In this document: positions 1-64,000 of the stretch, piece after piece
How positions within the stretch are numbered: the stretch's first letter is position 1
Layout: every line of letters starts with the position of its first letter
Assembly: GCA_963814135.1 (NCBI GenBank)
Contig: CAWFBZ010000013.1
Location: 41,222-105,221, forward strand
DNA length: 64,000 nt
Origin: an uncultured Chloroflexia bacterium
GTDB lineage: Bacteria; Chloroflexota; Anaerolineae; Anaerolineales; Villigracilaceae
Direction: 5' to 3'
Program-made: the position numbers and the translations under genes
The notes under the pieces: generated by a model
What the model was told of the DNA's origin: nothing
Databases searched by the model: none
Seen by the model: only the letters and a program-made list of their open reading frames with translations

Positions 1-956
1 ACGAAACGGTCGAGAACGTTATCGAAGAGTCCGAGAAGGCCATCTTCAACGTCAGCGAACGGCGTCTGAAGAAGGACCTCCAGCCGATCTCGTCCGTCCT
101 GAGCGATTATTACGACCGCATCGACGAACTCGCCAAACGTCCCGAGGACATCTTCGGCGTCCCGACCGGCTTCGTCGACCTGGACCGCATGCTGACCGGC
201 CTGCAACCTTCCGACCTGTTGATCATTGCCGGGCGACCTGGCCAGGGCAAATCCGGTTTCCTGCTGTCGGTGGCCAAGAACGCCGCCCTGCTGCATAAAA
301 AGCACGTCGCCATCTTTTCCCTGGAAATGTCCAACGAGCAGGTGGTGCAACGCCTGCTCTCACAGGAGACCGGCATCAACTCGCAGCGCTTGCGCAACGG
401 CAAACTCAACGATAACGAATGGCCGCTGTTGACCCACTCCATCGAAGTGCTGGGGGATACGCAAATCTTCCTGGACGACACGCCTGCCATCACTCCCCTG
501 GCCCTGCGCACCAAGTGCCGCCGCCTGCACATGGAATACGGTCTCGACCTGGTCATTCTGGACTATATCCAGTTGATGGGCGGGGATACCCGCAACGAGA
601 ACCGCGTCCAGGAAGTCTCCTATATTTCTCGCAACCTGAAGGTGCTGGCGCGTGAGTTGAACGTCCCGGTGCTGGCAGCCGCGCAGCTCAGCCGCGCCGT
701 CGAGCAACGCACCGACAAGCGCCCGGTGCTCTCCGATTTGCGTGAATCCGGCTCCATCGAGCAGGATGCCGATATCGTCATGTTCATCTATCGCCCCGAC
801 CAGTATGAGAAGGACACCGTCAAGCAGAACGTGGCCGAGATCATCATTGCCAAACACCGCAACGGGCCGACCGGCAGCGTCGAACTGGTCTTCATCAACC
901 ATCTGGCCAAGTTCGTGGATGCCGCCACACGCAACATCGACCTGAGCCAGGCCTAG
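1..956 (+). CDS. dnaB: Replicative DNA helicase DnaB, C-terminal ATPase domain; 5' end outside window
   Basis: Frame open from window edge (ETVENVIEESEKAIFNV...) into ORF 189..956; Walker A GRPGQGKSGF, Walker B DLVILDYIQLM, SGSIEQDADIVMFIYR, AKHRNGPTG. Confidence 0.95.
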   Translation, partial: ETVENVIEESEKAIFNVSERRLKKDLQPISSVLSDYYDRIDELAKRPEDIFGVPTGFVDLDRMLTGLQPSDLLIIAGRPGQGKSGFLLSVAKNAALLHKKHVAIFSLEMSNEQVVQRLLSQETGINSQRLRNGKLNDNEWPLLTHSIEVLGDTQIFLDDTPAITPLALRTKCRRLHMEYGLDLVILDYIQLMGGDTRNENRVQEVSYISRNLKVLARELNVPVLAAAQLSRAVEQRTDKRPVLSDLRESGSIEQDADIVMFIYRPDQYEKDTVKQNVAEIIIAKHRNGPTGSVELVFINHLAKFVDAATRNIDLSQA

Positions 957-999
957 CGCACCTCGTGTTGCTTCTTTTGAAGGGGCTGGCGTACAAAAT

Positions 1000-1673
1000 A
1001 TGAGCAAATTCCAAGGCTTCTCAGACTCTGAGACTTTCACCCCAATCCCCAACAATTTCTTCCGCCACCTGCTGACCGAAGTGGATGACCTGGACGAGTT
1101 GCGGGTGACGCTGTACGCCCTTTGGCGGATCGCGAACATGCCGGGAGGTGTCCATTATCTCAGGGAACAGGATTTTGCCGAGGGCTTTCCGGTTCATCCC
1201 GGGGCGAGCTTCCCGGGCAAAGCCTCGCTGCAGGGCTGGAAAAGGCGGTCGAACGCGGCAGCCTGATCCGGGTCGAAAATAACTCTGCCGTGCTCTTTTT
1301 TCTCAATTCCCCGCGCGGGCGGGCTGCCGCCGAAGCCTTCTCACAGGGCCGCTGGCAGCCGGATGCCGCCGGACCCGGTACCCCGCCGCCGGAACGCCCC
1401 AACATTTTCAAGTTGTACGAAGAGAACATGGGTCCCCTGACGCCGATGATTGCAGACGCACTGAAGGACGCCGAGAGTACCTATCCACCCGCCTGGGTGG
1501 CCGAAGCATTGGAGATTGCCGTACTGAAAAACAAGCGCAACTGGAAATACGTGGAAGCAATCCTGAAGCGCTGGAAGGAAGAAGGTCATGCCAAAAAGCA
1601 AGATAGACGCGACGCTCAAGCAGATGGTCGCCGGTACGCCGAAGGCGAGTACGCCGACTTCATCGAGCATTAA
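1000..1673 (+). CDS. DnaD-domain replication/primosome protein, split over two frames (apparent 1-nt indel about 1190-1250)
   Basis: ORFs 1000..1266 and 1122..1673 overlap in different frames and join into one protein; C-terminal NIFKLYEENMGPLTPMIADALKD...WVAEALEIAVLKNKRNWKYVEAILKRWKEEG is a DnaD/DnaB_2-type signature; sits between dnaB and a DnaC-like gene. Confidence 0.7.
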
Positions 1674-2970
1674 TTCGCTCGGCGACCCGGACTGCCCGCA
1701 CTGCCATGGCCTGGGATACGTTCGGCGAGACGCCGAGCCCGGTTCGCCCGACTTCGGCCGGCTGGAGATCTGCACCTGCCGCCAGGGTGCGGTCATGCGC
1801 CAGGTGCGCGACCGTCTCTTTTCGCTCAGCCACCTGGAGGAACTTACCGGTCTGACCTTCGATTCGTTTCAACCGCGCGGCCAGATTGGCCTGGGAGAGC
1901 GGCAGGCGGGCTCACTGGAGATCGCCTACAATAGCTCCCGTCAATACGCCGCCAACCTGAAGGGCTGGCTGCTCCTGCAGGGCAGTTACGGTTGTGGCAA
2001 AACCCACCTGGCCGCCGCCATTGCGAACTTTGCGGTTGACATGGGCGTGCCGACCCTTTTCCTGACCGTCCCCGATCTACTCGACCTGCTGCGCTTCGCC
2101 TTCGATGCCGAGAACATCACCTTCGAGCAGCGTTTCGAGCAGATCCGCACGGCCGATTTGTTGGTGCTGGATGATTTCGGCACGCAGTCGGCCACCCCCT
2201 GGGCGCAGGAAAAACTCTTCCAAATCGTGAACTACCGCTATATCAACCGTTTGCCACTCGTGGTAACCACCAACGTCCAGCTGGATGATATTGAAGAACG
2301 CATTCGCTCGCGCCTCCAGGATCCGGAATTGGTCAGCAAGGTCATTATCATTGCCCCCGATTACCGGCAGCCGTTGGACGACAAGGGCCACCACGAACTC
2401 TCTTCGCTTGACCTGCACGCCAACCGGACATTCGTGAACTTCGAGGGCCGGGAGGCGGAAGGTCTGCCGCCCGACGCGCTCAAGTCGCTGGAGAAGGCGC
2501 TCAAGGCCGCCACCACCTTTGCCGAAAAACCGCGCGGCTGGCTGGTGTTGGCCGGTCCGTACGGTTGCGGCAAGACCCATCTGGCCGCCGCCATCGCCAA
2601 TTTCCGCACCGATCTGGGCGATCCGCCGCTGTTTGTCACCGGCTCTGACCTGCTCGACCACTTACGCGCCACCTTCGATAAGAACAGCCCGGTTTCCTAC
2701 GACCGGCGTTTCGACGAATTTCGCACCAGCCCGGTGCTGATCCTGGACGACCTGAGCTCGCAATCCATCACCCCCTGGGTGCGCGAAAAACTTCACCAAT
2801 TGATCAATTATCGCTACAGCGCCGAACTGCCCACCGTCATAACCACTGCGGAAACTTTGGAAGAAATGGACGCGCGCATCCGTTCACGCATGCTGGATGC
2901 GCGTATCTGCACCATTTATGCCATTACCGTCCCGGCCTATCATGGCGGCAGGAAAAAAATCAGGCGTTAA
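1588..2970 (+). CDS. DnaC/DnaI-like AAA+ helicase loader with two tandem ATPase modules and N-terminal Cys4 motif
   Basis: 460-aa ORF; CPHCHGLGYV..CTCRQG zinc-like motif; Walker A twice (GSYGCGKTHLAAAIAN, GPYGCGKTHLAAAIAN), Walker B twice (LLVLDDFG, VLILDDLS), each followed by PW..EKL.Q..NYRY....P.V.TT; alternative ATG at 1624; overlaps the DnaD-like gene end. Confidence 0.8.
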   Translation: MPKSKIDATLKQMVAGTPKASTPTSSSINSLGDPDCPHCHGLGYVRRDAEPGSPDFGRLEICTCRQGAVMRQVRDRLFSLSHLEELTGLTFDSFQPRGQIGLGERQAGSLEIAYNSSRQYAANLKGWLLLQGSYGCGKTHLAAAIANFAVDMGVPTLFLTVPDLLDLLRFAFDAENITFEQRFEQIRTADLLVLDDFGTQSATPWAQEKLFQIVNYRYINRLPLVVTTNVQLDDIEERIRSRLQDPELVSKVIIIAPDYRQPLDDKGHHELSSLDLHANRTFVNFEGREAEGLPPDALKSLEKALKAATTFAEKPRGWLVLAGPYGCGKTHLAAAIANFRTDLGDPPLFVTGSDLLDHLRATFDKNSPVSYDRRFDEFRTSPVLILDDLSSQSITPWVREKLHQLINYRYSAELPTVITTAETLEEMDARIRSRMLDARICTIYAITVPAYHGGRKKIRR

Positions 2971-3039
2971 ACATTCCATGAGCCGGCAGGAATGCCAACT
3001 CCCCGGCACATTTCCCCCTCTGCCCCATATCCAAAGCGA

Positions 3040-3804
3040 CTACAGTTTTCCTGTTAACGCGGCCAAACGCAACCGGACCACGGTGCCGATGTATTTTCGG
3101 CCGCGCCGCAGGTAGTGGATCAAATTCGTGCCGGTTTTAGACTCCCCGGTCCTGCGCGGCATGGCTTTGTACGGCAACTCACATACCTTGTATTTCCTGC
3201 GCAGTGCTCGAAAGATGAAATCCACAAAATATTCGCCATAATCTCCCCTGAGCGGAATCGCCTGCAAGAGCTCTTTTCTCACCGCCACAAATCCGCTCGT
3301 ATAATCCGCGAAGGAAGCGTCGAGGGAAAAGCGGGTGAACCAGTTAAGCGTCAGGCTCAGGAACATCTGCATGGCGCCCCACTCACCGCTGCGGTCCTCG
3401 CTGCCTCCCACCACGTAGCGCGAATTCACAACCAGATCGAAACCCTGCCCCAGCATGTAAAGCATTTGCGGGATGCGTTCGGGTGGGTGCGAGAAGTCGC
3501 AATCCAGCCAGACGACCACGGGCTGCCGGGCAGCCGCGATCCCGGCGGAAAGCGATGCAGTCAGCCCATGCTCTTCCATCCGGCGGATAACCTCGATCCT
3601 GGCGGGCGGACAGGTTACCTGCGAAGCCAACTCCCAGGTTCGATCCGGGGAATCGTCGTCCACGACAATAATTTCGATTTCCTCGATCCCGGCCTGCTTA
3701 ATGGCTTCCACTGTGGCCTGGATAAAACTGGCGATATTGCCCGCCTCGTTCAAGGTGGGGATTACCACCGACACACCGCTATCCTGCCTGCCCGCGTTTT
3801 CCAA
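3040..3804 (-). CDS. GT2 glycosyltransferase, polyprenol-phosphate mannose/glucose synthase-like (Dpm1 type)
   Basis: 254-aa ORF; VVIPTLNEAGNI, IIVVDDDSPDRT, DCDFSHPP, VVNSRY motifs typical of the family. Confidence 0.8.
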   Translation of the reverse strand: MENAGRQDSGVSVVIPTLNEAGNIASFIQATVEAIKQAGIEEIEIIVVDDDSPDRTWELASQVTCPPARIEVIRRMEEHGLTASLSAGIAAARQPVVVWLDCDFSHPPERIPQMLYMLGQGFDLVVNSRYVVGGSEDRSGEWGAMQMFLSLTLNWFTRFSLDASFADYTSGFVAVRKELLQAIPLRGDYGEYFVDFIFRALRRKYKVCELPYKAMPRRTGESKTGTNLIHYLRRGRKYIGTVVRLRLAALTGKL

Positions 3805-3836
3805 ATGAATCTATCCTTGTTTTTTTTCCGGGAGAA

Positions 3837-4502
3837 CTATGGTTGGAGGGGTTTGTTGACGACGAAATTGTCGAACTGAACTTCCATGGTACCTTCGACC
3901 ACGCTGGAGCGCACCGCCAGACCGGTATCGCCGCCCGTCAGTTCATTATTATAGGCCAGAGAAACCTGTTGGCCATTGGCGTAGAGGGTTAAGCTTTCTC
4001 CGATGCAATCCGCACGGATGTGGTTGGTCTTATTGCCGGTTTTGATCCCATCCATTTTCAAGAATTTCAAGCCCGGAGAGATCAAGGTGTCTTCCCCGTC
4101 CTTGCGCATGGCGATGCCCGAATAGCCGTCGCTGGTCACCAGCAGCATGTAGTAGTTATTCGGGTCGTGGTAATGGCAGAGCACGCCAATGTAATTGTCG
4201 TCCGAACCTTCGATCTTGCGCGCATCCACTTCAATACTGACATCACCCTGAAAGGTTTTTCCGGGAGTGGCCAGGAGCAAGGTGGCGGGTTTGCTCACCG
4301 TAATCAGGTATTGATCGTTGGCATATTTCATCGAACCGCTGTCGTTCGAAAGCTGGGTCCAACCGCTGGCAGTCTGGGAAAAATCGTCAAAGAACAATGC
4401 GTTCTGCGTATTGGGGGTTGCCGGTGTAGCCGCGCAGGCATTCAAGAATGTCGATAAAACCAGCGCCATCGAAACGATCAAAACGGTTTTCTTCACAGTC
4501 AT
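3837..4502 (-). CDS. Secreted lipoprotein of unknown function (beta-sandwich/LamG-like guess)
   Basis: Signal peptide plus lipobox MTVKKTVLIVSMALVLSTFLNAC; C-terminal ..MEVQFDNFVV resembles DUF1080-type proteins; function not assignable. Confidence 0.55.
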   Translation of the reverse strand: MTVKKTVLIVSMALVLSTFLNACAATPATPNTQNALFFDDFSQTASGWTQLSNDSGSMKYANDQYLITVSKPATLLLATPGKTFQGDVSIEVDARKIEGSDDNYIGVLCHYHDPNNYYMLLVTSDGYSGIAMRKDGEDTLISPGLKFLKMDGIKTGNKTNHIRADCIGESLTLYANGQQVSLAYNNELTGGDTGLAVRSSVVEGTMEVQFDNFVVNKPLQP

Positions 4503-4585
4503 TTTCTCCTGCTTATCTCAAGGTCGGGATGCTTTTGAAAACCCACATCCTTTTTTTATCAAGCCGCTATTATAGTCGATGCTAA

Positions 4586-5857
4586 TTACATCCTTCTCTT
4601 ATTCGGCAGCGGGATGATGACCAACGCACTGACCAGGAAACACAGGGTAGCCAGCCCGAACAGCAATAAATATCCGCTCGAGCTGGAGCCGAGCGCCCGG
4701 TTGATCGGATCGATCAAAACCCCACCCAGCAGGCGCGCCACACCCGACCCGATGCAGGTGGCAATATTGGCGATTCCCAGGTACCGGGCGGCTTCCGCCA
4801 GGGGGACGATATCGGTAGCCAAGGCCCAGGAGGCGGAAAGGAACGCGCCGATGCCCATCCCGATTATTCCGCCTGCAATAATGATGGGAGTTTGATCGCG
4901 GACAAACAGTAACAAGAGCGACCCGGCAAAAGCCACCAAACCAGCGACCATCATGACCGGCTTGCGCCCGAACTTATCCGAAAGCCAGCCGGATGCCAGG
5001 GCCATGACGATCAAGGCCGCCCCCAGGATGACCTTGAGGGTGCCATAGAAACTCTGCGCGTCTGCCTGGGTCATGCGGATGACATCCACCAGGTAATTGA
5101 TCAGGAAAGCGTTAATGGCAATGAAAGCGCCCCAAAACAAGACGCGGTTGGCAAACCACCAACCGAAGATGCGATTCTCACGGAAGTTGATGTAAAAGGC
5201 GTTTTTTAACGACTCGGTGATCGAACGGGAGGCAACCTCCGCGTTGGTGGCCTCGGGATGCTCGCGCGCCCAGATCGCCGTCAAAATAATGAAAAGGATG
5301 AAAACAACCAGGGGGGCAGCCGCGGTACCGTAGATGGCGTAATCGCCAAAGAGTTTCTGACCCGTGCTCCCAAGCAGGATGCCCGCCACTGCGCCGGCCA
5401 CAACGGTGGCGATGATATCCATGACCGCCTTGAGACTGGAGGCCTGCCCGTGTTGGGATTCAGGCACCAGGTCGGGGATGAGTGCCTGCCAGGGTCCCTG
5501 GAGAATATTCGAGGAGAATTGGATCAGGATCACGCCGATCAGAAGCACCCACAGGGTCGGAGCTGCCGCCAAAAGGAAAAACGAGACGGCAATCAAGGCG
5601 GCCCCGCCAATAATGAAAGGCAGGCGACGACCCATCTTTGTCTTGGCCCGGTCGGAGAATACGCCGATAACCGGTTGGACGACCATCGCCACCAGCAGGC
5701 CGATGAACCCCAGAAATCCCAGCGCCGTATTGGGCAGGTCGGTTAATTGGCGCACCTTGAACGTCATCAAGGGTGGGTCTTGAATATTGGATGAAAAGGT
5801 CAGCGCAAAACCAAGCAGGCTGATGACCAACATGCGGAAAAAGGATATTTTTTTCAT
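4586..5857 (-). CDS. MFS transporter
   Basis: Internal ATG at 5857 preceded by AGGAGG (5-nt spacer); about 12 hydrophobic segments; FSDRAKTKMGRRLPF loop motif typical of MFS. Confidence 0.75.
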   Translation of the reverse strand: MKKISFFRMLVISLLGFALTFSSNIQDPPLMTFKVRQLTDLPNTALGFLGFIGLLVAMVVQPVIGVFSDRAKTKMGRRLPFIIGGAALIAVSFFLLAAAPTLWVLLIGVILIQFSSNILQGPWQALIPDLVPESQHGQASSLKAVMDIIATVVAGAVAGILLGSTGQKLFGDYAIYGTAAAPLVVFILFIILTAIWAREHPEATNAEVASRSITESLKNAFYINFRENRIFGWWFANRVLFWGAFIAINAFLINYLVDVIRMTQADAQSFYGTLKVILGAALIVMALASGWLSDKFGRKPVMMVAGLVAFAGSLLLLFVRDQTPIIIAGGIIGMGIGAFLSASWALATDIVPLAEAARYLGIANIATCIGSGVARLLGGVLIDPINRALGSSSSGYLLLFGLATLCFLVSALVIIPLPNKRRM

Positions 5858-6751
5858 GCAGGCCTCCTGGAAGGATTGCGGACGGACAGATCTTATTACT
5901 CCAAGCGATTCAACCGCCTCGTCCACCTTTAGCTCAAAAACCAGCGGACCGGTAAAATGCGCCGCATCCAGGCGGTCAAGAAAACGGCCCAGATCCAGAT
6001 CGCCCCGGCCAAGTGGCTTGTGATCTTCCCCATACCCGCGCATGCCTTGCGGCATTTTCTTCGAATCATGCAAATGGACTTCCGCCAGGCGCGGCAGGAC
6101 CTTCTCCAGGACATCGAAGAAATCAAACCAACCGGGGAACCCTGCCAGCACATGTCCCGCATCGAAGCAGATCGAAAGGTCAAATTCTTCGGCCAGTTCA
6201 AGGGTCAGGTCGAGGGGAAATTCGATCGTCTCGATGGCCAGCTTGCGGGAAGGGATACCGGTCTGCTCCAGGATCGATTTTATGCTGGCACGCGCTCCCG
6301 CCTGGAACTGGCGCAGAATGAGCTGGCGCGCCATCTCGGAGATCTTCATGTTGTAGAATTCCGCTGCCAGGGCACCGGTGGCATGCAGCACGTAGACTTC
6401 CGGGTCCGCCGGCAGGGTCGCCTGAATAGACCGGACCAGCGCTTCCACGGAACCGGCGCGAACCGGGCTGAGCGGCGTGGAGGGTTCGACAGACCACAGC
6501 GGCAGGTGGAGCGTGTAGGTAATGCCCTGCGTTTTCAGCGCGGCGAGGCGTTGGACCGATTCCGGGGAGTAAGCCTGCGGCAGGAACATTCCCAGGTCGC
6601 CGCCCAACTCAATCGGATTAAAGCCTTTATCGAACAAGCTTTTCGCCAAACCCGCATGCTCAAAACCCATAATGCCTGCCAGCACCTGTTCAGCCGGAAT
6701 CCCCGATGGGACAAGCGCTTCCAATTGCATTGCCATGATTCCGAATTGCAT
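5858..6751 (-). CDS. Sugar phosphate isomerase/epimerase (xylose isomerase-like TIM barrel); reads in frame into the MFS ORF without a stop codon
   Basis: First about 298 aa of ORF 4586..6751: ..YVLHATG.., ..ICFDAGHVL.., ..LAEVHLHDS.., ..LVFELK.. pattern of AP_endonuc_2/TIM-barrel family. Confidence 0.65.
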
Positions 6752-6767
6752 AGACGCCTCCTTGAAT

Positions 6768-7751
6768 TTATGGGGTCAGGGAAGGAATGGGAATGATCGG
6801 GGGAACGTAATGGAAAACCAGCCAGAGCAGCCCGATCAGCAGAATTGCCAAACACAACAATCCAATCAGGCCCCAGAATATCCACGGCCAGAGTTTGCCG
6901 GGTTTCTTTTTTCCACGGGTGTTGGATTTCTGCGGTGAATCATCCCACGGGACGAGCAGCAAAACGACCGTGACATTATCTTTCACCTGGCGCGAGCAGG
7001 CCAGGTCGACCAGTCTTTGTGCGGCGGGCTGCAGGTCCAGACCGCGCAGCGCAGGTTCAATTTCGTCATCTTCAACGACATCCGTCAACCCATCCGTACA
7101 GAGCAGCAGCAAGTCGCCCGGGAGCAGCCGCAATCCCTGGTTGGAACGGGACTGAGTATCGCTCTCATCCGTCGCCAGACGCAGGCGGTTATCGGCTTCA
7201 GGCGTCTGGGTGGAACCAAGATAACGCCGGATGACGTGCGCGTTGGGGTTGTCTTTAACATCCTGCGGGTCCAGGAGACCTTTTTCCACAGCCTCCTGCA
7301 CCCAGGTATGATCAACGGACAATTGCACCAGGCCACCGTTGCGCAAGAGATAAATGCGCGAATCGCCCACCGAAGCAGTGAACAAGCGCTTCCCGATGAT
7401 CCAGGCGCAGGCGCAGGTGGTGCCCATGCCCAGGCGCTGCGTATCGTCCCGGCCTTTATTTGCGATGGCGTCACTGGTCACCTGGATGGCATGGTCGAGC
7501 GTGTCCAGGGGCCGGCGGGCATCTGACTGGGCCACCATGTGGCTGATGGTCTCCACCGCCATTTCGGCGGCCACTTCTCCGGCGCGGTGCCCCCCGATCC
7601 CATCCGACACAATGGCAAAGATCGACAGGGTGGGGTCGTTTTCACCGACACGGAACGACGAGACGGCGTGGCGATCCTCGTTCTGCCTCCCAGACATGCC
7701 AGGATGGGTCACGGCTGCAACCTGAAGATGCGCACGCACTGAATGGATCAT
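6768..7751 (-). CDS. PP2C-family Ser/Thr protein phosphatase with C-terminal membrane anchor
   Basis: 327 aa; GMSGRQNEDR, VSDGIGGHRAGEVAA, LLLCTDGLTD, DNVTVVLL motifs; hydrophobic tail LWPWIFWGLIGLLCLAILLIGLLWLVF; start overlaps stop of upstream FHA gene (ATGA). Confidence 0.9.
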   Translation of the reverse strand: MIHSVRAHLQVAAVTHPGMSGRQNEDRHAVSSFRVGENDPTLSIFAIVSDGIGGHRAGEVAAEMAVETISHMVAQSDARRPLDTLDHAIQVTSDAIANKGRDDTQRLGMGTTCACAWIIGKRLFTASVGDSRIYLLRNGGLVQLSVDHTWVQEAVEKGLLDPQDVKDNPNAHVIRRYLGSTQTPEADNRLRLATDESDTQSRSNQGLRLLPGDLLLLCTDGLTDVVEDDEIEPALRGLDLQPAAQRLVDLACSRQVKDNVTVVLLLVPWDDSPQKSNTRGKKKPGKLWPWIFWGLIGLLCLAILLIGLLWLVFHYVPPIIPIPSLTP

Positions 7752-9611
7752 ACCTTTTGGGTGGGAGTGACTGTGGGAGCTGCCAGATCAGGAGGCTTTC
7801 GCAGCATGAAGCGATAAGACAGCCGCCCGATCTGCAATATATCGCCATGTTGCAAGCGGCGAGGCGCTTCCAGCATTTCATAGTTGACCCAGGTACCGGA
7901 AACCGATTTTTCGTCCGAAAGGATATATTCCCCGTTCTGTTCCCTGAGACGGGCATGCAAAGGAGAAACAGATGGGTCATCCAAAATACGCGTCACCTTC
8001 AGAGGGTCAGAGCCGAAAGTCATTTCAGGCGATACAACCGGGATGGCCGGGGAAAATAAGGGGTCGCCATCTTCCTTAACCGCTCCAGGTAGGCAGCAGA
8101 GGCTTTGGCCGGACGTTTCCATGGGACACGCAGATTACCCCGGCCGGTCTGCCCTTCGACCGGCTGCGTAAGCGGGTCATAGGAAGCCTTTCGATCCACC
8201 GGAGCCGAACGCCGGCGAATCCGATCACCCGCCAGGATGCCCCCCAGGACGACCCCGGCAAAAAGGATTGCAATCAGTACAACCCAGATGCTGTTACGCG
8301 ACAGGAAGGGGATCAGTCCAAACTGGGGACGGACTACCGTAACCATGACCGGTATGGCCAGGCTGGTTTTGCTCAACCCGAGGCTGTCCACCGCCTGCAC
8401 ACTGAGCATGTGCTGGCCGCTGGTGGTATAGCCGCTCAAATCCCAGGTGAAGTGGGTGAAGGGCTCGGCAGTGTTCTCGGCCACTTTTTGGTCATCCACG
8501 TATAGCGTGGTGCTGACGAGCGGGCGCGTGCGACCATCCGGGAATTCAACGATGATATCAAGGCCCTGCTGGGTCGGAAGGAAAGCCGCCCGGTCAGTCG
8601 TCCGTGAATCGGGCGCCTGGCGGACAATCTGCTGCGGCGGGGAAACCAGTATCGGATTGGGGGGCTGGATATCCAAATTAAAATGTCAGTGCAGGCGAGG
8701 TGACCGAGGCACCCTCCAGGTTTACCTGCGCGGTGAGCGCATGGCCTCCGGGAGTGAGAACGGCAGATGTATAAGTCAGATGATAGGTGGAACGCAAGGG
8801 AGCCAGATAGGTCTCAAGGCCAGGCAATGGCTCCAGCCCGGAAAACAAGACATATTGTCCACCGGATTGGATGGCAAGGTCCTTGAGTGCGGTGGCACCG
8901 GAGGAAGAGAAGAAATCTGTGGAGGCTACAATCCAGACGAAAACGCGCACCTGCTGACCCACGGCGCGTTCGGTCAAATTCTGCAGGGTCGGGATATCGT
9001 CCACGCTGGTGGGAGAAGTAATAAACAGGACAGACCGTTTCATGCCAGATTGGGAGCTCTGTTCGGTGACCGCGTCCAGGGCACGTGCCAGTGTATTCAG
9101 GCTCGGCGTCATGGATCCCAGGTTGGGCTGGTAGGCATTCAGGGCAGCCAAAAATGCAGCCGTGTCCGCCAGGTGCGTGGAAAGGACCCCATAAGTGGGG
9201 ATCAGGCTCAGATCGTCGCCCAATGAATCGGGATGATTGGTGGCCCAGTCTTTCAGGACTTGAACGACCTTATCGTAACGCGAGACTGCGTCGGCGTCCC
9301 GAAAGGCAAAGGTTGGGCCGGGGTCAAGCGCCAAAGCGAACTTCACACCCACCTGGATTTGCTCGAGAGCGCTGGGCGTAATCAACTGGCTATCTTCCAT
9401 CAATGTAACATCGCCCGGTTTTAAACCGGTGACGGCGTTCCCCGCCGAATCCATAACATCCAGTCCCACAGTGATGGTGGGGAAATTGCCCGTTTGCAGG
9501 TTGTAGAGGTTGATCTGTGGCGTGTTCTGAACTCTGAGCGCGGACAAGCGAAAACAACCCTCCAAATGCAAGCAAAAACACAAGTAAAGAAATGGGCAGG
9601 AGCTTACGCAT
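7748..9611 (-). pseudogene. Signal peptide - vWA - Ig-like - TM - FHA domain protein, interrupted by three 1-nt frameshifts (or assembly errors)
   Basis: ORFs 9390..9650 (MRKLLPISLLVFLLAFGG), 8678..9583 (vWA: RSVLFITSPTS..), 8020..8676 (TM IWVVLIAILFAGVVLGGIL) and 7748..8122 (FHA: GEYILSDEKSVSGTWVN) join if single bases change at T4 run about 9560, T4 run 8677-8680 (..SPALTF*/NLDIQPP..) and A-run about 8077. Confidence 0.75.
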
Positions 9612-9670
9612 GATCTGCGGAAATATATTCAGAAGTACGTTGCGATGCAATCAAGTGAAGCGGGCCAATC

Positions 9671-10120
9671 CTAAATATCTTTGACTTCTGCGTCGACGAT
9701 TTCGTCATCGGTTTCTTCTTCTGGAGGGGCGGATGGAACGGGTTTATCCTCCAGCGCAGGAAGTTTGATCCATTGGTGCAGCCCGGACCAGGCCAATAAT
9801 ATGCCACCAACCGCGGTGCCTGTGATCGAGATCGGCACGCCGGCAACAATTCCCATCACCAGTCCTTTTGCAAAGGCTTCCCCCCAGCCATCCTTTGCCA
9901 GGTAGTGCTGCACCAGGGTTGTGGCCAGAAGACAGATTCCCCCAATGATCGGCACAGAGAATATCCACACCTCCGGGCCGGCAATCTCAGGCAAAGTGAA
10001 AAGGTTGTCCAGCACAATTGTCGTTAAAGCTGCCAGCGGGTGCACCGGTGCGGGTGGAATCGGCCGGCGAAGCTCGGGCAATAGGGGCAAATGTGCGTTT
10101 ACCGGATCGGGCATTTCCAA
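9671..10120 (-). CDS. Hypothetical integral membrane protein
   Basis: 149-aa ORF with 3-4 hydrophobic segments and acidic tail; no recognisable family. Confidence 0.45.
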   Translation of the reverse strand: MEMPDPVNAHLPLLPELRRPIPPAPVHPLAALTTIVLDNLFTLPEIAGPEVWIFSVPIIGGICLLATTLVQHYLAKDGWGEAFAKGLVMGIVAGVPISITGTAVGGILLAWSGLHQWIKLPALEDKPVPSAPPEEETDDEIVDAEVKDI

Positions 10121-10166
10121 ATCTCCAATCGTTCATTCCAAACCACACTCCAAACCACAGGGTCTG

Positions 10167-11706
10167 TCACTCCCATTCGATCGTGGCAGGCGGCTTGCTG
10201 GTAATATCATACACCACTCTATTGATTCCGTGCACTTCGTTCACGATCCGGTTCGCCACTCTGGCCAGGATATCCTCCGGGATGCGCGCCCAATCTGCAG
10301 TCATGAAATCGTCGGTGACCACCGCCCGGATGGCACAGACCTCCTGGTAAGTACGCTCGTCCCCCATCACTCCGACGGAACGAACCGGCAACAGGACCGC
10401 AAAAGCCTGGCTGGTGCCGGCATTTTTGCCCAACAAACCGGCCGCGGATAACTCTCCAGTAAAAATGGCATCCGCCTGTCGCAGGCGGGCGACGCGCTCC
10501 GGGGTCACCTCGCCCAGGCAGCGAACGGTTAGCCCGGGACCGGGAAAGGGCTGGCGCCAGACCATATCTTCCGGCAACCCCAGGGCCTCCCCGACCGCCC
10601 GCACTTCATCCTTGAAGAGGTAGCGCAGCGGCTCGACCAGGGCCATTTGCATATTTTCCGGCAAGCCGCCCACATTGTGGTGAGACTTGATCCTGGCGGC
10701 CTTGTTGCGCTCCGGTGCGGCCGATTCAACCACATCCGGGTAGATGGTCCCCTGCACCAGGAATTTCGGTGAAGCCAGTTTTTTAGCTTCGCGCTCGAAA
10801 ATCCGGATGAACTTTTCACCGACAGTCTTGCGTTTTTGTTCCGGGTCGAGCATCCCTTTCAGGCAGGCAAAGAATTCCGCTCCGGCATCCACCACCACCA
10901 GTTCGGCGCCCATCTGCCTGCGGAAGGTTTTCACGACCTGCTCCGGTTCGCCCTGGCGCAGCAAACCGGTGTCCACGAAGACCGCCACCTGATGATCTCC
11001 GATGGCTTTGTGCACCAGCGCGGCCGCGACCGACGAATCCACGCCGCCGGATACCGCGGCGAGGACGTGTCCATCGCCCACCTGGGCCTGGATGCGGGCC
11101 ACGCTCTGCTCAATAATGGAAGCCGGGGTCCAGTCGGGGATGCAGCCGCAGATATCGACCGCAAAATGTTCGAGCAGCGCAGCACCATTGGGGGTATGTT
11201 TGACCTCCGGATGGAACTGAACGGCGAAATACTTGCGGGTGAAATCGCCCATGGCGGCAATCGGACTGTTCGAGGTTTTTGCCAATGCAACGAACCCCTC
11301 CGGCATGCGGGTGATCCGGTCCCCATGCGACATCCAGACCGTGGATAAGGCGTCCAACATGCTGCCCGGAATGAGCGGCTCAATCGTCGCAGGTCCATAC
11401 TCACGCTGGCTGGCATGGGCAACTTCGCCTCCCAGGGATATGGGCGAGCAGCTGCATGCCGTAACACAGTCCCAGCACCGGCAGGCCGGAGGAGAGCACA
11501 TACGGCAGCAGCGTGGGCGCACCCGGGGCGTAAACCGACATCGGTCCTCCAGAGAGGATAAAGCCCTGCGGGCGGATCGCCAATACCTTTTCAGCCGGGG
11601 CGTCCCAGGGGAAGAGTTCGCAATAGACGTGCGCCTCGCGCACGCGCCGGGCGATCAGTTGGGCGTACTGGGAACCATAATCGAGGATGGCGATGGATTT
11701 ATGCAT
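10167..11706 (-). CDS. guaA: GMP synthase (glutamine-hydrolysing); one frameshift near 11437
   Basis: GATase N-term [36 protein letters not shown] (ORF 11401..11706), then ..[14 protein letters not shown].., ATP-PPase SGGVDSSV and C-term ..PPATIEWE (ORF 10167..11522). Confidence 0.92.
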
Positions 11707-11723
11707 GGACAGCCTGGGGAAGT

Positions 11724-12089
11724 TTATGAGTTGGAAGGGACAGCGTCGGATATGAGATGAAAATGCAAATGCGGGAATTCCTGGTACTCCCCGCCGTTTA
11801 CAAGCAGGCGATAAGCAGACAGGTGATATTCGCTTACCAGGCTATGCGTTGCGGCGATGAGGTCCATCAGGAAAGGGTCACCCGGCTCCAGGTCTGCAAC
11901 GGAGCGGATATCCTTTTTTGGAACGAGCAACACATGAAAAAGATGCTGCGGTTGCGGATGTCGGAAAGCCAGCAAGGTATCCGTTTCACGCAGGCGCCTG
12001 GCAGGGATGGCAAATGACATGTGGGCAAAAATCCAGCCGGTCAGGAATCGTCCGGCAGGCGTATTCGCTAACCGGAAAAGCAAGTTCAT
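11724..12089 (-). CDS. HIT-family (histidine triad) hydrolase
   Basis: 121 aa; C-terminal FPHLHFHLISD histidine-triad motif. Confidence 0.8.
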   Translation of the reverse strand: MNLLFRLANTPAGRFLTGWIFAHMSFAIPARRLRETDTLLAFRHPQPQHLFHVLLVPKKDIRSVADLEPGDPFLMDLIAATHSLVSEYHLSAYRLLVNGGEYQEFPHLHFHLISDAVPSNS

Positions 12090-12664
12090 TACATATCGCC
12101 TAAGACAATTTTTCCGTCCTCCAGGGAGGTAATGGACGCCAGGGATTCGATAGGGACGCCGAGCGACTCGAGCAGTTCCCGCCCGCCTTCAAAAGTCTTT
12201 TCGATCAGGGTGCCAATGCCAACAACGCTGGCACCGGCCGTTTGCGCCAGGCGGACCAGACCCATGATGGTGGCGCCGGAAGCCAGGAAATCATCGATGA
12301 TGAGAACTTTCTCCTGACCGGTCAGGTACTCAGGCGAAACGATCAACTCGACCATGCGGCCCTTGGTGTGGGAGGGCGCCAGCGTCAGGAAGACCTCGTC
12401 TGGCATGGTGATGGGCTTGGTTTTGCGGGCATATACCACCGGCAGGCCCAGGTAACGCGCCGTCATGAGCGCCGGGGCAATGCCCGAAATCTCAGCGGTC
12501 AGCACCTTCGTGGCACCCAGGCTTGCCAGACGAAAGGCAAGCTCTTTACCACACGCATCCATCAGGGCCGGATCGACCTGATGGTTGATAAAGCCGTCGA
12601 CTTTTAATATGCCATTGCCGAGATTCATTCCATCCCGGCGGATCCGATCGATAAGTTCACGCAC
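12089..12664 (-). CDS. xpt: Xanthine phosphoribosyltransferase
   Basis: 191 aa; ..ILKVDGFINHQVDP.., PRPP motif VLIIDDFLASGAT; GTG start preceded by GGAGG. Confidence 0.9.
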   Translation of the reverse strand: MRELIDRIRRDGMNLGNGILKVDGFINHQVDPALMDACGKELAFRLASLGATKVLTAEISGIAPALMTARYLGLPVVYARKTKPITMPDEVFLTLAPSHTKGRMVELIVSPEYLTGQEKVLIIDDFLASGATIMGLVRLAQTAGASVVGIGTLIEKTFEGGRELLESLGVPIESLASITSLEDGKIVLGDM

Positions 12665-12739
12665 AAAAACCTCCGAAATAAGTCCGAGCGTTTGTCTATA
12701 CCAGAAAGTATACCTTAGAACGCTTCCGAAGAATCCGGG

Positions 12740-13784
12740 TTATCGCCGTTTTTGATGGGCCAGCGAGGTGCTGCCAACCCTGCGAATGCGATAACCCAGC
12801 AGGTAGGGCTGCAGCCAGCCGCGCTCCAGCACGCTCAATAATTCGCGCCGACCGGCCTGGCGGTTTTTTTGAATTGCACGGCGCTTGTGGAGGGCTTCGG
12901 ATAGTCCGCGCAGAGCTGCATTTTTGCCTTCAGCAGAATCCTGCCTTTCCCTCGAAGGAGGTAATTCACCAGGTAGATCAAATTCGCCAGGAGGTGTGCG
13001 GGCAGGGCCTCCCACAACAAGGCCGAGGGCATATTCTTTACAAACGACCAGACGAAATTCCGTTGCCAGTGGTACAGCGCAAAATCGCTGTCTGGTCCCA
13101 GCGAGGCAGAACCGATATGGTGCACCACCGCCTCGGGTACGTACAAACAACGCTCAGCCTGCAAACGAAGCCGGAAGGCCAGATCCACATCTTCGTGATA
13201 ACTGAAAAATGTTTCGTCGAAGCCGCCTGCGTTCAGAAAAGCCTGGCGGGAATACAAAGCGGCTGCGCCGCAGGGACCGAACACCTCAACGGTTTCGGAT
13301 CCAAATTGGGCAGCCGGATAGCCGGCATACCGTCGCCAGGCCAGTCCGCTGATATGAAGGGCATCCCCGGCGCCGTCCAGCAGATGCGGGGCGTTGGCCT
13401 GGAGTTGGCGCGAGGCGAAAAAAGAAAATTCGGGATGAGCAGCCGCCGCCTGGAGCAGGGCCTCCAGCCACCGTGGTTCCGGAAAGGCATCCGGGTTGAG
13501 CATGGCCAGCCATTGGCCACGCGCTCAGACGCGCCCCCAGGTTGTTGGCCGCCGCAAAGCCAATGTTTTCACCCAGCCGTTCCAGCTTCAACCGCAGCGC
13601 AGACCAAGTTTTTTCCAACCCATCCACACAGCCATCCGTGGAACCGTTATCGACGACCACCACCTCAAAATCCGGGTAAGTCTGTCCGGCCAGGCTTTCG
13701 AGACGAGCGCGGCAGGCAGGCAGCGCTGTTCCAGGCCACCAGGATCACGGATACGTGCGGGGGGGAATCCAAAGACGAAGCCAT
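12740..13784 (-). pseudogene. GT2 glycosyltransferase (rhamnosyltransferase-like) with at least three frameshifts
   Basis: N-term MASSLDSPPHVSVILVAWNS (ATG 13784), DFEVVVVDNGSTDG, FFSYHEDVDLAFRL and C-term ALRGLSEALHKRRAIQ lie in different frames; shifts near 13700, 13510 and 12905. Confidence 0.7.
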
Positions 13785-13931
13785 ATCAACTCTATCTTAC
13801 CAAACCTGCGGATTTCGCGCAGGTGCAGGCGCGAATATTATCCAGAAAACCTGCGGGACGAGGAAGAATTGTGAAGTGCGTGGGAATAGGTATTGCCTGC
13901 CGACCGGTTTCGGGCTACACTATCAGGGTAG

Positions 13932-15215
13932 GTGGATATGTCCAACCAAAAACCCGATCTCCGTACCGTCGCAGAACAATTGGCCCGTTTGATCGAGGTC
14001 AGTCTCAGGCTTAACTCGACTCTGGATCTGGAGGAATTGCTCCAGTTCATCATACACAGCGCAACCGATATCCTGGATTGCGAGTCGGTATCCATTCTAT
14101 TGTATGACGAGAAAACGGCCCGTTTGAACTTCGTCGCCGCCAGCAATACGGATACAAAGAAACTGGCAGAAACACCGGTCCCATTGGAGAAAAGCCTGGC
14201 CGGGACGATCTTCCGCGAAAACAAGGTCATTTCCATGTCGGACGTGCATAAAGATGCGCGCCAATATCTGTTGGTTTCAAAACTCGTCAATATCGAGGTG
14301 AAGAATCTGCTGGGCGTGCCGATGCGCATCAAGGACAAGCCAACCGGCGTGCTGGAGGCGTTGAACAAACGTAATGGCGCCTTCGACGAGAGCGACGCGG
14401 ATATCCTGGCGGTCATCGCTTCCCAGGCAGCCGTCGCCCTCCATAACGCCCGTCTGGTGGAGGAGTTGCAGGAAGCCTACAACAACCTGCGGGATGCAGA
14501 CCAATTGAAAACCAATTTCCTGGCGTTGGCTTCGCACGAATTGCGCACACCGCTGGGAGTCATCATCGGGTATGCAACTTTCCTCCAGCAGGAAAGCCCC
14601 GGGGAGCTTTCGGAGCATGCCAAACAGGTGTTGAACGCCGCCATGCAAATGCGCGCCCTGGTGGATGCGATGACGAACATGGACATGTTGCGATCGAGCG
14701 AAATGATCATGCACCGGTTGGTCGTGCCCATCCAACAGATCCTGTTGGGAGCATTCAATGGTGTCAAGAACCTGGCCGAAGCGAAAAGCCAGCTGGTTAC
14801 GCTGAAACTGCCGGAGACACCTTTACCAGTTAAGTGCGATCCGGAAAAGTTAAAATCGGCCTTTGCCAATTTACTCGACAATGCGGTGCGTTTTACTCCT
14901 GAACATGGCAAGATCGTTGTCGGGGCAACCTCGCGTCCCGGGGGGGACGTATTATGCTGGGTGCAGGATGATGGGATTGGAATCCCACAACCCGAGTTGA
15001 AAAAAATCTTCAACGAGTTCTACCAGATCGAGCCACATACCACCCGTACACATGGCGGGATGGGAATTGGCCTGTGCATCGCCAAGGGACTGATCGAGGC
15101 ACATGCGGGAAAGATATGGGCCGAAAGCCCCGGGCTGGGAAATGGATCCACCTTCAAGGTTTTACTGCCATTCATCGGAACCAGCTCTTTGCAGTCGATG
15201 GTCCGCAAAGGGTGA
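13932..15215 (+). CDS. GAF-domain sensor histidine kinase
   Basis: 427 aa; GAF region, H-box ASHELRTPLGVIIGY, N/G boxes LLDNAVRFTP, DDGIGIP, GMGIGLCIAKGL. Confidence 0.88.
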   Translation: MDMSNQKPDLRTVAEQLARLIEVSLRLNSTLDLEELLQFIIHSATDILDCESVSILLYDEKTARLNFVAASNTDTKKLAETPVPLEKSLAGTIFRENKVISMSDVHKDARQYLLVSKLVNIEVKNLLGVPMRIKDKPTGVLEALNKRNGAFDESDADILAVIASQAAVALHNARLVEELQEAYNNLRDADQLKTNFLALASHELRTPLGVIIGYATFLQQESPGELSEHAKQVLNAAMQMRALVDAMTNMDMLRSSEMIMHRLVVPIQQILLGAFNGVKNLAEAKSQLVTLKLPETPLPVKCDPEKLKSAFANLLDNAVRFTPEHGKIVVGATSRPGGDVLCWVQDDGIGIPQPELKKIFNEFYQIEPHTTRTHGGMGIGLCIAKGLIEAHAGKIWAESPGLGNGSTFKVLLPFIGTSSLQSMVRKG

Positions 15216-15240
15216 TGGGTACCGGCGGGGTGCGGGATTT

Positions 15241-15702
15241 ATGCTGGCGCTGGTATACCTGATCCTGGGAATCATTCCGCCCCTGGCTGCCGGACCGCTG
15301 GCCGGAGTGATCTTCATCAATATCCTGAAACGCGGGAAACCCTGGCTCCAAATCCCATTTTGGGCCTCGCTGATCCTGATAAACACCTTGATCATGTTCT
15401 GGGTGATCACTTCCGCGGGCAGGTGGTTGCCGATCTCGAGCGTTTCAGCCTTCGTTTTCACACCCATCGCAGCCGTTGCTACGATACCCCTGATGCTCAG
15501 AGTGAAACGCTGGGCCATTGATTCCGGCGGCGTGGAAAGCCTCCCCAAGGGCTGGTTGCGCACCGGCATGCTGGGAATCCCCGGCCTGCAATTGCTGAGC
15601 TTTGCAGCGTTGATCCTAGCGCGCCCGGATTGTGCAAAATCGGACTGTTGGTGTGCCAGGGTCCGTAAGGGGGAGTCTACACAACCAGCGGGAAGCCTCT
15701 AG
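15241..15702 (+). CDS. Hypothetical membrane protein
   Basis: ATG at 15241 inside ORF 15103..15702; four hydrophobic segments; no family recognised. Confidence 0.4.
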   Translation: MLALVYLILGIIPPLAAGPLAGVIFINILKRGKPWLQIPFWASLILINTLIMFWVITSAGRWLPISSVSAFVFTPIAAVATIPLMLRVKRWAIDSGGVESLPKGWLRTGMLGIPGLQLLSFAALILARPDCAKSDCWCARVRKGESTQPAGSL

Positions 15703-18014
15703 CTTTCCTTTAAGAACGCCAGGGCTTTTCCAACCTCATCATTCATTATCAAGGATATGGAACACCCCGGACAGAAATCCTCCACCTTGATCAGGCGCAG
15801 GGCATCCGATAATCCTTCGTCGGAACGGATGAAATCAGCCAGGTGGTTGGGGGTTTTATAGAAAAAGCCGCGATTAAAAACGGTATCGTGGTCGTCCAGA
15901 TTAATATTGAGAGGGTAGATATTGGATTCGACCAGGTCCTGGAAAAAATGCGTGCCGAAGGAGGGCTCCAGGTCAGGGCCAACCCCCTTGCCGGTCAATT
16001 CGACCAGGGCGCGCGTGCAGTAAATATCCCCATAATCGATGCCAACTCCCATGTCAGGGGTGGAGGTGCCCCAACGCCCCGGTCCAACGCAGATGAAAGT
16101 CTCATCTTTCAATAGGGCATTAAGCGTCCCGATGGTGCGCTCAAGCCGGTTTCGTTCTGCAGTCGAAGTGAGGGAAAAATAGCCTTCCGGAGGGACGAAC
16201 AGCACCCAGCGGATGTCCGTAACCGTGCCACGCGGGACCATGCGATGAGACGAGAAGATGGTATCGGCAAGATCGAGCCTGGTGGGTAATTCCACTTCAT
16301 GCGCATCCCGCAGGTGACTCTGGGGACGGCATTGCAGCAACGTAATGCGGACATCCGGGTGAGCGGAAGCCGGATCGACAATTTCAGCCGTGAACTCGGT
16401 ATCCACGGGGGAGGAGTAATATTTCTCGAGGGTGGTAAGGAGAGCGCGCATTTTTTTTGCGAAAGAGGTCCTGCGCAGCAGCCCATCAAAGGTGACAACG
16501 AGGCGATTCACGTCGACCATGTTGCTATTCAGGGAACTCAGGTAGCCGTCTGCTTCCAGCTGGGAAATGTAACGGAGGCAGGGGTACTGCGCCGACATGA
16601 CCTCCCGGACGGGGAAGGTTCTCAAGGCATTTTTTTCGAGATCGATCAAATCCACGCATTGCTGGGAATGTTGCTGGATCTCTTTGACAGAATCCGCAGG
16701 TTGCAACAACGGATAACTCAGCGCAACCAGGCGCGGGTGCTCGTCCCCAAAAAACTCCACGGCACGCGTACCCAGGCCCCAGACCAGACGAACGAAACCG
16801 TCCTCCCGGCGGATCTGTGGAGACCATCGATACAGATTGCGACTGAAGGCCACCCCGGAAGCCTGCGGCATGAAGTAATTCCCAAATTGTTGCCCCTCCA
16901 CGAACTGGAGCAGCACGGCGATGCGCTCATCGTACTCCACCAATCCCTTGGAATGACGATAGAGCAGCGCGTTGGGGTTTACGCACGAGGCGTAAACACG
17001 GGCGATGGCTTCGGATAGGTAGGTAAGGTTTTCTTCGGGGGTTCCCTGGTTGGGGCAGAAATAACTGTTGTATTTGCCTGCAAAGGATGTGCCAAAATTG
17101 TCTTCCAACAGGCTGGATGAACGGACAATAAGAGGGCGTTTGCCGGCTTCAGCCAGGATATCCCTGAGACGTTCGAGAATGTCTTCGGGAAATTTGCCGT
17201 TGACAAAATCACGCACAATCCGGGGATACTCGGAGCGCATTTGCGCTTCAGGCTTGTATTTTTGATCGGACCAGTGTACGAGACCGTTGTTGGCAATGAA
17301 TACATAATACAGGTCGGAAGCCAGGAAATATGATTCTGGGATACGGACCGCCTGGCGTACTTCTTGTGGGGCGGCATTCCTGAGGATGCGGTATGCCAGC
17401 ATCATCCCGGCCGCTTTCCCGCCAATCTTCCCGTAGCCGATCTTGCGGAGGTAGATATCCTTCAGGTCGGCTACCGTGAACCATTTCCTGGCAATGTTCA
17501 GGTAGGCCAGCTGGTCGCTGATCATGGTGCGGATCAGGACCGCCTTGATCTCCTGCAAGCGAGCCTCATAGCCTTTCCGCTTGGCGGGAGGGATGCGTTC
17601 GATATCCTCGGCTTGCCGGAAGACCATGTCTTGTGGCGCAAGTTCGGGGTTGAATGTGATCAAATCCGGGCTGTCGCCTTGCTCATTAATCGCCAGCCGG
17701 ACAATATCCTCGAAATCCTCATAGGGCAGGTTGTACGCAAAATAGAAATCGGTCATATTGTCGCGTACGATCCGGATGCGGTCTTCCCAGGTATCCGAGG
17801 CTTCCTCGCCATAAGGGTCCTGCAAACCCTCGCGAATTTGAGATTGGATGGCCTTCTGGCGGGCCTCTGCGTCGAACGCCTCGTGCGAAAGGATGCCGCG
17901 CTCGAAGAGTTGCTTCCGCATGATGTGACGAATGCGGGAACTCAGGATGGGATATTCAGTCAGCGTCAGGTAAATGCTCAGGACGCGGTCAGAGGGGTGA
18001 TTGTAGGAAGTCAT
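15699..18014 (-). CDS. PEP/pyruvate-binding (pyruvate,water dikinase N-terminal ATP-grasp-like) domain protein
   Basis: 771-aa intact ORF; IGGKAAGMMLAYRIL and LIVRSSSLLEDNFGTSFAGKYNS resemble the PPDK_N nucleotide-binding domain; no phosphohistidine or TIM domains seen. Confidence 0.65.
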   Translation of the reverse strand: MTSYNHPSDRVLSIYLTLTEYPILSSRIRHIMRKQLFERGILSHEAFDAEARQKAIQSQIREGLQDPYGEEASDTWEDRIRIVRDNMTDFYFAYNLPYEDFEDIVRLAINEQGDSPDLITFNPELAPQDMVFRQAEDIERIPPAKRKGYEARLQEIKAVLIRTMISDQLAYLNIARKWFTVADLKDIYLRKIGYGKIGGKAAGMMLAYRILRNAAPQEVRQAVRIPESYFLASDLYYVFIANNGLVHWSDQKYKPEAQMRSEYPRIVRDFVNGKFPEDILERLRDILAEAGKRPLIVRSSSLLEDNFGTSFAGKYNSYFCPNQGTPEENLTYLSEAIARVYASCVNPNALLYRHSKGLVEYDERIAVLLQFVEGQQFGNYFMPQASGVAFSRNLYRWSPQIRREDGFVRLVWGLGTRAVEFFGDEHPRLVALSYPLLQPADSVKEIQQHSQQCVDLIDLEKNALRTFPVREVMSAQYPCLRYISQLEADGYLSSLNSNMVDVNRLVVTFDGLLRRTSFAKKMRALLTTLEKYYSSPVDTEFTAEIVDPASAHPDVRITLLQCRPQSHLRDAHEVELPTRLDLADTIFSSHRMVPRGTVTDIRWVLFVPPEGYFSLTSTAERNRLERTIGTLNALLKDETFICVGPGRWGTSTPDMGVGIDYGDIYCTRALVELTGKGVGPDLEPSFGTHFFQDLVESNIYPLNINLDDHDTVFNRGFFYKTPNHLADFIRSDEGLSDALRLIKVEDFCPGCSISLIMNDEVGKALAFLKES

Positions 18015-18023
18015 TATTCCTAA

Positions 18024-18051
18024 CTAAAAAGGGCAGGTCTGGGACCTGCCC
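18024..18051 (-). terminator. Intrinsic terminator after dnaN
   Basis: Minus strand GGGCAGGUC-CCA-GACCUGCCC followed by UUUUU. Confidence 0.65.
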
Positions 18052-18066
18052 TCGCAAGGGATCCTG

Positions 18067-19198
18067 TCAGCCAAGGTGCATCGGCATGATGACGTGCAGG
18101 AAGTTATCATCCCCGACCGGCCGGACGACGCCCGGGGCATTGGATGCGGACGTCTCGAGCGCCACATTCGGCGTCTTGACCACTTCCAACACCTCCCGCA
18201 TGTACTTGACATTGAAGGCGATCAACAAACCCACACCTTCGATCGTGGCGGACACCACCGTCTCATTGGAGCCGGTCTCTTCAGACTGGGCTGAAATCTC
18301 AACCGCACCCGGCTCCAGGTCGCCGGCAGACTTTATATCGAGCCGGGCCACATTCGAACCTTCCCGGGCAAAAATCTCGGCCTGCTTGCAGGCTTTGAGA
18401 AGCGCCGGGGTGGAAAGGATGGTTCGGGATTTGTAGGAACGCGGGATGATCTGCTGGTAATCCGGGAAGGTACCATCAATCAACTGAGAGACCACTTCAA
18501 CTTCCTTCATGCGGAAAATGACCTGGCCGCGGCCTTTCGGCATGACCATGGAGATGGACTTCATTCCCATCCGAGGCAACCCGCGCCAACTCACCCAGGG
18601 CGCGTGCCGGGATGATGGCCGTGACAGGTTGGGGAACCGTCTGAGAGAGAGTGCCTTTGCGGACGGAGAGACGGAACCCATCCGCAGCAGCCATGGTGAT
18701 GGTATCGTTCTCCACGGTAACCAGTACTCCCATCAGGACCGGACGAGCCTCATCTGCGGATGCGGCAAAGACCACCTGGGAGATCATATCCTTGAAGTCG
18801 GCCACATTCAATTGGATCGCCCCCTCCATATCGGGAACCGGCAGGGGTGGGAACTCCTGGGCGTCGATGCATTTGATATCCGTGTTGGAAGCCCCGCAAT
18901 GCACATTCAAGCTCTGGGTGGCGGTGGCCAGGCTCAAGCTGACCTGTTCCTGCGGTAACGTCCCAATCAGGTCCACGAATGTGCGCGCCGGCACGGTGGT
19001 CGAGCCTTCTTCCTCGATCTTGGCACCGATCCAGCAGGTAATGCCCAGCTCCAGGTTGGTGGCCGACAGGCGCAGGCGCCCTTCATCGCTCGCCACCAGC
19101 ACATTGGATAATACCGGCAGGGTGCTGCGCGGCGAAACGGCGCGTGAAACAATGCTCAATCCATGCGCCAGGCTTTCCTGTAAGACGGTTACTTTCAT
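18067..19198 (-). CDS. dnaN: DNA polymerase III beta sliding clamp; one frameshift near 18560
   Basis: N-term MKVTVLQESLAHGLSIVSRAV..LSATNLELG (ORF 18497..19198) continues as ..SISMVMPKGRGQVIFRM..DGTFPDYQQIIP..FLHVIMPMHLG (ORF 18067..18681). Confidence 0.92.
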
Positions 19199-19293
19199 GG
19201 CTCTGTCCTCTCCAAAACGTGTTGCAACGTTAATATTCCTGTGAATGGTACCTTAATAAAGTATATACCGAGAACCTGAAAGTGAAAAGGCAG

Positions 19294-21388
19294 TTACTCT
19301 TTATTAAAAGCGGGATCCAGGAAGACCCTTACGGCCTGCGGATCAAAATGTAAACCAGCCTGTTCGCGGATATATTGGGCGGCTTTATCTTTTTGCCAGG
19401 CTTCCCGATAAGGCCGGTCAGAGGTAAGCGCATCCCAAACGTCCACCACTGCAAATATCCGCGCCGTCAACGGAATTTGACTGCTTTTCAACCCACGCGG
19501 GTAGCCGGTGCCATCCCATTTTTCGTGATGACAATAAGGAATTTCGAGCGCCTTGCGAAGATATGCGATCGGTGAGAGCATGTCGTACGCATATTGCGGG
19601 TGCCTGCGCATGATCGCCCATTCCTCTTGCGTCAACGCGCCGGGTTTTAGCACAATGCTATCCGGTACGCCCATTTTCCCTATATCATGCAAGAGAGACC
19701 CCCGGTACATATGCAATATTTCGTTCTCACGTACTCCCATGGCCTGGGCCAGGCGGGTTGCCAGTTCGGACACGCGGCGGGTGTGACCTTCCGTCTCCTT
19801 GTCGCGTAATTCCAATGCGCTGGCCCAGCCTTCCAGGGTGTTGTCGTAAGCCATACTCAGCTCAGCATTCGAGTTCTGCAGGTGCTCGAACAGGTCTGAA
19901 TTATCGATCGCAATGGCAGCCTGGCCGGCCAGCATTTCCAGGAAGGCGTAGGCATCCGCATCCAGCCTGAGCGGTTCACGCTGGAAAACTTCCAGAACCC
20001 CCCTGACCTGCCCCTTGGCAAGCAAGGGGATGCCCACATAGCTGACAAATTGTTCCCCGGATAAGTTGGGCGATCTCTGCAGACCATCCGGTTCGGTACG
20101 CATATCCGGGACCACCACCATTTGCCTGTTCCTGACGATATGCCAGGCATGCCCGGCTCCAAAATTGATCTGCATGTGTCCCAACAACTGTGAGCGGAAA
20201 CCCCGCTCGCAAGAAAAAGTAAATGTTTGCGTGGTGGCATTGAAAGCCAGGATGTCGGCAGCGTGTAATCCCGAGCAACCTGGTTACCTGGTCCAAAAGG
20301 ATGCCAAGAGTCAGGGACAGATCAAAACTGCTGCTGATCGCCATGTCAATCGTGCGCAAGGCCAGCAGCTGCTGCATGCGCTCTTCCGTCTGGACGTTCA
20401 AGCGACTGTGTTCAAGCGCCAGGGCAGCCCGTTCCGAGAAGATGGACATTAAGCGTTCATCATCCGGACCGAAGGCATTTTCCTGCAAACTTTGCACGTC
20501 AATCGCTCCAATCACGACATTCCCAATCTTAAGCGGAATGGTCAACTCCGAGCGGGCCGGCTCCCAATTGGATAAATACCCGGGGATGCTGCGCACATCT
20601 CCCACATTGATTTTCTCCCCCGTGCGAATTGCCTGGGGAACCAGACCCGGGCCATCCAGGGTTAACTTCTTGTTCTTGATCTGGTCGCTATAAGGGCCGG
20701 CGGCGGCCAGGCGCAGCAATTCATTCGAATCCCTATGGAGGATCAGGAGACTGCAATTTGCCTGGCCAAATTCCTTCTGGACGATCTCCACGATCTTCTG
20801 AGCCAATTCCTGGAGATTAAATGAAGAGCGCGACATCAGGCTCCCGGAGGCGCGATACAGGCGGTCGAGTTCATCATTACGTTGGGCAAGTTCGCTGGCC
20901 TGGCGCGCCAGTTTTTCCTCCGAGCGCTTACGCTCGGTGATATCGCGACCGACAACAAAAAAAACGAATTCGCCGTTAATTTTTTGAATACGGACACTGA
21001 TCTCAATCGGGAATTGGGTTCCATCCGCGCGCACATTGATCGTCTCAACCGGGCGGTCAGGAGCGGAACCGGTATTTTCCGGGTTGACCAGCACGATGTT
21101 TTCGACGGATGGGACCAGGTCTTTGACTGTCTTGCCAAGAAATTCCTGGCGGGTGTAACCAAACATCTCACAGGCACGCTGGTTGACATCCAGAATTTGA
21201 CCGGAAGGGGTCTCGACAAAAATGGCATCCTGCACCCCTTCAAAGACATTGCGATACCTGGCTTCATTTTCGTACAGGGATACCTCTGCCTGGCTGGCAA
21301 TTTTTTGAGAGGCAGATTGGGCGGGGTGGGTTTTCGTTCTTCCCCGGGACCGGGCCTGGCTGGAATGAGACATGTCTGAATTTGTCAT
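19294..21388 (-). CDS. PAS-GAF-GAF-HD-GYP signalling protein (c-di-GMP phosphodiesterase type); one frameshift near 20265
   Basis: PAS (YRNVFEGVQDAIFV), GAF regions, HD-GYP (HDIGKMGVP..HHEKWDGTGYPRGL); ORF 19976..21388 and ORF 19294..20187 join at ..LLDQVTRLLGI/HAADILAFN.. Confidence 0.82.
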
Positions 21389-21533
21389 GATATTTCCTGG
21401 AATTTGAATGCATATTCTCGATAATGTTCGGAAGGCTGCGCTGATTCAGAAAGTCTGATTGGAACGATCTACTATACCACTTGAAGATGGAAAGCCATCT
21501 GCAAAATAGCCCTTAATCCTTACAATAGTCTCG

Positions 21534-21572
21534 CAAAATCAAAAAAGAGCGGCAACCTGGGGCTGCCGCTCT
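21534..21572 (-). terminator. Intrinsic terminator after valS
   Basis: Minus strand AGAGCGGCA-loop-UGCCGCUCU followed by UUUUUUGAUUUU. Confidence 0.75.
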
Positions 21573-21585
21573 TTGGAATACCAAC

Positions 21586-24288
21586 TTACAACTGCGCACG
21601 CAACTTTCCGGCCGTATCCCGGAAAGCCTCCAGGCGTTCGCGCTCTTTCTGGACGACCGGCGCCGGGGCTTTGTTGGCAAAGTCACTGGCCAGCAGTTTT
21701 TCCAGCCGGTCGATCTGAGCTTGGGTATCGGCCAGTTCCTTTTCCAGGCGTTTGCGCTCTTCCTCGGGATCCAGCATACCCGAGAGCGGCACATGGATCT
21801 CCACCGGACCGGCAACCAAAACCACGTCATTCTCAGGCTTTGCATCCAGGGATTCGAGGACATTGAATTGGGAACGGTCAAGACCAGCCAGGACGAGGAT
21901 GGTTTCAGCTTGTTCCCGAAGCAGGACTGTCTTTGCACCTCCGACCAGGCTGGCGGGAAGACGGCGGGACTGGCTGACTTTCTTCTCAGCCCGCAAGTTA
22001 CGGATGGAGCGAATGACGTCCTGCACCAGGGCAAAATCGGCCAGATTGGCGGCTTCCCAGCCTTCTTCGGCGTGGGCTTCGGGCCAGGCAGCCACGATGA
22101 GCGCATCCGGCCATCCGGCGGCGAGGCCGGCGAGGGGTGAATTCAACACTGCCTGGCGGAGATGCCCCCATAATTCCTCGGTCACAAAAGGCGTAAGGGG
22201 GTGCAGCAGCCGCAGGCAGGTATCCAGGACCCGCACGAGCGTGGTCACAGTCGACTGCCTTGACTCATCCTTCTGCATTTGCAGCTTGGATACTTCCACG
22301 TACCAGTCTGCAAAATCGTTCCAAAAGAATTCGTAGATCTGCCGGCCGGCTTCACCGTATTGGTAGGCCTGGAAAAGGCGTTCCACATCCCGCACGAGCG
22401 CATAAAGGCGCCCCCAGATCCACGAATCAGCCAGGGACCAGGACGGGGCAATATCCGCTGCAGGAAGAGCAGCACTGGCATAGGAATTTATGGCGGAGAT
22501 TACATAGCGACCGGCATTCCAGACCTTGTTGGCGAAGTTGCGGTTGCCTTCCACCTTCTTGATGCTGAGGTTGGTATCGTTGCCGGGGGTGGAACCCACC
22601 AGCAGGGTGAAACGCAGGGCATCCGTACCGAATTCCTCCATGACCGGGAGTGGGTCGATGCCGGTGCCTTTGCTCTTGGACATTTTCTGCCCATCCTCAT
22701 TGCGAACCAGGCCATGCAGGTAGACCGTACTGAATGGAACCTGACCGGTGAACTCGAGCCCATCCATGATCATACGGGCGACCCAGAAGAAAAGGATGTC
22801 GTAGCCGGTCTCCATCATGCTGGTCGGGTAGAAGTAACGGTAGTCGGGCGTTTCTTCCGGCCAGCCCAGTGTCGAAAACGGCCACAAACCCGACGAGAAC
22901 CAGGTATCCAGCACGTCCGGATCCTGGTGAATGTTGGCACTGCCACAATGGGCACAGGCCAGCGGGTCGGTGCGGGTGCAGGTCTTGCCGCCGCAATCCT
23001 CGCAGTACCAGACCGGGATGCGATGGCCCCACCACAACTGGCGGGAAATGCACCAATCGCGGATATTTTCCATCCAGTTGTAATAGACCTTCTCAAAGTG
23101 TTCCGGGATGATGCGGATGCGCCCATCCCGTACGGCCGCCTCGGCAGCCACGGCGAGCGGGGCAATCTTGACAAACCACTGCTCCGAGACCATCGGCTCG
23201 ATGATCTCCCCGCCGCGTTCCGAGCGCGGCACGTTGAGCAAGTAGGGTTCCTCCTTGATGACCAGACCTGCCAGGCGCATATCGGCCCAGAGTTTATTCC
23301 GGCACTCGAAGCGGTCCAGGCCGGCGTACGGACCGCCCAGCTCGGTCACCCTGGCCTCCCGATCCAGCATCGAGAGGACCGGCAGCCCGTGTCGTTGTCC
23401 GATCTCATAATCGTTGGGATCGTGGCCGGGCGTGATCTTGAGGGCGCCGGTGCCGAAATCCCGCGTGACATAATCATCGGCAATTACCGGAATTTCACGC
23501 CCCAGCATCGGCACGATCACATTCCTGCCGACGAATTTCTGGTAGCGCTCGTCCTGCGGATGGACGGCAACGGCCGTGTCGCCCAGGATGGTCTCCGGAC
23601 GGGTCGTGGCAACCGGGATGAATTCGGTTTCTGAATCCGCCAGCATGTATTTGAAATAATACAATTTCCCGGGTTCCTCGGAATACTCCACTTCCAGGTC
23701 AGACACGGCGGTTTTGAGACCGGGCGACCAGTTGATCAGGCGCGGGCCACGATAGATCAGGCCTTTCTCGTACAGGCGGACGAAGGCCTCCCGGACGGCC
23801 TTCGACAACCCATCGTCCAGGGTAAAGCGCTCGCGCTCCCAGTCGCAGGAGGCGCCGATCTTGCGGATCTGGCTGGTGATGATGCTGTGATATTTGACCT
23901 TCCAGGACCAGACCCGTTCGACGAACTGCTCACGCCCCAGTTCCTCGCGCGTCACCTCTTCGGTGCGCAGCAGATCTTTTTCCACCTGCATCTGGGTGGC
24001 AATGCCGGCGTGATCCGTTCCGGGTACCCACAAGGTCGGGATGCCCTTCATGCGGTGGTAGCGGATCATCAGGTCTTCCATCGCCACGAACATGACGTGC
24101 CCAAGGTGCAGCTCACCGGTTACATTGGGCGGCGGGATGGAAATGACGAAGGGTTTTTTGGAGGGATCAAAGCCCGGCTTGTTGGGGTCGTTCGAAGGTT
24201 TGAAATAGCCACCTTTCTCCCACATTTCGTAGATGCGCGGCTCGGTGGACTTGAAGTCGTAGGCTTTGGGGATTTGATACTCAGTCAT
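21586..24288 (-). CDS. valS: Valyl-tRNA synthetase
   Basis: Intact 900-aa ORF; HIGH-type motif PNVTGELHLGH, KMSKS (QKMSKSKG), C-terminal coiled coil; AAGGAG 8 nt upstream of ATG. Confidence 0.97.
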   Translation of the reverse strand: MTEYQIPKAYDFKSTEPRIYEMWEKGGYFKPSNDPNKPGFDPSKKPFVISIPPPNVTGELHLGHVMFVAMEDLMIRYHRMKGIPTLWVPGTDHAGIATQMQVEKDLLRTEEVTREELGREQFVERVWSWKVKYHSIITSQIRKIGASCDWERERFTLDDGLSKAVREAFVRLYEKGLIYRGPRLINWSPGLKTAVSDLEVEYSEEPGKLYYFKYMLADSETEFIPVATTRPETILGDTAVAVHPQDERYQKFVGRNVIVPMLGREIPVIADDYVTRDFGTGALKITPGHDPNDYEIGQRHGLPVLSMLDREARVTELGGPYAGLDRFECRNKLWADMRLAGLVIKEEPYLLNVPRSERGGEIIEPMVSEQWFVKIAPLAVAAEAAVRDGRIRIIPEHFEKVYYNWMENIRDWCISRQLWWGHRIPVWYCEDCGGKTCTRTDPLACAHCGSANIHQDPDVLDTWFSSGLWPFSTLGWPEETPDYRYFYPTSMMETGYDILFFWVARMIMDGLEFTGQVPFSTVYLHGLVRNEDGQKMSKSKGTGIDPLPVMEEFGTDALRFTLLVGSTPGNDTNLSIKKVEGNRNFANKVWNAGRYVISAINSYASAALPAADIAPSWSLADSWIWGRLYALVRDVERLFQAYQYGEAGRQIYEFFWNDFADWYVEVSKLQMQKDESRQSTVTTLVRVLDTCLRLLHPLTPFVTEELWGHLRQAVLNSPLAGLAAGWPDALIVAAWPEAHAEEGWEAANLADFALVQDVIRSIRNLRAEKKVSQSRRLPASLVGGAKTVLLREQAETILVLAGLDRSQFNVLESLDAKPENDVVLVAGPVEIHVPLSGMLDPEEERKRLEKELADTQAQIDRLEKLLASDFANKAPAPVVQKERERLEAFRDTAGKLRAQL

Positions 24289-24312
24289 TCTTACTCCTTA
24301 ATAAAATAATGG

Positions 24313-24813
24313 TCAGGAAGCGGTTCCGATCCAATCCATGTCGATGCCAGCGCGTGCTCCCAGGCGCTCGTACAATTCGCCGGCATGCTGCTGCAGGTGG
24401 CGGATATTGTAAAATTGCAATTCCAGCTTTCCGAACGGCAACCACTCGAACCCCGAGCCGGCTTCCAGGTCGAGCACCGGCAGGCACGCCCGCACTTGCT
24501 CCCGTACAAAGGCAAGGTAAGCCAACACCTCTTGCGGTGTGTATGCTTCGCCGATCCCGGGCGGTTCATGCGGCGGCCGGGGCTTGGGGTCCATAAACTG
24601 GGCATCTTTACGATGGTGCTGCCAGGGCTGGAACTCTTTTTCCGTGGCCTGTAAATACAGGTGGGTATAAAACAGGGCATGATAGGCCACGTGCCAGAAT
24701 TTATTGCGGTCTTCCGGTGCATTCCATAGATTTTGCGGACATTTCTCGACCGCCTGTTTCAACATCTCAAGGGCGGCCAGATATTGGGATTGGATGACTG
24801 GTTTGATTTCCAT
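24313..24813 (-). CDS. DinB-family (four-helix bundle metalloenzyme-like) protein
   Basis: 166 aa; WHVAYHALFYTHLYL and FYNIRHLQQHAGEL histidine pattern typical of DinB_2. Confidence 0.75.
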   Translation of the reverse strand: MEIKPVIQSQYLAALEMLKQAVEKCPQNLWNAPEDRNKFWHVAYHALFYTHLYLQATEKEFQPWQHHRKDAQFMDPKPRPPHEPPGIGEAYTPQEVLAYLAFVREQVRACLPVLDLEAGSGFEWLPFGKLELQFYNIRHLQQHAGELYERLGARAGIDMDWIGTAS

Positions 24814-24822
24814 TCCTGCTCC

Positions 24823-25771
24823 TCATGCCAGCAAAAACTTTAAGCCTTTTGCAAGCGATTTCTCGAAATCGGCGGGGAACTCGTGCCCAAGTTCCGGATG
24901 GTCTTCCATCTCACAGGGAATAGCGTTCTCCAAAAACAACGCCTGGATCTTCTTGAAGGTTTCATAATGCGGATCCCGGCCCCCGGCAACCAGGTAGCCT
25001 CTCATCCCGCTTCCCCGGGCAGATTGGACCAGGGCATCCAGCCCATCCAGGACCGTATTCCCGGGAACCACTGCCATGAATCCGCGGCACGGGTAGCTTG
25101 CCTCCCAGGGCCATGTGGATGGCCAGGGCAGCTCCTTGCGACATGCCGGCAATCACAAGACGCTCAGGGTCAATCGCATAGCGGGCGCGTAGGGCAGCGT
25201 AGGTTGCAATGATTTCCTGGCCGGCTAATTCTCGATCGTCCCAGCCATAGGCATTGGACCAGCAAAACTGGGACGAGCGCGGCAGGGCCACCAACCAGCC
25301 CAGGGAACACGCCTGTTTCCAATCAGGAGCGTTATCATTATCGGGGGTATAACCGCGTCCATGCAGGGCAATCAGCCAGGGCGGGGGAGAAGGGACGCTT
25401 GAATCCGGCTCAAATACCCGCAGGTCGGGTTTCGATCCGGTCTGGGCGGCTTTATGGAGCGCAGCATTGGCATCCAGCAGTTTTTCGAATTCCGGCAATC
25501 CCTGCAACGCCTCCAGGTCCGGATCCTGGCGCAATTCGCGTTCCGACCACCAGTACCCAGTTTTCTGACCCATTTCAAACAGCCTGAGCGCCTCATCGGC
25601 ACGCCCAAGCCGGCCGGTCAGGCAGACCCGCCATAAAATCGTATGGACGGCATGTTCCGGATAGCTATCGGCGAGCTTTTCAGCCGATTCCAGCGCCGCT
25701 GGATAGTCCCCGGCCTCGTAGCATTGGAAGAACGGGGCGGCAGCCTGGAAGAATTCCTGACTTGTAGCCAT
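24823..25771 (-). CDS. TPR-like N-domain fused to alpha/beta hydrolase (phospholipase/carboxylesterase family); frameshift near 25085
   Basis: ORF 24962..25771 (..LIALHGRGYT.., nucleophile elbow AGMSQGAALA) joins ORF 24823..25152 (..RGFMAVVPGN..EMEDHPELGHEF..) at ..GGKLPV/RGFMAV.. Confidence 0.7.
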
Positions 25772-25803
25772 ACCAGCCTCCTGCAGAGCAACGCAGCCTG
25801 CGT

Positions 25804-26081
25804 AAAATCAAAACACGCCCTTGCCCAAATGAGGACGAAAGGACGTGTCTTCCGCGGTACCACCTCGATTTACCTGCCTGCAAATTACCCAGGACAGGTG
25901 CTCTTCCCCGACCATCATCGGGGCTGGCTGTAACGGGCCTCCCGTGCCGGTCTACTCTCGCAAGGATTTCTTCGGCAGTACTCCGGACGACTTCGGCGGT
26001 GGGATTCTGTGGAGGCTTTCAGCCAACGGCCATCCTTCTCTACCAGTGTTCCAACCGTTTACTACTCCCGGAGGAGTTGTT
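25804..26081 (-). promoter_or_regulatory. T-box riboswitch leader, specifier codon GUC (Val)
   Basis: Minus strand: stem I base CUCCGG (26073-26068)/CCGGAG (25986-25981), AGUA, AGAGA (26041-26037), distal loop GUUGGCUGAAA, specifier loop GAA-GUC-G (codon 25991-25989), F-box CCGUUA (25936-25931), T-box GGUGGUACCGCGG (25864-25852) giving antiterminator GAGG/UGGUACC bulge/GCGGAAG..CUUUCGU/CCUC; competing terminator CACGUCC..GGGCGUG + UUUUGAUUUU (25847-25804). Confidence 0.85.
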
Positions 26082-26087
26082 GGAACG

Positions 26088-26116
26088 ATTATACATTTCA
26101 GTACAAGGCGAGTCAA
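26088..26116 (-). promoter_or_regulatory. Sigma70-type promoter of the T-box/valS unit
   Basis: Minus strand TTGACT (26116-26111), 17-nt spacer, TATAAT (26093-26088). Confidence 0.7.
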
Positions 26117-26216
26117 GCCGGGATTTGCCCGAACTGCCTGCTCCCGAGGTTCTGTAGCCCTCATCCGTATTCTTTTATGGTATCCTTAATCAATCCTTTC
26201 ATTTGTGGGAGAGACC

Positions 26217-26856
26217 ATGTACATTGCCATCGAAGGTGTCATCGGGGTGGGCAAGACCACCCTGGCGCACTTGCTCCAACCGGCATTCCAATCCGAACTT
26301 CTGCTCGAGGTCTTCGAGGAAAACCCTTTCCTGTCTGACTTTTACGGCGATCGCGAACGGTACGCCTTCCAGACCCAAATCTTCTTCCTGATTAAGCCGG
26401 TATCACCAGCAGCGGCGCGGGGTCATGGCGCTCCTGGAAGCCGGCAAGTCACTCATTTCCGACTACACATTTGCCAAGGATAGCCTGTTCGCGCGCATCA
26501 ACCTGCAAGGCGACGAACTGGAAATGTACAAGCGTGTTCATGAAGCGCTGGCCGAAAAAATCGCCATGCCGGACCTGCTGATCTACCTGAGCGCCGATAC
26601 CGACGTCCTGATGCAGCGCATTGCCTTGCGGGATCGTTCCTACGAACGCAACATCGAACGCAGCTACATCGAGGATCTCAACCAGGCCTATGAAGAATTC
26701 TTTTCCAGGCCATACGACGACACGCCGGTCTTGACCATCGATACAAACCCACTTGATTTCGTGCATTTCCCGGAACACCTCAGCCTGATCGAAAACCGCA
26801 TCCGCGAAGCACTCAACCTTTCGCCTTACCAGGCGGAACTCCCGCTCGACCAGTGA
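26217..26856 (+). CDS. Deoxynucleoside kinase (dAK/dGK/dCK family); frameshift near 26390
   Basis: MYIAIEGVIGVGKTT P-loop, ..ENPFLSDFYGDRERYAFQTQIFFL (ORF 26205..26483) continues LSRYHQQ..LISDYTFAKDSLFA..DLLIYL..RIALRDRSYE (ORF 26425..26856). Confidence 0.88.
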
Positions 26857-26863
26857 GAAACGC

Positions 26864-27859
26864 ATGCACCTTACGCAAGCAGACCTGATCCGAATTGCCA
26901 AAGAGACCACCGAGAAAAGCCTCCTGGCGGACCCGGGCCTGGTGGCGGCCTACCTGACCGGTTCACTGCGCTCGGACAACCCGTTCCTGGGGAATACCAC
27001 CGATATTGACCTCGTCTACGTCCATGCAGAAGAACCCGCCATCCACCGCGAAATAATCCCATTAACTCCCGAAATCCACCTGGATATCATCCATAACTCG
27101 CGCAAGCTTTACGAAAAGCCCAGGGAACTGCGCATCCACCCCTGGCTTGGACCGGAATTATACGATCCAATGCCGCTCTACGTCAGCAAGCACTTTTTCG
27201 AATTCATCCAGGCCGGCGTGCGCGATCGATACCATGAAACTTCCAACGTGCAGGCGCGTTCCCGCCGTTTGGAAGAGCAGGCCCGCCAGGTTTTGAACGG
27301 AATATCACCCAACCAATCCATCAGCCCAAGGCAATTCCTGGAATACTTGAAAACCATCCGGCTGGCCGCCAATGCACTCGCCATGCTGGTTGGCGAATTG
27401 CTGGTGGAGCGGCGTTTCCTGCTGCAATTCCCGCTGCGCGCCCAGGCAGCCGGACAGGCCGACCTGATCGGAGAATTATTTGCGCTGCTGGGAGTTAACC
27501 AGGTGGACACCCAAACCCTGGCCGGGTACGTATCCGAATGGGAAAAAGCCTTTATCGAAGCAGCCGCCCGCCCAAGGGTGGACCCCCGCATCGCAACCCC
27601 AAGGCTGGCATATTACAAACAGGCTTTCGAGGCCATGCTGGCCAGCGCAACTCCGCAGGCCATCCTGTGGCCCCTGCTGCTGACCTGGACGCAATCCGTG
27701 GAAGGCGCACCGGCTGGCGGACAGGCCAGCTGGCTCTCGGCCTGTGCCCAGCTGGGCCTGGACAAGGAACCGTTCGGAACCCGCCTGGAAGACCTGGAAC
27801 ATTTCCTCCTGGCGGTCGAGGCGGTCCAGGCAAGAATGGCAGTCGACTCTCCCGATTAA
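26864..27859 (+). CDS. Nucleotidyltransferase-fold (Pol-beta-like) domain protein, function unknown
   Basis: 331 aa; YLTGSLRSDNPFLGNTTDIDLVYV fits the GS-x(n)-DxD NTase pattern, followed by a helical domain; starts 8 nt after the kinase stop. Confidence 0.5.
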   Translation: MHLTQADLIRIAKETTEKSLLADPGLVAAYLTGSLRSDNPFLGNTTDIDLVYVHAEEPAIHREIIPLTPEIHLDIIHNSRKLYEKPRELRIHPWLGPELYDPMPLYVSKHFFEFIQAGVRDRYHETSNVQARSRRLEEQARQVLNGISPNQSISPRQFLEYLKTIRLAANALAMLVGELLVERRFLLQFPLRAQAAGQADLIGELFALLGVNQVDTQTLAGYVSEWEKAFIEAAARPRVDPRIATPRLAYYKQAFEAMLASATPQAILWPLLLTWTQSVEGAPAGGQASWLSACAQLGLDKEPFGTRLEDLEHFLLAVEAVQARMAVDSPD

Positions 27860-27860
27860 T

Positions 27861-27994
27861 CCCCCATATATGGGGTGACTTTTCAGGCCAAAGGCTGTCA
27901 AACTGTGGATAACTGCCCATAAACTGTGGATAAGCGGCTCGAACTGTGGAAAAGTCGCTCAATTGTTCGATTTTGGACCCCCATATATGGGGTG
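27861..27994 (+). repeat. Two copies of 17-bp CCCCCATATATGGGGTG (palindromic core CCCCATATATGGGG) flanking the first three DnaA boxes
   Basis: Exact copies at 27861-27877 and 27978-27994. Confidence 0.95.
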
Positions 27995-28250
27995 CAATTT
28001 CTTCGCCAACCAAAATCTGGATGGACTCTTGATTGAAAAAAAGTCCGTTAGGCTGGGCTCAGATGCACGCTCGAAAACACGCTTTTCTCTCCGAGAGTTT
28101 TCCACAGGTGTTGGAACCCCACTGGCGCAAATTACCCCACCCCTTGGCCCCAAACCAACCGGCCTCCCACCTGTGGGGCCAGACACCGGTTATCCACTTA
28201 TCCACAGGGCCTACTAAGACTACTGATATATACATCTAATAAATATATAT
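27861..28250. other. Candidate replication origin (oriC) or DnaA-box cluster with AT-rich unwinding tract
   Basis: TGTGGATAA at 27904-27912 and 27925-27933, TGTGGAAAA 27945-27953 (21/20-bp phasing); opposite orientation TTTTCCACA 28098-28106, TTATCCACT 28190-28198, TTATCCACA 28198-28206; then GGGCC and a very AT-rich 30-mer 28221-28250; no credible ORF in the roughly 400-bp gap. Confidence 0.55.
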
Positions 28251-28262
28251 GTGGAGGAAACC

Positions 28263-29451
28263 ATGCCGATCTTCCGCTTCGACGAACTGACCTGGCCTGA
28301 AATAGCCGGGCTGCCTCGGACCATCCCGCTGGTCCTGCCGGTTGGAAGTTACCCCGAGACTTTTCTTGCGGACGGGAAAGGAATGGAGACTCATACAGGG
28401 GCAGGCTGTGCTTTCATCCCAACTTGGAACGTCCCAACCGGTCGGAATTTTGCCGGCCATTCCCTTTGGATGGCCTGGCAGTGGATTGGCCGTCCCGGAG
28501 AAAATATTCCAGGCGATGCTGCGCAACCTGGTTGCCAACCTGCTGGAAGACGGATTCGGCAATATTCACGTGCTGGTACCACCGGACTTGCACCTGGACG
28601 ACGACATTCCGCAAATTAGCTGGGTGGGGGACAGCCCCGCAAAACTTACCTTTTCCCCTGCTGATGTCGAAAAGGTGCTGATCGCTCCGATCGGGCACAC
28701 CGAGCAGCATGGCTACCATTCCCCTTTGTCCACAGACACGCTGATCATCGAAGCCATCGGGGAAGGCACGGCCCGGGCTGTGCCGGATCAGGCAACCTGC
28801 CTGCCAGTCTTCCCCTACGGAGTCAGCACACACCGGCGTTCCTTCCCGGGCACCTTCAATGTTGGCGGGCGGGCCTTCGAGGATTTCTGGCTGGCGCTGG
28901 TGGACACGCTGGTGGCAGCCGGGTTCACCCGCTTTTACCTGATGAGCGGGCACGGCGGTAATTCGTCATTCCTGGTCAACGTGGTGAAATATGCCGGCGA
29001 GAAATATCCGCACATCTTCTGTGCGACCGCCTTTTTGTACCTTTCAGGGCCACAAGGGGTGGCTGCACTGGATGGCAGGCGCCAGTCAGCCCTGGGGGGA
29101 ATGGGTCACGCTTGCGAGTTGGAGACTTCGCTGGTGCTGCACTTGCGCCCGGAGTTGGTGCACATTGAAAGGGCGGTGGACGAGACAGATTTCATCACCA
29201 CCCCATCCTATTACATGGATTGGATCGAGGCGGGCGCTTTGACTGCCAATCCGCCCTGGGAAGACGACACCCGCACCGGGGCGTATGGAGCGGGCAGCCT
29301 TGGCACGGCAGAAAAGGGGGAATACTGGCTGAAAGCGGCGATCGAGGAAAAAGTGGGGCACGTGGCCGAGATCCACGAGCAATACCGCAGGAGAAGGGAA
29401 CGCAGGCAAGACGGGCGGTCGATAAAGGCTGGACTGAGCAGTCGGAATTAA
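28263..29451 (+). CDS. Creatininase-family amidohydrolase with an extra N-terminal creatininase-like half domain; frameshift at G4 run 28398-28401
   Basis: MPIFRFDELTWPEIAGLPRTIPLVLPVGS (ORF 28251..28619) joins ..QAVLSSQLG.. of ORF 28342..29451, which carries IGHTEQHGYHSPLSTD, SGHGGN, GHACELETS. Confidence 0.75.
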
Positions 29452-30548
29452 GTGCCGGCGCTGATGATCACGCGCTCCCCCAGCCCGGCCCAATCGAAAA
29501 GCCACTTTGCATCCGCGGGGGATAGATTGATGCAGCCGTGCGAGGTGGGGCTGCCAAAGGCATCGTGCCAATACGCCCCGTGAAACCCGAAGTCCCCAGC
29601 GTAGGTCATGAAGTACGGCACACCTTCGATGTAGTAATCGCTGGTGGACGTGGATGGGGGCGTGATGGAGCTGTATTCCACCTTATATAAAATGGCAAAA
29701 CGGCCCTCGAACGTCCAGGAGTTCTTGCCGGACGAGATCAAGGTGGCGAAGACCAGTTTGCAGTTGTTATACACCGACAGCGTCTGGGTTTTCAGGTTGG
29801 CGTAGATAAACCGGCAGGTGTCCGGGCCGGCTTCGGCCGGCACGGATGGGCTGACCAGCGCAAGTGCGCTCTCCGGAAGCCATTCGTCTGCTCCGATGGC
29901 GACGTATCCGGGCTTTTGGGCTGCCACCGGGACCTCATGGACCACCTGGTAGCGCTGGTAGGTCCGGACCGGCGCATCCTTCATATTGACGCTGTCAATC
30001 TCGGACAGGACCCACCCGAAGCGGAAATCAACCTGGCGGGTCAGCAGGATGCCGGTGAATTTGGAGGGCGTCAGCGGCTGCAGATCCTCCATGACCATCC
30101 AGCCATAGGTGGTGAGGGAGTAATCCTTTCCGTCGTCACCGGTCCGGGTGGTGGTGTAGGCTACGTAAGCGGGATAATCGGGCAGGTAGCCGAAATTACC
30201 GGTCTTGGCGAGGGCATCCTGGAAACTGGCATACACCCTGGCTTTGGGTTTGGTCACTTCGGCGTAATGATATTTCAGCACTCCCAAAGCCGGATCGATG
30301 GTCTGGTACCAGGCTGGTTCGGGGGTAGGCGTGAGGGTCGGTGTACTGGTGAGGGTGGCGGTGGGATTTGCCGTGGGAGTGGATGTGGGAGCAGATGTGG
30401 GAGTAGATGTGGGAACGGATGTAGGTGAAGGATGTGTAGAGGCCCCGCAAGCGGTAAGGATTAAAATGAAAAAGAGTGTTATGCCGTAGAAACGAGTGTA
30501 GTAACGACTTAAGTCGTTACTACGAATGGTAAACAAATTCTTAATCAT
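29448..30548 (-). CDS. L,D-transpeptidase (YkuD domain) lipoprotein with Thr/Pro-rich linker
   Basis: ATG 30548; ..ITLFFILILTACG lipobox; PTSTPTSAPTSTPT linker; C-terminal FHGAYWHDAFGSPTSHGCINL catalytic motif. Confidence 0.85.
   Translation of the reverse strand: MIKNLFTIRSNDLSRYYTRFYGITLFFILILTACGASTHPSPTSVPTSTPTSAPTSTPTANPTATLTSTPTLTPTPEPAWYQTIDPALGVLKYHYAEVTKPKARVYASFQDALAKTGNFGYLPDYPAYVAYTTTRTGDDGKDYSLTTYGWMVMEDLQPLTPSKFTGILLTRQVDFRFGWVLSEIDSVNMKDAPVRTYQRYQVVHEVPVAAQKPGYVAIGADEWLPESALALVSPSVPAEAGPDTCRFIYANLKTQTLSVYNNCKLVFATLISSGKNSWTFEGRFAILYKVEYSSITPPSTSTSDYYIEGVPYFMTYAGDFGFHGAYWHDAFGSPTSHGCINLSPADAKWLFDWAGLGERVIISAGT
30498..30523. repeat. REP element: perfect 26-bp palindrome GTAGTAACGACTTAAGTCGTTACTAC
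   Basis: Read directly; 18 nt downstream of the RAYT stop; lies inside codons 9-17 of the predicted L,D-transpeptidase. Confidence 0.9.
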
Positions 30549-30972
30549 CCCAACCTCGACCGAGGTCTGAAAGTGGGGGATTGGAGTTCCAATGATCTTG
30601 CCGTTTTTTTGTGAGGTCATCTTCCAGGTTCCAAAGACGGGAAGTCTTTCCATGAAGTGATTTTAGTGCAGATGATACAAAATCAAGCGATTCGACATCG
30701 ACCAATATGTGATAATGATTCATGAGTATGACCCAGGCAATGACATCTGCTTTGATAGTTTGGATTGCTTCCAGAAGTAGTAGCTCGAATTCAGTTCGCC
30801 TATTAGGAGATGCCATGACGGGCGCATGTTCAAAATTCGCCGCTGTAATCAGGTAAAAGCCTGCTTCCCGATATGGATGTGGTGGAGCGTGCAGAGGATA
30901 ACCATGTTCACGTCTGTAATGAACGATTTCTTCGCGTTCGCTGAATGTGAGTTTGAGATATTCGTAGGGCAT
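30541..30972 (-). pseudogene. REP-associated tyrosine transposase (RAYT, IS200/Y1 HUH family), apparently C-terminally truncated
   Basis: MPYEYLKLTFSEREEIVHYRREHGYPLHAPPHPYR.., HUH motif MNHYHILV, LHGKTSRLWN; no C-terminal Tyr motif before the stop; flanked by cognate REPs. Confidence 0.7.
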
Positions 30973-30987
30973 GTGCAACCCTGACTC

Positions 30988-31044
30988 GTAGTAACGACTT
31001 TAGTCGTTCCGTCCGGCACAAGCAACGACTGAGGTCGTTACTAC
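30988..31044. repeat. Inverted REP doublet of the same family
   Basis: GTAGTAACGACTTTAGTCGTT (30988-31008) and AACGACTGAGGTCGTTACTAC (31024-31044); 16 nt upstream of the RAYT ATG; the right copy overlaps the holB stop codon. Confidence 0.85.
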
Positions 31045-32051
31045 GACTTAGGCCAATCCAACAATAAGACTTCTATAAGCAGGCGCGGGTTGACGTTGCG
31101 TTCCAGTTTGTCGAGGGCGCCTTCGGCGCTTTCGACCAGGCGGCGGGCCTGGGGCAGCGAGAGTTGCCCGGCAAGCGCCTCGATCTCAGCAGTACGATCC
31201 ACGTTGGCGAGCAGCGAGGCTGGGTCAGACACGCTCAAAAAGACATCCCGCCAAAACGAAAGCCACTGCAGCAGCGTATCCCGCAGGCGTTCACGCGTCT
31301 CGGCTTTGCGATCGGTCAATTTCTCCGCAAAGGCGAATTGGTCCCGACGCCTGGACCGGAGCAGGTTCTGCAGGTCGTCCAGGCACTGTGCCCGGAATTT
31401 CAGGGCGGCCTTGTCATTAAGAAGATTCAGGGCAAAACCGGGGCGACCACCGGAAATGTGCGCCAGGAGATGGGCGGTCGGCTCATCTGCGCCGCGCGCT
31501 TTCAGGACGCTTTCCAGCTTCCCGACCGGCAACGGGCGCAGGCGCAGCACTTCGCAACGGGAAACGATGGTCGGAAGGAGTTGTTCGGGAGTATCGGCGG
31601 TCAGGAGCAGAAGGACGTGCGGCGGGGCTTCTTCCAGGGTCTTAAGCAGGGCGTTGGCCGCGTTGGCATTGGCTTCCTGAAAACGCAGGAAGAGCGCCAC
31701 GCGGTAGGAACCCTGGTAGGGCTTGAGCACCAGGCTCTGGCGCAAACTGCGGACCTGTTCCACCTTAAGCGTGCCGCCGGGTTTATCAGCCTGGACGATC
31801 GACAGGTCCGCATATTGCATCCGTTCGATCTGCTGGCAGGATCTGCAATTGCCGCAGGGTTCGGCCGGTCCGACCGGCTGCAAACAGTTCAAGGCCTGGG
31901 TCAGGCGCAATGCCAGGGTCCGGCGACCCAGGCCGGGCGACCCGCACAAAAGATAGGCGTTCCGCAGGGAATCGTGCGCCAGGTGCTGTTGGAGCATCTG
32001 CACGGCCCATTCATGCCCGATCAAGCCCCAGTTTTCCGTCATCTCCGGCAT
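31041..32051 (-). CDS. holB: DNA polymerase III delta-prime subunit
   Basis: 336 aa; GSPGLGRRTLA, zinc module CGNCRSCQQ, SRC motif TIVSRCEVLRL. Confidence 0.9.
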   Translation of the reverse strand: MPEMTENWGLIGHEWAVQMLQQHLAHDSLRNAYLLCGSPGLGRRTLALRLTQALNCLQPVGPAEPCGNCRSCQQIERMQYADLSIVQADKPGGTLKVEQVRSLRQSLVLKPYQGSYRVALFLRFQEANANAANALLKTLEEAPPHVLLLLTADTPEQLLPTIVSRCEVLRLRPLPVGKLESVLKARGADEPTAHLLAHISGGRPGFALNLLNDKAALKFRAQCLDDLQNLLRSRRRDQFAFAEKLTDRKAETRERLRDTLLQWLSFWRDVFLSVSDPASLLANVDRTAEIEALAGQLSLPQARRLVESAEGALDKLERNVNPRLLIEVLLLDWPKS

Positions 32052-32061
32052 CCCTGGTCCT

Positions 32062-32974
32062 TCATTCTTCCCCGGCTCTCAGCCGCAAATATGAATCATA
32101 GCGTTCCGGACTCACCGTACCGGCATCGACGGCGGCCCGTACCGCACAGCCGGGCTCGGTCTTGTGGTTGCAGTCGTTGAACTGGCAGTGTTGCACCAGC
32201 GGCGCCAGCTCGGGAAAATAACCATCCAGTTCTTCCGGTTCGGTATCCCAGAGCGCCAGGGAGCGCATCCCGGGTGTGTCGGCGACGTAACCTCCGTCCT
32301 CGAGCGGGAACAACTGTCGGACCGTGGTGGTATGCCGGCCTTTCTTGAATGCCGCGCTGATCTCGCGCACCGCCAGCCCCAGTCCGGGCTGGATGGCGTT
32401 CAGCAGGCTGGATTTACCCACGCCGCTTGGCCCGGCCAGGGCCGAGAGCTTGCCTTTCAATTGCTGGTGCAGTTCGTCCACCCCTTCGCCGGTCTTCGCA
32501 CAGGCGTAAATGACCGGGTAACCGAGCGGAACGTAAAAGCCAAACATTTCGACAGCCCGAGCGCGGCCCACCAGGTCGATCTTGTTGGCAACGATGATGG
32601 CGGGTAATTTCTGGCGTTCGGAGATGACCAGGTAGCGGTCGAGCATGCGCAGGTGTGGTTCCGGGCTGGCACAGGCGAAGACGAAAACCGCCTGGTCGGG
32701 ATTGGCCAGGATAACTTGCTGGTACACGCCCTGGGGACGCGGGTCGAGGCGCACCAGGGAATGGGAGCGCTCCTGAATGGCTTCGATGCTTCCCGAGCCC
32801 TCCGATTGGTAAGGAGACCTGCACCCGGTCTCCGATGGCGGCAATATCGCCGACGTGTTTGCCCTGTTTCAGGCGGCCGCGCAAATGACAGGTCAGTAGG
32901 CCGCGCTCGGTCTGGACGCTGAAAAAGCCCGATTGGGAGCGGATGATGAGACCAGGAATGTGTTCGGTCGGCAT
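32062..32974 (-). CDS. rsgA: Ribosome small-subunit-dependent GTPase A; frameshift near 32815
   Basis: OB-fold N-term GLIIRSQSGFFSVQTERG..GDRVQVS (ORF 32414..32980) joins YQSEGSGSIEAIQER..; permuted GTPase VANKIDLV, GPSGVGKSSLLN, DTPG; zinc knuckle CQFNDCNHKTEPGCAV. Confidence 0.9.
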
Positions 32975-35227
32975 TGCCAATGGATTACGGGTGTGGGGGT
33001 GGGCGTGACCGGGAGGCCGTAATCCGGGTTGATCACACCAAAGCTGGTTTCCCAGCCCGGGTAAACCGTCTGCGGCTTCCCGTTGAAGTAGATCTCCATG
33101 ACACGCCGGAAAATGGGTGCGGCCCAGATGGCGCCCTCGCCCTTGTTGTTGACCAGCACTGCCACAGCAATATCCGGTTTTTCAGCGCTGCCGTACATGC
33201 TGTAGCCTGCAAACCAGGCATGTGGATCGGTCGCGCCGCTTTCGGCGGTGCCGGTCTTGGCGGCGACGGGAACGGCATAGTTGCCCAGCTCGTAGTAGGC
33301 CGTGCCGCGCGGGTTGACCACCACCTGTCGCATGGCATCCTGGATAACCTTTAAATCGGCCGGTTTAACCGGCAGGGTGCCGGTGATCTGCGGGCTAAAA
33401 GAGAGCACCGCATCGCCGCCAACAGTTTGGACATTCTCAACCACCTGAGGGCGGTAAAGCGTGCCGCCATTGGCAACCGCGGCGATGAAGTCGGCCACCT
33501 GCAGAGGCGTGACCAGCACCTTGCCCTGGCCAATGGCAATGCTGGTGGCATCCAGACCATCGGTGGGATTGGGGATGGAGCCGGTGGCTTCGGCAACCTG
33601 ATCGATCCCGGTAGCCTTGCCGAGGCCGAAAGCCCTGGCCATGTTCGAGATATCGTCCTTGTGGACGCCGTCAGTCCTGGGTATAGAGCGTATACCCGAT
33701 ATGATAGAACCAGGGGTCGCACGAACGCATCAGCCCCTCGGGCAGGGTCAGCATGCCACTGGGCTGGCTCTTGGAGGCGGTGCAGGTATCGGTGCCGTTG
33801 GCGGCTTTTTCGTCCTGACAGTCCTGCCAGGTCCAGTCGTAGAGGGTATAACCGGGGACTTCCGTATAGGTATATTCGCAATCCAGGGTACTGGCAGGTG
33901 TGAAGATGCCACTCTCCAATGCGGCCGCCATTGTGACAATCTTGAAGACCGACCCGAGCGGATACTGGCCCTGGGTGGCCCGGTTGAAGGTCGGCTGGTT
34001 TGGATCATCCAGCATGGCTTGCAGGCTCCACTGGCGGTTGACGTTATTGGTGTCATACAGGTTGGGGTCGTACCCCGGCGAAGACACCATGGCAAGAACC
34101 CGTCCGGTATTGACTTCCATCACGACGATGGCGCCCGGCAGCCCGTCCATGGCATCCTGGACCTGTTTCTGAAAATTGCTGTCGATGGTCAGGGTGATCG
34201 TATCGGCCGGCTGGGAGTTCGACTGGCCCAGCACGTTATTGGGGTCGCCGTCCACGTAAAGGGAAGCGGCATCCCTGCCGTGCAAATAATCTTCACCCCA
34301 TTTCTCGATGCCTTCCACGCCGACGCGTTCCGTGCCATTGTAACCAAGCCGCTTGTAATAACTTAAATCTTCTGGCGAGATGTACAGGGTATAACCGACC
34401 GCGTGCGGTGCAATGTTGGGTTCATAAAATCGGGAGGTGTAGGGAGTGATCGATACGCCGGAAAAGGCTGCGATGAGGGAGTTGTTGACCGATTCCGCGC
34501 TGGCTTCACCGATCGGAACGTAATTCCCATCCGGGTAATTCTGGTATATATCCCGGATTGCGTTCGGGCGAACCCCGGTCAGCTTGAAAAGGGTATTCAC
34601 CACGGCATTTTCACTATCCGCTGAGACATTTCCGGCGATCAAGCCTAATGCATCTGCATCCGTCTGGGTGGCAATCGCATTGCCGTTGATGTCGTAAATA
34701 TCGCCACGGGCAGGCGGGATGTGTGCGGCAGCCAACTTCTTGCCACCTGCCAGCTCGGGCAGGATCATGCCATCATTCCACTCGATTTTCCAGGCGCCAT
34801 TTTCCAGGACAAGGTTGGTGGTAAAGTCGCGGCCGATGTCGCCGAAGAGGACGGTGTGATATATGAAGTGGAAAGCCATCTGGGCGGATTGCGGGTTGGT
34901 CAGGGACGAAAGGATGTTGTAGTCCATCCGGCTGACGCTCATGGTGTCGAGGGCGTTGGAGTAGCGCGTGCTGAAATCATCCAGGCTGATGGCGGCCTGA
35001 CTGGCACTGGTCAACTGGGCGTACATGCTGGCGTAATCTTGCGACACCTGCGCATCCAGGAAAGTGCGCATAACCGGCTCAGCACTCGGCACGGCGACGA
35101 CGGTAACCTGGGCAGTCGGCAGGGAGGTCGTTTTCGTGGGGACGGGTGCGAATATACTCCCTGGCCCCGAGCAGGCCGCCAGGAAAATGAACATCAATGG
35201 CAGGATCATCCATCGGACGAATTTCAT
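32893..35227 (-). CDS. Penicillin-binding protein 2-type D,D-transpeptidase with N-terminal NTF2-like domain; frameshift near 33672
   Basis: Signal/anchor MKFVRWMILPLMFIFLAAC; SxxK (GSVFKIVT), then ..YTQD*/DGVHKDDISNMARAFGLGK.. continues in ORF 32893..33642 with KTG (AKTGTAE); 3' end overlaps the rsgA start. Confidence 0.85.
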
Positions 35228-35245
35228 GCTAAATCTCTTTCTCGA

Positions 35246-35914
35246 TCAACCAACCGGTTCTCCGCGCAGGACAGCGGAGGAAATGGGACAGGTGTACGCA
35301 AAGGCGGAGCGACATTGCTCGGCCTGGCCGGTCGCCAGGGGCAGACCGAATTTGGCCAGGTTGCGCGCCAGGTGGCAAAGCGGGAGTCCCATTACACTGG
35401 CATAGCAGCCATGCAGACTTTCGACCGGGTGGAACCCGGCGTGCTGGATGGCATAGGCGCCGGCTTTATCCAGTGGATCGCGGCTGGCGACGTAAGCCTC
35501 GATCTCGTCGTCGCGGTAATCCCGCATGGGCACATCCGTGATACACAGGTCGGTCGCCATTTTTCCATCCGATTTTCTCAAGACGGCCAGGCCGGTATAG
35601 ACCTGATGGGTGCGTCCGCGTAAACGACGCAACATTTCCACCGCTTCGGATGGATCCTTCGGCTTCCCCATAATGGTCTTCCCGTCGACCACAGCTGTAT
35701 CGGCGGCCAGGACGAGTGAGTCCGGGGGGGAGACGGCTGCGCAGGCACGTGCCTTGCTCCCGGCCAGGCGCAGCACGTATGCGCCGGGCTCTTCGCCGTG
35801 CAGCGGACTCTCGTCCACATCGGCAGGCCGTGCCTGGAACATCCAACCTCCCAGCGCCAACAACTCACGCCGCCGCGGGGAGCCAGACGCCAGGACCAGC
35901 ACAGGTTTTTCCAC
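35246..35914 (-). CDS. maf: Maf-like nucleoside triphosphate pyrophosphatase
   Basis: GTG 35914 (VEKPVLVLASGSPRRRELL..), DKAGAYAIQ motif; the longer ORF to 36073 would run through a terminator hairpin. Confidence 0.82.
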   Translation of the reverse strand: MEKPVLVLASGSPRRRELLALGGWMFQARPADVDESPLHGEEPGAYVLRLAGSKARACAAVSPPDSLVLAADTAVVDGKTIMGKPKDPSEAVEMLRRLRGRTHQVYTGLAVLRKSDGKMATDLCITDVPMRDYRDDEIEAYVASRDPLDKAGAYAIQHAGFHPVESLHGCYASVMGLPLCHLARNLAKFGLPLATGQAEQCRSAFAYTCPISSAVLRGEPVG

Positions 35915-35984
35915 GCTCCGGATTCTAACACACCTGACCAGGCAGGCTGTTTGGAAAAGATGGGCTCTCTGGGAATTGCCGGGA

Positions 35985-36035
35985 TGATGGGATAAATAGG
36001 GGGTGTTGGGCGGGCTTTGCCCGCCCAACACCCCC
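35985..36035 (-). terminator. Strong stem-loop (17-bp stem) after the ABC-2 permease gene
   Basis: GGGGGTGTTGGGCGGGC-TTT-GCCCGCCCAACACCCCC at 35999-36035; on the minus strand followed by CUAUUUAU. Confidence 0.6.
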
Positions 36036-36094
36036 ATATCTTCCCCTCTACCCCGGCGAATCCCAATGAACAAAAGATGAGAGGAAAGGGTTCA

Positions 36095-36808
36095 TTACCT
36101 CAAGAGCAGGCGCGAGCGGCGGAAGCTGGCAATCGAGACCCCCAGCAATAGGACGTCCAGAAGAGCCACAACCAGCATGAAGAGCATAAACATCTGGGAA
36201 GAACTCATCCCCTGGAACAGTTGCGTCGGCAACGCCCTTACCACGAAGTAGATCACGACAAACAGTGCCACCGAACCTAAGAGCAAGGTTTGCTGCGCCT
36301 GTCGGGTCGTAGGACTGTGCAGGGAAACCAATATCCCGCCGCTGGCTGCTAGAAGACAAGCCAACAGGCTTGCAATCAGTACTGCCAACCAACCACTGAC
36401 AGGAGTATAGAACCTCCACGGCCCTGGTCCTTTCGCCAGGTTCACAACGACCAGACCCAGCAATGAGGCAATCACCGTCATCCCCCAGATGTAGCCGACA
36501 GTGGCAACAAGCTTTCCCCACAAAATTCCCCGATTCGATATCCGGCTGGCTAACAAGGTTTCCAGGGTGTGCCGTTCACGCTCCCCGGCGAATGAATCCC
36601 CGATGTACATGAGAATATAGAAATAAGGGAAGAGCACACTCGCCAAAACCATTGCAGTTGAAAGTGTCAGCCATCCCTGTCTATTGATCCATGGCAAAAT
36701 AATTCCCAGGAAAGCGATGAAAACCAGCGGGCTTATGTTGGTCAACTTTCCTTTTGGAAAGATAACCTCTCGCCATTCCTTCCAAACCATCGTCCCAATA
36801 TCACTCAT
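36095..36808 (-). CDS. ABC-2 type transporter permease
   Basis: 237 aa, six hydrophobic segments, ..GERERHTLETLLASRISNRGILWGK.. motif; overlaps the ATPase gene end. Confidence 0.75.
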   Translation of the reverse strand: MSDIGTMVWKEWREVIFPKGKLTNISPLVFIAFLGIILPWINRQGWLTLSTAMVLASVLFPYFYILMYIGDSFAGERERHTLETLLASRISNRGILWGKLVATVGYIWGMTVIASLLGLVVVNLAKGPGPWRFYTPVSGWLAVLIASLLACLLAASGGILVSLHSPTTRQAQQTLLLGSVALFVVIYFVVRALPTQLFQGMSSSQMFMLFMLVVALLDVLLLGVSIASFRRSRLLLR

Positions 36809-37739
36809 TTTTATCCTCCTTCATCAGCGTCAGGAAGACGTCCTCCAGGCTGCTCTCCTCTCGGCAGACTTCCTCCACCTCACCTCCCGATTGGACGATC
36901 AAGCGCACCAGCGCAGCGGTCTGGGCCTGCCCGCGCAGCTCGATCCGCAAAATCCCATTTTGCTGCTCCAGGCTGGCAACCTCCGGGAGCCCTCGCAGCG
37001 AAGCCAGGATTTGTTCATTAAATCCACGACCCTTGATCTCGACATGCGGGCTGCCCTTGCGCATGCGTAGTTCGTTGGGATTAGCGACCATCAAAAGTTT
37101 GCCGTTGCGGATCACACCCACACGCTCACAAAGTTTTTCCGCCTCGTTCAGGTTGTGGGTATTGAGGAAAACAGTCACGCCTTCACGCGCCACCATGCCT
37201 GCCAGGTCGCTGTGCAGGGCGGCAGCCGCCACCGGATCGAATCCTGCGGTCGGTTCATCCAGGAAAACCAATCCAGGGCGGTGAAAAAGGGCGCGCGCCA
37301 CCGCCAGTTTTTGCTTCATACCCCGGCTCCATTTGCCCACCTGCTCCTTGCGGCGCTCCCACAGGTCCAGGTGCGTAAGCAGCTCTTGGATGCGCCTCTT
37401 CCGGTCTGGAGCCGGCATCTGGTAGATGCGCCCGTATAAATCCAGGTTATCCTCGGCGGTCATGCGTTCGTACAGGCCTGAAAACTCAAGCAGCGCGCCG
37501 GTGCGGGCGCGAATTTCGTCCGCCTGGGTGCGCGTGTCGAAGCCCAGCACGCGTGCCCGGCCCCGGGAAGGTTCGAGCAGGCCTAATAAAAGCTGGATCG
37601 TGGTGGTCTTCCCGGCCCCATTCGGTCCGAGAAACCCGAAGACGATCCCTGCCGGTACTTCCAGCGAAAGGTCATCGACGGCCTTTACTTCGCCAAAGCT
37701 ACGGGAAAGATGTTCGGTACGGATAATCGGCTCGGACAT
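36801..37739 (-). CDS. ABC transporter ATP-binding protein
   Basis: Walker A GPNGAGKTT, signature-like WSRGMKQKLAVA, Walker B LVFLDEPTAGFD. Confidence 0.92.
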   Translation of the reverse strand: MSEPIIRTEHLSRSFGEVKAVDDLSLEVPAGIVFGFLGPNGAGKTTTIQLLLGLLEPSRGRARVLGFDTRTQADEIRARTGALLEFSGLYERMTAEDNLDLYGRIYQMPAPDRKRRIQELLTHLDLWERRKEQVGKWSRGMKQKLAVARALFHRPGLVFLDEPTAGFDPVAAAALHSDLAGMVAREGVTVFLNTHNLNEAEKLCERVGVIRNGKLLMVANPNELRMRKGSPHVEIKGRGFNEQILASLRGLPEVASLEQQNGILRIELRGQAQTAALVRLIVQSGGEVEEVCREESSLEDVFLTLMKEDKNE

Positions 37740-37802
37740 TTCAAGCCAGTCCTTTCGAGTGAATTACTCCACGAATGCGGGTATTCGGCGCCTCAATCCA
37801 GT

Positions 37803-38285
37803 TCAAAGGACGAACCGGCTTCCATTCATGCTTTTTGAGGGATCAATTTCGCATCCGGATCCGCGAAACGCCTGGCGTTGGAGTTCTGTTGTTGAGCGTC
37901 TCGCGCCCTCCCAGCGTGCCAGCTCTATTTCGAAGGCCAGCCGGATTTCTTCGGCCGGATATCCAAGACTGAACGCATTGTTGATCACGTTGTCAATCAT
38001 TGCCTTCAATTGGTCTTTGCGGACTTGCGTCAAATGCACGTCGTCTGGGTGTTCGCGCACATACGTCCCGCGCCCACGCTGCGTCGTGATCACGCCTTCG
38101 GTATCCAGTGTCTCATAGGCCCTGGCGACGGTATTGGGGTTGATTCGTAGGTCGGTCGCAAGCATGCGCACGGTCGGCAATTGCTCCCCCGGTTTCATCA
38201 CTCTGGTTGCTACCTGGTGTTTGACGGCGGAAATGATTTGCAAATAAATTGGCTCTGGCCTGTTGGGATCGATTCGAATTTCCAT
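37803..38285 (-). CDS. GntR-family (YtrA-like) transcriptional regulator
   Basis: PIYLQIISAVKHQVATRVMKPGEQLPTVRMLATDLRINPNTVARAYETLDTEGVITTQRGRGTYV winged-helix signature. Confidence 0.88.
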   Translation of the reverse strand: MEIRIDPNRPEPIYLQIISAVKHQVATRVMKPGEQLPTVRMLATDLRINPNTVARAYETLDTEGVITTQRGRGTYVREHPDDVHLTQVRKDQLKAMIDNVINNAFSLGYPAEEIRLAFEIELARWEGARRSTTELQRQAFRGSGCEIDPSKSMNGSRFVL

Positions 38286-38299
38286 CCTCTGTCCTTATA

Positions 38300-38350
38300 T
38301 TGTACTAGTTGAACTAGTACAATTATATTTAGACTCCCTTGGATTGTCAA
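38300..38350 (-). promoter_or_regulatory. Consensus promoter plus 23-bp palindromic operator for the GntR/ABC operon
   Basis: Minus strand TTGACA (38350-38345), 17 nt, TATAAT (38327-38322), immediately followed by TTGTACTAGTT-G/C-AACTAGTACAA (38322-38300). Confidence 0.65.
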
Positions 38351-38400
38351 GGCATTCTGCAGGACCTCGGACATAAGTTCAGGCACTTTTCGAGGAATTC

Positions 38401-38445
38401 AAAAAAAGGGTTGCACGCTGTATTTCACGCGCAACCCTTTTTTTT
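38401..38445 (-). terminator. Intrinsic (bidirectional-looking) terminator after the CPBP protease gene
   Basis: A7-GGGTTGCACG..loop..CGCGCAACCC-T8. Confidence 0.7.
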
Positions 38446-38456
38446 ACAGTTTATTG

Positions 38457-39356
38457 TCAGGCCTTCAAGGCACGCCGGGAAACGAACAACAAGATCGCCA
38501 GGAGGGCATAGCCGGCGAAGCCGATCAAGCCAACCGGCAGCGGGCCAATCAATGGATTGGGATTGCCAACGGTTGCAAAAACGGCGATGGCGGCAATCCC
38601 ATTAATGGCGGCATGCCCGATGACTGCCGGCCAGACGCTCTTTGCGCGCAAGACCAACCAGCCCAGGAAAGTCCCAAAGGCAATTGTGACCAGGATGAAC
38701 AGCAATGGGCCGACCCAGGGATAGCCCGGGTAAGAAAAGCCGTATTCATAGCCCATGAAGATGACCGGCCAGTGCCAGACACCCCAGATCAAGCCAATCA
38801 AGAGCATGGCTTTGCGGCCGCCCAGCGGCATGAGTTTCGGCAGCAGGTAGGCTCGCCAGCCGAACTCCTCGCCGAACGTGGCGAGCGAATTGAGCAGCGG
38901 TGAAAGCAGGATGGCCTGGACGATCTGGAGGATCGCCAGCGTCCAGGGCGTCAGGGCGGCTGGCGTGGAGGCGCCCATCAACTTGCGTAGAGGCGCGAGC
39001 GTCGCGTCGAAATACTGTGGAAACAGGAAGAAGAACAGGGCGGCTCCAAACACAGTCAGCAGGGCAGGCAGAATCCAGCCGGCCAGCCAGTAACCCCAGC
39101 CCTGCTTGAAGTTCGGACGCAGGCTCATGTCCTTCCAGCCCTCACGCGTGACCAGGCGGGTCAGGAGGTTGCCCAAAGCCGGTGCACCCATGTAGACAGT
39201 CGCCAGGAGAACGACCGCCAGGCTGACGCCCGAGAAGATCTGGGGACTACCGGTTAATCCCCCGGTCAGGTAGATAACCAGACCGGCGATCCAGGCAATG
39301 CCGAACGCAAACGCCAGGAAGATAGCAATCCTGCGGGTTTCAAGTTTTGGTTCCAT
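38457..39356 (-). CDS. CPBP-family intramembrane glutamic endopeptidase (CAAX protease/Abi type)
   Basis: ATG 39356 (MEPKLETRR..); EEFGWRAYL (EExxxR), IWGVWHWP, IGHAAINGI motifs; multiple TM segments. Confidence 0.85.
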   Translation of the reverse strand: MEPKLETRRIAIFLAFAFGIAWIAGLVIYLTGGLTGSPQIFSGVSLAVVLLATVYMGAPALGNLLTRLVTREGWKDMSLRPNFKQGWGYWLAGWILPALLTVFGAALFFFLFPQYFDATLAPLRKLMGASTPAALTPWTLAILQIVQAILLSPLLNSLATFGEEFGWRAYLLPKLMPLGGRKAMLLIGLIWGVWHWPVIFMGYEYGFSYPGYPWVGPLLFILVTIAFGTFLGWLVLRAKSVWPAVIGHAAINGIAAIAVFATVGNPNPLIGPLPVGLIGFAGYALLAILLFVSRRALKA

Positions 39357-39434
39357 GCTGGAATTCTCTTTCTCACGTTTCACGTGAAACAAAAAACTGG
39401 ATTATCATCTCAATAAAGAACGATGCCAGGTAGA

Positions 39435-40196
39435 TTATATTTCCTGGCGGCGGAAAACGAGGCAGGCGACCAGCAAAGCCAGGACGATCAGACCCAAGCT
39501 GATCTCCAGGGCCGGCCAGGCCGTACCAGTCCCGCCCATCAGCTGGGTTGCTCCCCAGCTGAACAGCCGTCCGGGGAAATATTCCCCGATGGAAGGCAGG
39601 GCGCCGACCCCGCCGATCAGCACCAGGGCCAGGAAGGCCAGGCCGACGGCGGTTCCATTCGTTCGGGCCAGGGTGCTGGCCAGCACCGCCATGGCCATGT
39701 ACACCAGGAATACCACCAGCATCAACCCGTTCAAGGCCAGGAAGGGTCCCCAGGCCAGGGGTTCAAAAAGCACCCACGTGTAGTACCAGCAGCCCAGGGC
39801 AGCCAGCGCCAGGCCGATCGCAAAAGTGACTGCCAGCGCTGAAAACTTGGCTAAAATAAATGTTTCACGTGAAACAGGACGGGTCAGGAAAAAGGCCGCC
39901 GTACCGCGTTCCTTTTCCTGCACCACTACGCCCATACTCACTAACAATGCGAGCAGGATCCCAAACTGGCTCATATTCTTGACGTACTGGGTGATGGCGT
40001 CTGCCACGCTCGGGGCAGGGATGGCGGACAGCAATCCAGCCGGTACACCCGGGATGGCCTTGAGCATTTCGGGCGTAAATTTTGCCAGCAGGGGGGATGC
40101 CAGTCCAAAAACAAACAGAACTGCTACCACGATCAGGAAACGATAGGTACGCCACTGCTCCATTAATTCCTTGCGAAAGACGGCTATGAAATTCAT
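39435..40196 (-). CDS. ABC-2 type transporter permease
   Basis: 253 aa, six hydrophobic segments, ..VVQEKERGTAAFFLTRPVSRETFILAK.. motif. Confidence 0.75.
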   Translation of the reverse strand: MNFIAVFRKELMEQWRTYRFLIVVAVLFVFGLASPLLAKFTPEMLKAIPGVPAGLLSAIPAPSVADAITQYVKNMSQFGILLALLVSMGVVVQEKERGTAAFFLTRPVSRETFILAKFSALAVTFAIGLALAALGCWYYTWVLFEPLAWGPFLALNGLMLVVFLVYMAMAVLASTLARTNGTAVGLAFLALVLIGGVGALPSIGEYFPGRLFSWGATQLMGGTGTAWPALEISLGLIVLALLVACLVFRRQEI

Positions 40197-41128
40197 GCGG
40201 CACTCTCCGTTCCAACCAGCTGCAGGAATACGTCCTCCAGGGAGGGGCGGACTTCCTCATAGCGGGTCAAGGATACACCGGCTCCCAGCGCCAGGGCCAA
40301 CAGCTCGCGCCTGGCCGGGCGGATGTCCCTGACCAGGATGCGGAAGGCGCCGTTGCGCGCCGCGATACCATTCACCCACGGCAACCGGCGCAGGCTTTCG
40401 ACCCACAGCGCCAGGGCGGTGGGGTCTTCGCCCTCCACTTCCAGGGCAGGGACGGCGTAACGCTCCAGCAGTTCCTGGCGCGGCGCCTGGACCAGCATGC
40501 GGCCGCGCGAAATAATGCCAACCACATCACAAACACGTTCCACGTCCGCCAGGATATGCGTGGACATGACCACGGTGCATTGGCCGCGCAAATCCCCGAT
40601 CAGGTCGAGCACTTCCTTGCGACCAGCCGGATCGAGGGCGCTGGCGGGCTCGTCCAGGAAGAGCACTTCGGGGTGGTGGAAGAGCGCAGCCGCGATGCCA
40701 AGGCGCTGGCGCATGCCGCGTGAAAAGCCGGTGATGCGCCGCCTGGAAACCGGCTCCAGTTTCACCAGGGCGAGCAATTCCCGCGTCCGGTCACGCCGTT
40801 GCGACGCGGACAGGCCGTACAGGCGACCCAGGTAATCCAGGAATTCGCGCGGCGACATCCAGGTATAAAAGGCGGGTTCCTCGGGCAGGTGGCTGATGCG
40901 GCGGGAGAGGGTACCTCCATCCTTCAGGATATCCACCCCGGCCACCCGGGCATTCCCGGAAGTGGGGCGCGCCAAACCGGTCAGAATGCGTAAAGTGGTG
41001 GTTTTCCCGGCCCCGTTGGGACCCAGGAATCCGTACACCGAGCCGGCCGCCACCTGCATGTCCAGCCCATCCAGGGCATGGACGGCGCCGTAATATTTCT
41101 TCAAGGATTCGATTTGAACCGTGCTCAT
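40193..41128 (-). CDS. ABC transporter ATP-binding protein
   Basis: Walker A GPNGAGKTT, FSRGMRQRLGIA, Walker B VLFLDEPASALD. Confidence 0.92.
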   Translation of the reverse strand: MSTVQIESLKKYYGAVHALDGLDMQVAAGSVYGFLGPNGAGKTTTLRILTGLARPTSGNARVAGVDILKDGGTLSRRISHLPEEPAFYTWMSPREFLDYLGRLYGLSASQRRDRTRELLALVKLEPVSRRRITGFSRGMRQRLGIAAALFHHPEVLFLDEPASALDPAGRKEVLDLIGDLRGQCTVVMSTHILADVERVCDVVGIISRGRMLVQAPRQELLERYAVPALEVEGEDPTALALWVESLRRLPWVNGIAARNGAFRILVRDIRPARRELLALALGAGVSLTRYEEVRPSLEDVFLQLVGTESAA

Positions 41129-41148
41129 GGATTTTTCCTATTCTGAAT

Positions 41149-41361
41149 TTACTCTTCCACGCGTCCGATCACAAAGTAGATGATTGGACCGATCAAGTTG
41201 ACAAAAACGATCACCAGCACCCACAACCACTTGGGACCGCGCGTGCGGGCGCGCCGGGCCAGGTCCACCAGGGCGACGATCATCAGCCCGAGTTCGATCA
41301 AAATGACCGGGATCAACAGGGGCAGGAATTGTTTAAGGGTCTCAATGCCATTGATATTCAT
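41149..41361 (-). CDS. Small membrane protein with PLD-nuclease N-terminal (PLDc_N) domain
   Basis: ATG 41361; ..RTRGPKWLWVLVIVFVNLIGPIIYFVIGR signature. Confidence 0.7.
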   Translation of the reverse strand: MNINGIETLKQFLPLLIPVILIELGLMIVALVDLARRARTRGPKWLWVLVIVFVNLIGPIIYFVIGRVEE

Positions 41362-41387
41362 GACGTTTCTCCTAAAAATTTCTAGAA

Positions 41388-41603
41388 CTACCCGGGCCAG
41401 TCGGCGTGCCGGCGTCTGGCATCCGTGAGCGGGCGCCGGGCTACCAGGGTGACTTTGCCGCTCTGGCTGGGGGTATAGACCTGGGTGGCCTGCCAGCCTT
41501 CCAGGCCCCATTCGTTCAAGGTGTCTTCGATCTGCTCATCCCGGGTGCCAAACATGCTGCCGATGGTCAGGACGCGATATTCCCATTGTTCGCTTTCAGT
41601 CAT
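41388..41603 (-). CDS. DUF4177-like small protein
   Basis: ATG 41603 preceded by GAGG; MTESEQWEYRVLTI..LNEWGLEGWQ pattern. Confidence 0.6.
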   Translation of the reverse strand: MTESEQWEYRVLTIGSMFGTRDEQIEDTLNEWGLEGWQATQVYTPSQSGKVTLVARRPLTDARRRHADWPG

Positions 41604-41664
41604 TTTTACCTCTGGAAGATGTGCACACAACGTGTCTTATTTTTAACCTGGGCCGTTACACAGC

Positions 41665-42624
41665 CTATTTCTTTTCGTTTTTTGGTAAATTTTGCTGGGC
41701 CAGCGAAATCATGCCGCTCAACCCGCCCAGGTTCATGGTATCAACCGCGCTGCTGGGGACGATCACCAGGGCACCTTTCTGCTTCAATCCCTCGAACAGC
41801 ATGTTCATGGCGCGCAGGTGCAGGGCGGTCGGATTGTCTATGTAAGCCTTGGAAGCCTCCGAGAAGGAAGCCGCGATCTGCTGCTCGGACTCGCCCAGGA
41901 TCACGCGCGCCTGGCGTTCGCGCTCGGCCTGCGCCTGTCGGGACATGGCATCTTCCAGGTCGGGCGGGATGATCACATCCCGGATCTCGACCGACTGGAC
42001 GGTGACGCCCCAGGGGGTAGTGCGCTCGTCGATGACCTTCTGCAATTCGGCGTCCATCTTGTCGCGCCCGACCAGGATATCGGCCAGCATGCTCTGCCCG
42101 ATGATTTCGCGCAGGGCGGTCTGGGCGGCCCAGGCGATGGCGGCCTTGTAATCGGCCACCTCCAGGGCGGCTTTTTCGGCGTCCCAGACCACCCAAAACA
42201 AAACCGCATCCACGTCCACCGGCACGGTATCCTTGGTGAGGGTCTTTTCGGCCGAAAAGGGCGTCACCATGACGCGGTGATCGATCCAGTTGGCCAGGTT
42301 ATCCACGATCGGGATCAGCCAGAAGGCGCCCGGCCCGGCCAGTTTGCGGAAATGGCCCAGGCGCAGGACAACGCCTTTTTCCCACTGGGAAGCGACTTTC
42401 AACGAAAAAAGGATGTAGACGCCGATCAACATCCAAAGGATCGCCCAATAAGTCGGCAAATTCTGGTTGGCAGGATATATGTTTGGAATGACCAGCGTGC
42501 CGCCGACACTGATCAGCATGCAGATGGCGAACAGGAATCCGGCGATGCCGGAAATATGCAGGTCAGGTTTCAGGTTCGTAAGCGAACGGGAATTTGGTTC
42601 TTTGGAATTACGGACAGGGGTCAT
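41665..42624 (-). CDS. SPFH/band-7 (stomatin/prohibitin-like) membrane protein
   Basis: 319 aa; N-terminal TM segments then ..VVLRLGHFRKLAGPGAFWLIPIVD..VDVDAVLFWVV.. and a coiled C-terminus ..AQAERERQARVILGESEQQIA.. Confidence 0.9.
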   Translation of the reverse strand: MTPVRNSKEPNSRSLTNLKPDLHISGIAGFLFAICMLISVGGTLVIPNIYPANQNLPTYWAILWMLIGVYILFSLKVASQWEKGVVLRLGHFRKLAGPGAFWLIPIVDNLANWIDHRVMVTPFSAEKTLTKDTVPVDVDAVLFWVVWDAEKAALEVADYKAAIAWAAQTALREIIGQSMLADILVGRDKMDAELQKVIDERTTPWGVTVQSVEIRDVIIPPDLEDAMSRQAQAERERQARVILGESEQQIAASFSEASKAYIDNPTALHLRAMNMLFEGLKQKGALVIVPSSAVDTMNLGGLSGMISLAQQNLPKNEKK

Positions 42625-43112
42625 GATATTCTCCTAATTGTTCCTTGATCGATTATCAGCGAGCGATAACAGCGAGCGGTCATTGCGAGGCTTTGCGCAG
42701 GTTGGTCGAGTTCGAACCAAAGTCCTTCGACCTGCTGTCCGCCGATCAAAAATGATAGCGTGACGTAGACGGTCTCGTCCGTATATTGGGCGGGGAAGCG
42801 ATACAGCACGTAGCCCTGGTTGTTCGAGAGGGTCGGCGTCCCCAACGAGACGAAGCTGCCGCTGGCGTCGGAAAGCATGCTGCGGATCTCATCGAAGCCG
42901 GTCTGCGGGAAGGCTGCTTTCATTGGGTCGCTGAAATCGCGCGTGAAAGCCGCGTAATCATTCGCGTCGATGGATTTCAGGACGTTTTCCGTCAGAGCGG
43001 CAAGCTGTTGGTCGGAAAGTCCGGCCGGTTGCGGGGCGGAACAGCCGCTCAGGCTGATCGCCAGCACCAATGAAAGCACCAGCAAGATGGAAAGTTTGCG
43101 CATGTGAACCAT
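42621..43112 (-). CDS. Lipoprotein, DUF3887-like
   Basis: ATG 43112 with GAGGAG upstream; MVHMRKLSILLVLSLVLAISLSGC lipobox; ..IDANDYAAFTRDFSDPMKAAF.. pattern. Confidence 0.6.
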   Translation of the reverse strand: MVHMRKLSILLVLSLVLAISLSGCSAPQPAGLSDQQLAALTENVLKSIDANDYAAFTRDFSDPMKAAFPQTGFDEIRSMLSDASGSFVSLGTPTLSNNQGYVLYRFPAQYTDETVYVTLSFLIGGQQVEGLWFELDQPAQSLAMTARCYRSLIIDQGTIRRIS

Positions 43113-43126
43113 TTTCAATCGTCTCC

Positions 43127-43544
43127 TCAATTCAATTTTTCTTCTGTTTCAAGCAGGTAAAGCCGTTTCCATTGCTCCACCTGCCCGGTGAAAACTTCAT
43201 CCAACAGTTCCGCCGAGACGCCCAGTCGTTCCGCATCTGCCAGGTAACGCCGGGTAAGCTCTTCGAGCGCCTGCCGGCGCAGGGTTCCGTCCACTTCGGG
43301 GGGCGGCATTTCCAGAATATACGTGCCCCGACCTTGCTGGGTGGAAATGATGCCGGATTTCATCCAGGATGCGGTAAGCCCGCGCGATCGTGTTGAAATT
43401 GACGCGCAGTTCGGCCGCCAGGGAGCGGACCGTTGGAAGCTGGTCGCCGGGTTTCAACTGCCCGGCGACCAGCAGGCTTTTGATCTGCTCGACCACCTGG
43501 AGGTAGATCGGGAGGCCGGAACGGAAGTCGATTTCAAGTTTCAT
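43127..43544 (-). CDS. GntR-family (YtrA-like) regulator, paralogue of 37803..38285; frameshift at 43358-43360
   Basis: MKLEIDFRSGLPIYLQVVEQIKSLLVAGQLKPGDQLPTVRSLAAELRVNFNTIARAYRILDE joins SGIISTQQGRGTYILE.. if one base of the A3 run (minus strand) is removed; alternative ATG at 43559. Confidence 0.82.
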
Positions 43545-43574
43545 AAGAAATTGTATCATTGTATCATTGTACTA

Positions 43575-43602
43575 ATTGTATGCGGAATTGGGGGATTGTC
43601 AA
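43575..43602 (-). promoter_or_regulatory. Promoter of the second GntR operon, followed by TACAAT-type repeats
   Basis: Minus strand TTGACA (43602-43597), 16 nt, TACAAT (43580-43575), then TAGTACAATGATACAATGATACAAT down to the start codon. Confidence 0.6.
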
Positions 43603-43699
43603 GAGGTAGGGACAAATTTAGCGCATTTTTTCCGGGCTGGATTTGAGGAGTTCAATCCTAAATTTCGCCGGCTTTCGTCATCACCTTATAAGAGACCTG

Positions 43700-43858
43700 C
43701 TAAGGTTTGGTAAAATGTTTTTCCGCATAGCAAAATTGGCGCATCTCATCCAGACGAAACTCTTCCGGATTGGTCGCATCCCTGGTTTCGCGCACCAGGT
43801 AAAGAATCTCTTCGCCGCTTGATTTCTCTATCTCGCGCAGGTTATGTGTGAGGTTGAC
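43700..43858 (-). pseudogene. Orphan 52-codon frame resembling the C-terminal nuclease end of a Type III restriction Res-like protein
   Basis: VNLTHNLREIEKSSGEEILYLVRETRDATNPEEFRLDEMRQFCYAEKHFTKP*; pattern ..LY.V.ET+....LR..E..+..CA.KHF is typical of Res C-termini; no start codon. Confidence 0.4.
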
Positions 43859-43905
43859 TTACTTCAAGTCAAAGCGGTTGGCGATGTCGGCAAATCTCGT
43901 ACCAT

Positions 43906-44059
43906 GTAGACGTAATTCAGATCGTAAACGCAATTTGGTCCATAGACGCATTTCGGGATGTAGACGTATTTTGGGTTGTAAACGCATTTTGGCCCGTAGA
44001 CGCATTTTGGCCCGTAGAAGCATTTTGGCCCGTAGAAGCATTTCATGAAATGCTTCTAC
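43906..44059. repeat. Seven 18-bp tandem units (GTAGACGCATTTTGGCCC-like) ending in the 28-bp palindrome GTAGAAGCATTTCATGAAATGCTTCTAC
   Basis: Exact 18-bp register from 43906; units grow more similar toward the palindrome at 44032-44059, which ends 28 nt downstream of the RAYT stop. Confidence 0.95.
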
Positions 44060-44087
44060 GGGTTTGCGTCGAATTTGAATTGCACGA

Positions 44088-44732
44088 TTACCGGTTCTCT
44101 TTGTCTTTGTTCCACGAAGTTGGATTGGAACGGATATATTGACGGATGGAATTGTAAGCCGGCCCATTGCGAACGATACGTTCGTAGTAATTCCGTTGCC
44201 AGATTGGAACCCCGGAACTATTTAGAAGAATGTTGATGCGCTTGGCAGAATTCATCTTGAAATAACCCATTACGAGGGGGAGTAGCATCTTGCGGCGGGC
44301 AAGGCGATAGGATTCTTTGTCAGGTTGTTTCGGCAATTCATCCCAAGGCGGCGGCAATTCATCCCAAGGCGGCGGGAATTCATCCCAGGGCGGCGGCAAT
44401 TCATCCCAGGGCGGCGGCAATTCATGAATTGCCGCTTCACCCGCTTCATCCACGGGATTCTCTTCGATTACCACAATCCCATGAAAATGATTGGGCATGA
44501 CCACTGCCTCGTCGAGAGAAATATTGGGATAGCGTGAAGGGAGGGATTGCCAGATTTCCCAGACAATCTTCCCAGCGACATTTTTATGCATTTCGCCATC
44601 TTTAATCTCTCCAAAAAGGTGCTCACGTTGGAATGTGACCATCGTGACGAAATATGCGCCGGGCCGGGAATAATCATAGTCCGGCAAACGAAGGGAGCGG
44701 CGGGAGAAATTTGGCGGATTGTTATAGGGCAT
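44088..44732 (-). CDS. REP-associated tyrosine transposase (RAYT, IS200/Y1 HUH family), apparently intact
   Basis: MPYNNPPNFSRRSLRLPDYDYSRPGAYFVT.., HUH motif MPNHFHGIV, Tyr motif IWQRNYYERIVRN..IRQYIRSNP; heptad repeat ELPPPWD inserted between the motifs. Confidence 0.85.
   Translation of the reverse strand: MPYNNPPNFSRRSLRLPDYDYSRPGAYFVTMVTFQREHLFGEIKDGEMHKNVAGKIVWEIWQSLPSRYPNISLDEAVVMPNHFHGIVVIEENPVDEAGEAAIHELPPPWDELPPPWDEFPPPWDELPPPWDELPKQPDKESYRLARRKMLLPLVMGYFKMNSAKRINILLNSSGVPIWQRNYYERIVRNGPAYNSIRQYIRSNPTSWNKDKENR
44332..44433. repeat. Four 21-bp tandem units plus terminal 18-bp palindrome GGCAATTCATGAATTGCC inside the RAYT gene
   Basis: Units at 44332, 44353, 44374, 44395 (GGCAATTCATCCCAAGGCGGC-like); palindrome 44416-44433; in frame, encoding (ELPPPWD)n on the minus strand. 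Confidence 0.95.
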
Positions 44733-45534
44733 TTCTAGCTCGTTTTTAGTCAGCAATGCTTCCCGGGACACGAGCCTGGCATTTGAGCAGCCCGATTACC
44801 GCTTCGATGGACTGAAGTGAATTCCGCTCCAATCCATTGCTTGTAATTTGTGGTCGCCGGCTAGAAGACCTTGAAGCCCAGGTCTTCAGGCTGGTCGAGA
44901 GTTAACTGGTTCTGGCGTTCTTTCTTCACATAGGTTAGGACGCGGCGGAGTTCCTTGTCGCTCTCGGCGATAAAATTGGTTCCAGCCTTTTTATAGTATA
45001 CCTAATTTCTTCTGCCCCGGGTTCCAATGCCCGGGGATTTTTTATCCGATTGGAATAGAATTCCCCCGGCAGTCATATGAATGCGCATCCGTTCGGCCCA
45101 GCCAGACGAACGGACTTCCCCGAAAAAAGAACCCCTTGACATTCCAGAACATATGTACTATTTTAATGGGCTCTCATCCTCTTATTATGTAACCGATTAA
45201 CAAAATGAACCTATCCATCGCGCTCTCCCCTCTTCCTTCTTTCCCCCGCCTGGCAAACCGTGCAGTCCTCATCCCACGGTCGAAGTATTCGTTTTTTTCC
45301 GTTTCTAAAAAAAGTGTATTTAATTCCCCTCCCCCAAAAAATTCTTCGGAGAATATCCGTTCATCATTCGTTTTTTTTGGGGGAACGAATACCTGCCCTT
45401 CCCGAAGGAATGTCCTCGAAAATCAGCCCATCGCCAGAACCCTTTCGCGTCGCTATTCCTCCGGCTCTTCAAATTACGAATTACTAATACCCCTTCCCGG
45501 ATTTTTCCCTGTTCTCCACTCTTTTCCTAATGAG

Positions 45535-47003
45535 TTACGCCTGCAGCCGTCTGATCGCCTTCCCCAACCTTTTAATTCCCGTCTCGATCTCGCCCTCCGG
45601 CTGGGCCACGAAATTGAGCCGCATCCGGTCGCGACCCTGGCTACCTTCGGTAAAAAACAGGCTGCCCGGCGCAAAGGCCACGCCTTCTTCACACGCCAGG
45701 GGCAGCAGTTCATCGGACGAAAGTCCTTCCGGCAGGCGCAGCCACAGGAACAATCCGCCCTGGGGCGGGTCCACCGAAATCCCGGAGGGCAGGCTGCGCT
45801 GGATGGCCGCCAGCATGGCCTCCCGGCGCTTGCGGAAGATCTGGCACGAGCGGCGCAGGTAAGCCTGGTAGCGCCCAACGGTTACGTAGGCCTCCAGCGC
45901 CCTTTGGATCAAAGTGGAGGTGGCCAGGTCGCTCAGGCGTTTGAATCCCAGCAGGCTTTCGTAAACCGGACCGTCCGCCACCAGGAAGCCCACCCGCAGG
46001 CCCGGCATCAACATCTTGGAAAAGGTGCTGACGTGCAGTACCCGCCCGCCCGGGTCGAGCGCTTTGAGCGAAGGTTGCGTTCGCCCATCATAGCGCAGGT
46101 CGCCGACGAAATCGTCTTCCAGGATCGGGACGTTGTAGCGGTCTGCCAGGACGATCAACTGGCGCCGGCGGGCGCTGCTCAGGCAGGTGCCGGTGGGATT
46201 ATGGAAATTCGGGATGGTGTAGATCAATTTGGGGTGGTGCTGCTGCAGCAACTGCTCCAGTTTATCCACCTGCATGCCCTGGTCGTCCATGGGAATGCCG
46301 ACGATCCGGAAGCCGCAGCGAGCGGAACAACTCCATCGCGGTGGAATAGGTCGGGCTCTCGACCAGGATGACGTCCCCGGGCTTGAGCAGCACCTGGCTG
46401 ATCAACGAAATGGCCTGCTGCGATCCGGCCGTGATCAGGATATTGTCGGCCCGCGTCTGCAGTCCCTGGCTGGCCAGGATGTGGGCGATGCTCTCGCGCA
46501 GGGGCGCGTACCCGCTGCGCTCGCCGTAATCCATGCTCTCGATCCCGTCCCGGCGCATGACGGCCTGGATGGTCTTGCGGAATTCGTCGGCCGGGAACTG
46601 GCGCGTATCGGTGATGCCGCTGGCGAAACTGATCGGGTCCGCGTGCCCGGCGTTTTTAAGCATCTGCTCGGGATTGGCAGCCCGGGAGACGCTGTTCTGG
46701 GCCCGGACATCCTGTTGCCATAAGGGCCAGGCGTGCGGGCTGGTTTTGGGAACCTGGGGCAGTGGGTTGGACGGCAGGACGTAGGTGCCGCTGCCGACCC
46801 GCGAAGACCAGCCCGTCCGCCTCCAGTTCGGAATAGGCGTTCTCCACCGTGATGCGGTTGACCCCCAGGTCACGCGCAAGCTCCCGGCTGGCAGGCAGGC
46901 GGGTATCGGGGACCAGGCTGCCGGAAAGGATGCCCTGGCGCAAATGGGTCCGGATCTGTTGATATAAAGGTTGGTTACTTTGACGGTCCAGCGGAATACG
47001 CAT
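45535..47003 (-). CDS. pdxR: MocR/PdxR-type regulator (GntR HTH + class-I aminotransferase-like domain); two frameshifts (about 46805 and 46312)
   Basis: HTH MRIPLDRQSNQPLYQQIRTHLRQGILSGSLVPDTRLPASRELARDLGVNRITVENAYSELEADGLV, then SRVGSGTYV.., then ..FRIVGIPMDDQGM..NFHNPTG..STFSKMLMPGLRVGF.. in three frames; divergent from pdxS. Confidence 0.8.
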
Positions 47004-47016
47004 GTTCCACCTCGCT

Positions 47017-47115
47017 TTGGATTGGTGTGGTTAAATATATCATCCAAATCGTTCCGATAATAGAGCCAATCCGCTTTTATCGAGGCCAATCCATTTAATT
47101 GGACTGGTGTTGGTT
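47017..47115. promoter_or_regulatory. Candidate PdxR operator repeats in the pdxR-pdxS intergenic region
   Basis: TTGGATTGGTGTGGTT (47017-47032) and TTGGACTGGTGTTGGTT (47099-47115) direct; two inverted CCAATCC copies at 47066-47072 and 47086-47092 (20-bp spacing). Confidence 0.4.
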
Positions 47116-47312
47116 TTAATTTATTGGCTCTTAACATATACCAATAATCATCTAGAATCAAGCTTGCAGGAAGACCCTCTGTTTCCTGTCCGTGTTCATC
47201 CAATTTTTTAGACTGCGGCGAACTTTAGGATTGGCTTATAACGATCTGGCCGCGCCGCCCGGCGGGAGACCGCCGTGGTAGAATCAGAACCACTATTGAT
47301 CAGGAGATAATT

Positions 47313-48200
47313 ATGGAAGAGCAAACTGGTACTTTTGCCGTTAAAAAAGGCCTGGCGCAAATGCTTAAGGGCGGCGTCATCATGGACGTTGTCACACCCG
47401 AACACGCCAGGATTGCAGAGGAAGCCGGCGCCTGCGCAGTCATGGCGTTGGAACGCGTCCCGGCCGATATCCGCGCCCAGGGCGGCGTGGCACGCATGTC
47501 GGACCCCGACTTGATCCTGAAGATCATGGATACGGTTACCATTCCGGTCATGGCCAAGTGCCGCATCGGGCACTTCGTGGAAGCCCAGATCCTGGAAGCC
47601 ATCGGGATCGACTACATCGACGAATCCGAGGTGTTGACCCCGGCGGACGAGGAAAACCACATCCTCAAGCACAACTTCAAGGTGCCCTTCGTGTGCGGCT
47701 GTCGCAACCTGGGTGAGGCGCTGCGGCGCGTGGGTGAAGGCGCCGCCATGATCCGCACCAAAGGCGAGGCCGGCACCGGCGACGTGGTGGAAGCCGTCCG
47801 GCACGCCCGCACCGTGCTGGGAGAGATCCGCCGGCTGACCACCATGGTGGACGAAGAACTGATGCATTATGCCAAGGAGATCGGCGCGCCCTACGCCCTG
47901 GTCAAGGAGACCAAGGAATTGGGCCGCATGCCGGTGGTCAACTTTGCCGCCGGCGGCGTTGCCACTCCCGCGGATGCTGCGCTGATGATGCAATTGGGCG
48001 TGGATGGGGTCTTTGTCGGTTCGGGCATCTTCAAATCGGGTGACCCGGCCAAACGCGCCGCCGCCATCGTCAAGGCCGTCACGCACTACACGGATGCCTC
48101 CATCCTGGCGGACGTCAGCAAGAACCTGGGCGAGCCGATGGTGGGACGCAACATCTCCCAGATGCCCGAGCTCGAGAAGATCGCCGGTCGTGGCTGGTAA
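47313..48200 (+). CDS. pdxS: Pyridoxal 5'-phosphate synthase, synthase subunit
   Basis: 295 aa; ..[31 protein letters not shown]..; AGGAG 6 nt upstream of ATG. Confidence 0.96.
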
Positions 48201-48256
48201 TTTCTTGCGCTGATCATCAGACGCCTGAAGGCTGATGACATGGGCCAAAATATTCT

Positions 48257-48823
48257 ATGAAAATAGGTGTCCTTGCGATCCAGGGAGATTTTGCGGAACA
48301 CATCTGCATGCTCAATGGGCTGGGGGTGCAGACCTCCGAAGTACGGCTGCCTGCGCAGCTGGAAGGATTGGACGGCTTGATCATTCCGGGCGGCGAGTCG
48401 ACCACGATTGGGAAACTGGCGGTGGACTATGCCCTGCTGGAACCTTTGCGCGTATTCGGCAAAACCCACGCCATCTGGGGCACGTGCGCAGGTGCGATCT
48501 TTCTTTCGAAAGACGCCCGCCGCACCCAACCCCTGCTGGGGATCATGGACATTACCGTCCAGCGCAACGCCTTTGGCCGGCAGGTCGATTCGTTCGAAGC
48601 CGACCTTTCCATCCCCGAACTGGAGGGCAACCATCCCTACCATGCCATCTTCATCCGCGCCCCGATCATCGAATCGGTCCAGGCGGATGCGAAAGTCCTT
48701 TGCAACCTGGCGGATGGCAGGATCGTGGCGGCGCAGCAGGGCAAAATGCTGGCCACATCTTTCCACCCCGAGTTGACCAATGACTCACGTTTCCACAAAT
48801 ACTTCCTCTCCATGGCAGGTTGA
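48257..48823 (+). CDS. pdxT: Pyridoxal 5'-phosphate synthase, glutaminase subunit
   Basis: 188 aa; MKIGVLAIQGDFAEH.., GTCAGAI nucleophile, ..SFHPELT.. Confidence 0.95.
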   Translation: MKIGVLAIQGDFAEHICMLNGLGVQTSEVRLPAQLEGLDGLIIPGGESTTIGKLAVDYALLEPLRVFGKTHAIWGTCAGAIFLSKDARRTQPLLGIMDITVQRNAFGRQVDSFEADLSIPELEGNHPYHAIFIRAPIIESVQADAKVLCNLADGRIVAAQQGKMLATSFHPELTNDSRFHKYFLSMAG

Positions 48824-48841
48824 GGCTGCCAGACGGTAAAA

Positions 48842-49778
48842 ATGATCGTTCGATCCCTGGATGTACTCGACCTGCCCCTGCTTTCCCGTTACCGCCGGGA
48901 CATGCTGCCCCTGGATAGCGCCCGGCTGTTGACGCGCGGCAACCCGTTGGGGGCGGTGGCGCTGCTGGCCTACCTGGATCCGCGCCGCCACATCTATACG
49001 GCGGTGGCATCCGCTAACGGCAATTCACTGATGGGGCAGGTCACATTGCGGGAGGAAGAGACCTCCGCACGCCTGGCTTTCCTGGCGCCCGCCGAGAACC
49101 TGGGCAAGCTCTCCCTGTCGATGATGGACCACATGGCGGTGCAGGTGGGCGATTGGGGCGGCATTCCATCTGCTGGCTGAGGTGGATGAAGAGTCACCCG
49201 CCTTCCGGGAATTGCGCCAGGCGGGTTTCTCCACCTACGCCTGGCAGCGTGTCTGGAAACTACCGCCCACCGACCAGCCTGATCGGAAGGAATACTGGCG
49301 ACCGGCTTTGGGGACGGATTGGCCGGCGGTCCAATCCCTGTATTCGCAAATCGTGCCGGCCATGCTCAGCCCGGTGGAAGGTCCCCCGAAGCAGGTCATC
49401 GGCCTGGTATGCCGCCCGGAGGGCAGCATGCAGGCCTACGTGACGATCAGGAACGGTCCGAAAGGCGTTTGGGTCCAACCCATCGTTCACCCCGATTCGG
49501 ATTGTGTGTCCGAGCAGTTGAACGAACTGAGCGCAGCCATGTCGAATGGGCATGCTAAACCCATCTACGTGTGCGTGCGCTCCTATCAGGCCTGGCTGGA
49601 GGCCGTGTTGGAAGACCTGGGGGCTGAGGCCGGGCCGCGCCAGGCGGTGATGGTGAGACGCCTGGCCAAGGTACAGAGGGTCGAGGAAAAAATCTCAAGC
49701 ATGGACAAAGTCCTGGTCAAACCGGCTGCGCCGGTGGCGCGGATTGCCACCAACCAGGAAAATCTGCCGAAAGAGTGA
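48842..49778 (+). CDS. Hypothetical GNAT-like protein; frameshift near 49155
   Basis: ORF 48842..49180 and ORF 49182..49778 join at ..VQVGDWG/AFHLLAEVDEESPAFRELRQAGFSTYAWQRVW..; family assignment tentative. Confidence 0.45.
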
Positions 49779-49790
49779 TATAAATTAAGC

Positions 49791-51421
49791 ATGACGCAAC
49801 TGAAAATTACTGACGACCTGGACGCCCTGCTGGGTGTGCTACCCGGCAATATTGTCGAGGCGGTCCATAAAGCCAATGACTACGACAACCTGCTCGAGAT
49901 CATCCTGGACCTGGGGCGCGTCCCGACGGCGCGCTACGTCCAGGGCGAGACGGTCTTGATCAATAGCGAGATCACACGCGCCGAACTCGACCACGTGGTG
50001 GAACACATCGGCGAGTTTGACGCGGATAACCGCGCCGGCCTCGAACGCACCCTGCACCGCATTTCCTGCCTGCGCAACCGGCGCGGGCACATCGTGGGTT
50101 TGACCTGCCGGGTCGGGCGGGCGGTTTACGGCACGGTGGATATCATCCAGGATATCGTCGAATCGGGCAAATCCCTGCTCATCCTGGGGCGTCCGGGTGT
50201 GGGCAAGACCACGCTGCTGCGCGAGGCTGCCCGCATCCTGGCGGAAAGCAAGCGCGTCATCATCGTGGATACTTCCAACGAAATCGGCGGCGACGGCGAC
50301 GTGCCGCACCCGGCGGTGGGCAAAGCCCGGCGCATGCAGGTGCGCGAGCCCATGCTGCAGCACGAGGTGATGATCGAAGGGGTGGAGAACCACAACCCGG
50401 AAGTCATCGTGATCGATGAGATCGGGCGCGAACTGGAAGCCGCCGCGGCCCGCACGATTGCCGAGCGCGGCGTCCAACTGATCGGCACGGCGCACGGTCA
50501 GACCATCGACAACCTGCTGCTCAACCCGACCCTGTCCGACCTGATTGGCGGCATCGAAGCGGTCACCCTGTCGGACGAGGAAGCCCGCCGGCGCGGCACC
50601 CAGAAGACGGTGCTCGAACGGCGCGCTCCGCCGACCTTCGACGTGCTGGTGGAGATCCAGCAACGCGACCGCTTTGCCGTCCACATGGATATTGCCGCCT
50701 CGGTGGATGCACTGCTGCGCGGGTTCCCGTTCCCTCCCGAAATCCGGGCGCGCGACTCGCAGGGCAGGATCCAGATCGAGAAGGCGAAAATCGATCCGAA
50801 AGCCAGGGCGGATTCGGAATTTCGCATCGAAAATGGCAAGACCACCGGTCCGCACCGCAGTTCGAGCACGCAAAGCGGGCCGGGACCGGTGATGGAGACG
50901 CTGCACCGGACGGATTTTTCACCACCCCCTTCTGAAGCACGCCGCACCCCCATACAGTCCGTGCGCGTGTATCCCTACGGCGTGGCACGCACGATCGCCT
51001 GATCCAGGCCGCCAAACGGTTGGGAGTGCCAGCCTTGATCGCCAAGGATGCCGGGGAAGCGGACGTGATGGTAACGCTGCGTTCCTACTACCGTGATCGC
51101 CAGCAGGCGGTCATGCAGGCGGAACACCGCGGCATGCCGATCTTCGTGTTGCGCGCCAACACCGTCAGCCAGATGGAGCAATTCCTGAGCGACCTGTTCA
51201 ACCTGTCGGAGATGATGCCGGGGACAGCCGAGCTGGACGCGGTCAAACAGCAGACGCAGGCGGCCATTGCGGCGGTTTTGAACGGGGAGCGCTGGGTGGA
51301 CCTGCCGCCCGGCCCGGCCACCGAGCGGCGCCTGCAGCACGAACTGGCCCGGGATGCCGAACTGGTCTCGCATTCCTACGGCAAAGAACCGCGCCGGCAC
51401 GTGCGGATTTTCCGCGAATAA
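49791..51421 (+). CDS. AAA ATPase with C-terminal R3H domain (Ycf45/SpoIIIAA-like); frameshift near 50985
   Basis: Walker A GRPGVGKTT, Walker B VIVIDEIG, ..LIGTAHG..; ORF 51020..51421 carries the R3H-type end (..ERRLQHELARDAELVSHSYGKEPRRHVRIF) and joins at ..YPYGV/..RLIQAAKRLGVPALI. Confidence 0.78.
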
Positions 51422-51478
51422 TCCCGCCACAGCCCGGCCGCGACGTTACGGACACCAAATTTCTAAAGGCTGATTGCC

Positions 51479-52126
51479 ATGTTCATCACCCTGGAAGGCC
51501 CGGATGGTTCCGGCAAGACTACCCATATGAAGCCCCTGGTCGAATGGCTGCAGGCCTTGGGACAGCGCGTCCATCCGGCACGCGAACCGGGCGGTACGAC
51601 CATCAGCGAAGAAATCCGCAATATCATCCACGACTTGAAAAACACCGAAATGTGTCCGCACACCGAGACCCTGCTCTACCAGGCTGCCCGGGCGCAGATC
51701 GTCGAACAGGTGCTGCGGCCCAGGCTGGCGGAGGGCTGGATCGTGCTATGTGACCGCTATGCCGATTCGACCCTGGCTTACCAGGGTTACGGTCACCAGC
51801 AAAACCTGCAGGAAGTGCGCATGCTGGTGCGTTACGCCACCGGAGATCTGGTCCCGGACCTGACGCTGTTACTGGATATCGACGCTGAGACGGCCTTGCG
51901 CCGGCGTCAAAAGGGCGGCGGCGAATGGAATCGTCTGGACGCCTACGATGTCGAATTTCACCGGCGCGTCCGGGAGGGCTATCTCGAACTGATGCGGCAG
52001 GAGCCGGGGCGCTGGGTGAAGGTGGATGCGAGCCAGAGCAAAGAGGTGGTACAAGAAGTCCCTGCGCGCGGCCATCCTGGCAAGGATGGAAAAGATGGGG
52101 CTGGGTCCGGCGCTCCCTTAGGATAG
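51479..52126 (+). CDS. tmk: Thymidylate kinase; possible frameshift in the last about 25 codons (about 52055)
   Basis: MFITLEGPDGSGKTT P-loop, ..CDRYADSTLAYQG.., ..LLLDID..; an alternative frame gives a more protein-like tail KSLRAAILARMEKMGLGPALP*. Confidence 0.9.
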   Translation: MFITLEGPDGSGKTTHMKPLVEWLQALGQRVHPAREPGGTTISEEIRNIIHDLKNTEMCPHTETLLYQAARAQIVEQVLRPRLAEGWIVLCDRYADSTLAYQGYGHQQNLQEVRMLVRYATGDLVPDLTLLLDIDAETALRRRQKGGGEWNRLDAYDVEFHRRVREGYLELMRQEPGRWVKVDASQSKEVVQEVPARGHPGKDGKDGAGSGAPLG

Positions 52127-52217
52127 ATGGAAAGGTTTGACCAAAAGAATGAAATGCCGCCGGTGCACGAGGTTTTGTGCCTTGAACCCCTGATGCGCCG
52201 GCTGTTTAGAGGTTGAA

Positions 52218-53813
52218 ATGAAAAACAAGTTTTTCCGGGTGCCCTGGTTCTACATCTTTTTTACCTTCTATCCGTTATTGTTCCTGTGGGCGGTCAACAT
52301 TTCCCAGATGGATCCTGCCGTGGTGATCCGGCCATTCCTGGTCACCCTGGTGGGTTCGGCGATCCTGTACGGGATACTCTACCTGATCATTCGAAAGGGG
52401 AACAAGGCGGCTTTGGTTGGGACCTTGCTGCTGGTGGCATTCTTCTCCTACGGGCACGTCTATTACGCCGCCCGTAACACCCCGGGCCTGCAGTTCCTTA
52501 ATCACCATACCATCCTGATGCCGCTGTATCTGCTGGTCTTCGGCCTGGGCATTTGGGCGGTCTTGCGTATCAAGAAATACGACCGCTGGGTGCTGTATTT
52601 GAACGTCATCAGCCTGGCGCTGGTGGCCGTACAGGTGGTGGAGCTGAGCTACGCCTACATCCGCAAATCCTATGCTGCCAGCCAGCCGGTCAAAACCCAG
52701 TCCGGGCTGACCCTGACCACCAGCTTGAACGACATGCCGGATATCTACGTGATCGTGCTGGATACGTACATGCGCTCGGATGCCTTGAAACAAGACCTGG
52801 GATACGACAATTCGGCTTTCATCGACCAGTTGACCCAGATGGGATTTTACGTGGCCAGTTGCGGTCACCCCAACTATACCTTCACATACGGCTCCATCTC
52901 GGCGTTGTTGAACATGCGCTACATCCCGGATGCATTTGCCAACGACGTTTGGGAACAGTTCTCCAACAGCGGGTTCTGGAGCATCCTGCAAAACGACGAA
53001 GTGCGCCAGCAATTAAAAAGCATCGGCTATAAAACGGTCTCCTTCCAGGAGGAATATCCGCTGCTCGAATTCGACGATGCGGATGTCCTGATTGGGAAAA
53101 ATAGCGCCTTTTCCAACTCGGCTTACCTCTACCCGTTCGAGGTCCTGTACCAGCAGAGTACCGCTGCGATCATCCTGAATGCCCTGGACCCGGGCGGGAA
53201 AATCGGCGATTCCATGCGCAAGTTGATCGCCAAGCCGGATACCAGCGGATTGGATCTGTCCGGACTGAGCGGTCCCAACCGGGATTTTGTAGCCACGCAC
53301 ATCATTTCCACCCAGTACATCCTCAATCACATCACGGACGTGATCCCCATCGCCGGACCGAAATTCGCCTACATCCACCTGTTCATCCCGCATTATCCGT
53401 ACGTGTTCGGCCCGGATGGTGAAATCATGACGGACCCGGGCTTCTACAGCGGCGACCGGGGCAGCGCCGTCAACGAGGAATACCAGGTCAATGGGTACGT
53501 CGCCCAGGTACAGTATATCGACCAGCGCATCCTCCCGATCCTGCAGGATGTCATCCAGCAATCGAAGAATCCTCCCATCATCATCCTGATGGGCGACCAT
53601 GGGTTGGAAAACGCCAACCGCAGGACCGACCTGCTGGCCTATTATTTACCGGGAGACGGTAGTGCCAAGTTGTACCCATCCATATCACCGGTAAATTCCT
53701 TCCGGTTGATCTTCGACGAATATTTCGGGGCGAATTACCCGCTGCTGCCCGACCAGACCTGGGTCGACGACCGGACTGTGGAACCCGACGCTTATCCTAA
53801 CTGTGCTCCTTAA
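52218..53813 (+). CDS. Membrane-anchored sulfatase-like (alkaline-phosphatase superfamily, LTA-synthase-like) protein, paralogue 1
   Basis: 531 aa; five N-terminal TM segments; DIYVIVLDTYMRSD metal-site motif, ..IPHYPYVF.., ..ILMGDHG.. Confidence 0.75.
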   Translation: MKNKFFRVPWFYIFFTFYPLLFLWAVNISQMDPAVVIRPFLVTLVGSAILYGILYLIIRKGNKAALVGTLLLVAFFSYGHVYYAARNTPGLQFLNHHTILMPLYLLVFGLGIWAVLRIKKYDRWVLYLNVISLALVAVQVVELSYAYIRKSYAASQPVKTQSGLTLTTSLNDMPDIYVIVLDTYMRSDALKQDLGYDNSAFIDQLTQMGFYVASCGHPNYTFTYGSISALLNMRYIPDAFANDVWEQFSNSGFWSILQNDEVRQQLKSIGYKTVSFQEEYPLLEFDDADVLIGKNSAFSNSAYLYPFEVLYQQSTAAIILNALDPGGKIGDSMRKLIAKPDTSGLDLSGLSGPNRDFVATHIISTQYILNHITDVIPIAGPKFAYIHLFIPHYPYVFGPDGEIMTDPGFYSGDRGSAVNEEYQVNGYVAQVQYIDQRILPILQDVIQQSKNPPIIILMGDHGLENANRRTDLLAYYLPGDGSAKLYPSISPVNSFRLIFDEYFGANYPLLPDQTWVDDRTVEPDAYPNCAP

Positions 53814-53882
53814 GGTGCCCGGTATTTTCTCGACCTCGTCCGGATCACTCCTGCGATACGCGCACGCAATTTTATTGGTTAT

Positions 53883-55481
53883 GTGATGAGATCTTTTAAA
53901 CATATCCCCTGGTTCTACGCTTTGTTTACTTTTTATCCGCTGCTGTTTCTGTGGGCGGGTAACATCTCCGAGATGCATGCGGCGGAAGTCGTCCGTCCGT
54001 TCCTGTTCACGCTGCTGGGATCCGCCCTCCTTTTTGCCTTCCTCTGGCTCCTGTTCCGGCATTGGGTAAAAGCGGCCCTGATGGGAACGCTGCTGCTGGT
54101 GGCGTTTTTTTCCTATGGGCACGTCTATTACGAAGCGCGCAGTATTCCCGCCCTGCATATTTTCAATCACCACTCTGTTTTGATCCCCATTTACGCGCTT
54201 GCATTGGCTGCGTGCGTCTGGGGGGTGTTCCGGATCAAGAAATACGACAGTTTCGTGCTGTATCTGAACGCCGCCGGCTTGCTGCTGGTCGGGATGCAGG
54301 TGGCCGGATTAAGTTATGCCTACCTGCGCAGTTCCTATGCCGACCGCCAGCCGGTCAAACTGCAATCCGGAATCCGCCTTACGAAAAGTCTCAAGGACAT
54401 GCCGGATGTTTACGTGATCGTGCTGGACGAATACATGCGTTCGGACGCCCTCAAGCAGGATATGGGCTACGATAATTCACCTTTCATAAACCAGTTGACC
54501 CAAATGGGTTTTTACGTGGCGCAATGCTCGACGGCCAATTATTCCTTTACGTATGCCTCCACCTCCGCGCTCTTGAACATGCGTTACATCCCGGGGGCTT
54601 ATGCAAATAATGAATGGAGCCAGTTCTCCAATCAGGGATTTTGGAGTATCCTGCAAAACGACGAGGTGCGCCAGCAGTTAAAGAGCATCGGTTATAAAAC
54701 AGTCGCCTTCCAGGAAGAATACCCGCTGCTCGAATTCGACGATTCGGACGTCTTGATCGGTGCCAATCAGAGCGCCATCCATTTCAACTACCTGCATCCT
54801 TTCGAAGTGATGTACCGGCAAAGCACGGCTGCCATCATCCTGACCGCCCTGGATCCAAAAGGCAAGGTTTCCGGATTCTTCCAGGGTCTGACGACCGGCA
54901 GAAACGCGCCGGGGACGGTCGACCTGTCTGGTCTGCAGGGTGCGAACAGGGATCTGGTGGTCAGCCACGTTATTTTGACCTTGTACAACCTCGACCATTT
55001 GACAGACATCCCGGCGATTGCCGGCCCCAAATTCACCTACGTTGACTTTTTCGTTCCGCATTATCCCTACGTGTTCGGCCCGGACGGACAGATCATGAGC
55101 GATCCCGGTTTTTATGGCGGGGAGCGCGGCGATGCAACCGATAAAAATCATCAAAATCAAGGCTATATCAACCAGGTCCAGTACATCAACAGCCGCATGC
55201 TTCCGATTCTGCAGGATATCCTGCACAAATCGAAGAACCCGCCCATCATCCTGCTCATGGGCGATAACGGACTGGAGGATCAGAACCAGAACGCCAACTT
55301 GATGGCGTTTTACCTGCCGGACGGACCCGGGGGACTGTATCCATCCATCAGCCCGGTCAATGCGTTCCGCCTGATCTTCAACGAATATTTCGGCGGGAAC
55401 TACCCGCTGCTGCCCGACCAGACCTGGGTCGACGATAAAACCATTGTGCCGGTGGAGGCCTACCCGGATTGTGTTCCATAA
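53883..55481 (+). CDS. Membrane-anchored sulfatase-like protein, paralogue 2
   Basis: 532 aa, colinear with paralogue 1 (LLLVAFFSYGHVYY, DVYVIVLDEYMRSDALKQD, FWSILQNDEVRQQLKSIGYKTV, VPHYPYVFGPDG, LLMGDNG). Confidence 0.75.
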   Translation: MMRSFKHIPWFYALFTFYPLLFLWAGNISEMHAAEVVRPFLFTLLGSALLFAFLWLLFRHWVKAALMGTLLLVAFFSYGHVYYEARSIPALHIFNHHSVLIPIYALALAACVWGVFRIKKYDSFVLYLNAAGLLLVGMQVAGLSYAYLRSSYADRQPVKLQSGIRLTKSLKDMPDVYVIVLDEYMRSDALKQDMGYDNSPFINQLTQMGFYVAQCSTANYSFTYASTSALLNMRYIPGAYANNEWSQFSNQGFWSILQNDEVRQQLKSIGYKTVAFQEEYPLLEFDDSDVLIGANQSAIHFNYLHPFEVMYRQSTAAIILTALDPKGKVSGFFQGLTTGRNAPGTVDLSGLQGANRDLVVSHVILTLYNLDHLTDIPAIAGPKFTYVDFFVPHYPYVFGPDGQIMSDPGFYGGERGDATDKNHQNQGYINQVQYINSRMLPILQDILHKSKNPPIILLMGDNGLEDQNQNANLMAFYLPDGPGGLYPSISPVNAFRLIFNEYFGGNYPLLPDQTWVDDKTIVPVEAYPDCVP

Positions 55482-55495
55482 AAGGAGTACTGCAC

Positions 55496-56182
55496 ATGAA
55501 GATCCATCTTTTCTCCAGCCCCGGCAGGACGTCTGACCTCGATATCGGATACATCCTGGATGCCAGCCGTGCAATCCTGGACGGGAAAGACGATCCGGTG
55601 GTGGCGTATCTTCCGGCCGCCGCGCTGGGAGACAATTACCAGGCTTTCACGGAGAAAACCTTCAAAGGGCTGGCGCGGGTCGAGACCCTTCGCCCGGAAA
55701 GGATGACTCTGCCGGAAATGGAGGCGGTCATCCGCCAGGCGGCCTTGCTCTACATACCCGGGGGGAATACCTTCCTGCTCAACCACCGCCTGCACCTCAG
55801 TAATTTTAAGGAATACCTGCGCAAGAAGGTGACCGCCGGATTGCCGCTGGTGGCTTTCAGCGCCGGGACGGTGCTGTGCGGGCCGAACATCCTGACCAGC
55901 AACGATATGAACACGGTCGAGTCGCCCTATTTCAATGGTCTGAATTTGCTGCCTTTCAACTTTAACTGCCATTATCCGCACGAAGAAATTGCGCGTTTGA
56001 TGAAGGATGACTGGCTGAGCGAATACCACGTCTTTCATGAGAATCCCATCCTCATGCTGACGGATGGGGCGGGTCTCCAGGTGGAAGGCAAGAAGCTGAG
56101 CCTGGTTCGTGGGGAGGCCTGGATCCTTCGAAAAGGGCAGGAGAAAGAGACACTCGAGCCGGGAAAAGAAATTTTCGCCTAA
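55496..56182 (+). CDS. Peptidase S51 (dipeptidase E/cyanophycinase-like) family protein
   Basis: ATG 55496 preceded by AAGGAG; ..LLYIPGGNTFLL.., ..VAFSAGTVLCG.. nucleophile-elbow pattern. Confidence 0.7.
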   Translation: MKIHLFSSPGRTSDLDIGYILDASRAILDGKDDPVVAYLPAAALGDNYQAFTEKTFKGLARVETLRPERMTLPEMEAVIRQAALLYIPGGNTFLLNHRLHLSNFKEYLRKKVTAGLPLVAFSAGTVLCGPNILTSNDMNTVESPYFNGLNLLPFNFNCHYPHEEIARLMKDDWLSEYHVFHENPILMLTDGAGLQVEGKKLSLVRGEAWILRKGQEKETLEPGKEIFA

Positions 56183-56296
56183 GAATTGGCGCTAGTTTGC
56201 GCATTGTTTCACATCTCAGTACTACGGGGGTACTTGCATTCCATGGAATAAAAGGGAATAATTGTAATAAATGAGATAAATATAAGGAGAAACCCC

Positions 56297-56980
56297 ATGC
56301 GTAGATTTCGTTGGCTTGTTATTCCATTCCTGATGCTTTCCATCATGGCATGCAGCCTGTTCTCAGGCATCCAGGATGTCCAAAATATCAAGAACGCCGT
56401 TTCCACCAATCTGCCGGATATCCAGAACGCCGTGTCCACCCAACTGCCAGGCCTGTTGACCAGCGTCCCGACCGCGCAAGGCTTCATGGAAACGGCGGCT
56501 GCGGCGATTCCCACCAGTTCGTGTTCCGGAACACCCCAGTCTGGCGGGCTGGGCATTACCATGGATACCGCCAGGGCGGTCCTGCAAATGTCGCAGCAAT
56601 TCACCCTGACGGATGGGACCAGTAATGGGCAGCCCTCTGTGGACGTCACGTTGAGCACGGATGGGGCCAGCTCCTTCCCGGCTGTGGCAACCGGCTTTTC
56701 CGCAAATTTCATCGGAGACGTCTGTAACCTGAGCGAGATCAAGGTGACGATCCCGCGCACAGACCAGCAGGATAGCGTCGATCAGGGCACCAACCTGATG
56801 ACGGTCGTACTGACAGGGGCGCTTCCGATCGACGTACAATTCCAGTTCTTAAGCTGGGCGTCGCAATATTATGCCGGGATGGCGGTTTCAGACCAGCAAC
56901 AGACCACCGTCAATAATATGCAATTCACTCTGGTGCGGAACCAGGATACGATGGTGCTGGATATCCTGCCCGCGCAATAA
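56297..56980 (+). CDS. Lipoprotein of unknown function
   Basis: MRRFRWLVIPFLMLSIMAC lipobox; internal short repeat IKNAVSTNLPDIQNAVSTQLP; AAGGAG upstream. Confidence 0.6.
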   Translation: MRRFRWLVIPFLMLSIMACSLFSGIQDVQNIKNAVSTNLPDIQNAVSTQLPGLLTSVPTAQGFMETAAAAIPTSSCSGTPQSGGLGITMDTARAVLQMSQQFTLTDGTSNGQPSVDVTLSTDGASSFPAVATGFSANFIGDVCNLSEIKVTIPRTDQQDSVDQGTNLMTVVLTGALPIDVQFQFLSWASQYYAGMAVSDQQQTTVNNMQFTLVRNQDTMVLDILPAQ

Positions 56981-57000
56981 GAATAAAGATACCCCTCCAA

Positions 57001-57046
57001 AAGAAGAAGCTGCCGGGTGTTCCTTCCCAGGCAGCTTCTTCTTTTA
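57001..57046. terminator. Bidirectional intrinsic terminator between convergent genes
   Basis: AAGAAGAAGCTGCC-loop-GGCAGCTTCTTCTT followed by TT; A/T-rich on both sides. Confidence 0.7.
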
Positions 57047-57469
57047 AAGGTCGTCGTCCCCCATTCCGCCCGCTCCCATCCCGGGCTCACCCATTCCGGC
57101 TTCCCCCAGATCGGGCATTTCCTTTTCGATATCTTCCGGACTCTGGCCTTTCTCCAGCCGGTCCACCACCTCACCAAATTCGGCGGGCATCTCTTCGCCC
57201 ATTTCATTGCCCATCTTGCGCATCATCCGTCCCATGGCCTGGGGATCATTTTCGAGCCCGGCCAGGGCGGATGGATCGGAAAAATCACTGGAGAGGGCAT
57301 CCAGGCGGCTGTCCTCCGATTTCGCCACGCGCACGCGCGGGATCCCGCGGCGGACATGCCGGCTCTTACAATGCGGGCAGGCCACCTTGCGATGGCCGTA
57401 TTCGGAGAAGGTCATGAATAGGTCAAAACGCTGGTTACAGTCAAGACAGGTATAGTCATAGGTAGGCAT
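57044..57469 (-). CDS. FmdB-family zinc-ribbon protein with acidic Gly/Met-rich tail
   Basis: MPTYDYTCLDCNQRF..CPHCKS CxxC-x(n)-CxxC signature. Confidence 0.8.
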   Translation of the reverse strand: MPTYDYTCLDCNQRFDLFMTFSEYGHRKVACPHCKSRHVRRGIPRVRVAKSEDSRLDALSSDFSDPSALAGLENDPQAMGRMMRKMGNEMGEEMPAEFGEVVDRLEKGQSPEDIEKEMPDLGEAGMGEPGMGAGGMGDDDL

Positions 57470-57523
57470 GCCCCTATTTTAACGCTTTTTTTTCGACGGC
57501 TGGCTTTCGGTTACAATAGAACC

Positions 57524-58144
57524 ATGACAGAATCCGAGTTCAATCTCCACAAACCCCAACCTTTGCTGATCGTCATCTCCGGTCCCTCGGGAGTTGGCAA
57601 GGACAGCGTCGTCCAAACCATGAAAACGCGTGGCCTGCCCTTCCATTTTGTGATCACGATAACCACCCGCCCGCCGCGTCCCAACGAGGTTAACGGCCGG
57701 GACTATTTTTTTGTCTCGAAGGATGAGTTCGCTCACATGATCGACCAGGATGAATTGTTCGAGTACGCCATCGTCTACAAGGATTACAAGGGCAACTCCA
57801 AGAAACGGGTGCGGGAGGCGCTGGCCATGGGCCAGGACGTGGTGATGCGGCTGGATGTGCAGGGAGCTGCCACGGTTCGCAAACTGGCGCCTGAAGCGGT
57901 GTTGATTTTCCTGACGACCCAAAATGAGCAGGAACTGGTCGAGCGGTTGAAAAACAGAAAGACAGATCGCTCAGATGATTTGAGCCTGCGAATTGCCACT
58001 GCCCAGCAGGAACTGAAGCGAGCGGTGGAGTTTGATTACGTCATCGTCAATTCCGACGGTTGCCTGGACGAGACCGTGGATACGGTTACCGCCATTATTC
58101 GAGCAGAGCATCATCGTGTGAATCCACGTAAAGTAAACCTTTAA
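57524..58144 (+). CDS. gmk: Guanylate kinase
   Basis: GPSGVGKDS P-loop, ..TTRPPRPNEVNGRDYFFVS.., ..YAIVYKDYKGN.. Confidence 0.94.
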   Translation: MTESEFNLHKPQPLLIVISGPSGVGKDSVVQTMKTRGLPFHFVITITTRPPRPNEVNGRDYFFVSKDEFAHMIDQDELFEYAIVYKDYKGNSKKRVREALAMGQDVVMRLDVQGAATVRKLAPEAVLIFLTTQNEQELVERLKNRKTDRSDDLSLRIATAQQELKRAVEFDYVIVNSDGCLDETVDTVTAIIRAEHHRVNPRKVNL

Positions 58145-58154
58145 AGGTGCGAAT

Positions 58155-59015
58155 ATGAATGAAGACCCCAACGCCAATCAGGTTCCACAAGCCCAGACCC
58201 CGCAACCCCGCACCGTCCAGGTGGCGGTGCCGCACGTAAAACCGTATGTCACTTATGCCATCATTGGGTTTACCGTATTCATCTATCTGTTGCAACTTGC
58301 CGGCCAATACCTGCTCTCTATCGGCCAGGCAAACGCGATTGTGGCTCCCTTCCTGAATTCGTTCGGCTTAACGGTTGCCAATTTCGGCAGCACGGATGTC
58401 GCCGCCATCCTGGGGGAGAAAGTCAACTACTTGATCCGGGCAGGACAGCTCTGGCGTCTGCTCACGCCGGTCTTTTTACACGATTCGGTTCTGCCATACG
58501 GATTGCTGCACATCGGTTTCAATATGTACGCCTTATACCTGTATGGGCGTGGCCTGGAAGGGCGCTTTGGGCACTGGCGCTTCAGCCTGCTGTACTTCCT
58601 GTCAGCCTATGCCGGGAACGCATTTTCCTTCCTGATCACACCTAACCCTTCATTGGGGGCTTCGACGGCCGTCTTCGGTCTGTTGGCGGCGGAGGGCATT
58701 TTCATCCTCCAGAACCGGAAACTGCTTGGGGACCGGGCCAATCGCGCCCTGATGAACGTGCTGTACATTGCCGGTATCAACCTGCTGATCGGTTTCAGCG
58801 CCACCGGCATCGATAATTTCGGTCATTTGGGCGGCATACTGGGTGGGGTCCTCTTCACCTGGTTTGGCGGCCCGCGTTGGAAAATGGAAGGGTTCTTCCC
58901 GTCCATCCGATTGATCGATGAACGCGAAGGGCACGGAGCGTTGGCGGGGTCAGTGGCAGTGCTGTTGTTCTTTATCCCCTTGACTGTACTTGGATGGATC
59001 TGGATCGTGAAGTGA
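58155..59015 (+). CDS. Rhomboid-family intramembrane serine protease
   Basis: ..WRLLTPVFLHD..LLHIGFNMYALY.., GASTAVFGL (Ser), NFGHLGG (His). Confidence 0.88.
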   Translation: MNEDPNANQVPQAQTPQPRTVQVAVPHVKPYVTYAIIGFTVFIYLLQLAGQYLLSIGQANAIVAPFLNSFGLTVANFGSTDVAAILGEKVNYLIRAGQLWRLLTPVFLHDSVLPYGLLHIGFNMYALYLYGRGLEGRFGHWRFSLLYFLSAYAGNAFSFLITPNPSLGASTAVFGLLAAEGIFILQNRKLLGDRANRALMNVLYIAGINLLIGFSATGIDNFGHLGGILGGVLFTWFGGPRWKMEGFFPSIRLIDEREGHGALAGSVAVLLFFIPLTVLGWIWIVK

Positions 59016-59686
59016 AAACCCGGCCGTTAGACAGCCGGGCTGATTTGCATCTTAAGCACCACGCCCTGCGGAGCCTTCTGGCCGTGGCGGGTGGGTTGCT
59101 CTTGCTGGTCATCCTGGCTTTTACGTTTCGCTCCCAGATCCTGACCGGCGTTGCAGATTATCTCATCGTCAACGACACGCCCCAACCTGCGGACGTCATC
59201 TTCCTGCTCAACGGCGATTACAACACCCGGCCATTCCGGGCCAGCCAGCTCTACCAGCAGGGATTGGCGCCTGTGATCGCCATCGCCCGTATGGAGAATG
59301 GCCCGGCGGTTGACCTGGGGTTAATTCCCAATGGGACCGATATTGCAGTCGGTGTGATGGAGAAGCTGGGAGTGCCGTCCGAAAAGATTGCCGTGCTGCC
59401 ATTCCCCGGCGGCGTGACCAGCACATTCGATGAAGCCACCACACTACGGCAATATATCCAGGCGCACCAGTCCTACAAGATCCTGCTGGTCACCTCCGCC
59501 TTCCACACCCGCCGCGCCAGGTGGATCTTCGAAAAGATGCTGGCCGGGTTGCCGGTCAGATTGCAGATGGTGGCCGTCCCCTATGCAGATTTTGACCAGA
59601 CGAACTGGTGGAAGAACGAAGACGGGCTGATCACCCTGAACAACGAATACATCAAGCTGGTGTATTACGCTTTCAAGTATCGTTAA
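58994..59686 (+). CDS. DUF218 (YdcF/ElyC/SanA-like) protein
   Basis: TM segment then ..ADVIFLLNGDYNTRPFRASQLYQQGLAPVIAI.., ..LLVTSAFHTRRARWIFEK.. Confidence 0.78.
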   Translation: MDLDREVKTRPLDSRADLHLKHHALRSLLAVAGGLLLLVILAFTFRSQILTGVADYLIVNDTPQPADVIFLLNGDYNTRPFRASQLYQQGLAPVIAIARMENGPAVDLGLIPNGTDIAVGVMEKLGVPSEKIAVLPFPGGVTSTFDEATTLRQYIQAHQSYKILLVTSAFHTRRARWIFEKMLAGLPVRLQMVAVPYADFDQTNWWKNEDGLITLNNEYIKLVYYAFKYR

Positions 59687-59751
59687 GGCCGCCTCTTCAA
59701 TTTAATGCTTAAAAACTAGGTAGAAACACCTCACAGGTGCTGAATTTTGCG

Positions 59752-59780
59752 TTGACTCTGCTCTGCAACGCTTCTATAAT
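59752..59780 (+). promoter_or_regulatory. Near-consensus promoter placing the transcription start at or next to the ATG 59789
   Basis: TTGACT (59752-59757), 17 nt, TATAAT (59775-59780); ATG 8 nt downstream, no Shine-Dalgarno. Confidence 0.55.
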
Positions 59781-59788
59781 GATTGCAG

Positions 59789-60691
59789 ATGTCGCGTTAC
59801 GACCTGTGCCTGGCCTGGAACTGGGAGTATGACGCCGACTTCGTCCATATGATCGAAGCCGCATGCAACGCGCGCGGGGTATCTCTGTTGCAGGTCACAC
59901 CGGATTCGTTGGGCCAGGTGATGGCCGGATTGGAAAACAAGGAAATTTCTTTTCGCATCTTTTTCGACCGCGCCTCAAACTCCGATCCAAACTTCCAGAC
60001 ATTGGTGGATTGGGCCAGGCGGCATCGGTCATTTTGCTTGAATCCGCAGAAGCACGCCATCTGGTCGAGGGATAAAGCCACCATGCACCTGGAGTTCCTC
60101 AGTCATGGTCTGTATATTCCACATACGATCATTCTTTCTCCATTTGATATGCAATCTACGCTCAATCTGCCCGACCTGGAGCCGCTGGGCGGTAGTTTCG
60201 CCATCAAACCGGCCTGTGAAGGCGGTGGAGATGGCGTAATCCTCGAAGCCACCGCATGGGAACAAGTGCTGGAGGCGAGGCAACAGTACGCCCACGAGAA
60301 ATACTTGCTGCAGGCGCACGTAACCACGCGCACCTTGAACGATCGTCCAGCCTGGTTCCGGGTCCTGTTTTGCAATGGGGCAATCTATTCAAGTTGGTGG
60401 GACCAGAACACCCACATCTACACGCGCGTCACTGCAGAAGAAAAAGCCCGTTTCGGCTTGCGTAGCCTGCGGGAGATCTCGACCCGGATCGCCCAGATCT
60501 GTGGCTTGCACCTGTTCTCCACAGAAATCGCCCTGACGGAAGAGGGGCGTTTCCTGGTGGTTGACTACGTCAACGACCCGGTGGATTTACGCTTGCAGTC
60601 GAACGCTGCCGATGGGGTGCCAGATGTTTACGTACAGAATATCGCCGCCAGGCTGGTAAGGCTGGCAGAGAGCCGCTGCGCTCGCTCGTAA
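59789..60691 (+). CDS. ATP-grasp-fold protein of unknown substrate
   Basis: ..GGSFAIKPACEGGGDGVIL.., ..YLLQAHV.., ..LFSTEIALTEEGRFLVVDYVND.. pattern reminiscent of RimK-like ATP-grasp enzymes. Confidence 0.5.
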   Translation: MSRYDLCLAWNWEYDADFVHMIEAACNARGVSLLQVTPDSLGQVMAGLENKEISFRIFFDRASNSDPNFQTLVDWARRHRSFCLNPQKHAIWSRDKATMHLEFLSHGLYIPHTIILSPFDMQSTLNLPDLEPLGGSFAIKPACEGGGDGVILEATAWEQVLEARQQYAHEKYLLQAHVTTRTLNDRPAWFRVLFCNGAIYSSWWDQNTHIYTRVTAEEKARFGLRSLREISTRIAQICGLHLFSTEIALTEEGRFLVVDYVNDPVDLRLQSNAADGVPDVYVQNIAARLVRLAESRCARS

Positions 60692-60699
60692 GACGTTGG

Positions 60700-61088
60700 G
60701 AATATAACCAAGACGACGAAAACAAGTGCAGGAACAGCCTCCAAATTGCAGGACTGGTTCAGGAAAAACACGCAAGCTATGCTGCTGATGCAGTGGATCA
60801 CCTGGGTATTCATCCCGTTGAATGCCATCTCGGATATGTTCGCTTATGAACGCCAGAAAGGCACCTTGCGGCGGTTGTTGACCACTCCCACCCGTAAAGG
60901 CACTTACCTGCTCGGTACGATCTTTGGACAGGTGCTGAACACGTTGCTTCAGATGGTGCGGCTGGCGGGCTGCTGGATATCGTCCTGCATGGTCAGGGTT
61001 TGATGGCGATCCTGCCGGAGGCTGGAATATTGCTTGGATTTGCGGTCCTGTTCTTTGGGGCGGGCATCTGGCGCTTCAAGATTGAGTG
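60700..61088 (+). pseudogene. Remnant of an ABC-2 type permease (internal deletion plus frameshift)
   Basis: ..FAYERQKGTLRRLLTTPTRKGTYLLGTIFGQVL.. (ORF 60746..61003), then in another frame ..LMAILPEAGILLGFAVLFFGAGIWRFKIE*; far too short for the family and no partner ATPase. Confidence 0.55.
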
Positions 61089-61102
61089 AGGACGATGGCA
61101 AG

Positions 61103-61139
61103 AAAAGGACCAGGTCCCGATATAGGATCTGGTCCTTTT
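61103..61139. terminator. Stem-loop with flanking A/T runs between the permease remnant and the convergent kinase gene
   Basis: AAAAGGACCAG-loop-CTGGTCCTTTT. Confidence 0.5.
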
Positions 61140-61283
61140 CGATCAAGTGAGGTCAAGACCGTTATAACGGGTCCAGGGTCTTTGCCGCCCGCAGGGTATT
61201 TTTCATCTTGCAATTTGGAGACGGCAGCGATGAGAATATCGGCCTGGCTGCTATTTTTGGACAGGCGCTTAGGCCTGGTCAAG

Positions 61284-64000
61284 TCAATCGCGCTCTTGCT
61301 CCTGATCAACCGGTAACCAGACGGTAAAGACCGCGCCATGGCCCTCCGGGACATTGCCCACCTCAATACGACCGTGATGCTTCTCCACCATTTGTTTCAC
61401 AATTGCCAGGCCAAGCCCGGTTCCGGGTACACCGGTAATATGACCGGCATTGCCACGGTAAAAGCGTTCGAAAAGGCGCGGCAGATCGTCCTGGGCGATT
61501 CCCGGACCGTTATCCTCAACGCTGAAGATCGCCCAGACTTTCCCCACATGGTCTTCCGCCCTGCGCGTGGAGATATGCACCTGTCCGCCAGCCGGCGTGT
61601 AGTTCAGGGCATTGGTCATCAAGTTAGATAATGCCTGGACGATCATGACTTCATCCAACCAGGTGGTCGGGAGGCCGGGCTGTAACTCGAGCGTCAAAGA
61701 GAGACCGCGCTCTTCTGCAAAGGCCTTGCGGTCGTTCACCAGGGTCTGGATGATCCGGTTCAAATCTTGTGGCTTGGGCCGGAACGATACCTGCCCGGTG
61801 TCCAGCCGGGAGAGTTTAAGCATGTCCTCAATCAGGATCCGCAACCGCTGGATCTCCCGTCCAATCACGTCCAGGCGTTCCTCGGTCTTCTCTTCGGGAT
61901 TTGCCCGCAGCATCTGGTGATACAGGACCAGGTTGGTCAGAGGGGTGCGTAATTCATGATTGATGTTTGCAATGAATTCGGACTTCAACACATCTGTCGT
62001 TTGGGCTTTTTGTAAAGCTTCCTGGAGTTCTGCCGTACGTTCCCCAACCATCTCTTCCAGGCGTTCGGAATATTCCTTCAAAGCCTGGTCCACCCGGATG
62101 CGGTCGGTAATATCTCGGGATACCCCCATTACGGAGGTGATTTCCCCATCCTTACCTCTGAGTGGCACCAGCCAGGTGCCCAGCCATTTCTCACCACCCG
62201 GAAAGCCCATTGGGGCTTCGATATAAACAGGCATCCCGGAAGTCCATACCCCGGAGATGGATTGGAGTTGGCGCTCGACCACATCGCTGGAAAACAAGCT
62301 GGAGATCTTCATTCCAATGATCATTTCTGGTTGAAATCCAAATTGAAGCGAGGCGAATTTGTTGGCGTAATCGATATTTCCACCTTCCCCAATAATGAAA
62401 ATCATGTCGTGAGAAGCCTCGGCAAGAATGCGGTAACGTTCCTCGCTCGCGGCCAAGGCTTCCTCTGCCCGTTTGCGCTGCAGGATGTCCCTGCAAAGAG
62501 AGACAACCGCTTTGCCATGTTTCGTTTTTACCACGTTGGCATTGATTTCCACCGGGAAAATGCTACCGTCCGGATGTTGGTAATCAATATCCAGGTTCCT
62601 GATTGAGCCCTTTTTGAAACAATTGGACACTTCTTTTTGATTTCGCTCACGATCGTAAGGCGCAGTCCACTCGAAAACCTGCCTTCCCAAAATCTCACCA
62701 ACGGAGGCGTGGCCGGTCATGTGGGCGTACATCAGGTTGGCGTTAATTACCCGCCCCTGCTCGCTTAATACAACAAACCCGGTGTCGGTGGTTTCGATGA
62801 CTGCGCGATATCTCTCCTCGCTTTCCAGCAGGTCTTCTTCGGCTTGTTTCTCCTCGGTGATATCTTCGACCAATAGTATGCTTCCTACCGCCTGGTCTTG
62901 GTCACGAATTGGACGTCCAATGACCCTGAGAACAGTACCCTTCCCGTAGATCGAGTTGAAGGGAGTTTCCACCAGGAGATCTTTCCCGTTTTGAAGCCGT
63001 TCCAGATAAGGGACTAACCCGGCTTGTTGGATTCCGGGGATCTTGCGGATGTCCGTTTCCATGGCTCGCGACCTGGCATCTCCGGCCGGCAACCCGATGA
63101 TTTTTTCCAATTGGGGGTTCTCATAAACAATCCGCATTTCCTTATCCAGGCGGATGATGCCGATCGGAGCGTTCTCCAGAATCCCCCTATTGAGCTCTAG
63201 AAGAGTCTTGTACTTTTCCTCGGATTGTTGCAAGGCTTCCCGGGTTTTCTTGCGCTCCTCCAGCAGCAGGGCGCCCTTCAAGGCAGTGCTGATTTCCCGG
63301 CTTAACGCCTCGCGCAGGGAACCCGGCATGGTTTCCAGGGGCTCGATCACGATAAACCCTAATTGTGTTTCATCCCTGAAGTGGAGCGGCTCAAGCAAGA
63401 TGGAGAAGCGTTTTTCGCCAGGCAGGATTGCTTGTGGCACCAATTGGCGCGAGGGGAAACGGACCCCACCCGGTTCCAGATCCAGGCGGTCATTCCCATT
63501 GACCGACAGGATCAAGCGGGACCATTCTGTCGGAAATTCTGGTTGGCCTTCGACGGGTTGCTCGTATAGCGAAATATAGCAACTCCGGATGCCCAAACCA
63601 GGCAATTGGCTGGCAACCACTTCTATCACTCCGGCCACATCAAAGGCCGTCATCAAAGGTTCACTGATCCCGGTGGTGAAATCAAAAGCGCGCCGCTCAG
63701 CCTGCAGCCTGCGGTGCGCCTGCGTCCAGCGGGCATTTTCCATCACCAATATTTGGCCAGTTTGTAATAATCTTTCGACCCGGGTCCGTTCTTCCCCCAT
63801 CGCCAGGGGTGCACACAGGTTAACCTGCAGCCCGTACATCAACTGGCGCCATTGCATCACGTCCCCGTTATTTGCACCCACCTGGCGGAGCATTTCATCC
63901 AGGATTTGGATGAAATCATTATCCCCCTTCCTTTTCGGTGCATTTGAGAGCGCCGCCAGCAACCGTTCGGCCCAGCCCTGATTCAAGCTGGAAGCCGAAG
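61284..64000 (-). CDS. Multi-PAS sensor histidine kinase; N-terminus may extend past the window edge
   Basis: At least three PAS modules, H-box NINHELRTPLTNL, N/G boxes LMTNALNYTP, DNGPGI, GTGLGLAIVK; frame still open upstream of the TTG at 63986. Confidence 0.88.
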   Translation of the reverse strand, partial: SASSLNQGWAERLLAALSNAPKRKGDNDFIQILDEMLRQVGANNGDVMQWRQLMYGLQVNLCAPLAMGEERTRVERLLQTGQILVMENARWTQAHRRLQAERRAFDFTTGISEPLMTAFDVAGVIEVVASQLPGLGIRSCYISLYEQPVEGQPEFPTEWSRLILSVNGNDRLDLEPGGVRFPSRQLVPQAILPGEKRFSILLEPLHFRDETQLGFIVIEPLETMPGSLREALSREISTALKGALLLEERKKTREALQQSEEKYKTLLELNRGILENAPIGIIRLDKEMRIVYENPQLEKIIGLPAGDARSRAMETDIRKIPGIQQAGLVPYLERLQNGKDLLVETPFNSIYGKGTVLRVIGRPIRDQDQAVGSILLVEDITEEKQAEEDLLESEERYRAVIETTDTGFVVLSEQGRVINANLMYAHMTGHASVGEILGRQVFEWTAPYDRERNQKEVSNCFKKGSIRNLDIDYQHPDGSIFPVEINANVVKTKHGKAVVSLCRDILQRKRAEEALAASEERYRILAEASHDMIFIIGEGGNIDYANKFASLQFGFQPEMIIGMKISSLFSSDVVERQLQSISGVWTSGMPVYIEAPMGFPGGEKWLGTWLVPLRGKDGEITSVMGVSRDITDRIRVDQALKEYSERLEEMVGERTAELQEALQKAQTTDVLKSEFIANINHELRTPLTNLVLYHQMLRANPEEKTEERLDVIGREIQRLRILIEDMLKLSRLDTGQVSFRPKPQDLNRIIQTLVNDRKAFAEERGLSLTLELQPGLPTTWLDEVMIVQALSNLMTNALNYTPAGGQVHISTRRAEDHVGKVWAIFSVEDNGPGIAQDDLPRLFERFYRGNAGHITGVPGTGLGLAIVKQMVEKHHGRIEVGNVPEGHGAVFTVWLPVDQEQERD

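Follow-up and report, generated by a model that had tools for sequence, protein, structure and literature searches.

The locus described here is an intergenic gap of 403 bp (27860-28262) in a 64-kb stretch of DNA, the window, from an uncultured Anaerolineales bacterium of the Chloroflexota. The gap is delimited by the stop codon of a gene encoding a 331-aa protein, at 27859, and by the next ATG, at 28263, which is preceded by a ribosome-binding site (GGAGGA, 28254-28259). An earlier note on this DNA had described a gap of about 400 bp without any credible open reading frame, and the measured limits agree with that description. As Rfam and tRNA scans of the 64-kb window gave no match, the gap corresponds to no known RNA gene. 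The genes of the window that are relevant to the analysis are as follows:

1-956, plus strand: dnaB, cut by the window edge
1122-1673, plus strand: DnaD-domain gene
1588-2970, plus strand: DnaI/DnaC/IstB-type AAA+ gene
18067-19198, minus strand: dnaN
21586-24288, minus strand: valS
26425-26856, plus strand: deoxynucleoside kinase gene
26864-27859, plus strand: left flanking gene, 331 aa, nucleotidyltransferase-like, syntenic with the candidate origin
28263-29451, plus strand: right flanking gene, creatininase family with an N-terminal extension, frameshifted in the assembly
29448-30653, minus strand: YkuD transpeptidase gene
31041-32051, minus strand: holB
further right, minus strand: rsgA, a PBP gene and maf

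DnaA boxes in the gap and the genes around it

Several replication genes, namely dnaB, the dnaD-like and dnaI-like genes, dnaN and holB, share the 64 kb. With regard to the left flanking protein, more than 1,400 homologues were found, the named ones being from Anaerolineales MAGs. It belongs to no Pfam or NCBIfam family and displays at most a weak nucleotidyltransferase-like fold. A role of this gene in replication was considered and dropped, no link being demonstrable. The dnaN, PBP and creatininase-like genes are split by frameshifts that are missing in relatives and are probably long-read assembly errors; the creatininase-family gene is unbroken in L025, a 12-kb locus from a MAG labelled Anaerolinea thermophila.

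A tblastn search with the E. coli DnaA sequence found no dnaA in the 64-kb window and none within 10 kb on either side of the site in 45 relatives; in metagenome loci used as a control, dnaA was picked up by this query at 31-73% identity. In the window, dnaA is absent for at least 28 kb on the left of the site and 36 kb on its right. The absence of dnaA from the window, a position away from this gene and a distance of some 9 kb from dnaN had all been noted earlier, and all three observations hold, with 8.7 kb measured for the last. Adjacency to dnaA or dnaN, which is frequent at origins but does not define them, is not seen here. A search allowing up to one mismatch revealed no DnaA box upstream of dnaN.

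The genes to the left of the site had been reported as almost all on the minus strand, as expected left of an origin. Most of them are, the stretches at 1-3.9, 12.9-15.7 and 25.8-27.9 kb being on the plus strand. Since the first 16 kb to the right are on the minus strand too, there is no switch at the site, and gene orientation carries no weight as evidence for an origin. In the table of one paper, a column that is unlabelled in the passage and that we read as the leading-strand gene fraction gives 0.51-0.53 for three Chloroflexi.

Six words matching TTATCCACA with at most one mismatch are found in the gap, at exactly the positions and in the orientations previously given: three on the minus strand, starting at 27904, 27925 and 27945, and three on the plus strand, starting at 28098, 28190 and 28198. 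The shuffle rate predicts 0.057 boxes in 403 bp, and the Poisson probability of finding six or more is 4e-11, or about 7e-9 when corrected for 159 window positions. The whole window contains 18 such boxes, compared with 9.0 ± 2.9 in shuffles; the remaining 12 are all solitary, and the cluster in the gap is the only one. Origins are expected to have at least three boxes at a mean spacing below 100 bp, and the gap has six across 303 bp. Its features, from left to right, are:

27862-27875, no strand: palindrome CCCCATATATGGGG, copy 1, perfect over 14 bp, three bases past the upstream stop codon
27904-27953, minus strand: left array of three DnaA boxes, defined by box search (up to one mismatch) and spacing
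27954-27970, plus strand: conserved block GTCGCTCAATTGTTCGA, directly after box 3, of near-maximal information content in a 43-sequence alignment
27979-27992, no strand: palindrome CCCCATATATGGGG, copy 2, perfect over 14 bp, right of the left array
28008-28022, plus strand: conserved block with the consensus ATCCAAAATCTGGAT, containing a 5-bp inverted repeat, from the same 43-sequence alignment
28098-28106, plus strand: middle DnaA box TTTTCCACA, conserved as TTnTCCACAGG
28190-28206, plus strand: tandem DnaA boxes TTATCCAC-TTATCCACA, facing the predicted unwinding site
28207-28210, plus strand: GC cluster GGGC, a 4-bp spacer between boxes and trios
28211-28228, minus strand: DnaA-trio run on the bottom strand, 3'-GAT GAT TCT GAT GAC TAT-5'
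28220-28250, no strand: AT-rich tract, putative DNA unwinding element (DUE), from nearest-neighbour stability

In the left array, the boxes at 27904-27912 and 27925-27933 are perfect and the one at 27945-27953 reads TTTTCCACA. Their start-to-start distances of 21 and 20 bp, which agree with the 20-21 bp phasing first noticed, equal two helical turns, so that the three boxes share one helical face. The middle box is oriented like the tandem pair beside the putative unwinding site. The two boxes of this pair, earlier called abutting, overlap by one base in an 8-bp register and have one mismatch (TTATCCAC) and none (TTATCCACA), respectively.

The putative unwinding module and its known counterparts

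The order of elements at the right end of the gap was compared with the bacterial basal unwinding system (BUS), using the criteria of Richardson 2016/2019 and Pelliciari 2021, in which the trio consensus is GAT. In a BUS, a GC cluster is followed by trios of the form 3'-[G/A]A[T/A]-5', in at least three copies, on the strand leading away from the DnaA box in the 3' to 5' direction, and the supplement of PMC8287927 prints the BUS as this strand. The top strand of the module reads TTATCCAC TTATCCACA GGGC CTA CTA AGA CTA CTG ATA, and its complement reads AATAGGTG AATAGGTGT CCCG GAT GAT TCT GAT GAC TAT. The box of a BUS may have up to two mismatches, is oriented towards the trios and is optionally accompanied by a tandem box, which is the arrangement found here. 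The spacer, for which up to 16 bp is accepted and a GC-rich gap of about 4 bp is typical, is 4 bp (GGGC) from the proximal box to trio 1, and the upstream box is 12 nt from trio 1. On the bottom strand, five of the six trios have a central A, the exception being trio 3 (TCT). The published BUS finder demands at least three consecutive NAN motifs; with trio 3 interrupting the run, three NAN motifs in a row are seen just in trios 4-6, 13 nt past the proximal box.

The pattern of a box (up to one mismatch), 2-6 nt and two [CT]T[AT] triplets is matched once across the 64 kb, at 28198. The related loci, 686 kb in total, gave 32 matches to this pattern, all within the candidate origin region and 30 of them at the junction with the tandem boxes. 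Next to the boxes lies a highly unstable AT-rich tract, as is expected of an origin DUE: 28221-28250 is 87% A+T, and judged by nearest-neighbour energy, no other 30-mer in the 64 kb is as unstable as 28220-28249 and no other 50-mer as unstable as 28211-28260. Opposite the trios, three TnnT motifs lie on the top strand (T28212-T28215, T28221-T28224 and T28224-T28227). Such repeats over the trios are of the DRE type, the kind recognised by DnaD; in B. subtilis, two TnnT motifs are enough for DnaD binding.

The earlier note had recognised this order of box, GC cluster, trio-like triplets and AT-rich DNA, and its reading of the AT-rich 30-mer at 28221-28250 as extreme is correct. The GC cluster after the last box is also present, as GGGC rather than the GGGCC that was given. 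The triplets were misread: TAC TAA GAC TAC, with a central A on the top strand, is shifted by one base from the trio frame and taken from the wrong strand. What those triplets were meant to support stands all the same, as the order is real and the correct frame and strand fit the published BUS even better.

The closest counterpart is the BUS at incC of the B. subtilis oriC, which consists of DnaA-box #6/#7, a GC cluster, the DnaA-trios and an AT-rich 27-mer. It is given in the PMC8287927 supplement as AATAGGTGT TTAGGTGT CCGG GATGATAATGAAGATGAT, CCGG being the complement of the GC spacer GGCC. The tandem boxes at 28190-28206 correspond, in the same 8-bp register, to boxes #6 and #7. Both modules have a 4-bp GC cluster, 12 nt between the upstream box and trio 1, bottom-strand trios that begin 3'-GAT GAT, an AT-rich tract directly after them and further upstream boxes in either orientation. 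Unlike that of B. subtilis, the Anaerolineales site is not in a dnaA-dnaN interval, its third trio is systematically degenerate at the centre, a left array of three boxes at 21/20-bp spacing lies about 275-295 bp off, and there are lineage-specific palindromes and conserved blocks. By its layout, the predicted module belongs to the BUS class, with the degenerate third trio, itself conserved, as the lone deviation.

The PMC8287927 supplement also has entries for Chloroflexi, eight rows of which show BUS scores of 4-10, compared with 25 for B. subtilis. For Anaerolinea thermophila UNI-1, the DoriC entry ORI94030346 places the predicted oriC at the start of the record (positions 420-460), and the BUS listed for it has a box with two mismatches, the maximal spacer of 16 nt and a score of 7; we regard this candidate as near-noise. 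The UNI-1 site is likewise a predicted oriC from the same order, but its sequence differs from that of the Anaerolineales module. The UNI-1 BUS string has no match in any fetched locus, including L025, which carries the box/BUS module. A literature search found no paper on replication origins in Chloroflexota.

An oriC unlinked from dnaA is known from E. coli, the classic case. There, the R1 box TTATCCACA is followed by GGGC and faces the DUE, and the distal boxes are oppositely oriented. All of these traits recur at the Anaerolineales site. The row for the E. coli R1 spacer is given in the PMC8287927 supplement. In contrast to E. coli oriC, the Anaerolineales site has neither 13-mer repeats nor clustered GATC sites, and it has tandem boxes and a clear run of GAT trios, which are not evident in E. 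coli.

Conservation, metagenome contigs and compositional skew

An alignment of the 331-aa protein was used to scan one genome per GTDB species, which yielded 45 loci. Every locus extending past the 331-aa gene was compared, giving 43 sequences, including the window; as the loci were fetched via this gene, linkage to it is partly by construction. In two near-complete relatives, the orthologous site is at about 2,136,090 of 3,244,910 bp (CAWJHP010000001.1) and at about 915,970 of 3,237,606 bp (CAWHGD010000002.1). All 43 Anaerolineales-type genomes, each from a different species, keep the arrays, their orientation and spacing, and the trios; the flanking 331-aa protein is just 44-71% identical across them. 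All 43 sequences have the three minus-strand boxes at the exact 21/20-bp spacing; boxes in plus orientation are found about 175-195 and 265-295 bp further on in the relatives. The box columns of the left array are nearly invariant, and the near-invariant stretches of the alignment read AAACTGTGGATAACTGCCC..AACTGTGGATAA..(11)..CTGTGGAnAAGTCGCTCAATTGTTCGA and GGTTnTCCACTTATCCACA-nnnn-CTACTAnnAnTACTA. With regard to the trios, the central bottom-strand A is present in 98-100% of the 43 genomes at trios 1, 2, 4 and 5, trio 3 has no central A in 86% and the third base is fixed in every trio. The pattern GAT GAT nnT nAT GAT is itself conserved in the 43 genomes. The AT tract of the relatives keeps its composition (mean 71% A+T) and varies in sequence. 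Strong purifying selection acts on the features of the module throughout this order-level clade.

About half of the loci have the creatininase-family gene as their right neighbour; in others, this gene is displaced by 4.5-7 kb, and in the rest it was undetected within the fetched flank. As the module is kept whichever gene follows, it is not a regulatory appendage of the downstream gene.

Two further properties of the gap were noted in the relatives. Between box 1 and the last box, the distances group at about 264, 275, 283 and 293-298 bp; these steps of roughly 10 bp hint at helical phasing between the arrays, in a set of relatives that share ancestry. The two copies of the palindrome CCCCATATATGGGG, which is rare elsewhere, bracket the left array: copy 1 is fixed at -43 from box 1 in 13 of 42 relatives and copy 2 at +75/76 in 22 of 42. 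A simple terminator scan labels copy 1 as terminator-like. The palindromes were rejected as strong terminators, their hairpin energies not being unusual.

As a control that does not depend on the flanking gene, metagenome contigs were searched for the pattern TGTGGATAA-N12-TGTGGATAA-N11-CTGTGGA by itself, which gave at least 120 matches. Among the matches listed, about a dozen are contigs of unrelated lineages in which dnaA ends 200-370 bp left of the array, followed by plus-orientation boxes, a box-spacer-trio-AT module 166-186 bp right of the array and then dnaN. L058, L093, L110, L134, L144 and L148 are examples of dnaA-dnaN origins with the triple-box pattern. In some matched contigs, the module precedes dnaN alone, e.g. 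in L148 (TTATCCACATTTTCCACAGCCCCTACTACTACTATTAATAA). The window shares with these origins the three phased minus boxes, the plus boxes and the module of box, spacer, trios and AT-rich DNA. It differs in its neighbours, which are nucleotidyltransferase-like and creatininase-family genes in place of a left-hand dnaA and a right-hand dnaN, and in a distance between the arrays that is about 100 bp longer. The metagenome contigs indicate that the composite architecture of the window occupies canonical origin positions elsewhere. In two contigs, L077 and L141, distant homologues of the 331-aa protein (29-34% identity) end about 67 nt before such an array.

Compositional skew was computed for the 64-kb window and for 21-kb loci of relatives, 25 of which have full flanks. 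Over the whole window, the cumulative G-C curve is lowest at 28857, and just 2% of 500-bp block shuffles placed the minimum within 1 kb of the site. G+T is scarcer in the left arm (-0.030 per bp) than in the right arm (+0.005 per bp; block-shuffle P = 0.001). The right-minus-left GC skew of matched 10-kb flanks is positive in 23 of 25 relatives; over the whole flanks, GC skew gives 22 of 25 and keto skew 24 of 25, all of these counts being non-independent as the same orthologous genes are reused. When minus-strand genes are considered alone, the GC3-skew difference is +0.069, and it is positive in 26 of 30. The local G-C minimum lies within 1 kb of the site in just 7 of 25 relatives, compared with 0.8 expected. 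The curve has no sustained V shape across the 64 kb, the skew being weak and erratic; the T-A and keto cumulative minima are near 41.3 kb, and the GC3 change-point fit, for which ORFs were picked crudely and some wrongly, is flat and does not select 28 kb. Overall, the skew is weakly supportive: it shows a polarity compatible with an origin and does not localise the switch point.

Interpretation as a candidate oriC

Based on these results, we consider it very probable that the gap 27860-28262 is the chromosomal oriC of this uncultured Anaerolineales bacterium. The reading as a candidate oriC, put forward in the earlier note, is supported by the BUS layout, by the order-level conservation and by the same architecture at dnaA-dnaN origins. 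What the analysis shows is the anatomy of the sequence, its statistical excess of boxes, its conservation and its fit to the BUS layout; that DnaA binds and unwinds the gap, and that this is the sole origin, we infer. A position away from dnaA is not unprecedented, and the site represents a known kind of element with no new mechanism.

The main alternative is that the gap is a site that titrates DnaA or is regulated by it, such as datA, DARS, a DnaA-box cluster (DBC) or the promoter of the downstream gene, with oriC elsewhere, e.g. beside dnaA. Like E. coli datA and the DBCs of B. subtilis, the locus does have several high-affinity boxes within a short intergenic region that is not next to dnaA. 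The lack of adjacency to dnaA, the ribosome-binding site and start codon within 13 nt of the AT tract, the in-window skew, which is not decisive, and the DoriC entry of UNI-1 (PMC8287927), a different sequence at the start of the genome record, would all be in keeping with such a site. The weight of this last point is lessened by the near-noise score of the UNI-1 candidate in the same source. Tandem boxes, GC spacer, trios and DUE in strict unwinding polarity argue against a titrating or regulatory site. To our knowledge, non-origin clusters (datA, DARS, DBCs) and regulated promoters have no oriented unit of this kind, by which the Anaerolineales locus is set apart from them. Moreover, the module persists in loci where another gene takes the place of the downstream gene or where this gene lies 4-7 kb further away. 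A non-origin cluster would be recognised by the lack of an oriented unwinding module and by a function tied to one downstream gene or to titration; the locus has an oriented BUS and a DUE, and its downstream gene is not conserved. We therefore regard this alternative as improbable.

Slightly less probable still is that the gap is one of two origin-like loci, as half of a bipartite origin, as a second oriC or as a retired but conserved origin, with its partner beside dnaA. Some other bacteria are known to have bipartite or dual origins, according to the parts of the literature considered. The locus holds both a box-array region and an unwinding module, however, and is thus complete on its own; a decaying relic is unlikely given the conservation across genomes in which the flanking protein has diverged so far. 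That box-like words have piled up by chance in an AT-rich promoter region is of negligible probability. Solitary boxes with one mismatch are common, as the 12 found elsewhere in the window illustrate, but the clustering probability in the gap and the invariance of boxes, spacing and trios in the 43 genomes oppose it, and the conservation data rule out such a pile-up.

If the gap is indeed oriC, initiation could proceed as follows. DnaA would bind the three left boxes on their common face, the middle box and the tandem pair at 28190-28206. From the tandem pair, a DnaA-ATP oligomer would reach across the GC spacer of 4 bp to the trios of the bottom strand (3'-GAT GAT nnT nAT GAT-5') and stretch this strand, which would open the adjacent AT-rich tract at 28220-28250. 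The replicative helicase DnaB would then be loaded, possibly by a Firmicute-like route. Such loading is plausible but unproven; it is suggested by the TnnT motifs together with the DnaB, DnaD-domain protein and DnaI/DnaC-type loader encoded in the window.

A more elaborate reading is possible, though less likely than not. According to it, the true origin of the Anaerolineales, and possibly of a wider part of the Chloroflexota, would be the locus described here, unlinked from dnaA and linked to the nucleotidyltransferase-like gene, and not the dnaA-proximal sites listed in databases. It would work through a Firmicute-like pathway combining DnaA and BUS with a DnaD-domain/DnaI-type loader. The third trio would be deliberately "skipped", the arrays would be in helical phase about 275 bp apart, and the positioned CCCCATATATGGGG palindromes would be the site for a putative origin-binding regulator.

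The locus provides a concrete origin candidate for a large environmental and wastewater lineage, with a conserved, textbook-grade BUS at a different locus than the weak predictions for Chloroflexi in the PMC8287927 supplement. It has some corrective value for the annotation of origins in the Chloroflexota. Better origin annotation would also benefit coverage-based (peak-to-trough) estimates of growth rate for Anaerolineales MAGs. Finally, the module extends the evidence that the BUS is ancestral.

Architecture of the box arrays

In the 43 related loci, the distance from box 1, the first of the three phased DnaA boxes, to the last box of the candidate origin peaks at about 264, 275, 283 and 293-298 bp. 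The steps between these clusters correspond to about one helical turn, with a Rayleigh R of 0.52 at a period of 10.5-11 bp when phylogeny is ignored. The three phased boxes are flanked on both sides by copies of a perfect 14-bp palindrome, CCCCATATATGGGG, which occurs twice in the window, 117 bp apart:
27862-27875, palindrome CCCCATATATGGGG, copy 1
27979-27992, palindrome CCCCATATATGGGG, copy 2
The palindrome sites occupy fixed positions in the relatives, with the sequence itself being retained in 13 of 42 at copy 1 and in 22 of 42 at copy 2. Outside these origin positions, six matches were found in 733 kb. It may act as a terminator or instead serve as a binding site for a protein.

Genes flanking the candidate origin

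The left flanking gene of the candidate origin is:
26864-27859, +, 331-aa protein
This protein belongs to no family in Pfam or NCBIfam and has more than 1,400 homologues. Its AlphaFold model (pLDDT 74) exhibits a small beta-sheet N-terminal domain and a helical bundle, and matches nucleotidyltransferase-like proteins (3c18, ANT(4')) only weakly. The gene always ends before box 1, at a distance of 45-100 bp that occasionally reaches about 200 bp, and the same placement is observed for the homologues (29-34% identical) on L077 and L141, two metagenome contigs matched by the bare triple-box pattern.

On the right flank, the creatininase-family gene product is extended at its N-terminus by about 130 aa (28263-28650). 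The added segment looks like a degenerate version of a creatininase N-terminus (FDELTWPEI..LP...PLVLPVGS ... IPFGWPGSGL), which points to a partial internal duplication. In this gene (28263-29451), as in dnaN (18067-19198) and the PBP gene (32893-35227), the coding sequence is broken into two ORFs that overlap or lie next to each other. Relatives carry unbroken orthologues (376 aa for dnaN, 746 aa for PBP, continuous for the creatininase-family gene), and the splits are probably long-read assembly indel errors rather than pseudogenes.

Other sites in the window

Among the AT-rich stretches of the window, the second least stable (56243-56292) is not origin-like, since a lone DnaA box with 1 mismatch (55972) is all that lies within 300 bp of it. 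The minima of the cumulative T-A and keto skews lie at about 41.3 kb, not at 28 kb. No DnaA-box cluster is present near 41.3 kb, the closest element being a single box at 42299, and these minima probably reflect a local gene-composition effect of the following genes:
36-41 kb, -, ABC-transporter genes

Replication-initiation genes

A cluster of three replication-initiation genes occupies positions 1-2970 (+) of the window, with some 25 kb separating it from the candidate origin:
3-956, +, dnaB helicase, cut by the left window edge
1122-1673, +, DnaD-domain protein
1588-2970, +, DnaI/DnaC/IstB-family AAA+ protein, 460 aa, two P-loop regions
The presence of these genes suggests that this Chloroflexota genome has a Firmicute-like helicase-loading set.

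Follow-up and report, generated by a model that had tools for sequence, protein, structure and literature searches.

The locus described here raises the question of how a single arm of a REP palindrome comes to be repeated in tandem beside an intact copy of that palindrome, and how this came about twice at one RAYT gene. Two unsettled matters are touched by it, namely the multiplication of REPs and the benefit that RAYTs bring to their hosts. The window (the whole 64-kb stretch of DNA that was analysed) carries the gene and both arrays in a reading on the minus strand, and the features concerned are collected in Table 1.

Table 1. Features of the RAYT locus (window positions; a point marks features given without strand)
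Feature	Positions	Strand	Basis and remarks
Type III restriction (res) relic	43661..44085	minus	tblastn, alignment, translations
18-bp one-arm array, seven units	43906..44031	minus	arm + GGGCCA/TGGCCC; 126 bp
Double-foot REP palindrome CCC-GTAGAAGCATTTCATGAAATGCTTCTAC-GGG	44029..44062	.	orthologous to the in-frame REP of the relatives' res N-terminus (alignment, translations)
Intact RAYT / TnpA(Y1) subclass 2.4 gene (P0001)	44088..44732	minus	214 aa; ORF, homologues, motifs, predicted fold
21-bp in-frame tandem array	44331..44425	minus	TRF: period 21, 4.5 copies, 95% matches; 95 bp
REP-derived perfect palindrome GCGGCAATTCATGAATTGCCGC	44414..44435	.	encodes AAIHELP; GTAG/CTAC feet lost
Type III methyltransferase (mod) relic	44822..44971	minus	tblastn; residues 469-519 of 638 recognisable

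The gene is an HUH/Y1 RAYT of TnpA(Y1) subclass 2.4 (Quentin et al. 2018, PMC6006769), which equals RAYT group 4 (Bertels et al. 2017, PMC5581495). Its ORF was found to extend over 44088-44771 on the minus strand, with the stop codon at 44088-44090 and a likely ATG at 44732, upstream of which the frame stays open to a GTG at 44771, across the relic of the mod C-terminus. The motifs NHFH (residues 81-84), WQ (178-179) and, from Y199, the catalytic-Tyr motif YIRSNP were identified. NHFH is invariant in the RAYT alignment and satisfies the HuH motif NH[IFV]H that the subclass has together with WQ and YIxNNP; in the last of these a single substitution was observed, S replacing the first N, with Y199, I200 and N203 invariant across 27 relatives. 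An AlphaFold model of the protein showed a core with pLDDT >90, for which the best Foldseek matches were ISDra2 TnpA and the TnpAREP structure 4ER8 (probability 1.00). These results agree with the intact HUH/Y1 RAYT gene that an earlier note on this DNA had proposed, and the other elements of that note were likewise recovered at the positions given in it.

Sequence similarity to the characterised enzymes is marginal, the profile match to 4ER8 being weak (E = 0.004). The protein scored 17.1 bits against Pfam Y1_Tnp (cut-off 23) and 47.8 bits against the NCBIfam equivalog REP_Tyr_transpos (cut-off 80), and the alignments to these curated models cover the C-terminal half only, because the domain is split by an insertion. 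As the curated cut-offs were missed, membership was based on the motifs, the fold and the homologues, of which 2626 were retrieved. Proteins of the subclass are described as being of about 190 aa, with beta3 and alphaC separated by a variable insertion and with a median HuH-to-Tyr distance of 88 (PMC6006769); the corresponding spacing in the window protein is 115 aa, or 87 aa once four heptads are removed. No other assembly or strain carrying the contig of this protein was found on record, the protein forming a singleton cluster, no PADLOC model fitted it, and a search of plasmids returned distant matches only, with uninformative context.

The insertion (residues 94-133) houses both the intragenic palindrome and the 21-bp array, as the description of subclass 2.4 has it, and in the AlphaFold model this loop, with its ELPPPWD repeats, is predicted to be disordered (pLDDT <50). 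The earlier note had reported in-frame 21-bp units that end in a palindrome and encode ELPPPWD heptads between the HUH and Tyr motifs, and TRF and translation were both in agreement with this. Read with the gene, each unit consists of the right arm (ATGAATTGCCG) with 10 nt added, and the array ends in GCGGCAATTCATGAATTGCCGC, which as DNA folds at -10.3 kcal/mol (z = -4.9). At the equivalent position the RAYT genes of relatives carry GTAGGGGCAATTCATGAATTGCCCCTAC. A palindrome in the HUH-Tyr linker was identified in 58 loci from relatives, mostly as a GTAG-tagged double-foot element, and it occurs in all three reading frames, so it is the DNA and not the peptide that is kept. Within the clade of the window RAYT, the AIHELP motif is almost invariant in the alignment.

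The internal palindrome with its in-frame repeats is not special to the locus, being a published hallmark of the subclass (PMC6006769). Both the class of the gene and its in-frame palindrome are therefore already known, the gene belonging to the TnpA(Y1) subclass described by Quentin et al. That description includes REPs placed in frame in tnpA, after HuH and before Y, along with short repeats of DNA within the insertion, double-foot REPs with a 5' GT[AG]G and a 3' C[TC]AC, and a scattered distribution over phyla, including Cyanobacteria and Chloroflexi-like lineages. The same paper (PMC6006769) was not found to identify these repeats as single arms of a REP with their anchor at its centre, or to report one-arm arrays outside the RAYT gene.

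Beyond the gene, a palindrome of 28 nt (GTAGAAGCATTTCATGAAATGCTTCTAC, GTAG...CTAC) was located at 44032-44059, 28 nt past the RAYT stop codon as the earlier note had placed it, and CCC/GGG flanks extend it to a perfect palindrome of 34 nt. Folded as a single DNA strand, it has an energy of -15.9 kcal/mol (z = -11.4). A double-foot REP (GT[AG]G ... C[TC]AC) adjoining the RAYT gene is a feature of subclass 2.4. The seven tandem 18-bp units reported beside it were likewise recovered (TRF: period 18, 6.7 copies, 82% matches), as was their divergence away from the palindrome, mismatches to its arm being 3, 3, 2, 2, 2, 1 and 0 from the distal to the proximal unit. In the distal units ancestral bases (AATT, GCGTCTAC) persist, and the REPs of relatives have them too. 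TRF also gave a 54-bp period for this array, with a score above that of the 18-bp period, and in a distance matrix units 1 and 4, and units 2 and 5, were found to have variants in common. This higher-order period points to slippage or unequal exchange and not to strict addition of one unit at a time.

The 3' array lies between the palindrome and the original flank of a type III res gene, in the old frame of the palindrome (VEAFHEMLLR...). The res relic keeps its start codon and eight conserved codons (44085-44062), followed by a deletion of approximately 57 nt, a nonsense TAA at 43859-43861, loss of residues ~70-837, and the end of the C-terminal endonuclease at 43834-43661; what can still be recognised of res is residues 1-8, about 28-70 and 838-895. 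Judged from the alignment and the translations, the 3' palindrome is more than an extragenic element and is the relic of a REP that lay in frame in res, where the closest relatives carry a REP at the matching position. Neither palindrome of the window is extragenic in origin, one lying inside the RAYT ORF and the other in the former res frame. The 18-bp array itself is located in a pseudogene and is decaying. A minus-strand ORF at 43864-44046 encoding GPKCFY repeats was considered as a repeat-peptide gene and rejected, because a stop-free repeat opens all frames and this stretch can be aligned with the N-terminus of res.

The type III system of the window is not intact, with its stop codon and large deletions, whereas mod and res of relatives are. 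Among the closest relatives, the order mod-RAYT-res with gaps of 3-11 bp was found with all three genes on four independent contigs (L082, L207, L209, L002), the proteins of L082 being typed as type III REase and type III MTase; L210 shows RAYT-res only, and for L211 the operon was inferred from the ends of flanking ORFs. L002 presents an 'empty site' at the position of the res REP, and in the res of L211 one REP is nested within another. In this clade, in which the RAYT lies between mod and res, REPs are tolerated in frame in all three genes. No description was found of a RAYT nested between type III mod and res with REPs in frame, nor was any mention of it found in PMC6006769.

The arm motif occurs seven times against 0.36 expected, and the core pattern shared by the two palindromes twice against 0.10 expected. 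The two had been claimed to be related, and they do belong to one family, which is linked to the RAYT in relatives. Each palindrome is single-copy in the 64-kb window, even with three mismatches allowed. That the left arm is repeated ahead of each palindrome holds as a reading of the forward strand; read in the direction of the gene, both arrays are located on the 3' side of their palindromes and repeat the right arm. No inverted partner was found for the array units, which are direct repeats of one arm only, unlike a BIME.

One-arm amplification beside an intact palindrome is a genuine feature, and it occurs again in unrelated genomes. A Microcystis locus (L010) carries nine copies of 14 bp, an Anaerolineaceae locus (L011) 5.8 copies of 21 bp along with two intragenic 15-bp arrays, and further one-arm arrays were identified in loci L052, L012, L211, L207, L209 and L120, so that several phyla are represented. 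No description of such arrays of single REP arms, recurring in other genomes, was found. With arrays detected in an unbiased manner by TRF, the inner end was found to lie at most 3 nt from the palindrome centre in 20 of 24 arrays, from a sample of loci biased to RAYT neighbourhoods and with half of the REP-like calls made by eye; the same was true of one of six arrays at non-REP hairpins, a small control set unmatched for stem length or perfection. Most units measure approximately one arm (14 nt) with 0-7 nt added. Intragenic periods are all multiples of three (15, 18, 21, 36, 45) and always in frame, whereas extragenic ones are not (13, 14, 16, 19). Arrays were also found at REPs centred on GGCC, CGCG and CACG. 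Between close relatives the sequence, length, number and side of the units vary, and the arrays of L010 and L011 show no divergence gradient. The common polarity that the earlier note had seen does not extend to relatives, in which arrays occur on either side of the intragenic palindrome (five right, four left); concordance of side within a locus (five of six comparisons) was not significant. GC skew is flat across the window, and the side of an array could therefore not be related to the direction of replication.

Several known systems resemble parts of this arrangement. E. coli TnpAREP and its REP/BIME sequences (4ER8; Corneloup et al. 2021, PMC8266576) share the HUH/Y1 fold, GTAG at the hairpin foot and cognate REPs flanking the gene. 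However, E. coli REPs are imperfect, single-foot and extragenic, occurring in hundreds of copies as whole hairpins in alternating orientation, whereas the window palindromes are perfect, double-foot and intragenic, are present once each per 64 kb and bear one-arm arrays. With the IS200/IS605 transposases (IS608, ISDra2 TnpA) the window RAYT shares the fold and the logic of single-strand hairpin recognition, but it is without IS ends, not evidently mobile and operon-borne, and its WQ and YIxxNP motifs are of the RAYT type. REPINs (Bertels and Rainey 2011, PMC3116915) are similarly palindromic repeats tied to a single-copy RAYT, and a double-foot REP can be viewed as an inverted doublet of REPs that has collapsed (PMC6006769). 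REPINs consist of two whole inverted REPs that replicate as a unit, in contrast to the direct repeats of half a REP seen here.

The clustering of inner ends at the centre suggests a structure-dependent process, and the locus is probably best explained as a subclass 2.4 REPtron with in-frame double-foot REPs, the arm arrays of which were started by a stutter of replication at the hairpin and grown by slippage. On this explanation an intact RAYT would be accompanied by its cognate double-foot REPs (GTAG...CTAC), borne in frame within coding sequence, one in the disordered HUH-Tyr loop of the RAYT and the other in the N-terminus of a since-decayed type III res, and the arrays would be tandem duplications of one palindrome arm with a few flanking bases. 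For the stutter, we infer that a polymerase would copy one arm as far as the palindrome centre, that the hairpin would re-form and eject the nascent arm (the ejection being our own construction), and that the 3' end would re-pair at the hairpin foot, causing the arm to be copied anew. Units would as a result span from the centre to just beyond the foot. Once two copies existed, slippage and unequal exchange would lengthen and shorten the array; the single opposite arm could pair alternatively with any copy, which may keep proximal units palindrome-like, and folding indicated that the lone palindrome arm is able to pair with distal copies. Within genes, only periods divisible by three would survive.

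Pausing of polymerases is classically at the base of a hairpin and not at its centre. Hairpin-associated replication slippage has reportedly been obtained in vitro by Canceill, Viguera and Ehrlich, whose work PMC2817692 cites as its ref. 35, and shares with the proposed stutter the pausing and dissociation of the polymerase at hairpins, the re-pairing of the nascent 3' end and the expansion and contraction of tandem units. Classical hairpin slippage gives rise to deletions between direct repeats flanking the hairpin, and we know of no description of arm-length duplications anchored at a hairpin centre. No clear microhomology was found at the junctions of the first duplications, and simple slippage leaves that first duplication unexplained.

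The earlier note had put forward a nick-and-copy or hairpin-primed slippage process linked to the RAYT, of which the dependence on structure is suggested by the anchoring at the centre, whereas serial addition of single units does not account for all of the growth, the 54-bp period showing that at least some of it was by duplication of blocks. In its nick-and-copy form, the RAYT or a hairpin-tip nuclease such as SbcCD would nick the centre of an extruded REP, synthesis from the 3' OH would run over the adjacent arm and a few flanking bases, and the displaced 5' end would be re-ligated, adding one unit per event. The inner ends do cluster at what would be the single-stranded tip, and the window unit nearest the palindrome equals the present arm with ancestral units distal, which fits proximal addition, but no such gradient is seen in L010 and L011. 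HUH enzymes leave a priming-competent 3' OH, TnpAREP cleaves and strand-transfers single-stranded REP DNA, and the central CATG includes a C|A step, the dinucleotide cut by one characterised RAYT (PMC8266576). However, the characterised RAYTs cut 5' or 3' of the hairpin, at a CT or CA chosen by the GTAG guide and not in the loop (PMC8266576), which speaks against a nick at the tip by the RAYT. Furthermore, a common C|A or C|T dinucleotide at unit junctions was sought and fails across arrays, those at GGCC, CGCG and CACG centres having none in common; the window junctions are inconsistent with C|A joining, and the constant unit length in each array together with the 54-bp block period suits slippage better. 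Nick-and-copy is for these reasons considered unlikely. A role of the window RAYT in making the arrays would be hypothetical.

Selection of the arrays, as iterated half-sites for the RAYT or a regulator or as functional ELPPPWD peptide repeats, would account for their presence in several phyla, always in frame inside genes, and for the near-invariance of AIHELP. It is nonetheless very unlikely, since close relatives differ in the units, structure prediction places the peptide repeats in a disordered loop, all three frames are used by the palindrome, the 18-bp array decays within a pseudogene, and RAYTs bind folded hairpins and not single arms (PMC8266576). Serial insertion of whole REPs, each subsequently losing one arm, would make the arrays remnants of head-to-tail clusters; head-to-tail dimers and clusters are described for GTAG REPs (PMC3733652), and the nested REP in L211 likewise speaks for this. 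It is nonetheless highly improbable, as a whole REP of 28 nt would not fit into periods of 14-21 bp, every array unit is devoid of any trace of the opposite arm, and an identical arm loss would be needed in each. The contig is metagenome-assembled and the search for another assembly of this strain gave none, which leaves mis-assembly of the arrays or of their unit numbers to be considered. The assembler is unlikely to have collapsed or expanded them, because a typical short read is longer than either array (95 and 126 bp) and the 18-bp units can be told apart; with the reading frame preserved and similar architecture in independent assemblies from different projects, an artefact is hardly credible, and the unit numbers are unlikely to have been altered.

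In arm arrays that stop at the centre, nature would have recorded an error or reaction of copying that takes place at REP hairpins and depends on their structure, and arm duplications could serve as a simple read-out to separate replication stutter from enzyme-initiated copying. If the arrays are products of slippage only, they add no more than a modest detail to what was published on subclass 2.4 in 2018. The nesting of RAYTs in type III operons could bear on the persistence of single-copy RAYTs. A bolder proposal, quite unlikely on present indications, is that double-foot REPs are active sites of hairpin-tip copying that is catalysed by or dependent on the RAYT, that each event would lay down a single arm, the arrays being time-ordered records of how the REP sequence evolved, and that the RAYT/REP pair has become an integral in-frame passenger of the type III operon that could diversify or regulate mod and res.

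The wider family GTAGANGCAWTTCATGAAWTGCNTCTAC was found to be dispersed in metagenomes, where at least 120 stretches carry it; of 80 such loci, 76 have no RAYT nearby. Among the 80 metagenome loci listed, most carry another variant (GTAGAGGC...) and the exact window variant does not occur, an absence that is uninformative. Half-sites near these dispersed REPs were detected automatically in eight of the 80, a count that includes duplicate contigs and two doubtful cases, with approximately four being distinct and convincing.

The RAYT gene of the window appears to be intact, judged from its sequence and its predicted fold. All residues invariant in 27 relatives were found to be present, including NHFH (HUH), WQ and the Tyr motif YIRSNP, and AlphaFold modelled the core confidently (pLDDT above 90), with the Y1 transposases ISDra2 TnpA, E. 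coli TnpAREP (4ER8), IS608 and IS200 as top structural matches (all with a probability of 1.00). Residues 94-133 (AIHELP and the heptads) were modelled with pLDDT below 50 and without secondary structure, suggesting that the heptad repeats occupy a tolerant loop. Scores against curated models were below cut-off (Pfam, 17.1 versus 23 bits; NCBIfam REP_Tyr_transpos, 47.8 versus 80 bits), because only the C-terminal half of the protein aligns across the insertion. Homologues (2626 at E ≤ 0.001) were identified predominantly among Anaerolineae and other Chloroflexota, with others found in Cyanobacteria, Planctomycetota and further groups.

The gene fits the description that Quentin et al. 2018 (PMC6006769) published for TnpA(Y1) subclass 2.4, corresponding to RAYT group 4 in Bertels et al. 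2017. This subclass possesses the motifs NH[IFV]H / WQ / YIxNNP, 'double-foot' REPs, in-frame REPs within tnpA between HuH and Y, a beta3-alphaC insertion of variable length with short DNA repeats identified by MEME, and a median HuH-to-Tyr distance of 88 (PMC6006769), compared to 87 aa in the window RAYT after removal of its four heptads. The class of gene, the REP in frame and the 'short repeats' of the loop were therefore known already; the internal palindrome with in-frame repeats that the earlier note had singled out is present, but is a described trait of the subclass. In 58 loci of relatives a palindrome lies between the HUH and Tyr motifs, GTAG-tagged in most and typically the 28-nt GTAGGGGC....GCCCCTAC. 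It was found in all three reading frames (VGAIHELPL is GTA GGG GCA ATT CAT GAA TTG CCC CTA C, while RRGDSRIAPT is another REP, translated in a different frame), and it is therefore the DNA element that is conserved, not the peptide.

Genomic context was compared in the closest homologues with fetched DNA (loci L082-L085, L207/L208, L209, L210, L211 and L002, the last from an Anaerolineales MAG). Taken together, these indicate that the RAYT lies between mod and res (mod - RAYT - res), 3 to 11 bp separating neighbouring genes; all three genes are visible in L082, L207, L209 and L002, the sequence of L210 begins at the RAYT (RAYT-res only), and the flanking genes of L211 were called from translated ORF ends. 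In PADLOC, the flanking proteins score 561 bits as a type III methyltransferase and 824 bits as a type III restriction enzyme, with Pfam domains also found. A Methylomarinum genome (L020, 9983-16249) has the order RAYT - mod - res. In-frame double-foot REPs were found in the C-terminal region of mod (..VAAVHELPLHR..) and at a fixed position of the res N-terminus (..GQPRVDAIHELHLRGAGFAAVANRLDL..) of relatives, with L002 being without the res copy (..GQPRIQTDLRFTFGFAAIANRLDL..), an empty site. No description of a RAYT clade lying within type III mod-res operons, where mod and res carry REPs in frame, was found in the literature searched. The res N-terminus of L211 contains a nested palindrome (GTAGAT-GTAGTAGGGAAAGTTCATGAACTTCCCCTACTAC-ATCTAC, about 985-1040), in which the ancestral res REP has a different REP core between its feet.

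By homology, the window locus is a decayed type III restriction operon of which mod and res are only relics. The mod stop codon is lost, and because of this the RAYT ORF continues upstream through the relic mod C-terminus as far as a GTG at 44771 (44733-44771). Directly after the RAYT stop lie the start of res and eight of its conserved codons, next to which a deletion of roughly 57 nt has placed the 3' palindrome. Homology to res returns past the 18-bp array (window GTRFADIANRFDLK* versus GAGFAAVANRLDLDE), where it meets a TAA stop and then a large internal deletion. Judged from this flanking res sequence, the 3' palindrome is the orthologue of the res REP of relatives. A low-GC island spans the RAYT and the remains of mod and res (43600-45400; 45-51%, with the window at about 57%), and is consistent with horizontal acquisition.

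Coordinates of the RAYT locus in the window and of the operon in two relatives
Feature	Position	Details	Basis
RAYT ORF	44088-44771	minus strand; likely ATG 44732 (214 aa)	ORF call
mod relic, residues 469-519	44971-44822		homology to relatives
res C-terminus relic, residues 838-895	43834-43661		homology to relatives
3' palindrome GTAGAAGCATTTCATGAAATGCTTCTAC	44032-44059	28 nt; 28 nt past RAYT stop codon	
18-bp array	43923-44043	6.7 copies, 82% matches	Tandem Repeats Finder
21-bp array	44331-44425	4.5 copies, 95% matches	Tandem Repeats Finder
mod-RAYT-res operon, L082	765-5922		
mod-RAYT-res operon, L002	8062-13206		

The gene, palindromes and arrays described in the earlier note were borne out on re-inspection, with counts of arm and core motifs far exceeding chance expectation. 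Together with its CCC/GGG flanks, the 3' palindrome is a perfect palindrome of 34 nt, folding as single-stranded DNA with -15.9 kcal/mol (z = -11.4). Read in the direction of the gene, each array follows its palindrome on the 3' side, and it is the right arm that is repeated. The 21-bp array is in frame, codes for ELPPPWD heptads and terminates in GCGGCAATTCATGAATTGCCGC; the 18-bp array is inserted between the right arm of the 3' palindrome and the original res flank, where 7 x 18 bp preserves the old reading frame.

A history can be read from the 18-bp units. Towards the present palindrome, the number of mismatches to its arm drops from 3 to 0; the two distal units retain AATT and most older units retain GCGTCTAC, states that also occur in the res REPs of relatives (AATTGCATCTAC in L082, AACTGCGTCTAC in L207). 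The derived AAAT and GCTTC/GAAGC are common to both present palindrome arms and the nearest unit, indicating that the last duplication, or a conversion, hit the palindrome-proximal unit after a compensated change of both arms. Private variants are common to units 1/4 and 2/5 (CGTA; GTAAAC), units 3/6 differ at one arm position only, and Tandem Repeats Finder (TRF) scored a period of 54 bp higher than one of 18 bp here, which points to at least one duplication of a three-unit block, as in ordinary tandem-repeat evolution. On folding, the lone opposite arm was able to pair with distal copies, offering a route to deletion, expansion and homogenisation.

Amplification of one arm beside an intact palindrome, as the earlier note had reported, is real and recurs in other genomes. 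Microcystis novacekii (L010) has an array of nine 14-bp units GTAGGGATAATTCC, terminating in GTAGGGATAATTCATGAATTATCCCTAC, that is not within any RAYT gene; a second GTAGGGATAATTCATGAATTATCCCTAC palindrome about 400 bp off carries a related arm-repeat array of 48-bp period. A segment of ~400 bp is duplicated here (8950-9680), both copies ending in arm repeats and a full palindrome, and the two arrays differ internally (14 bp x9 versus 48 bp x2.5). An Anaerolineaceae MAG (L011) has 5.8 units of 21 bp after a REP 2.5 kb from the RAYT, and two 15-bp arrays after two REPs within the RAYT. L011 also contains an unrelated hairpin repeat, TCCCCCCCATTTTTGCAACCCAAAATGGGGGGGA (14117-14517), of which one copy precedes a 40-bp x3.7 array made up of entire imperfect hairpins. 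More one-arm arrays were found in L052 (Nostoc, 36 bp x4.2), L012, L211, L207, L209, L081 and L120, with protein-level traces appearing as HELPLRD, ELPLR, HELPQ and VAAIH repeats. Left-arm copies lie left of the palindrome and right-arm copies right. The same polarity that had been noted for the two window arrays is not general, since within the RAYT genes of relatives the sides are used about equally (5 versus 4), giving no fixed polarity relative to the gene. In the literature searched, no description was found of repeats as single REP arms anchored at the centre, or of one-arm arrays at REPs outside RAYT.

TRF was applied with no prior assumptions to fetched loci totalling 1.94 Mb, a sample biased towards RAYT neighbourhoods, and its repeats were intersected with all strong palindromes. 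Twenty-four tandem repeats (period 9-60) overlap a perfect, REP-like palindrome on one side; thirteen were called REP-like by an automatic GTAG/CTAC filter and eleven by eye. The array end lies ≤ 3 nt from the palindrome centre in 20 of the 24 (the rest at -6, -6, +6 and +17), compared to about 20% under a chance model with ends uniform over ~35 possible positions, and to one of six in a small control set of arrays at other, non-REP hairpins. Most units consist of one arm (14 nt) plus 0-7 nt, indicating that the hairpin sets both unit ends, at tip and foot. Periods within genes are all multiples of three, while those outside are not (13, 14, 16, 19), which fits random production followed by selection on reading frame.

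A replication stutter at a hairpin-forming template is somewhat favoured as the source of the arrays; its steps are inferred, whereas centre anchoring, unit size, the rule on periods and the block pattern were observed. Polymerisation would proceed through one arm up to the centre, upon which the hairpin would re-form and eject the nascent arm, this being possible only before the centre is passed; the 3' end would then re-pair at the foot, causing the arm to be copied again, with slippage and unequal exchange later altering unit number. The nick-and-copy process linked to the RAYT that the earlier note proposed would account for centre anchoring and for the identity of the proximal unit. It is nevertheless an unlikely source, as characterised RAYTs cleave CT or CA outside the hairpin, guided by GTAG (PMC8266576), arrays also occur at REPs with unrelated centres, and the window junctions are inconsistent with C|A joining. 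Less likely still are readings of the arrays as iterons or repeat peptides with a function, as whole-REP clusters that have decayed or as an assembly artefact.

A second Y1/HUH gene was identified in the window at 30541-30978 (minus strand; motif NHYH, Pfam Y1_Tnp 23.3 bits), which seems truncated or frameshifted ahead of the Tyr motif. The double-foot palindrome GTAGTAACGACTTAAGTCGTTACTAC (30498-30523) lies 18 nt past this gene and inside a YkuD L,D-transpeptidase ORF (29448-30653), in its 5' coding portion. A 12/24-bp tandem repeat 75 nt away from this palindrome, GTGGGAGCAGAT x4.2 at 30373-30422, codes for the PTS-rich linker of the YkuD lipoprotein. The 5' end of a GntR-family regulator ORF (43197-43559, minus strand) and the sequence immediately before it contain a further repeat, ATTGTATC x3.9 at 43550-43581, whose copies may be operator repeats. 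The N-terminal and C-terminal parts of the class I/II aminotransferase domain are each matched by one of two ORFs that overlap in different frames (45535-46290 and 46262-47203, minus strand), which may represent a frameshifted gene or a sequencing error. Finally, a GC-rich hairpin unrelated to the REP family, GGGGGTGTTGGGCGGGCTTTGCCCGCCCAACACCCCC (35999-36035, 17-bp stem), may be a terminator.
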